The notes under the pieces: model-generated | Database searches by the model: none | What the model was told of the DNA's origin: nothing | The model's input: only the letters and a program-made list of their open reading frames with translations | Position numbers and translations under genes: made by a program | Part shown: in pieces, positions 1 through 19,504 of the stretch | Numbering within the stretch: the first letter of the stretch is position 1 | How the letters are laid out: each line of letters starts with the position of its first letter | Assembly (NCBI GenBank): GCA_048941285.1 | Contig: JBHLNS010000055.1 | Coordinates: 1 to 19,504 of the forward strand | From: Promethearchaeota archaeon | GTDB taxonomy: Archaea > Asgardarchaeota > Lokiarchaeia > Sigyniarchaeales > SOKP01 | Direction: 5' to 3' | Length of the DNA: 19,504 nucleotides

Positions 1-178
1 GATTTCTATAGTAATATATATTATAAAACCTTTAAATATCTAAAATTTTTTGAGGTACTTATAAAATACCTTATAATCCAATCTTTTCAATTAAAAATTC
101 GAATATTTGTAGTTATTGTGGAGCAATTATTAAACAATGAACTGATGTAAGTAAATATCCTTGTTAAAAAAAATTATT

Positions 179-667
179 TTAACTCTTTTTGTCTATTAAC
201 TCTTTAAAAGAACAATTCTCTTTGATAACATTTAAAACTATATGTGTATTAGTGCGTTCAACATAAGGAGATGTATGGATTTCTTTTATCATTTTACTTA
301 AATCGCCTCTATTTTGGAATTTCGCAATTATTAGGGCATCATATTCTCCGGTTATATCGTAAACTGCAAAAATGTTTGGATTTTTTGCGATATCTTTTTC
401 AACTTCCAACATTTTTCCCTTAGATATTGTTAATTCGATTAGGGCAATAATATCGAATCCTAGTTTTTCATAATCAATCTTTACACCGTAATCTATGATA
501 ATCCCGTCATCTTCTAACGTTTCTATATGGTTTTTAACCGTTACAGGTGATTTATTTCCTAAATCTTTTGCAAGTTGTCGAAGAGAGACTCTTCCATCTG
601 TACTTAATTTTTTTAAGATCTCAATGTCAATTTGCGAAATATCTTTAAGGCTAGATCGTTCAGTCAT
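179..667 (-). CDS. Lrp/AsnC family transcriptional regulator (full length, HTH + RAM domain)
   Basis: N-terminal DIEILKKLSTDGRVSLRQLAKDLG..PVTVKNHIETLEDDGII HTH, linker IDYEKLG and C-terminal VYDITGEYDALI...VERTNTHIVL RAM domain. Divergent from glnA. Confidence 0.95.
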   Translation of the reverse strand: MTERSSLKDISQIDIEILKKLSTDGRVSLRQLAKDLGNKSPVTVKNHIETLEDDGIIIDYGVKIDYEKLGFDIIALIELTISKGKMLEVEKDIAKNPNIFAVYDITGEYDALIIAKFQNRGDLSKMIKEIHTSPYVERTNTHIVLNVIKENCSFKELIDKKS

Positions 668-799
668 ACTATTAGAAGTTATATAATTATTATAAAAGTA
701 TGCAATTGTACACTTTCAACGCAAAAAGATAACCAAATGATTATTTTTTACCTCGACAAAAATTGTAAAATAAATCATTCGTTCACATATATATTCAAT

Positions 800-883
800 T
801 TATGATCATATATAAACCTTTTTTTCCATTAATGTTAACATATGTTCTAGAAAATATTAAGATTTTTATATATATGATCATAA
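800..883. promoter_or_regulatory. Divergent lrp/glnA promoter region with two TATGATCATA palindromes abutting candidate TATA boxes
   Basis: Perfect 15-bp inverted repeat TTATGATCATATATA (800-814) / TATATATGATCATAA (869-883). TTTATATA on + at 865-872 and on - at 816-809. Central palindrome AACATATGTT at 837-846. Confidence 0.6.
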
Positions 884-964
884 TTATATTTATAAAATAA
901 AAATTAGGGATTATTTATATATTAAAATTAGTAAAAATAGAAAAAGAGAAGCATAAGATTAAAA

Positions 965-2314
965 ATGATTGAAAAAAACAACCCTAAGAGAAAGGATTTA
1001 TGTAATACTGTAATTGAAAGGATAAAAGAAGAAGATATTAAATTTATTTATCTCCAATTTACTGATATTCACGGTATTATCAAATCTTTTGAAATAAATT
1101 CAAAACGCATTGAAGAAGTTTTTGAGGATGGAGAAAATTTTGATGGCAGCTCAATAACAGGTTATGGTGCGATTGAAGAGAGTGATAAAGTTGCATTACC
1201 AGATCCAAGCACATTTTATCGTTTGCCATGGAGGAAGGAAAATAAGGTAGCTCGAGTTATTTGTGACATCTATAAACCTGATGGTCAACGATATGAAGGG
1301 GATCCAAGACATATTTTGCAACGGGCCATAAAAAAAGCAGAAGAACACGGTTATACCTATTATTGTGCTCCAGAAATGGAGTTTTTTATACTTACACCTG
1401 ATACTAAACAAGAATTTAAACCATCAGATCTGAGAGGTTATTTTGATTATGACCCTTATGATATTAGCGAAATGATAAGATATCAAATTGCTGAATATTG
1501 TGATGCTATGGGAATTAACGTGGAATGTATTCATCACGAAGTTGCTTTTGGTCAGCATGAGATAGATTTTCGCTATGATCAAGCTGTAAATACAGCTGAT
1601 AATACAATTACAATAAAAACAATAGTTAAAACTGTTGCTGCGAATAAGAATCTTGTAGGAACTTTCATGGCAAAGCCATTTCATGGAATAAATGGCTCAG
1701 GGATGCATGTGCATCAATCTTTATGGAAGAACGGAAATAATTTATTTTATGATGAAAATGATAAAGATCATATTTCAATTTTAATGAAAAAATGGATTGC
1801 GGGACAATTAAAGCATGCTAGAGCTATGTGTGCGGTTCTTAGTAGTTGGCCAAATTCTTATAAAAGGCTAGTACCTGGCTACGAAGCCCCAATTTATCTA
1901 GGGTGGGGATTCAGAAACAGGTCACCCTTAATTAGAGTTCCTGATTTTCATGGTCGCCCTAATGCAGCAAGATGTGAAATTCGGTGTCCAGATCCATCTG
2001 GAAATCCATATCTTCAATTTAGTGTACTTTTAACTGCGGGTTTAAAAGGTATAATATCTGAAGATATTGAAATTTCTGAACCAACAGACAGAAATGTATA
2101 TCATCTTTCTTCTAAAGAAATGGAAAAGGAAGGAATAATTTCTTTGCCAGGGAGCTTACATGAAGCATTAATAGAATTTAAAAACTCTGAATTGATGAAA
2201 GAAGTATTTGGAGAGACTGCATTTAAAAATTATTATTATGCAAAACTCGAGGAATATGACGCCTACAGAGTAGTAGTCTCTGAATGGGAAAGAAATCGTT
2301 ACATTAGATTATAA
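965..2314 (+). CDS. glnA: Glutamine synthetase type I (GSI-alpha-like)
   Basis: Motifs FDGSSI..., IEESD, PEMEFF, HHEVAFGQHEI, KPFHGINGSGMHVHQSL, SYKRLVPGYEAP, NRSPLIRVP, RCEIRCPDPSGNPYL. 449 aa. Confidence 0.95.
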   Translation: MIEKNNPKRKDLCNTVIERIKEEDIKFIYLQFTDIHGIIKSFEINSKRIEEVFEDGENFDGSSITGYGAIEESDKVALPDPSTFYRLPWRKENKVARVICDIYKPDGQRYEGDPRHILQRAIKKAEEHGYTYYCAPEMEFFILTPDTKQEFKPSDLRGYFDYDPYDISEMIRYQIAEYCDAMGINVECIHHEVAFGQHEIDFRYDQAVNTADNTITIKTIVKTVAANKNLVGTFMAKPFHGINGSGMHVHQSLWKNGNNLFYDENDKDHISILMKKWIAGQLKHARAMCAVLSSWPNSYKRLVPGYEAPIYLGWGFRNRSPLIRVPDFHGRPNAARCEIRCPDPSGNPYLQFSVLLTAGLKGIISEDIEISEPTDRNVYHLSSKEMEKEGIISLPGSLHEALIEFKNSELMKEVFGETAFKNYYYAKLEEYDAYRVVVSEWERNRYIRL

Positions 2315-2355
2315 TTCTTAAATTTAATTCAAAATATTCTTTTATATATATAGGA

Positions 2356-2607
2356 TTAAATTAATCCAGGATAATTTTTTTCAAGATTTTCTATAGCATC
2401 AAATAGCAAATTATACAATTTAATATTATCATAGACGTAAGTATTATCAAGAATATAATCTAAAATTTCATTGGCAATCTTCTTGTCTTTCTCATTATAA
2501 TTATCTATTTTAGGTTTAAACATAATGCGAAATTCTTCCGTTAGCCATATCAATTCTTCTCTTAAATTTTCTTCTAAAATTTCATAATATTTAATACTGA
2601 CTTTCAT
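2356..2607 (-). CDS. Small helical hypothetical protein (83 aa from ATG 2607)
   Basis: Amphipathic acidic helical sequence (MKVSIKYYEILEENLREELIWL...). The track's TTG at 2619 lies inside the SD-like GGTTGA, which is 8 nt upstream of ATG 2607, so ATG 2607 is preferred. Confidence 0.7.
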   Translation of the reverse strand: MKVSIKYYEILEENLREELIWLTEEFRIMFKPKIDNYNEKDKKIANEILDYILDNTYVYDNIKLYNLLFDAIENLEKNYPGLI

Positions 2608-2841
2608 TAAATATGTCAACCTTATAAATATTATATAATCTTATTTCTTCTTTAAGTTAGACAAATTTAAACCCTATTAATATTTTTTATAGACCAGTTT
2701 TTATTTTGTATTTTAATAATATAGGTTTTCCCATTTTATGATTCAGTCCATAATATTTATATAATAAATTTATTTTATAGTAATATCAATTAACTTTTTA
2801 AAAGTATAAACGCGTAATCTAAAAGAAATGAGATGATTTAA

Positions 2842-5217
2842 ATGGATAAAAATTTAAATCATATTTGGTCTTTTCCGTTAGTTGGGGGAGTATTAACACT
2901 TATTGGTCTCTTTACTCCTGCCTCAATACTTTTAAGCAACTTTTTTTGGTTCTTCGGGTTGATATACGTGGATGCAGATCCAACATTTAATTACTTCTAC
3001 TGGAATCCTGAAACATTTTTCTTCAATCTAATTCCCTTAATCCTTCTCTCAGGTCTTTCTATCGCAGTTATAGTATTAGCTATAATTTCTAGAAAAGGAG
3101 ATTTCAAAAGATTCTATAAATTCTGGTTAATACTCGGTGGTCTATTTTTCATTCCTCCATTTATACATTTATTTTGGGCTTTATTTACATTTGGCTCTTT
3201 TATTAGATATTTTATCCCTGGATTTGCTTTTATAACCCCATTCATTAGTGGAACAATTATTATATTAGGGACTCTATTTAATTCGCGGGTCTTAATGCCA
3301 CCTTCTCAAAGACGTGATTTAATCATCAAAATAAAGAAATGCTATAGGAATATACTTTGCTCGTTGAGCATTGGAGCTGTAATTTTCCTTTTTGGATCAA
3401 TAATCAGTTTTTCACTTATTTATATTTTACCCGGAGATCCTGTGCTAGCTTATTTAGCCGCTCATGGCATATTTAGTCCTAGCCCAGCTCAATATACCGC
3501 AGCACAACACTTATTGGGGTTACACTTACCACCTTTCTTACAGTTTTTTATGTTTTTATGTCAAACGTTTACAGGTAATTTAGGGGATTCTTTTACTATA
3601 GCTCCTGCGACTCCGGTCATTGATATTTTAGGAATACGAGCAACTCGAATGATTGAATTTATGCTTTTACCTCTTATAATTGTGGTGGGTTTAGGATTTT
3701 TACTAGGGAGATTTTTAGCAAAAAAAAGGGGAAAATGGTATGATAAATTCATTCAATTATTACAAATAACGGTTTTAGCATTTCCTGTTTTTATCATTGG
3801 AATGGCGTGTCAATTTTATCTTGCATATGGTGCAGGGATTATTCCTTCAGTTGGTTACAAAAGTATAGCGAATCCAGATCCCACATTGAGGACAGGTTTT
3901 CTAATATTCGATTCACTACTGGATGGAAGTTGGGCATTAGCCATAGATATCTTTTATCACCTATTAACTCCAATGATTATATTAGGAGTTAGTACTTTTG
4001 CATTAATCGCTTGGCAAACTCGTTCTTACATTGGAAATAAATCACATAAAAAATCACTCCTAAGGCATACGGTTATAACAGGGAGTATTTTCGGATTTAT
4101 TTTTATGTTTTATATATTAATTGATTTTACGTTTAATTTGAATTTTTTAGGTTCACTTCTCATAGACGCGATAAATTTAGTGGATCATTTTGTTTTAATG
4201 CGATCTCTATTTGTTATAGTAGTCATCTTCGTAATTGTTTTAACTATCTCAACTATATCTTTCTGTTTCTATAAATACATAAAAAGTGTACATGCAAAAC
4301 CTAAATCTGAACCAAGTGTGGAAGAAAAAGCTAATAGGGAAAAAGATATAAATGAGATTAGCTCTGAAGAAAATAATAAAAAGTTTTTAATACGAAAAAC
4401 GAAGGATTTATCTCTACCTTTAGGAATTGTTGGTGCAATCTTAATGATTTTCTTAATTATTATAGCAATATTTCCACAGTTAATTACAGAATATACTTTA
4501 GCAGAAGCATCGGCTGTTCAGCTAGGAGCTTGGAACCCACCTTCTCCTGACCATCCTTTAGGACAAACAGCATTAGGGGGGGATGTATTAGGTTTAGTGA
4601 TGTATGGAATACAAGATTCAATGCTTTTTGGGATTATGGCAGTTCTTATTAGCTTAGTTGGAGGAATTCCATTAGGATATTTAGCCGGAAGATTTCGTAA
4701 ATGGGGATATAAATTAGTAATGGCAGCAATGGTTTTTTTCTATACATTTCCCATGTTTATAATAGTACTTCTATTCCTTGGTATATTAGGAACGTATTAT
4801 GGAATCACTCTATTAATTGTGGGAGTACTAATGGTACCTAATTTCACACGGGTTATTGCAAATATAATATCTGGTAATATTAGAGTTGATCTTTATCGAA
4901 CTGGAAAAAAATTACTAGCTCATATTCCATTAAATTTCTCAATCGCAGTTTTAATCTATGCAACATTAGGATTTTTAAGGTTTACACCTTCATTAATCCC
5001 CCAACAATTAGGAAATCTTATGAATATTGGACGTTCCAATTTGTATTCCGCTCCTTGGGCATCATTATGGGCAGGTTTTGCAATTTTTGGGATAACATTC
5101 ACATTTCTTCTTTTGTATTTAGCATTCCAACATCATAATTTAAGTTCTAGAAAATTTAAATTAAAATTTGGGACAGCTAAGAATCGTTCTAAATCTTTAG
5201 AAAATATGGCAAAATAA
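2842..5217 (+). CDS. Fused membrane protein: N-terminal multi-TM domain + DppB/OppB-like + DppC/OppC-like ABC permease
   Basis: DppB hallmarks LPGDPV, LGLHLP...QF, GNLGDS, TGFLIFDSLL, HLLTP. Charged linker about aa 480-520. DppC hallmarks PPSPDHPLGQTALGGDVL...YG, G..LGYLAG, LG.LM..GR..LYSAPW. SD-like GAGATGA upstream. Confidence 0.85.
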   Translation: MDKNLNHIWSFPLVGGVLTLIGLFTPASILLSNFFWFFGLIYVDADPTFNYFYWNPETFFFNLIPLILLSGLSIAVIVLAIISRKGDFKRFYKFWLILGGLFFIPPFIHLFWALFTFGSFIRYFIPGFAFITPFISGTIIILGTLFNSRVLMPPSQRRDLIIKIKKCYRNILCSLSIGAVIFLFGSIISFSLIYILPGDPVLAYLAAHGIFSPSPAQYTAAQHLLGLHLPPFLQFFMFLCQTFTGNLGDSFTIAPATPVIDILGIRATRMIEFMLLPLIIVVGLGFLLGRFLAKKRGKWYDKFIQLLQITVLAFPVFIIGMACQFYLAYGAGIIPSVGYKSIANPDPTLRTGFLIFDSLLDGSWALAIDIFYHLLTPMIILGVSTFALIAWQTRSYIGNKSHKKSLLRHTVITGSIFGFIFMFYILIDFTFNLNFLGSLLIDAINLVDHFVLMRSLFVIVVIFVIVLTISTISFCFYKYIKSVHAKPKSEPSVEEKANREKDINEISSEENNKKFLIRKTKDLSLPLGIVGAILMIFLIIIAIFPQLITEYTLAEASAVQLGAWNPPSPDHPLGQTALGGDVLGLVMYGIQDSMLFGIMAVLISLVGGIPLGYLAGRFRKWGYKLVMAAMVFFYTFPMFIIVLLFLGILGTYYGITLLIVGVLMVPNFTRVIANIISGNIRVDLYRTGKKLLAHIPLNFSIAVLIYATLGFLRFTPSLIPQQLGNLMNIGRSNLYSAPWASLWAGFAIFGITFTFLLLYLAFQHHNLSSRKFKLKFGTAKNRSKSLENMAK

Positions 5218-5227
5218 TATTTCTAAC

Positions 5228-5237
5228 TTTTTTTTTT
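5228..5237 (+). terminator. Oligo-T (T10) putative archaeal terminator
   Basis: Ten consecutive T 10 nt after the permease stop codon, between convergent genes. Confidence 0.55.
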
Positions 5238-5256
5238 ATTTTAAAGAATAGATAAA

Positions 5257-7065
5257 TTAGACTTGTTCTTTCATTTTTTCTATATATTCAAGACTTTGAT
5301 GCCTGAAATATGTGTTATAAAGTTCGGCATACATACCTCCTTTAACCATTAACTCATCATGATTTCCTTCTTCGACGATTTTCCCGTGATCAAGTACAAT
5401 AATTCTATCTACATGTCGCACAGTCCAGAGTCGATGAGCAATGATTATTGATGTCCGGCCTTCGATAGTTTTTTGTAAAGCATCTTGAATTCGTGTTTCT
5501 GTAAAAGGATCAACTGAAGCTGTGGCTTCATCTAAAATAAGGATAGCAGGGTTTTCTAATAAGACCCGAGCAAAAACTACTAGTTGTCGCTGACCCATAG
5601 AAAGACGACTACCTCTTTCTCCAGTATCGGTGTTTAATCCGTTTGGTAAATCCTCGATCCACTCGGAACCACTCGTAACGTTTAAAGAATTATAAACATC
5701 TTCTGTATTTGCGTCTATACAGCAATATTTTATGTTATTTTCAATAGAATCTGCGAAAAGAAATGGAGATTGAGGAATAATTCCTATTTGCTTTCGATAT
5801 TCTTTAAGGTTATAATTTCTAATACTAACTCCATCAACCAATATATCACCGGCTTGAAATTCATAAAACCTTCCTAAGAGTTTTGCTAAACTTGATTTTC
5901 CTGCCCCAGTATGTCCAACAATTGCTAAAGATTCTCCTGCTTTAATTGAAAGATTAAAATTATTAAAAATTATTTTTTCTTTTTCATAATAGAAAACTAG
6001 GTTTTTGAGCTCTATGCTGCCTTTTAATCTTGAAGGATTAATGTTATCATTTTGAATTACTTGAGGTAAAGTATCTATTAATGCAAAGATTCGTTCAGAG
6101 GCAGCCATTCCAGCTTGGAATGTGGGCCAAAACGATGCTATAGATAACAACGGAAAAAATAAATAATTTAAACCCTGTAAAAAAAGATTTAGATCGCCAG
6201 CGCTCATCCCTCCTCCCAAAACATTACTGCCTCCAAATAGTACTAATAATGTTATTACAATTCCTTGTATGAGTCCTAGGGAAGGAAAAATAGCATTTAA
6301 CACAAATGCTCTTCTTAAATTAACTTTGTATGAAGTTGTATTTATCTTATCGAATTTTCCATACAATTTATCTTCTTGACGAAAAGTTTTCGCTATTTGA
6401 ATACCTGAAAAACTTTCTTTAACAAAATCATTAACTGATGCTAAAGCTCTTTGTCCTAACAATGTTCTTTTCCGTGCAATTTTACGAAATGCTAATGCTA
6501 GGATAAAAAAGAAGGGAATTGAGCTAATAGTTGCCAAAGAAAGTGTAAGATTTATGACAAGCATTATAATGATTAAAATTAGTAAAATTAAGATGGATGA
6601 GACTAACTGGATTGATAAATCTACAGTTGTTCCGAAAGTGTCACTATCTGAATTTACCCTACTAACTATCTTACCTGTTGGATTTCTATCAAAAAACGAA
6701 AGATCATGATTTAATACTGAGTTTGTAGCATCTTTTCTAAGATCCAGCATCACCCCTCCTATTACTCGAAATGCATAACGTTGCTGAAAGTAATTGAATA
6801 CCCAACTTAAGAGATTTAAGATGAGAATAATAGATACGATAAAGACAATATAAAAGGCATTTCTATTCGTCTCTAAATTGTTGATGATGATACTAATTAA
6901 AACTGGTACAAAAGCAGATGTAAGAGATGAGATTGTAATAAATAGAATAACTATTGCCATAGAGCGCTTATATGAGCTGAAATATCCTAAAATACGCTTT
7001 AATAAAGTTCGATCTTTATATTTTCTATCGTATTCCTCTGCTTCTAAGTCCCATCCATAAGCCAT
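5257..7065 (-). CDS. ABC exporter half-transporter (TMD+NBD), TM288/TmrA-like subunit
   Basis: Multi-TM N-terminal half, Walker A GHTGAGKS, signature LSMGQ, Walker B ILILDEAT, H-loop IAHRL. Confidence 0.95.
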   Translation of the reverse strand: MAYGWDLEAEEYDRKYKDRTLLKRILGYFSSYKRSMAIVILFITISSLTSAFVPVLISIIINNLETNRNAFYIVFIVSIILILNLLSWVFNYFQQRYAFRVIGGVMLDLRKDATNSVLNHDLSFFDRNPTGKIVSRVNSDSDTFGTTVDLSIQLVSSILILLILIIIMLVINLTLSLATISSIPFFFILALAFRKIARKRTLLGQRALASVNDFVKESFSGIQIAKTFRQEDKLYGKFDKINTTSYKVNLRRAFVLNAIFPSLGLIQGIVITLLVLFGGSNVLGGGMSAGDLNLFLQGLNYLFFPLLSIASFWPTFQAGMAASERIFALIDTLPQVIQNDNINPSRLKGSIELKNLVFYYEKEKIIFNNFNLSIKAGESLAIVGHTGAGKSSLAKLLGRFYEFQAGDILVDGVSIRNYNLKEYRKQIGIIPQSPFLFADSIENNIKYCCIDANTEDVYNSLNVTSGSEWIEDLPNGLNTDTGERGSRLSMGQRQLVVFARVLLENPAILILDEATASVDPFTETRIQDALQKTIEGRTSIIIAHRLWTVRHVDRIIVLDHGKIVEEGNHDELMVKGGMYAELYNTYFRHQSLEYIEKMKEQV

Positions 7066-7067
7066 TT

Positions 7068-8906
7068 TTAAATTTCCTCATATTGTTTAATTAAGGTATC
7101 GATTTCAACATCAAATTTTTTGATAAAAATACGTTGGTATTCTTCTGAAGTCTTTAAAAGTTCCTCATGAGTACCTTTAGCAACAATTTCTCCTTTTTTA
7201 AGAACAATTATTAAGTCTGCCCATCTAATTTGTGAAAGTCTATGAGTTATAAGAATGGTTGTTCTGTTTTTTAGAATATTTCGGATTGCTATTTGTATTT
7301 TATCTTCTGTATTAGAATCTATAGCAGAAGTTGAATCATCTAATATTAAGATTTTAGGGTTGACAAGAAAAGCGCGAGCAATAGCAATCCTTTGCCTTTC
7401 ACCACCACTTAATTGGACGCCTCGTTCTCCTACCTCAGAATTATATTGTTTGGGTAATTTAGATATAAATTCATGAGCTTGTGCTTGTCTAGCTACCTGA
7501 ATAACCTCTTCAAGAGAACCAGTTTTTCCAAAGGAAATATTTTCGAAAATACTTGTAGAAAATAAAAATACATCTTGATCTACATGAGATATCTGATTTC
7601 TTAACGATTTTAATGCATAATCTCGTATTTCAATATTATCAATGTAAATTTTTCCTTTATTAACGTCATACAATCGTGAGATTAATTTAGCTAATGTTGT
7701 TTTACCCGAACCTGTCGTTCCAACTATAGCTAATGTTTTTCCAGGTTGAATTTCAAAAGAAATATTCTTTAAAACCGGTTTTTCACTCCCTGGATAAGCA
7801 AATGTAACATTTTGGAATTTAATGCTTCCGTCTATAGATTTCTGATATCCTTCAAGATTTTCATCTATTTCTGTCTTTTTATTCATTAGCTCGAGTAATC
7901 TCTGAGCACTTGAAACCGCAAGACGTATTATAGCAAATACAAAAATAGAAATAAATGTAGGGAAGCGCAATAACGATAATAATCCTACATAAGCAATGAT
8001 TTGCCCAATATTCATTAGACCATAAAAATTAAGTATTATAGCATGGATTAACCCACCTGTAATAGCGAAGGCTAAAAGTAGTATTGGAAGATATTTCGCT
8101 TCGATATCGCCTTGTTCAACATATGCATCCTTATAATTATTAGCATGTATTACATACTTTTGGATTTCTTTAGCTTCTTGTGCTGTAGCTTTAACTACTT
8201 CAATTCCTGTGAGTGCTTCGTTTAAAGTAGAGTTCATAATCCCATAAAATGCACGAAGTTTCCCGGTTACAGGCCCAATTTTTTTAATGTATGATTTTAG
8301 GGAGAAGAAAAATGATACTGAAAAAATTATAGGCGCTAATATTAATTGAGTTGGATAAAAAATAACAATATAGAAAAGTGGTATTATAAGTGCAGTGAAT
8401 GATTCAAATATTAAAGAAATTGCTGGACTAATCAAATAGTTCATAGTCCTTACGTCATCAGTAGCACGAGCCATAATTTCACCAATCTTTTGTTGATCGT
8501 GAAAAGATTGACTTTTCCCAAGCAAATTTGCATAAAATTCTTTTCGACAATCTCTTTCTAATCTTTGAGCAATAACTTCACGTAGCATATAATTAGTTAG
8601 GCGTAAAATAGGCGTTCCTGTGCTTAATAATAATATAAAAAGAGTATAAAATATCAATGAAGATTGGTTTCCATTTAAAAAATCGGTGATTGCATTTCCT
8701 ATTACAACAAGAATCGCTGAGGATAAATTAGCTGCTAAAATGGTTGTAAAAAATACAATAGTAATAAATAGTTTATTTGAACCATGAAAAATATGTGCTA
8801 ATATCCACTTTCTAGATCCTTTTCTTCGAGCGTTCTCATAAGGATCTTTCCCTGGTGAAAATTCTACAATTTCTATATTATTCCTATAATCTGTATTCTT
8901 CTGCAT
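7068..8906 (-). CDS. ABC exporter half-transporter (TMD+NBD), TM287/TmrB-like subunit
   Basis: Walker A GTTGSGKT, signature LSGGE, Walker B ILILDDST, H-loop ITHRL. Stop codon 2 nt before partner's ATG. Confidence 0.95.
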   Translation of the reverse strand: MQKNTDYRNNIEIVEFSPGKDPYENARRKGSRKWILAHIFHGSNKLFITIVFFTTILAANLSSAILVVIGNAITDFLNGNQSSLIFYTLFILLLSTGTPILRLTNYMLREVIAQRLERDCRKEFYANLLGKSQSFHDQQKIGEIMARATDDVRTMNYLISPAISLIFESFTALIIPLFYIVIFYPTQLILAPIIFSVSFFFSLKSYIKKIGPVTGKLRAFYGIMNSTLNEALTGIEVVKATAQEAKEIQKYVIHANNYKDAYVEQGDIEAKYLPILLLAFAITGGLIHAIILNFYGLMNIGQIIAYVGLLSLLRFPTFISIFVFAIIRLAVSSAQRLLELMNKKTEIDENLEGYQKSIDGSIKFQNVTFAYPGSEKPVLKNISFEIQPGKTLAIVGTTGSGKTTLAKLISRLYDVNKGKIYIDNIEIRDYALKSLRNQISHVDQDVFLFSTSIFENISFGKTGSLEEVIQVARQAQAHEFISKLPKQYNSEVGERGVQLSGGERQRIAIARAFLVNPKILILDDSTSAIDSNTEDKIQIAIRNILKNRTTILITHRLSQIRWADLIIVLKKGEIVAKGTHEELLKTSEEYQRIFIKKFDVEIDTLIKQYEEI

Positions 8907-9057
8907 TTATGAATTCAAGTTATATTAGAGAATATTAAATTATTAGTTTTGAAATGGTAGATTATTAATAGGTTTTTTATATTTAAAATATAAATTTCAT
9001 TGGAGATTTTAATTTTAAAAGGGAAATTCGATATTTTTTCCGTATCTTGCTATGAAA

Positions 9058-9076
9058 CAATCGTTGAAAACGATTG
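9058..9076. repeat. Perfect inverted repeat CAATCGTT-GAA-AACGATTG (operator or hairpin candidate)
   Basis: 8-bp arms with 3-nt spacer, extendable with TGAAA/TTTCA to 9053-9083. About 150 nt upstream of the exporter operon start. Confidence 0.4.
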
Positions 9077-9299
9077 CTTTTCAGAGAAATTAGAGATTTT
9101 TGCTAAAAGACATATTATCTAGTTGTCTTAATGTTGAAAAACAGTAAAAAGTTGAATTTTTCATGGAATTATCCCTATAGTTTTAATAACAAATTTTGTA
9201 CACAAATATTAGGAGTTATATTAACGGATTAATAGGTCCGACAAATTTCTATGAAATATTAAAGATTAATTTAAATATTAGAAGTTTTATAAAATAATT

Positions 9300-9443
9300 G
9301 TGTCTGATAAAGAAATTCGGTATGATGTTAGATTGGAAGAAGAATTAGAGAAAGTAAAGCTTAAAATCTGGTTGCAGGAAGAACTTCAACTAATTCCTCG
9401 GAAATATCACTCATTAATTATAAAGAATATAACAATTCGATAG
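9300..9443 (+). CDS. Small hypothetical protein, 47 aa (not in ORF track)
   Basis: GTG start; MSDKEIRYDVRLEEELEKVKLKIWLQEELQLIPRKYHSLIIKNITIR-TAG. Protein-like, purine-rich coding pattern in an AT-rich gap; converges on the 9478-9762 gene with a 34-nt gap. Confidence 0.55.
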   Translation: MSDKEIRYDVRLEEELEKVKLKIWLQEELQLIPRKYHSLIIKNITIR

Positions 9444-9477
9444 TAATATAATTTCTCCTTACCCTTTCTCTATACAC

Positions 9478-9762
9478 CTAATCCTCATAATCATTTTTTG
9501 TGCTAATTAAGGTTGTTGTTGCTTCTATCCACTGTGACAATTCTGGATCATTTCTGCAGAACGACACAATTTTTTCTAAGTCCCCGAGATTAATAAATTT
9601 ACATTCAATTAGTAAATCCCAACCGCCATATATAGGTGTAACATAAGTGATCTGCCACTTTTGATTTTTATCGCTAGATTTAAAACTTTTTATTTTTTCT
9701 GTGACTTTCCATTGCGTACCAATAATCTTTAAACGAACTAAAATATATCCGCGATAATAAAT
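9478..9762 (-). CDS. Stand-alone Lrp/AsnC ligand-binding (RAM)-like domain protein, 94 aa, apparent ATT start (not in ORF track)
   Basis: Manual translation: (I/M)YYRGYILVRLKIIGTQWKVTEKIKSFKSSDKNQKWQITYVTPIYGGWDLLIECKFINLGDLEKIVSFCRNDPELSQWIEATTTLISTKNDYED-TAG. YILV, YGGWDLLIE and IEATTTLI fit the RAM pattern (G.YD.I ... I..T.T.I). An in-frame TAG directly precedes ATT; AGGTG lies 8 nt upstream. Confidence 0.8.
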   Translation of the reverse strand: MYYRGYILVRLKIIGTQWKVTEKIKSFKSSDKNQKWQITYVTPIYGGWDLLIECKFINLGDLEKIVSFCRNDPELSQWIEATTTLISTKNDYED

Positions 9763-9859
9763 CTATTTGACACCTAAATTGTATCTTTATATATAATGCA
9801 AATGATAGATTGTGATATATTTACAATATTTTTCAAGATTTCTATTAATGAGAGAGTAA

Positions 9860-10000
9860 ATAGTAGCAGTAATTTCATTTAAATATTATAAAATTATTTC
9901 AATTACCATTAGCTTTATAGGCACATTAATAGAGGGGATTTTTATCGTTCTTATCGCATGTGTTTTTAATGCTGTGATCTTTGGAGTAATGGAATTTTAA
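9860..10000 (+). CDS. Possible small membrane peptide (46 codons) or pseudogene remnant
   Basis: Open frame IVAVISFKYYKIISITISFIGTLIEGIFIVLIACVFNAVIFGVMEF-TAA, strongly hydrophobic. Preceded in frame by ATG AGA GAG TAA (9848-9859). Confidence 0.25.
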   Translation: MVAVISFKYYKIISITISFIGTLIEGIFIVLIACVFNAVIFGVMEF

Positions 10001-10048
10001 TCGCATTAAAAAAAGGTAGATCATAAAAAACCTGAATAGTAAGTTCAT

Positions 10049-13000
10049 CTACCAATATATTTCTTTTAATGTTTTATGATAATCATTAAGTGATTTAATC
10101 GTAATTTTTTTCTTCCTAACGTTTTCTATAGCATTTACCACAGCTTTAGCAAGTTGCAAATTAACAATAACAGGGATATTATAGTCAACTGCCATTCTTC
10201 GAATTTTATATTCATCTTCAATTATAATATTGAATTCATCTTCTGCTGTTGTTGGCATTGGAATATTAATCACCATATCAATATGGCCATCTTGCAGACA
10301 TGCCATTATATTTGGTTCTTTTCCGTATTCATGGACTTTATAGAGTTTAACTGCTTCAATTTCGTTATATTTTAATGCTAGTGCTGTATCTTCCGTTGCG
10401 AAGATTTTAAAGTTTAAGTTTTTTAATTTTTTGGCAATTGGTATTACTTCCTTCTTCAAATCTTCTCCACCTACAGATATTAATACATTACCGCCATTAA
10501 TGGGGATATCCATTTCTGTTGCTTCTAAAGCTTTTATTAGGGCATCTTGAAAGTCTTCGCCTATTATTCCGATTTCACCTGTTGAAGCCATTTCAACTCC
10601 AAGTCTAAAATCAGCTTTATCTAATCTCATGAAAGAAAAAATCGGAGCTTTGATTCCAACATAGTTTCCATAAGGAAGTTTAAGAAGTCTTTCAGGGATT
10701 TTTTTACCCATAATTACTTCTGCTGCTAATCTCATTAGATTAATACCTCTTATTTTTGAAACATAAGGCATACTACGACTTGAACGTAAATTGCATTCAA
10801 TTACATATACCTCTCCATTTTTAACTAAATATTGGACATTAAACGGTCCATTTATTTTGAGAGCTATAGCAATTTGTTTTGTATATTTTTCTATTATCTC
10901 GATAATAGACTGATCCACTGTTTGAGGAGGGATAGCCATGGTAGCATCTCCACTATGAATACCAGCATTTTCGATATGCTCGACAATAGCTCCTATCAAT
11001 ACATTTTCTCCATCACAAATACCATCACATTCAATTTCTCTAGCATTAGTAAAAAACTTAGTTATTACAACAGGATATTCACTGGAAACTGAAGCAGCAA
11101 GATCAAGAGTATCCTTTAGCGTCTTTTCTTCATAAGAAACTCTCATAGCAGCTCCACTTAACACATAAGAGGGTCTAACTAATACAGGGTAACCTACTTC
11201 CTTTGCAAATTGTAACGCTTCATTTTTATTAGTTAAGGTCTTCCATTCTGGCTGCATTATATTTAATTGATCTAATAATGCACTAAATTTACTCCTATCT
11301 TCTGCCATATCTATTCTAGAGCCATGAGTTCCTAGAATTTTTAAATTGGTTTTTCTAAAAAATTCTGAGTATTTAGAAATTTTAGCAGCTAAATTATTTG
11401 CTATTTGCCCCCCCGCAGAAACAACAATACCAGTTGCTTTTTCAAGCTCACAAATGTCAAGAACTCTTTCACCAGAAATTTCTTCAAAATATAATTTATC
11501 AGATATATCATAGTCAGTTGATACAGTTTCAGGATTATAATTTATTATAATTGCTTGATCTATGCCAAGTTTTTTTAAACCCCATAAACAATTGACAGAT
11601 CCCCAATCGAATTCAACTGAAGCGCCAATACGATATGTTCCAGAACCTAATACTATTATTTTTTTTAGATCTAATTTATTTTCTTTTTCAAAATCAATAT
11701 CGTGCTCAGATGCACAATATGTGAGATACAAGTAATTAGTTGCTGCTGGCCATTCAGCTGCTAATGTATCAATTCTTTTAACATAAGGTTGAACAGATAA
11801 TCTTCTTCTCATCTGTCTTATGAAAATAGTATCAACTTTCATAATTTTCGCTATTTGGCCATCAGAAAATCCATATCTTTTCGCTCTTTCTAGCCAATAT
11901 CTTTTCTCACTATCCTCAGTCTCAAGTAGATCAAGATCTTGCAGTTGACGTTCAAGATCAATAATATTTTTCAATTTATATAAAAACCACTTATCAATGC
12001 GGGATAATCGATATATTTCATCAAGGGAGATCCCTTTTTTTATTGCTTCAGCAATTCTAAATATCCTTAAATCTGTTGGATTTCTTAATACGTATTTTAA
12101 TTCATTAATATCTTCAATAAGTTCTAAATTATTTGCTACAAAACCTTTCATGCCAATATCAAGCATTCTAATGGCTTTTTGTAAAACTTCTTCAAAAGTT
12201 CTACCAATTGCCATTACTTCGCCCACACTTTTCATTTGAGAGCCTATTCTTCGATCAACCTTTTGAAATTTGGTCAAGTCCCATCTTGGAATCTTAAGTA
12301 CTAAATAATCCAATGCTGGTTCGAAACAAGCTGTTGTAACTCCAGTAATTTGGTTTTTTAATTCAGGTAATGTATATCCAATTGCTAATTTAGCAGCTAT
12401 ATACGCTAATGGATATCCTGTTGCTTTAGATGCAAGTGCAGAAGATCTTGAAAGACGTGCATTTACTTCTATTGCTCGGAACTCTTTTGAAAAGGGGTCA
12501 AGCCCATATTGAATATTACACTCTCCGATTATACCTAGGTTACGAATTACCCTTATAGATGCTGAACGAAGCATATGATATTCATCATTTGTAAGCGTTT
12601 GGCTAGGGCTAACTACGATTGACTCTCCTGTGTGAAGTCCAACAGGATCAAAATTTTCCATATTGCAATTAATAAAACAATTATCCTTAGAATCTCTTAC
12701 AACTTCATATTCTATCTCCTTCCAACCCCAAATACTTTCTTCAATTAAAATTTGATTTATTCTTGACTGAGCTAATCCCTTTTTCGCCATTCTTTCAAAT
12801 TCTTTTATATTATCAACAATACCAGATCCTCTTCCACCTAATGTATACGCTACTCGTATCATACACGGAAATCCAATTTCTTTTACAGCTTTTAATGCTT
12901 CACTATAAGAATTTACCGCCTGGCTTTTACACACTTTAACATTTGATTTTTCCATCGCTTTCACAAAAAGATCTCTATCTTCGGTAGCTTCAATTGCTTC

Positions 13001-13360
13001 AATAGGAGTCCCAAGCACTCTTACATTATATTTTTCTAAAATTCCCGCTTCTTTTAACTCAACACCTACATTTAAAGCTGTTTGTCCACCAAATGCTAAT
13101 AATATCCCATCTGGTTTTTCTTTTTTTATTATTTCCTCTACATATTTAATATTTATAGGTAATAAATAGACTTTATCTGACAATTCTGGGTCAGTTTGAA
13201 TCGTAGCAATATTGGGGTTGATCAATATTGTCTCAATTCCCTCTTCTTTTAGGGCTTTTAATACTTGACTTCCAGAATAATCGAATTCGCCCGCTTGACC
13301 AATCCTGATACCTCCACTTCCAAGAACTAATGCTTTCTTAATAGTTTTATCTAATGGCAT
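10049..13360 (-). CDS. carB: Carbamoyl-phosphate synthetase large subunit
   Basis: LGSGGIRIGQAGEFDYSG, two ATP-grasp halves (IEVNARLSRSSALASKATGYPLA; IECNLRSSRS), C-terminal MGS-like domain (FATEDTA...IRRMAVDYNIP). 1103 aa. Confidence 0.98.
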   Translation of the reverse strand: MPLDKTIKKALVLGSGGIRIGQAGEFDYSGSQVLKALKEEGIETILINPNIATIQTDPELSDKVYLLPINIKYVEEIIKKEKPDGILLAFGGQTALNVGVELKEAGILEKYNVRVLGTPIEAIEATEDRDLFVKAMEKSNVKVCKSQAVNSYSEALKAVKEIGFPCMIRVAYTLGGRGSGIVDNIKEFERMAKKGLAQSRINQILIEESIWGWKEIEYEVVRDSKDNCFINCNMENFDPVGLHTGESIVVSPSQTLTNDEYHMLRSASIRVIRNLGIIGECNIQYGLDPFSKEFRAIEVNARLSRSSALASKATGYPLAYIAAKLAIGYTLPELKNQITGVTTACFEPALDYLVLKIPRWDLTKFQKVDRRIGSQMKSVGEVMAIGRTFEEVLQKAIRMLDIGMKGFVANNLELIEDINELKYVLRNPTDLRIFRIAEAIKKGISLDEIYRLSRIDKWFLYKLKNIIDLERQLQDLDLLETEDSEKRYWLERAKRYGFSDGQIAKIMKVDTIFIRQMRRRLSVQPYVKRIDTLAAEWPAATNYLYLTYCASEHDIDFEKENKLDLKKIIVLGSGTYRIGASVEFDWGSVNCLWGLKKLGIDQAIIINYNPETVSTDYDISDKLYFEEISGERVLDICELEKATGIVVSAGGQIANNLAAKISKYSEFFRKTNLKILGTHGSRIDMAEDRSKFSALLDQLNIMQPEWKTLTNKNEALQFAKEVGYPVLVRPSYVLSGAAMRVSYEEKTLKDTLDLAASVSSEYPVVITKFFTNAREIECDGICDGENVLIGAIVEHIENAGIHSGDATMAIPPQTVDQSIIEIIEKYTKQIAIALKINGPFNVQYLVKNGEVYVIECNLRSSRSMPYVSKIRGINLMRLAAEVIMGKKIPERLLKLPYGNYVGIKAPIFSFMRLDKADFRLGVEMASTGEIGIIGEDFQDALIKALEATEMDIPINGGNVLISVGGEDLKKEVIPIAKKLKNLNFKIFATEDTALALKYNEIEAVKLYKVHEYGKEPNIMACLQDGHIDMVINIPMPTTAEDEFNIIIEDEYKIRRMAVDYNIPVIVNLQLAKAVVNAIENVRKKKITIKSLNDYHKTLKEIYW

Positions 13361-14499
13361 TAGTTTTTAACCCCCATTAATTCAATAAATTTATCAAATA
13401 GATATAAAGAATCTAAAGGTCCAGGTGATGCCTCTGGATGAAACTGAACAGCGAACAACGGCTTATTTGCATGTATTATTCCTTCATTAGAATTATCATC
13501 TATATTTTTAAGAAATTCCTTAAAACCTCCCGTTTCAAAATCTTTAACACAGAATCCATGATTCTGAGATGTTATATAACACTGATGAGTTTCTGGGTTT
13601 ATAATTGTTTTATTGCCTCCTCTATGACCATATTTTAATTTATAAGAAGAACCACCTGCTCCTAAACCTAAAATTTGATTCCCCAGACAAATACCCATTG
13701 TTGGTATATTATTTTCTATTAAGCTTCTGGCAACGTCTATTGCACTCTTATATATCGCAGGATCTCCTGGTCCATTAGAAATAAATACACCGTCTGGATT
13801 AAGTTTCATAATTTGATTGTAGTTGAAGTCAAAAGGTACAAGAATAACTTCAATCTCTCTCTGCACAAAATTCCTAAGAATATTATTTTTAACTCCCAAA
13901 TCTAACACTACTACTTTCCCTTTTGAATGTAGTGGTATAAATCTCTTAATTTCCTTAGTTGAAACTTCGCTCGCTAAATGTTTAAGGTTTGGATCTTCAA
14001 TTTTTTTGACTTCTTCTCTCAATTCATTTATTTTAGGTTTTTCTCCAGGATTATAAACAGCTAGTAATCCAACTTGAACGCCTTCTTCCCTCAAAATTCT
14101 TGTTAATGCCCTAGTATCGATCCACTCAATTCCAGGAACATCTTCTTCAAGAAGAAACTCATTGAGAGTTTTTGCACTCTCAAAATGGCTTGGATTTTTA
14201 CAACATTCATTAACTACAAATCCTCTTACTTTTATTGAATCTGATTCGAAATATCTTTGAATTCCATATTTATCTTTCTCCCAAGCTGGAACTCCATAAT
14301 TTCCAATAAGAGGGTGAGTCATAACTACAATTTGACCATGATATGAGGGATCTGTTAAAGTTTCATTATAACCAGCACCAGTAATTGTGGTAAAAACAAT
14401 TTCTCCTCCTACTTTCTTGGTAGAACCAAAACCGACTCCTTCAAAATAACGTCCATCTTGAAGCATCAGTATAGCTGGTCTTTCTTTCTTATAAAGCAT
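13360..14499 (-). CDS. carA: Carbamoyl-phosphate synthetase small (glutaminase) subunit
   Basis: LTDPSY.GQ, IDTRALTR..R..G, SNGPGDP, GICLG (catalytic Cys), SQNHGF, QFHPEASPGP. TAATG overlap with carB. Confidence 0.98.
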   Translation of the reverse strand: MLYKKERPAILMLQDGRYFEGVGFGSTKKVGGEIVFTTITGAGYNETLTDPSYHGQIVVMTHPLIGNYGVPAWEKDKYGIQRYFESDSIKVRGFVVNECCKNPSHFESAKTLNEFLLEEDVPGIEWIDTRALTRILREEGVQVGLLAVYNPGEKPKINELREEVKKIEDPNLKHLASEVSTKEIKRFIPLHSKGKVVVLDLGVKNNILRNFVQREIEVILVPFDFNYNQIMKLNPDGVFISNGPGDPAIYKSAIDVARSLIENNIPTMGICLGNQILGLGAGGSSYKLKYGHRGGNKTIINPETHQCYITSQNHGFCVKDFETGGFKEFLKNIDDNSNEGIIHANKPLFAVQFHPEASPGPLDSLYLFDKFIELMGVKN

Positions 14500-14596
14500 A
14501 GACTCTTTTGTAAGTCTCTTCTTTTAAATCTTTAAAATAAAGATAGCTAAACCTTTTTATTAAGATTATTTATTAATGAGTTAAATAAACGAGCGT

Positions 14597-15688
14597 TTAA
14601 ATAGAGCTACCCGGTGGTGGTGAGTATGATGAATATAATTCTTTTTTAATGCTTTCTCCCTTTTCTTTTAGAAATTCTTGTACTGTTTTCTTAATTGACT
14701 TAATTATTGATTCAAAATCAATTTCATGAAAAGAATTATACCACGAATAATCCTTAGTTTTTAACTTTTCTAATTCATCTGATTTCTGTAGAATTATTAT
14801 ATTGTGATCAATTAAAAATGATGGATCTAATATATTCTCCTCTCCATCATTTAATTTTTTTATATTTATAAGCATACACTCAAGTAAATCATCATAAAAA
14901 AGAAGTGGAATATATTTTAATAATTTAGGTTTTACGGTATCTAAAGAAGAATCTAACGTTTCTATGTTGTTTGTAAAACCTATTTCAGAGAGGTCAAAAA
15001 CATCTAGGTTTATCAGTTCTGGATGAAATTGTATTTGCTCTTTTTTTTTCATTTTTTCGCGATATTTTGCTATCTTTTTGATGTACATTTTAACTTTGGT
15101 TTGTAAATGCGTGGTTTCGACTAATATTGAATTTTCTTCTATTCTTTTTTCACATATATGTTGAACATTTTCGCAATAGAGAGTTGCTGCAGTTATTAGG
15201 TCTTCATTATTAAGTTTTGCTCTCAAAAGATTATCAACATATGATTTTAAAAATGCCAAGAAATCATTCTCAAGATCTAATAACTTAGCATACAAAAATT
15301 TTGTAGAATTCCACCATTTTTGTGCTTTTTGAGTTGTAAGAGAAAGAGCAAATTGACCGAAAGCACGAATTTCTGTGAAATTGATCAATTGCTCAATTCC
15401 ATATTGAATAAACATATTGGGATTGATTACGGCATTTAGGTCATCTATTAGTGGAAAAGAAATTGGCTCCCTAGGACGAATTAAAAGAGATTGTTCGCCA
15501 TTAAATACACGATCTACTCTCATGGGAATAGGCATAATTGGATTATTAATGATTCTTTTTAGTATTGCTACATCGCGTTCTGATTCAAAACCAGTTAGAT
15601 CAGGAGGAAACACTTCAAGATAAAAGAAAAAAGGTGCTGCATCATATTTAAAGGTTTTAAATTTATTAATTGGTTTTACAGAGATCAC
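14597..15688 (-). CDS. Hypothetical protein, about 360 aa, start uncertain (GTG 15688 or GTA 15679)
   Basis: Long clean ORF co-oriented between tetR and carA; no family recognised. The annotated GTG lies within the SD-like AGGTGATC. Confidence 0.8.
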   Translation of the reverse strand: MISVKPINKFKTFKYDAAPFFFYLEVFPPDLTGFESERDVAILKRIINNPIMPIPMRVDRVFNGEQSLLIRPREPISFPLIDDLNAVINPNMFIQYGIEQLINFTEIRAFGQFALSLTTQKAQKWWNSTKFLYAKLLDLENDFLAFLKSYVDNLLRAKLNNEDLITAATLYCENVQHICEKRIEENSILVETTHLQTKVKMYIKKIAKYREKMKKKEQIQFHPELINLDVFDLSEIGFTNNIETLDSSLDTVKPKLLKYIPLLFYDDLLECMLINIKKLNDGEENILDPSFLIDHNIIILQKSDELEKLKTKDYSWYNSFHEIDFESIIKSIKKTVQEFLKEKGESIKKELYSSYSPPPGSSI

Positions 15689-15696
15689 CTATGTTA

Positions 15697-16416
15697 TTAA
15701 ATATCTGATTCTTTTTGAACTGAGAATGAATCTATTAATGATTGGGTTAATTTTTGCAAAATAAATTTTCTGAAGTCATCTCTAGAAAAGTCTGATTGAC
15801 CAAACTGAATTATTTCACTTGCAAGATTACCATTGAAATTTTCACTTTGTTCTATTATTCTCATGTGCCTATCTACAATTGCAGCACCTAATATTAAACT
15901 ATAACTATAAAAAGAGAGTAGTCCCGGGTTAGTTTCTTTAATTTCTCCATCATCTATTCCATTCTGGATAGTTCTTGCTGTGCCTTTTAAAAAATTGAAT
16001 TTTCTAAATTCCTTTTCGAATGGACCCATTTTATCAGAAGATGGCGCTTCAATAAGATGCATCATACTAAAAGCCCCATAATCATCCTCAGCAAAATCTA
16101 AAAAATGTTCGAATAGCTTCATTAAAAGATCTGTAGCTGAACTTTTATGATTTCTAATAATTTCGATATTTTCATTTCTATATTGTTTAAAAAACTTATT
16201 CCGAATAGCAATCCACAATTCTCTTTTGCTCTCCACATAATTATATAGATTATTTTGATTCATATTAAGATTTTTTGCCAATCCTCGTAAACTAAAACCA
16301 TCTCTTCCCTTTTTTAAAAATAAATCCTTTCCTGCAGTCAAAATACGTTCAAACTGGGCTGCTTTTTTTTCAGGAGAACGACTCCGGGATTTATTTTTCT
16401 TTATTTTTTCACTCAT
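15697..16416 (-). CDS. TetR/AcrR family transcriptional regulator
   Basis: ILTAGKDLFLKKGRDGFSLRGLAKNLNMNQNNLYNYVESKRELW TetR HTH; C-terminal GIDDGEI motif. Confidence 0.92.
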   Translation of the reverse strand: MSEKIKKNKSRSRSPEKKAAQFERILTAGKDLFLKKGRDGFSLRGLAKNLNMNQNNLYNYVESKRELWIAIRNKFFKQYRNENIEIIRNHKSSATDLLMKLFEHFLDFAEDDYGAFSMMHLIEAPSSDKMGPFEKEFRKFNFLKGTARTIQNGIDDGEIKETNPGLLSFYSYSLILGAAIVDRHMRIIEQSENFNGNLASEIIQFGQSDFSRDDFRKFILQKLTQSLIDSFSVQKESDI

Positions 16417-16705
16417 TTTAAATTTTGATCCATTTTAATTAGAAATATTAAATTTGTAAAGCAAATTGTAAAAGTTTTGGACACATATTAAATTAAGAAA
16501 TTGATAATTATTAAGTTTCTAGCTTTAAATATCATACGTACATTAAAAAATTATTTATAGATTAAAATTTAAAAAAAATCCTTTAATTATAATTTGAAAT
16601 TATTCTTGCGATTCTTTTATTTTCAACTGAAAGATATCAGCTTTCTAAGCTTAAATAGGATTTCTCTTCATATTAAAAATTCCAATCCAATATTATATAT
16701 TTTCG

Positions 16706-17746
16706 TTATTTTAACATAGAATAATTATTTCGAATTACATTTTCTGCTTCTTTCATTATTCTTTCAATAATATCAGCGACATCATCGATACTATCAATAA
16801 TGCCAATTGATTGCCCTAGTAATACGGCACCAGTTTCAGTATCTCCATTATATACTCTATCATAAGCTCCTAAATCATGTACTCTTTGCTCAGGAGTAAT
16901 AGATTGCTCATAAGCAATCATTTCCTCTTTAGAGCTAGGTGCTGGATGTGATAGAGCATATTTGTTTTTGAATAAACGAATAGGACCAAATGCTCCTGTG
17001 AAAAGCCCTGTATCTTGTGGTTTTCCTGGTGGAATTAATGCTTTATACTTTTCATGAAATTCGCTTTGTTTTGAAGCGATGAATCTAGAACCCATAGCTA
17101 TTGCGCCTGCACCTAATGAAAGTGCTGCTACCAATGCTTCTCCTGTAGCGAAGCCTCCACATGCTATTTTGGGTAAATTAGGGAAAGCTTTATTAATTTG
17201 TTGGAGCAAGACAAGTGTAGTGACTCTTTCATATGATTGATGACCTCCTCCTTCAGTGCCAGTGACTACTATTCCGTCTACGCCTGAATTTATGCATTTC
17301 TGTGCAAGCCATACTGCAGGTGCCACATGAAAGTGCTTAACTTCCGAATTTTCCCTTAATTCTTGGAATGATTTTGAGGCAGGCAGTATATTTGAGGATC
17401 CTGCAGAAGTTAGCCAATATTTACATTGGTCCCTCATCTTTGGATTCTCCTTAACTATTCTGGGTAATTTTCTTACCATTTCTCGAACTCCTCGATTATT
17501 CCGAGAAGTGAGGATATTAAGACCAAATGGTTTATCTGTATGTTCAATCATATATTCTAAGCTCGAAATATGTTCCTTAACGGGATCTGTTCCCACTATA
17601 TTAACATTTGATAAAACACCCAAACCTCCTGCTTCGCATACGGCAAGGGCTAAATCGCGTGTAAAAAAAGGACCCATTGGTGCATTAACTATCGGATATT
17701 TTATCCCAAACATTTTAGTAATATTAGTTTCTATCATTTTACTCAT
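16706..17746 (-). CDS. Nitronate monooxygenase / FabK (enoyl-thioester reductase II) family FMN enzyme
   Basis: GIKYPIVNAPMG, LALAVCEAGGLG, TDKPFGLN, GTEGGGH (catalytic His), ACGGF.TG, LGA.AIAMGSRFIAS, GQSIG.I. Confidence 0.92.
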   Translation of the reverse strand: MSKMIETNITKMFGIKYPIVNAPMGPFFTRDLALAVCEAGGLGVLSNVNIVGTDPVKEHISSLEYMIEHTDKPFGLNILTSRNNRGVREMVRKLPRIVKENPKMRDQCKYWLTSAGSSNILPASKSFQELRENSEVKHFHVAPAVWLAQKCINSGVDGIVVTGTEGGGHQSYERVTTLVLLQQINKAFPNLPKIACGGFATGEALVAALSLGAGAIAMGSRFIASKQSEFHEKYKALIPPGKPQDTGLFTGAFGPIRLFKNKYALSHPAPSSKEEMIAYEQSITPEQRVHDLGAYDRVYNGDTETGAVLLGQSIGIIDSIDDVADIIERIMKEAENVIRNNYSMLK

Positions 17747-17800
17747 TCTTTTGAATTTTCATAAGTGTTTTTAATTAAAAATTTGTATTTGAAATTTAAT

Positions 17801-18976
17801 TTATGACATATTCACAAATCTACCAGATTTAAGTAAATCACAAGGTTTTAGATAAGGTTTATCTAACTTTTCAGCTGTTTCTTCTAAAAGCTTAGCTAAT
17901 TTTTCATAGTTTTTAGTAGCATATTCCATTGGACCCGAAAAGTTCATACCTGCTAAAATTGCTTCGTCAATTACTTTCCAATTCGTTACAACACCCTCCT
18001 CTAAGATTCTACATCCTTCATTGGCATTAATCGCGTTAAAAATCTCAGTATCAACAAGTCCCGCTTTTTTTGTGAGATCAGGTTGAGGCCTTCCCTTTGA
18101 CCAATCATAGAATCCTCTTCCTGTTTTTTTCCCCAGAGTCCCCTTTTCAATTTGCATAGTTAAAACTTTCCCGGGTTTAAAATCTGATGAAAGCTTTTCG
18201 CTATAGTAAAGTCCAGCATGATAAGCTATATCACGCCCTGTAAAATCTGATAAGGTTAATGAAGACATTGGCGTATTTGGTCTCGTTAGATCAGCGTCTA
18301 CTTGTTCCCAAGGAATACCCTTTTCATAAGCTAAATCAATTATGTAATTAGAATAAATATTTCGAGGTGCCAGTACACGGTTAACAATAAAACCTGGTCG
18401 ATCTTTCAGTACACGAGCAACATACCTTTCTCCTCTTAAGCATGGTAATGATTTCGCAACCTCAACTCCTATATTCATAGATTCATCAGAACTTTTATCA
18501 CTCTTAATTACTTCAATAAGTCGCATTAAAGGAGCTGGATTAAAGAAATGCATCCCGATTACATTTTCAGGTTTAATACATTTCTCAGCGATCTCAGTGA
18601 TACTAATTGAAGAAGTGTTTGAAGCAAAGATACAATGATCAGGAGAGTTTTCAATAACATCTTTACAGAGGTTTTGTTTTACATCTAACTTTTCTACAAC
18701 TGCTTCAATTACCAAATCTCCATCTTCAACTGCCTTAATAATATTTTTAGAAGTTTTTAATCTTGCTAAATAATCAGATGCACATAAACCTTCAGGTAAT
18801 ACTCCCTTTGATTCTAACTTTTCAAATCCTGTTTTAATGTAATTCAAACTCGTATCAATAATTTTATCGTCGATATCAACCGCAATGACATTATAACCTG
18901 CCATTAAGCAAACTTGGGCGATACCTTTACCCATATCGCCAAAGCCAAGCATCACAATGTTCTTAACATTTGCCAT
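17801..18976 (-). CDS. 3-hydroxyacyl-CoA dehydrogenase (NAD-binding domain + duplicated C-terminal domain)
   Basis: GFGDMGKGIA Rossmann loop, IEAVVEKLDVK, ASNTSS, GMHFFNPAPLMRLIE, PGFIVNR, LGKKTGRGFYDW, second C-domain NEGCRILEEGV...ID.A...G. Confidence 0.93.
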   Translation of the reverse strand: MANVKNIVMLGFGDMGKGIAQVCLMAGYNVIAVDIDDKIIDTSLNYIKTGFEKLESKGVLPEGLCASDYLARLKTSKNIIKAVEDGDLVIEAVVEKLDVKQNLCKDVIENSPDHCIFASNTSSISITEIAEKCIKPENVIGMHFFNPAPLMRLIEVIKSDKSSDESMNIGVEVAKSLPCLRGERYVARVLKDRPGFIVNRVLAPRNIYSNYIIDLAYEKGIPWEQVDADLTRPNTPMSSLTLSDFTGRDIAYHAGLYYSEKLSSDFKPGKVLTMQIEKGTLGKKTGRGFYDWSKGRPQPDLTKKAGLVDTEIFNAINANEGCRILEEGVVTNWKVIDEAILAGMNFSGPMEYATKNYEKLAKLLEETAEKLDKPYLKPCDLLKSGRFVNMS

Positions 18977-19331
18977 TTAGATCAAAGTCATTTTGTAATT
19001 AAATTTAATTTATAAATATACGTTATACATTAAATAATCTTTTTGTAATAAAGTATTTTAAAATTTACAGCCAAATTTAGGTTAAAGTAATTAGAATGGA
19101 TTATAATTAAAATTAAATAGATCTTGAGTATAAGAGAAAAATGAGAAGAGATTTTTAATAAGAATGATTGGATATTGTTTATAATCTATATTCTTCCCAA
19201 TGTTTTCTCTATGTAATTATGTAAAATAGTGATCAAACTTTCAGTAATATATTTCATAAAAACTATTTAAACACCGTTTATTTCTTTAGTTAAGATATAG
19301 TCTAAAATAAAAATGGATAGTTGAACTTAAG

Positions 19332-19504
19332 ATAGAAACAATAAAGAACGAAATTAAAATAATAAAAACTGGCTGTTGCCACGATTGTGGTGGTCGCTGT
19401 ATTCTTAGAGCTCATGTAAAAAATGGGAAAATTATAAGATTTGAAACTGATAATGGAGAAGAGCCACAATTAAGAGCTTGCTTACGGGGAAGGGCGTATA
19501 GACA
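19332..19504 (+). CDS. Molybdopterin oxidoreductase catalytic subunit, DmsA-like, 5' part only, apparent ATA start (not in ORF track)
   Basis: Manual translation: (I/M)ETIKNEIKIIKTGCCHDCGGRCILRAHVKNGKIIRFETDNGEEPQLRACLRGRAYR. The C-x3-CGGRC...RAC.RGRA.R pattern is the N-terminal 4Fe-4S site of the DmsA type. Runs off the window end. Confidence 0.88.
   Translation, partial: METIKNEIKIIKTGCCHDCGGRCILRAHVKNGKIIRFETDNGEEPQLRACLRGRAYR

Follow-up and report, generated by a model that had tools for sequence, protein, structure and literature searches.

The gene at positions 2842 to 5217 (+) of a 19,504-nucleotide contig from a Promethearchaeota archaeon (GCA_048941285.1, JBHLNS010000055.1; the window of this study is this entire contig) encodes a single-chain DppB–DppC-like protein that lacks both EAA coupling loops. 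We propose that the gene is a functional, selectively maintained member of an Asgard DppB–DppC family, and that its product is an importer core uncoupled from ABC ATPases that would still act at the outer face of the membrane. We put the probability of this statement as a whole at roughly one in two. Uncoupling from the ATPases is probable; that the fused protein still works with binding proteins or peptides is a putative function, put forward more tentatively. The features on which the argument draws are as follows, in window coordinates.

2356 to 2619 (-), small acidic 87-aa ORF, divergent, syntenic with the fused gene in same-genus genomes
2842 to 5217 (+), fused DppB–DppC-like gene, a 791-aa single chain with a 4-TM N-terminal domain ahead (from the ORF list and translation)
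2842 to 3336 (+), N-terminal accessory domain, residues 1–165, four TM helices, no Pfam family
3355 to 4293 (+), DppB-like half, residues 172–484, six TM helices (profile match to 8z1v_A; Foldseek)
3427 to 3519 (+), scoop motif of the B half, residues 196–226, helix-loop-helix, aligning to E. coli DppB 32–62
4012 to 4074 (+), B-half site of the lost EAA coupling helix: end of TM4, 7-residue loop 399–405 (nt 4036–4056), start of TM5
4294 to 4413 (+), charged cytoplasmic linker, residues 485–524, poorly conserved, low model confidence
4414 to 5130 (+), DppC-like half, residues 525–763, six TM helices (profile match to 8z1v_B; Foldseek)
4471 to 4584 (+), outward loop of the C half, PPSPxHPLGQTxLGxDV, residues 544–581, the most conserved segment of the protein
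4843 to 4929 (+), C-half site of the lost EAA coupling helix, 4-residue loop 676–679 between helices
5131 to 5217 (+), cytoplasmic C-terminal tail, residues 764–791, poorly conserved, pLDDT below 50

The reading frame runs for 791 aa with no internal stops, and eight full-length homologues of 783–799 aa share 54–64% identity with its product. From the N terminus, the protein comprises the 4-TM domain, the DppB-like half, the charged linker, and the DppC-like half. A profile of 11 family members matched E. coli DppB (8z1v_A) at E 5.9e-33 and E. coli DppC (8z1v_B) at E 6.6e-22. Foldseek gave target-normalised TM-scores of 0.73 to 8z1v_A (DppB) and 0.79–0.80 to 8z1x_B and 8z1v_B (DppC). The AlphaFold2 model of the full chain (62-sequence alignment) reached a pLDDT of 85.5 and a pTM of 0.83, with linker residues 488–509 below 50. 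Pfam family BPD_transp_1 was matched at 34.3 bits against a cut-off of 26.4, with partial coverage of the 184 profile positions (1–86 in the C half, 1–73 in the B half); BPD_transp_1_N, at 18.1 bits, fell below its cut-off of 23.8. None of the NCBIfam equivalogs for DppB, DppC, Opp, Nik, and Gsi permeases reached its cut-off in the window protein, the best being Opp2B (90.2 bits versus 350; DppB, 60.6 versus 590; DppC, 42.1 versus 483). The Pfam scan of the protein detected no TRAP or TTT membrane-part family (DctQ/DctM, TctA/TctB).

The extra 4-TM domain at residues 1–165 had been left undescribed in the first-pass annotation. It had no match in the Pfam scan, and DSSP analysis of the model places a small four-stranded sheet (residues 26–54) between its first and second TM helices. 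A TMEM37/claudin-like look-alike retrieved by an Atlas structure search scored under the tool's bar. The domain is also present in P0014, P0018, P0024, and P0051, and it is missing from most relatives of ~600 aa. In the model the sheet faces outward. The domain is an addition in one clade. A search for longer relatives with extra fused domains or partners, itself weak evidence, found none. With regard to expression, one metatranscriptome contig of 268 nt aligns to positions 2885–3152 with 8 differences; such libraries can contain DNA, and the match is therefore no proof of transcription. The remaining RNA contigs cover just 37 and 51 bases elsewhere in the window.

EAA coupling helices are the grip points by which ATPases drive the membrane domains of type I ABC importers, and the coupling helix is treated as a universal transmission element of ABC importers; in type I importers, membrane domains and ATPases also touch at secondary sites. 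The first-pass annotation had described both EAA loops as missing and the B loop as some 20 residues short, quoting two peptides that we find exactly where it placed them: WQTRSYIGNKSHKKSLLRHTV in the B half (residues 391–411, nt 4012–4074) and FTRVIANIISGNIRVDLYRTGKKLLAHIP in the C half (residues 668–696, nt 4843–4929). Three lines of evidence bear the description out. First, profile alignments to DppB and DppC open gaps of 7+15 residues (B) and 16+4 residues (C) right over the EAA region, and the BPD_transp_1 matches stop at position 73 or 86 of the 184-position profile. Second, 42 residues separate R394 from G437 in the B half, compared with 65 between the same anchors in five canonical DppB proteins, two of them encoded by the same genome, and 46 residues separate P666 from residue 713 in the C half, compared with 66 in two canonical DppC proteins. 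These counts give TM4–TM5 loop deficits of 23 and 20 residues, respectively. Third, the annotation had suggested modeling the structure to look for coupling helices, and the AlphaFold2 model has none at either site, only plain hairpins (helix 364–398, loop 399–405, and helix 406–430 in the B half; helix 665–675, loop 676–679, and helix 680–711 in the C half). The trailing I-P-L of the former EAA motif is still present in the C half, and the short B loop carries an R-S-x3-N-K-x4-S-x2-S/N-T pattern conserved throughout the family. For E. coli DppBCDF, the published structural account attributes every contact between membrane domain and ATPase to the TM4–TM5 coupling helix (PMC12136057).

Both loops are short in 69 of the 86 fused relatives examined, namely, the window protein and 68 others. 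Among 59 database relatives of at least 540 aa, 45 have both loops short, 7 have a short B and an intermediate C loop, 4 have a short B and a full C loop, and 3 are canonical. The corresponding counts for 27 ORFs from fetched loci are 24, 1, 2, and 0. Intermediates in which the B loop alone is deleted thus exist among the relatives, and the EAA consensus is already absent from C loops that retain full length. In a FastTree tree, rooted by assumption on the canonical-length fusions, the short-loop forms nest within the longer ones. A profile search of 400 genomes at E 1e-60 was unusable as a family census because it reads through adjacent canonical dppB–dppC pairs, and only the 40 matches of at least 582 bits were used from it. 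The family was found in Asgard archaea and consists of single-chain, occasionally split, DppB–DppC pseudo-heterodimers. In genome G355, for example, the linker of each tandem copy is interrupted by a stop codon with an ATG immediately after it, a pattern of ordered splitting and not of decay. Full-text literature searches found no description of such coupling-helix-less proteins.

Whole-gene dN/dS values demonstrate that purifying selection acts on the fused gene, with no net positive selection. The window gene gave 0.23 against L056, 0.24 against L032, and 0.30–0.31 against L031 and L058, and the unsaturated pair L056 and L032 gave 0.27 (dS 0.116). The frame is intact in nine orthologues of 54–64% identity, as well as in dozens of paralogues, and alignment A2 contains many invariant columns with a mean column identity of 71%. 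The first-pass annotation had argued for selective loss rather than decay and had asked whether homologs share both deletions and show dN/dS below 1. Both hold, and the shared deletions across the family, the intact frames, the dN/dS of 0.23–0.31, and the confidently modeled fold together support selective loss.

Conservation within the protein is concentrated on the outward face. The C-half outward loop is the highest-scoring segment (0.82 among orthologues, 0.62 across the family), with P567, S568, H571, G574, G579, and D581 invariant or nearly so in 62 sequences. For the scoop segment the scores are 0.75 and 0.48; its helices are modeled at residues 200–207 and 215–225, and 11 sequences all share P197, G198, L205, P213, L225, and G226. 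The least conserved parts are the cytoplasmic linker (0.56 and 0.30) and the C-terminal tail (0.53 and 0.13). According to the E. coli study, the scoop motif of DppB (residues 32–62) contacts DppA (PMC12136057). The charged scoop-loop residues E41 and R42 of E. coli DppB, which pair with DppA, are not conserved here; the same study reports that mutating them does not abolish Dpp function in E. coli (PMC12136057).

The flanking genes lie on the opposite strand (2356–2619 and 5257–7065, both -), as the first-pass annotation had indicated. It had also noted an intact 791-aa frame and the lack of a cognate ATPase or binding protein, and both observations stand: the window, that is, the whole contig, was found to contain neither an SBP_bac_5 gene nor an oligo_HPY ATPase gene. 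The window does encode two ABC exporter half-transporters at 5257–8906 (-), each with its own ATPase domain. The annotation's question of whether homologs stay orphan could be answered from 18 loci of relatives, which are drawn from related genomes and do not count as independent cases. A Pfam scan of 104 neighbours (three genes on each side) in 17 loci and of 11 ORFs of the closed genome L064 found no stand-alone ABC ATPase and no SBP_bac_5 among the genes scanned.

Several other features of the neighborhood were considered. Functional coupling to the exporter pair next door was rejected. The pair follows the fused gene in L031, L032, L033, L039, L044, L056, L057, L060, L061, and L063, but these genomes are close kin with flanks 70–94% identical, so the adjacency reflects shared synteny, and it is missing from relatives in other genera. 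A recurring large surface protein upstream was likewise rejected, as the upstream proteins of L034 (981 aa; 980 aa in L040) and L064 (1011 aa) are not homologous. Copies of the divergent 87-aa ORF, 54–74% identical, adjoin the fused gene in L032, L039 (two), L044, L056, L058, L059, and L063, and in one same-genus genome the ORF is duplicated together with the fused gene. It has a dN/dS of 0.12–0.13 and no Pfam, NCBIfam, or PADLOC match. In same-genus loci, the fused gene sits among glnA, Lrp/AsnC, and carAB genes, with an oligopeptidase PepF gene ~6 kb off; these nitrogen- and peptide-related surroundings, seen in one lineage, are a weak hint as to role. PADLOC gave no defence family match, and tRNA and Rfam scans of the window returned no match.

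Because both coupling helices are lost, the window protein is most likely no longer the membrane part of an ATP-driven importer. Selection appears to preserve the TM core together with the outward elements that would meet a binding protein, namely, the scoop and the HPLG..G.D loop, and from this preservation we infer action at the outer face. Asgard archaea depend on peptides and amino acids. Their abundant, unlinked family-5 binding proteins may use the window protein as a membrane dock or receptor, or the peptides that these proteins deliver may pass through it passively, without ATP; both may also apply. The suggestion in the first-pass annotation of an ATP-independent channel, facilitator, or receptor is compatible with the results. 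The partner is hypothetical, because none of the family members examined has a binding-protein gene linked to it. For one cultured Asgard archaeon, the protein detected in greatest abundance is a family-5 binding protein, and no S-layer protein was detected (PMC11284389).

The rate and architecture of the gene leave room for a different reading, in which the protein has left transport altogether and become a fast-evolving membrane scaffold or receptor exposed at the surface, which might, for instance, organise the cell surface or act as a target or decoy in virus–host conflict. The importer fold would then be a stable frame only, engaging no binding protein. The amino-acid rate of the fused gene is 3–5 times that of flanking genes (dN 0.26 versus 0.035–0.09), at a dS similar to or somewhat higher than that of flanking enzymes and Lrp (1.10 versus 0.67–0.94). 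Copy number and architecture also vary at one syntenic slot within a single genus. This slot holds a single ~790-aa copy with the N-domain in some genomes and, in others, one or two ~575-aa copies without it, copies of 759 and 574 aa, or two split copies, while the flanking exporters stay 70–92% identical. Tandem paralogues occur in several genomes, and one clade has added the 4-TM domain with its outward sheet. The high rate and the variable architecture are as compatible with relaxed constraint or a non-transport role as with our preferred reading. However, the segments that the protein has in common with functional DppB and DppC, at the face that meets the binding protein, are the best conserved, and a pure scaffold would not obviously need them. 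Given also that PADLOC finds no defence family and that the whole-gene dN/dS indicates no net positive selection, we regard this reading as unlikely.

Slightly less probable still is that the protein remains the membrane part of an ATP-driven importer, powered in trans by the DppD/DppF pair or by other borrowed ABC ATPases, with coupling through non-canonical contacts that could involve the short K/S-rich loops, the linker, or the tail. ATPase sharing is known from other systems, and in principle this genome's one DppD/F pair, on another contig, might be shared too. Its Dpp parts are scattered, with eight SBP_bac_5 genes that are unlinked and a tandem of two orphan canonical DppB genes (341 aa each, contig C70). 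An unlinked permease is thus not unusual here, and the missing ATPase and binding-protein genes in the window are weak evidence on their own. The conserved pattern of the short B loop also counts in favour of this reading. Against this, both coupling helices are deleted, leaving bare hairpins in the model, and conservation is lowest in the cytoplasmic linker and tail. No stand-alone ATPase adjoins the gene in the 18 loci of relatives, and the orphan canonical DppB proteins of the same genome retain full EAA loops, which is what a permease docking in trans would be expected to look like.

A decaying relic, that is, a former importer gene deprived of its partners and on its way to becoming a pseudogene, is already disfavoured and highly improbable: although the gene is the fastest evolving of its block, has a weak Pfam score (34 bits), and has one truncated same-genus copy (466 aa, L044), its dN/dS (including 0.27 in the unsaturated pair), its intact frames in orthologues and paralogues, its many invariant columns, and two precise shared deletions in an otherwise confidently modeled fold all point the other way.

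Our preferred reading, a maintained and ATPase-uncoupled importer core, could be extended further: the family might be a new class of uptake system that depends on binding proteins but not on ATP, or of surface receptor, with the membrane core of an ABC importer as its basis. This extension is speculative and doubtful at present. Under it, family-5 binding proteins would dominate the Asgard surface and dock on the scoop and HPLG loops, and hand peptides to the pseudo-heterodimer, which would need no ATPase domains to open and would rely on facilitated diffusion or on some ion coupling yet to be seen. If true, it would make this family the first type I ABC importer core found in nature to work without its motor. 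Provided that the pore core and outward face are kept, the family would represent a natural experiment on what membrane domains do alone, and the finding would bear on peptide uptake or sensing by Asgard archaea. The question is testable because the cultured Candidatus Lokiarchaeum ossiferum encodes a distant member, belonging to the cluster of P0071/P0162, whose locus tag we did not find mentioned in the literature.

Compared with known systems, the closest structural counterparts are E. coli DppB/DppC (8z1v–8z1z) and M. tuberculosis DppBC/OppBC (8wd9, 8j5q), which show both folds, likewise with B before C, and which Foldseek matched to the window protein at target-normalised TM-scores of 0.65–0.80. 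The B-half scoop motif and the HPLG..GRD-type outward loop of the C half are kept. Unlike these systems, the window protein has deletions of both TM4–TM5 coupling helices, a charged-linker fusion, and an N-terminal 4-TM domain, and its gene is in no operon with dppA, dppD, or dppF. TRAP and TTT systems are binding-protein-dependent secondary transporters. By analogy, they may share with the window protein the proposed working principle only, in which a binding protein hands its substrate to an ATP-free membrane part; they differ in that there is no relationship in sequence or fold, and no ion-coupling feature was identified here. Canonical fused DppB–DppC proteins, such as P0111 (708 aa, named "peptide/nickel transport system permease protein" by its source), have the same single-chain B–C architecture and are the nearest relatives with full loops (65 and 66 residues) and EAA-type sequence. 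The orphan DppB-like genes on C70 resemble the fused gene in being unlinked to ATPase and binding-protein genes. In contrast to it, they encode a complete BPD_transp_1 domain (136–142 bits, positions 2–183) and retain a 65-residue loop with EAA-type sequence. For these proteins, docking to ATPases encoded elsewhere would still be feasible.

The 19.5-kb contig (~31% G+C) encodes the fused protein in an uninterrupted frame, as confirmed by the ORF list and translation, and the peptides quoted for it in the first-pass annotation were found at exactly the coordinates reported. Except for the 87-aa ORF, its neighbors were assigned by Pfam:

179-667, minus strand: Lrp/AsnC regulator
965-2314, plus strand: glutamine synthetase (glnA)
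2356-2619, minus strand: small, acidic 87-aa ORF without known family
2842-5217, plus strand: fused gene, 791 residues
5257-8906, minus strand: two ABC exporter half-transporters, downstream of the fused gene and convergent with it
10049-14499, minus strand: carB and carA (carbamoyl-phosphate synthase)

The 1.1 kb between the exporter pair and carB (8907-10048) holds no ORF of at least 50 aa, tRNA, or Rfam match. Between carA and a TetR-family gene, a 363-aa ORF (14597-15688, minus strand) lacks any Pfam or PADLOC family; a 48% identical copy occurs at a same-genus locus (L059).

Pfam BPD_transp_1 matched the fused protein weakly and partially (34.3 bits): of its 184 profile positions, the B half covers 1-73 and the C half 1-86. 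A profile built on 11 sequences from the family aligned the first half to Escherichia coli DppB (8z1v_A, E 5.9e-33) and the second to DppC (8z1v_B, E 6.6e-22), with gaps precisely across the EAA region (7+15 columns in the DppB match, 16+4 in the DppC match). In a MAFFT alignment, conserved anchors are separated by 42 residues in the B half versus 65 in five canonical DppB proteins (two from the same genome), and by 46 in the C half versus 66 in two canonical DppC proteins (one from the same genome). An AlphaFold2 model built from 62 family sequences was confident (pLDDT 85.5, pTM 0.83), and Foldseek matched it to chains from solved structures of DppC and DppB, with target-normalized TM-scores of 0.73-0.80. 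At both sites, the model contains a bare hairpin: helix 364-398, loop 399-405, and helix 406-430 in the B half; helix 665-675, loop 676-679, and helix 680-711 in the C half. The proposed loss of both EAA loops is thus borne out by profile alignments, anchor counts, and the model. In E. coli DppBCDF, a coupling helix between TM4 and TM5 mediates each contact between a membrane domain and an ATPase (PMC12136057); this element is absent twice from the fused protein, for which canonical ATPase coupling is unlikely.

A word-indexed search retrieved eight full-length homologues (783-799 aa, 54-64% identity), all from metagenome-assembled Asgard archaea whose phylum labels differ by source. An exhaustive search of cluster representatives yielded 75 proteins at E <= 1e-30, many of them 560-660 aa fusions without the first 165 residues. 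Most relatives examined have short loops in both halves.

Loop-length classes among relatives (number of proteins)
Database relatives of at least 540 aa (n=59): both short, 45; B short and C 50-59 residues, 7; B short and C full, 4; both canonical, 3
ORFs of fetched loci (n=27): both short, 24; B short and C 50-59 residues, 1; B short and C full, 2; both canonical, 0

The EAA consensus is already degraded in C loops that retain their length, and in a FastTree tree rooted, by assumption, on canonical-length fusions, shorter-loop forms nest inside longer ones. Together, these sequence patterns suggest a stepwise loss in which the B loop was deleted first and the C loop then decayed and shrank. 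When a profile was run against 400 genomes from the phylum, the best 40 matches (at least 582 bits) fell in 32 genomes of one family: 16 in the window's genus (its own genome included), 15 in a second, and 1 in a third. Lower-scoring matches blend true partial matches with read-through of adjoining canonical dppB-dppC pairs; therefore, 32 genomes is a minimum and should not be read as a census. Another family of the same order contains more distant members (L048, L052, and L064), whose loops measure 44/55 or 42/64 residues, and cultured Ca. Lokiarchaeum ossiferum encodes one distant member.

When conservation was mapped onto the modeled topology, the C half's outward loop (544-581) proved the best conserved segment. 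In the B half, the scoop motif persists as a helix-loop-helix in which P197, G198, L205, P213, L225, and G226 are invariant; it corresponds to the part of E. coli DppB that inserts into DppA (PMC12136057). Conservation is lowest in the cytoplasmic linker and tail, which are also poorly modeled. This contrast between a conserved outside and a variable cytoplasmic linker and tail is the main reason to place the fused protein's action at the outer face; taken together, the findings make a living, outward-acting protein likely. Its N-terminal domain (2842-3336) comprises four TM helices, the first two of which are separated by an outward sheet of four strands; an ESM Atlas structure search placed claudin-like TMEM37 first (TM 0.73 by query), a lead that falls below threshold.

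We favor, at a probability of about 0.5, a peptide importer core uncoupled from ATPases that provides family-5 binding proteins and their peptides with a dock or a passive conduit. Among the proteins detected in a cultured Asgard archaeon, a family-5 binding protein was the most abundant (PMC11284389), and in the window's genus the fused gene lies amid glutamine and peptide metabolism genes; both lend this reading slight backing.

A rapidly changing, non-transport surface role is a less probable alternative; the rate of evolution would fit it, whereas the retained scoop motif speaks against it. By Nei-Gojobori estimates, dN/dS of the fused gene in the window is 0.23 versus L056, 0.24 versus L032, and 0.30-0.31 versus L031 and L058 (all same-genus loci), and 0.27 in the unsaturated pair L056 versus L032 (dS 0.116). 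For flanking genes the ratio is 0.04-0.13, with dS values of 0.67-0.94 (enzymes and Lrp) or 1.24 (87-aa ORF). The fused protein is therefore constrained, yet evolving 3-5 times faster than its neighbors. Between L056 and L032, dS is lower in the fused gene (0.116) than in adjoining glnA (0.36), which hints at recombination or inter-lineage transfer. The 87-aa ORF is under purifying selection (dN/dS 0.12-0.13), is kept beside the fused gene across same-genus loci, and is doubled together with it in L039.

In same-genus genomes, a single slot bounded by glnA and the exporter pair carries the fused gene, with flanking proteins 70-94% identical:

L031/L057, L032, L056, and L058: ~790-aa form, 55-63% identity
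L060: one 759-aa form
L059: 759-aa and 574-aa forms
L039: two copies, 572 and 579 aa
L044: one 466-aa copy
L063: two split copies

The slot (window 2620-5256; L031, L032, L039, L044, L056-L061, and L063) is an intra-genus variation hotspot: its one or two copies may be fused or split, include or lack the 165-aa N-domain, and are 36-63% identical. Since same-genus flanks are conserved around this one slot, adjacency to the exporter pair reflects shared ancestry and provides no independent evidence for a functional link, which we rejected. Outside the window, at the syntenic same-genus locus L056, a 152-aa protein adjoining the Lrp gene (L056:8938-9396, minus strand) matches a B-box zinc finger (27.3 bits; cut-off 24.1).

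Borrowed ATPases, coupled through unusual contacts, form a still more doubtful explanation. The window's genome does contain a single dpp operon, which encodes two oligo_HPY ATPases and is interrupted by a contig end. Near the fused genes, Pfam detected no stand-alone ABC ATPase or SBP_bac_5 among 104 neighbors at 17 loci and 11 ORFs of a closed genome, so the orphan status claimed for the gene extends to the relatives scanned; in other genera, the neighbors are unrelated housekeeping genes. A lone canonical DppB lies near the fused gene at two loci (L038 and L043). The window's genome also has a tandem pair of orphan canonical DppB genes (C70:9853-12014; L055:5854-8015), both with full EAA loops, of 341 aa each and 70% mutual identity. 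The pair sits between radA and a phosphoglucomutase gene, with no DppC, ATPase, or binding-protein gene nearby. Eight unlinked SBP_bac_5 genes (frames of 568-1324 aa) occur on contigs C28, C32, C33, C40 (two), C65, C69, and C91, none accompanied by a Dpp-type permease or ATPase. In the genus of L034 and L040, a ~980-aa protein (L034:5466-8411; L040:10974-13916) with an N-terminal signal-like segment, a C-terminal TM anchor, and weak prenyltransferase alpha-alpha-toroid matches overlaps the fused-gene start by 4 nt or lies ~210 nt upstream, respectively, and may be an operon partner.

In one relative (G355, locus L063), both tandem copies are divided in the linker by an in-frame stop followed immediately by ATG (L063:7956-9842 and L063:10053-11909; B products of 341 and 333 aa, C products of 286 and 284 aa). 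Rather than being damaged, each copy is split in an orderly way into a B and a C gene; therefore, fusion is not obligatory in this family without coupling helices. Decay is very improbable given this orderly division and dN/dS of 0.23-0.31, which uphold the selective loss originally proposed.

The full texts searched held no published account of such proteins, whether as importer permeases without EAA loops or coupling helices or as Asgard peptide transporters. Like DppB and DppC, the fused protein has both folds and passes the Pfam threshold; unlike them, it lacks the defining coupling helix and scores below every NCBIfam equivalog cut-off. On these grounds, we file it as a variant derived from the DppB/DppC family and not as a working DppBC.

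Follow-up and report, generated by a model that had tools for sequence, protein, structure and literature searches.

Archaea combine bacterial-type positioning of the ribosome by a Shine-Dalgarno (SD) sequence with eukaryote-type initiation factors (aIF1, aIF2). The 19,504-nt stretch of Promethearchaeota DNA analyzed here (the window) raised the question of whether such a lineage regularly lets the SD set the start at codons other than ATG, GTG and TTG. A sequence-only reading of positions 9478-19504 had counted two clear near-cognate starts (ATT 9762 and ATA 19332) and a possible one (GTA 15679) among about 15 genes. This span was found to hold eight genes, starting at ATG (five), GTG (one), ATT (one) and ATA (one); hence an ATT and an ATA start stood, on a smaller total, and the GTA did not (Table 1).

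Start codons of three genes in the window

Table 1. Positions of the genes, codons and motifs discussed in the window
Feature	Position	Strand	Basis or detail
Gene for a stand-alone protein of predicted RAM (Lrp/AsnC ligand-binding) fold	9478-9762	-	94 codons, ATT to TAG 9480-9478
ATT, start of the RAM-fold gene	9760-9762	-	ortholog alignment
TAG in frame, immediately 5' of the ATT	9763-9765	-	sequence
AGGTG, SD core	9771-9775	-	8 nt 5' of the ATT
TATA-like run ATTATATATAAA	9786-9797	-	-35 to -24 from the ATT; by sequence only
363-codon gene of unknown family	14597-15688	-	start GTG 15688-15686
GTA, earlier a possible start; sense-codon behavior in the subclade of the window	15677-15679	-	ortholog alignment
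GGTGAT motif holding the in-frame GTG	15684-15689	-	sequence
Molybdopterin (DMSO-reductase family) oxidoreductase gene, 5' part, running off the contig	19311-19504	+	PF04879, TIGR02166
ATA, probable oxidoreductase start, without SD	19317-19319	+	aligns to Met1 of orthologs
ATA proposed earlier, internal Ile codon	19332-19334	+	ortholog alignment

On the minus strand, the first of these genes reads AGGTG (9775-9771), TCAAATAG and ATT (9762-9760), and the first ATG, GTG or TTG of its 94-codon ORF lies 65 codons 3' of the ATT. When the 20 orthologs of the genus were aligned, the codon at this position was ATT in 14 and ATC in six, GGTG stood at 8 nt in 19 (GGAG in the other one), and a stop codon directly preceded the start in 10. 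Across 80 species loci it was ATT in 58, ATC in 20, and ATA and ATG in one each, with GGTG at 6-9 nt in 77. The proposed ATT start was thus borne out by ATT or ATC in 20/20 genus orthologs and 78/80 species loci, nearly always behind GGTG. Read-through of the TAG was rejected, since the stretch from the preceding upstream stop to this TAG contains no canonical start. About 290 nt of non-coding DNA were observed upstream of the gene, and if the TATA-like run were a promoter, the transcript might begin 3' of the SD.

No Pfam or NCBIfam family matched the encoded protein at E ≤ 0.01. Its AlphaFold2 model (pLDDT 85.8) showed a predicted beta-alpha-beta-beta-alpha-beta fold, with beta-strand 1 at residues 3-11, that matched solved RAM modules. 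The best Foldseek matches in the PDB were Lrp/AsnC and stand-alone RAM proteins (2cyy, 1ri7, 2cvi and 2e1a; E about 3e-4, TMq 0.64-0.69), with 2zbc also among the matches. When the family profile was compared with PDB sequences, only E 0.017 (2cvi) was reached. Therefore, the protein is RAM-like by its modeled fold and not a member by sequence.

The second gene could be followed for only 64 residues before the contig ends, within which the Fe4S4 domain PF04879 (E 7e-9, 35.9 bits, cut-off 22.7) and a match to TIGR02166 (E 1.5e-13) were found; the N-terminal Fe4S4 cysteine motif domain of the DMSO-reductase family is therefore present, and the orthologs are open frames of 760-820 aa. Behind TAA 19308-19310, the ORF opens at position 19311 and holds no ATG, GTG or TTG 5' of the CxxC Fe4S4 motif. 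Met1 of the orthologs (MVEFKI / MVGFKI) aligned to ATA 19317-19319, five codons 5' of the ATA at 19332 that had been proposed, so that a real gene without a canonical start was found at a different position, and its start is probably ATA 19317. Since Met1 aligns there, the supposed SD, GTTGA 19320-19324, corresponds to codons 2-3 of the gene; no SD precedes 19317 in the window, and guidance by an SD was not borne out in this case. The 24 orthologs start at ATG in 14 and at TTG in one, and the remaining nine (the window included) lack ATG, GTG and TTG 5' of the Cys motif; in these the codon aligned to Met1 was ATA (3), ACG (1), AAG (1) or unclear (4). The ATG at 19313, which is out of frame, was rejected as the origin of a frameshift because the orthologs have an in-frame ATG instead. 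Since neither this gene nor its orthologs have an SD, guidance by an SD leaves some non-canonical starts unexplained.

The GTA codon (15679-15677) stands 6 nt after GGTG (15689-15686) and had been taken as a possible start of the 363-codon gene. An in-frame GTG (15688-15686) lies directly 3' of a TAG, 5 nt after the stop of the upstream gene, and was kept in 21/25 orthologs. For the window and the four orthologs closest to it (L233-L237), the codons aligned with the GTA were GTA, TTT, GTC, TTC and GTC. Judged from this alignment, GTA 15679 behaves as a Val/Phe sense codon and the GTG serves as the start, which leaves the GTA proposal without support. The aligned codon was ATT or ATA in 16 more distant orthologs, in one of which (L248) a TAG separates the GTG from the ATT; L251 has GTT at this position, 3' of an in-frame TGA.

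Genome-wide signal and its distribution among relatives

The genome of the window (G000) is a metagenome-assembled draft of 101 contigs, 94% complete, whose 16S rRNA ends 3' with GGATCACCTCC. At the 5' ends of its ORFs, GGTG was followed by a canonical start in 192 cases, and in 174 no canonical start was found 3-12 nt downstream (orphan GGTG). The in-frame codon 6-8 nt after an orphan GGTG was ATT (47), ATA (31), ATC (8) or CTG (9) in 95/165 (58%), roughly 20 of which would be expected by chance at the background of about 12%. The same codons were found out of frame in 15/317 (5%; Fisher p 7e-39), at about 12% with spacings of 3-5 and 9-12 nt, at about 10% behind internal GGTG, and at 9-24% behind eleven other 4-mers, a decoy set without the higher-scoring SD-core words (AGGT, for example). 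Furthermore, the near-cognate share climbed with the length of the SD core, to 69% for AGGTG and 80% for GAGGTG. One candidate (C93, 19401) was false, since its GGTG lies inside the oxidoreductase gene.

Genome-wide, a functionally spaced SD that can pair with the 16S 3' end was thus found more often than chance would give, but none was found for the oxidoreductase gene. Both this gene and the RAM-fold gene lack an in-frame ATG, GTG or TTG before the conserved N terminus, an absence that was the selection criterion for the 95 candidates. Counting GGTG alone, about 75-95 genes would have a near-cognate start, corresponding to about one third of the GGTG-led starts and 2-3% of the ORFs, and up to about 150 under a looser definition of the SD.

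In a second species of the genus (G006, 1.2 Mb), near-cognate codons were found in 37/55, beside 58 SD-led canonical starts. A match in this sequence was available for 40 candidates, and in the 28 good pairs the aligned codon was ATT, ATA, ATC or CTG in 23, ATG in three, TTG in one and another codon in one; the position is therefore conserved in orthologs and exchanges with canonical starts. Among relatives from the same order, sampled at 0.4 Mb each, the values were 1/31 beside 51 canonical starts in G033 (GC 53%), 2/9 beside 28 in G038 (GC 31%) and 6/10 beside 31 in G032 (GC 31%); in the GC-rich G033 the signal is thus absent. The gene for uS10 starts at ATA in the three genus genomes seen and at GTG, TTG or ATG in 4/5 genomes of sister genera, with no start evident in the remaining one; at 23/23 loci of other families it starts at ATG or GTG. 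The near-cognate habit is strongest in one genus and is not general to the order.

Two alignment comparisons were also made. Against the distant relatives G032, G033 and G038, and without reference to the SD, the first canonical start lay at least 5 codons inside the aligned region in 27/427 for G000 and in 19/427 for the reference genomes, a small and noisy difference that lends the near-cognate reading no support. Alignments between G000 and G006 extended past the first canonical start by at least 5 codons in 173/737, a count that is not interpretable because conserved AT-rich upstream DNA draws alignments into leaders.

Several general claims of the sequence-only reading can be judged from these data. 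The density of near-cognate starts is above chance genome-wide, and the SD enrichment that it had called for appears as a peak 6-8 nt after orphan GGTG, in frame only. That the starts differ from ATG or GTG at the third base holds for ATT, ATA and ATC; CTG, with a first-base mismatch, has to be added and GTA removed. Its view that the lineage routinely lets the SD set the start passed the genome-wide test, with the habit centered on one genus rather than spread over the whole order.

The most probable explanation (roughly 0.8) is that AUU, AUA, AUC and CUG serve as regular start codons 6-8 nt after a GGUG-type SD core in this genus of Promethearchaeia (Loki-type Asgard archaea); that near-cognate initiation as such is genuine in the genus is slightly more probable still. 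Roughly a hundred intact genes, including those for ribosomal proteins and aIF1, would start in this way at ATT, ATA, ATC or CTG. Pairing of the SD would put the near-cognate codon in the P site, where the ordinary Met-tRNAi would pair with two of its three bases, and AT-biased mutation would let SD-backed ATG starts drift to ATT or ATA. Either adaptive tuning or neutral drift may lie behind these starts.

Alternative explanations

Among the alternatives, an expanded decoding survives best, improbable as it is: an initiator tRNA modified at C34, as in mitochondria, or a second initiator-like tRNA, would read AUH and CUG, possibly inserting an N-terminal Ile or Leu. As synonymous codons would, ATT, ATC and ATA swap freely between species and CTG remained CTG in 3/3 pairs between G000 and G006. 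Nevertheless, ATG and TTG also swap with these codons, and T/C transitions together with AT-biased mutation account for the pattern with no need of new decoding. The initiator tRNA (G018) combines A1:U72 with a GGG/CCC anticodon stem and the anticodon CAT. In G000, no CAT tRNA was found by aragorn (with and without introns) or Rfam tRNA; the initiator copy (C74) was located by matching a sequence pattern in the genus and then running blastn, and is split by an intron, with exons identical to those of G018. The single initiator tRNA found is thus canonical as far as its sequence indicates, and the tRNA-Ile(GAT) found shows, by eye, the acceptor end and anticodon stem usual for an elongator, both of which argue against expanded decoding. 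With only 26 matches detected (24 above the family cut-off), the tRNA set is incomplete, and a second initiator-like tRNA may exist. A change of the code itself (ATA or ATT read as Met) was set aside by reasoning alone.

It is still less probable that the near-cognate codons are used only for termination-reinitiation within operons. An in-frame stop does lie at most 2 codons upstream in 32/95, and archaeal SDs are typical of operon-internal genes. Only 16/90 near-cognate starts, however, were within 40 nt of the end of an upstream gene on the same strand, fewer than the 84/183 of SD-led canonical starts, so that re-initiation is not the rule; the ~290 nt of non-coding DNA upstream of the RAM-fold gene point the same way.

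We consider it very unlikely that the genes start at the next downstream ATG, GTG or TTG and that the conserved stretch of GGTG and ATT or ATA is an untranslated leader or promoter element. Upstream DNA is indeed conserved between close species, and the public predictions of the RAM-fold family (84, 87, 94, 99 and 104 aa) start at the nearest ATG, TTG or GTG (84, 87, 99 or 104 aa), the 84-aa calls often at an internal TTG; the copy of the window was absent among the matches to public predictions. Against this, the codon enrichment is confined to the ORF frame (58% vs 5%), and some orthologs and paralogs have ATG or TTG at precisely this codon, as in one each of 13 paralogs of the RAM-fold gene. 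In that gene, the next canonical start would delete strands 1-3 of the modeled fold. When 10 of the 95 candidates were analyzed with Pfam, the next canonical start would cut a conserved domain in eight: uS10, uS12, eL21, the P-loop of a Ras-type GTPase, a Fer4 pair behind CTG, DUF134, an aminotransferase and a cytidylyltransferase-like gene (Pfam match from residue 8, next canonical start at codon 21).

Finally, assembly errors or decaying pseudogenes, which a metagenome-assembled draft in 101 contigs might suggest and which had been named as what would overturn the proposal, are hardly credible, since 20-80 genomes assembled independently of one another share this state, as does the contig of another study (X2, which spans the RAM-fold start with no difference among those listed there), and since ribosomal protein genes and aIF1 are affected with their frames intact.

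The aIF1 gene and comparison with known systems

Genuine near-cognate initiation is thus preferred, and the gene for the initiation factor aIF1 is itself among those affected. In 21/21 readable genomes of the genus it starts at ATT, with no ATG, GTG or TTG before the zinc knuckle; ATT was also found in 5/6 genomes of sister genera, giving 26/27 readable genomes in the family. Elsewhere in the phylum, 5/30 aIF1 loci, from three families, have no canonical start, and the best SD-placed codon in these five was ATA (3) or CTG (2). An in-frame ATG stands where the ORF opens, or close by, in both aIF1A genes and in those for aIF2-alpha and aIF2-beta; the C-terminal domain of aIF2-gamma was not found in the 94%-complete assembly. 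The earlier suggestion to look for unusual substitutions in the initiator tRNA and aIF1 was answered in part: the tRNA is ordinary in sequence, and aIF1 carries genus-specific substitutions, none at invariant positions. Loose discrimination by aIF1/aIF2, as suggested earlier, may operate in this lineage. Near-cognate starts occur in G032, yet its aIF1 starts at TTG, and in the sister genera aIF1 starts at ATT, yet uS10 at canonical codons; the link with aIF1 is therefore not one-to-one.

The closest parallel is bacterial infC (IF3), autorepressed and started at AUU (AUA in S. aureus): in both cases the gene of a proofreading factor has a near-cognate start of its own that is conserved in the clade. 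Both factors are reported to sit at comparable sites on the small subunit, and aIF1 to reject AUU in vitro (PMC4705826; PMC13009471), as described for an AUU mRNA with Sulfolobus aIF1 (PMC4705826). On the other hand, the folds are unrelated, and autorepression of aIF1 is only a proposal; infC is nearly alone with AUU in bacteria, whereas here about a hundred other genes are included. The same two sources that describe autoregulation of eIF1 and IF3 through weak starts tie the synthesis of eIF1, a member of the SUI1 family homologous to aIF1, to a start site that eIF1 disfavors, an AUG in poor context (PMC4705826; PMC6237735).

In S. aureus, extended SDs are reported to support AUA and AUU starts at about 10% of the efficiency of AUG (PMC13009471). 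The ccpN, cvfC1, citZ and infC genes of S. aureus and B. subtilis share with the present cases the codon set, a strong, well-spaced SD and conservation across species (PMC13009471). That study describes four sites genome-wide, each with about 10-30% of the output of AUG (PMC13009471), whereas here 95 candidates per genome, ribosomal proteins included, occur in an archaeon with eukaryote-type initiation factors. The near-cognate starts described here represent a variant, at high density and in an archaeon, of a mechanism already known.

Eukaryotes use scanning and Kozak context, with non-AUG starts controlled by eIF1/eIF5 and mostly at CUG, GUG and ACG; here the SD positions the codon, which is mainly AUU or AUA. 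A link to eukaryotic non-AUG initiation is speculation. Mitochondria initiate at AUA and AUU through a modified tRNA-Met and a changed code (AUA = Met). They share with this lineage the regular use of third-base variants of AUG in an AT-rich genome, but nothing here suggests a code change.

In the Asgard literature, only one anecdotal ATT start was found. It concerns AtubA in a metagenome-assembled genome of Kariarchaeaceae (Heimdall-type Asgard), whose annotation was too short and in which a proposed "rare ATT start codon", preceded by a credible ribosome-binding site, recovers the fold (PMC13394414); the case is presented as one odd gene, without a genome-wide or comparative analysis.

We propose that aIF1, being made from an AUU start itself, would be kept at a permissive level by negative feedback, as in infC/IF3 and eIF1. 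By analogy with these systems, the feedback is put forward tentatively, somewhat short of even odds. A wider scheme is more doubtful still: the feedback of aIF1 from AUU would set the stringency of the family, a permissive set point would make AUH and CUG behind a strong SD ordinary starts (about 3% of genes, those for ribosomal proteins included), and the near-cognate aIF1 starts of three or more further Asgard families would mean that a fidelity factor autoregulated through a start site it disfavors predates eukaryotes.

As a consequence of near-cognate starts, standard gene finders would cut short or miss part of the proteome; those restricted to ATG, GTG and TTG shorten, wrongly extend or miss these genes. 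The truncation that had been anticipated is seen in the public predictions of the RAM-fold family. Work on the "eukaryotic signature proteins" of Asgard archaea needs correct N termini, as the reported AtubA case illustrates (PMC13394414). The pattern illustrates how the requirement for ATG can be worn down by AT-biased mutation together with a strong SD. If the proposal is true, the aIF1 loop would correspond, in archaea, to the control of both infC and eIF1. With common near-cognate starts and a near-cognate aIF1, this lineage is a natural system for the question of start-codon stringency, and is suited to asking whether eIF1-type feedback predates eukaryotes.

Genome-wide counts of SD-led near-cognate starts

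The 16S rRNA of the draft genome (G000; 3.55 Mb, 101 contigs, 29.7% GC, 94% complete) ended at its 3' side in GGATCACCTCC, and the full Shine-Dalgarno (SD) complement is therefore GGAGGTGATCC. GGTG was counted in 3,444 gene-like stop-to-stop ORFs, picked by codon-usage score, wherever it fell in the first 30 codons with no in-frame canonical start (ATG, GTG or TTG) upstream. A canonical start followed at 3–12 nt in 192 cases and was missing in 174 (orphans). The in-frame codon 6–8 nt after an orphan GGTG was ATT (47), ATA (31), ATC (8) or CTG (9), together 95/165 (58%), versus 15/317 out of frame at equal spacing (Fisher p 7e-39). The share of these near-cognate codons was ~12% at spacings of 3–5 and 9–12 nt, ~10% behind GGTG deep within genes and 9–24% behind eleven decoy 4-mers. 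SD-core words such as AGGT exceeded the decoy range, and longer cores gave 69% (AGGTG) and 80% (GAGGTG). No enrichment of the second-base variants ACG, AAG and AGG was observed behind orphan GGTG. The proposal of the sequence-only reading, that this lineage recurrently starts genes at near-cognate codons behind an SD, was thus borne out across the genome.

Around 20 chance matches are expected among the 95 candidates from the background rate, and one candidate in the window was visibly false, its GGTG being internal to a gene. The candidates increased to 154 when any of the cores AGGT, GGTG and GTGA was allowed in register. The next canonical start lay a median of 22 codons 3' of the near-cognate codon (at least 10 codons in 70/95). 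When ten candidates were scanned against Pfam, the domain began 2–34 residues past the near-cognate codon in nine, and use of the next canonical start would cut into it in eight: uS10, uS12, eL21, DUF134 and a Ras-family GTPase, whose P-loop would be removed (all ATA), an aminotransferase and a cytidylyltransferase-like enzyme (both ATT) and a Fer4-ETF protein (CTG). The match of the cytidylyltransferase-like enzyme ran from residue 8, with the next canonical start at codon 21, and the start of the domain would be lost.

The orphan statistic was also obtained for another species of this genus (G006; 1.2 Mb of sequence), where 37/55 orphans were near-cognate, alongside 58 canonical SD-led starts. 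Forty of the 95 candidates were matched there, 28 as good ortholog pairs, two of these being the window's ATT-started gene and its paralog, both matching one locus. The codon in this species was ATT, ATA, ATC or CTG in 23 pairs, ATG in three, TTG in one and another codon in one. Re-initiation inside operons could produce such starts, and 16/90 candidates did lie at most 40 nt from the end of an upstream same-strand gene, whereas 84/183 SD-led canonical starts did so. Hence, re-initiation is not the general explanation.

The three starts proposed in the window

The window is contig C93 in its entirety (19,504 nt), and positions 9478–19504 held eight genes: carB, carA, a TetR-type regulator, a nitronate-monooxygenase/FabK-like gene, a 3-hydroxyacyl-CoA dehydrogenase gene, and the three for which near-cognate starts had been proposed, namely a gene of 94 codons (ATT), a gene of 363 codons belonging to no known family (GTA) and a molybdopterin oxidoreductase gene (ATA), of which 64 codons, the first, are present.

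Features discussed in the text, with their coordinates
Feature	Contig	Position	Strand
ATT start of the RAM-fold gene	window (C93)	9762	minus
ATTATATATAAAG, upstream of the RAM-fold gene	window (C93)	9786-9797	
GTG inside GGTGAT, 363-codon gene	window (C93)	15688-15686	
GTA proposed for the 363-codon gene	window (C93)	15679	
Beginning of the oxidoreductase ORF	window (C93)	19311	
ATG near the oxidoreductase ORF opening	window (C93)	19313	
ATA aligned to ortholog Met1, oxidoreductase	window (C93)	19317-19319	
ATA proposed for the oxidoreductase	window (C93)	19332	
Rejected GGTG-led candidate	window (C93)	19401	
Second RAM-fold gene copy	C20	46432-46707	plus
aIF1 leader	C34	~2621-2660	minus
Region of the initiator tRNA gene and, ~1 kb 3' of it, the aIF2-beta gene	C74	~17481-18956	minus

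The ATT start was confirmed, both its position and the upstream GGTG being kept in orthologs. AGGTG is followed by TCAAATAG and then ATT, with an in-frame TAG immediately 5' of it and the nearest canonical codon 65 codons 3'. In 20 same-genus loci, protein similarity started exactly at the aligned codon, which was ATT in 14 and ATC in 6; GGTG stood 8 nt 5' in 19 and GGAG in one, and a stop codon directly preceded the start in 10. A paralog group (~63% identical) had ATT or ATC in 11/13, and ATG and TTG once each at the exact same codon. Over 80 species-representative loci the codon was ATT (58), ATC (20), ATA (1) or ATG (1), with GGTG at 6–9 nt in 77. The protein started at ATG or GTG, 2–5 codons further 5', in further families of the order. 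A contig from another study spanned the site with 12 differences from the window, of which none was listed for either the ATT or the GGTG.

No match of this protein to Pfam or NCBIfam was found. Its predicted structure (pLDDT 85.8) was a beta-alpha-beta-beta-alpha-beta module with the first strand beginning at residue 3, and the top structural matches were Lrp/AsnC and stand-alone RAM modules (2cyy, 1ri7, 2cvi and 2e1a; E ~3e-4, TMq 0.64–0.69). The product was read as a putative small ligand-sensing regulatory protein, RAM-like by predicted fold. A second copy, 64% identical, also had an ATT start, with GGTG 6 nt upstream, and both copies were retained throughout the genus. Additionally, five orthologs (L004, L005, L010, L012 and L020) shared a conserved AATATCTAAAGA-like motif ~10 nt 5' of GGTG, with ATTATATATAAAG as its window counterpart; if this were a TATA box, the predicted transcript start would lie very near the ATT.

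The GTA of the 363-codon gene was not supported as a start. An in-frame GTG inside a GGTGAT motif lay immediately after a TAG, 5 nt past the stop codon that ends the upstream TetR gene, and the codon at the GTA position, compared between the window and the four closest orthologs (GTA, TTT, GTC, TTC, GTC), was a Val/Phe sense codon. In 16 more distant orthologs this codon was ATT or ATA with GGTG 6 nt upstream, and in one distant ortholog a TAG separated GTG from ATT, so ATT must be the start there. Another ortholog (L251) had an in-frame TGA within the GGTG motif and GTT 7 nt behind it. The near-cognate habit is thus seen for this gene in relatives and not in the window.

For the oxidoreductase, a non-canonical start stood in kind but the proposed position did not. 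The ORF, which begins just after a TAA and codes for the Fe4S4 cysteine motif of a DMSO-reductase-family enzyme, had no in-frame canonical codon 5' of that motif, the early ATG being out of frame. Orthologs started at ATG (14/24) or TTG (1/24), and their Met1 (MVEFKI, MVGFKI, MSEF...) aligned to an ATA 5' of the proposed one, which was rejected; the 'GTTGA' taken as its SD consequently forms the second and third codons of the gene. The remaining nine of the 24, the window counted, had no canonical start before the cysteines; their Met1-aligned codon was ATA (3), ACG (1), AAG (1) or not clear (4), and no SD was found upstream of these nine starts.

Taxonomic reach and the initiation machinery

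In three further genomes of the order (0.4 Mb each), near-cognate codons followed 1/31 orphans in G033 (another family, 53% GC; 51 SD-led canonical starts), which acts as the orphan method's negative control, 2/9 in G038 (31% GC; 28) and 6/10 in G032 (31% GC; 31). The latter two belong to a third family and are AT-rich, so a low GC content is by itself insufficient for the habit. For uS10 the start was ATA in each of the three genomes seen from the genus, GTG, TTG or ATG in 4/5 sister-genus genomes, and ATG or GTG at 23/23 loci of other families. The fifth sister-genus genome (G083, L374) had no evident uS10 start, with no canonical or ATH/CTG codon at or beside the aligned position (…GGTGAGAAAAAC TCG CAA…).

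The initiator tRNA, which the sequence-only reading had marked for a check on unusual substitutions, was canonical: it had A1:U72, a CAT anticodon and an anticodon stem with three G:C pairs, and its exons, split by a ~24-nt intron, were identical to a relative's. Its gene neighbours that of aIF2-beta, its ternary-complex partner, on the same strand outside the window. Rfam RF00005 gave 26 tRNA matches and aragorn fewer; many tRNAs had introns, in some cases unusually placed, and detection of the set is therefore incomplete. In the genes for aIF1A (two copies), aIF2-alpha and aIF2-beta, an in-frame ATG stood at the ORF opening or close by, and a search of the 94%-complete assembly did not recover the C-terminal domain of aIF2-gamma (PF09173).

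Unlike the genes for aIF1A, aIF2-alpha and aIF2-beta, the aIF1 gene read, after an in-frame stop, (GAG) AGT ATT AAA GAC GAC GAC ATT TGT CCx ATA TGT, and in the genus no canonical codon lay 5' of the zinc knuckle. This ATT was present in 21/21 readable genus genomes and in 5/6 genomes of three sister genera (GTG in the sixth). Other families of the order used TTG, GTG or ATG, with one exception, L220 (G030), where GTG AGA TGA precedes AAA AAC ATA CCA… and the start is probably ATA. Across the phylum, 5/30 loci from three families lacked a canonical start, the best-placed codon behind an SD-like motif being ATA (3) or CTG (2). The genus leader (L192-L215) carried a conserved AAAGG TTG TGA TAA, an in-frame TTG stopped at once, 9–12 nt 5' of the ATT, which may act as a start-stop element or represent an SD that has been interrupted (GGTTGTGAT).

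Proposed mechanism and consequences for annotation

The facts fit routine SD-anchored initiation in the genus, in which ordinary Met-tRNAi would start at codons pairing in two of three positions. The weak codons may tune expression or may simply be tolerated, and their use on ribosomal protein genes argues against a role in low expression only. A review states that Sulfolobus aIF1 causes the 30S complex to reject AUU mRNA (PMC4705826), and eIF1 and IF3 feedbacks are described as based on disfavoured start sites (PMC4705826; also PMC6237735). The ATT start of aIF1 itself suggests that feedback may keep proofreading at a permissive level, and under AT-biased mutation, ATG starts backed by an SD could then drift towards ATT or ATA. 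Near-cognate usage and the aIF1 start codon are imperfectly correlated: in G032, near-cognate starts coexist with TTG on aIF1, and sister genera have ATT on aIF1 yet canonical uS10 starts.

Among the 120 public matches listed for the RAM-fold family, the best was 92% identical, so the window's own copy was not among them, and 38 predictions were exactly 84 aa. Thirteen N termini were inspected: four were MKIIG, starting at an internal TTG with strand 1 lost, one was MIRLK, two were extended through the SD (MGVRSIYY..., MKLKDSGVKLIYY...), five were M[YF]YRGY and one was LIYY. Among the papers searched, none that treats archaeal near-cognate starts systematically was found; a 'rare ATT start codon' is proposed for a Heimdall-type tubulin gene in the methods portion of PMC13394414. 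In bacteria, the mechanism is established but rare: S. aureus ribosome profiling gave four sites, infC included, all with extended SDs and an output of ~10–30% of AUG (PMC13009471), in contrast to the 95 GGTG-led candidates here. The habit is a dense, lineage-wide archaeal form of a known mechanism, and its link to aIF1 is suggestive and testable.
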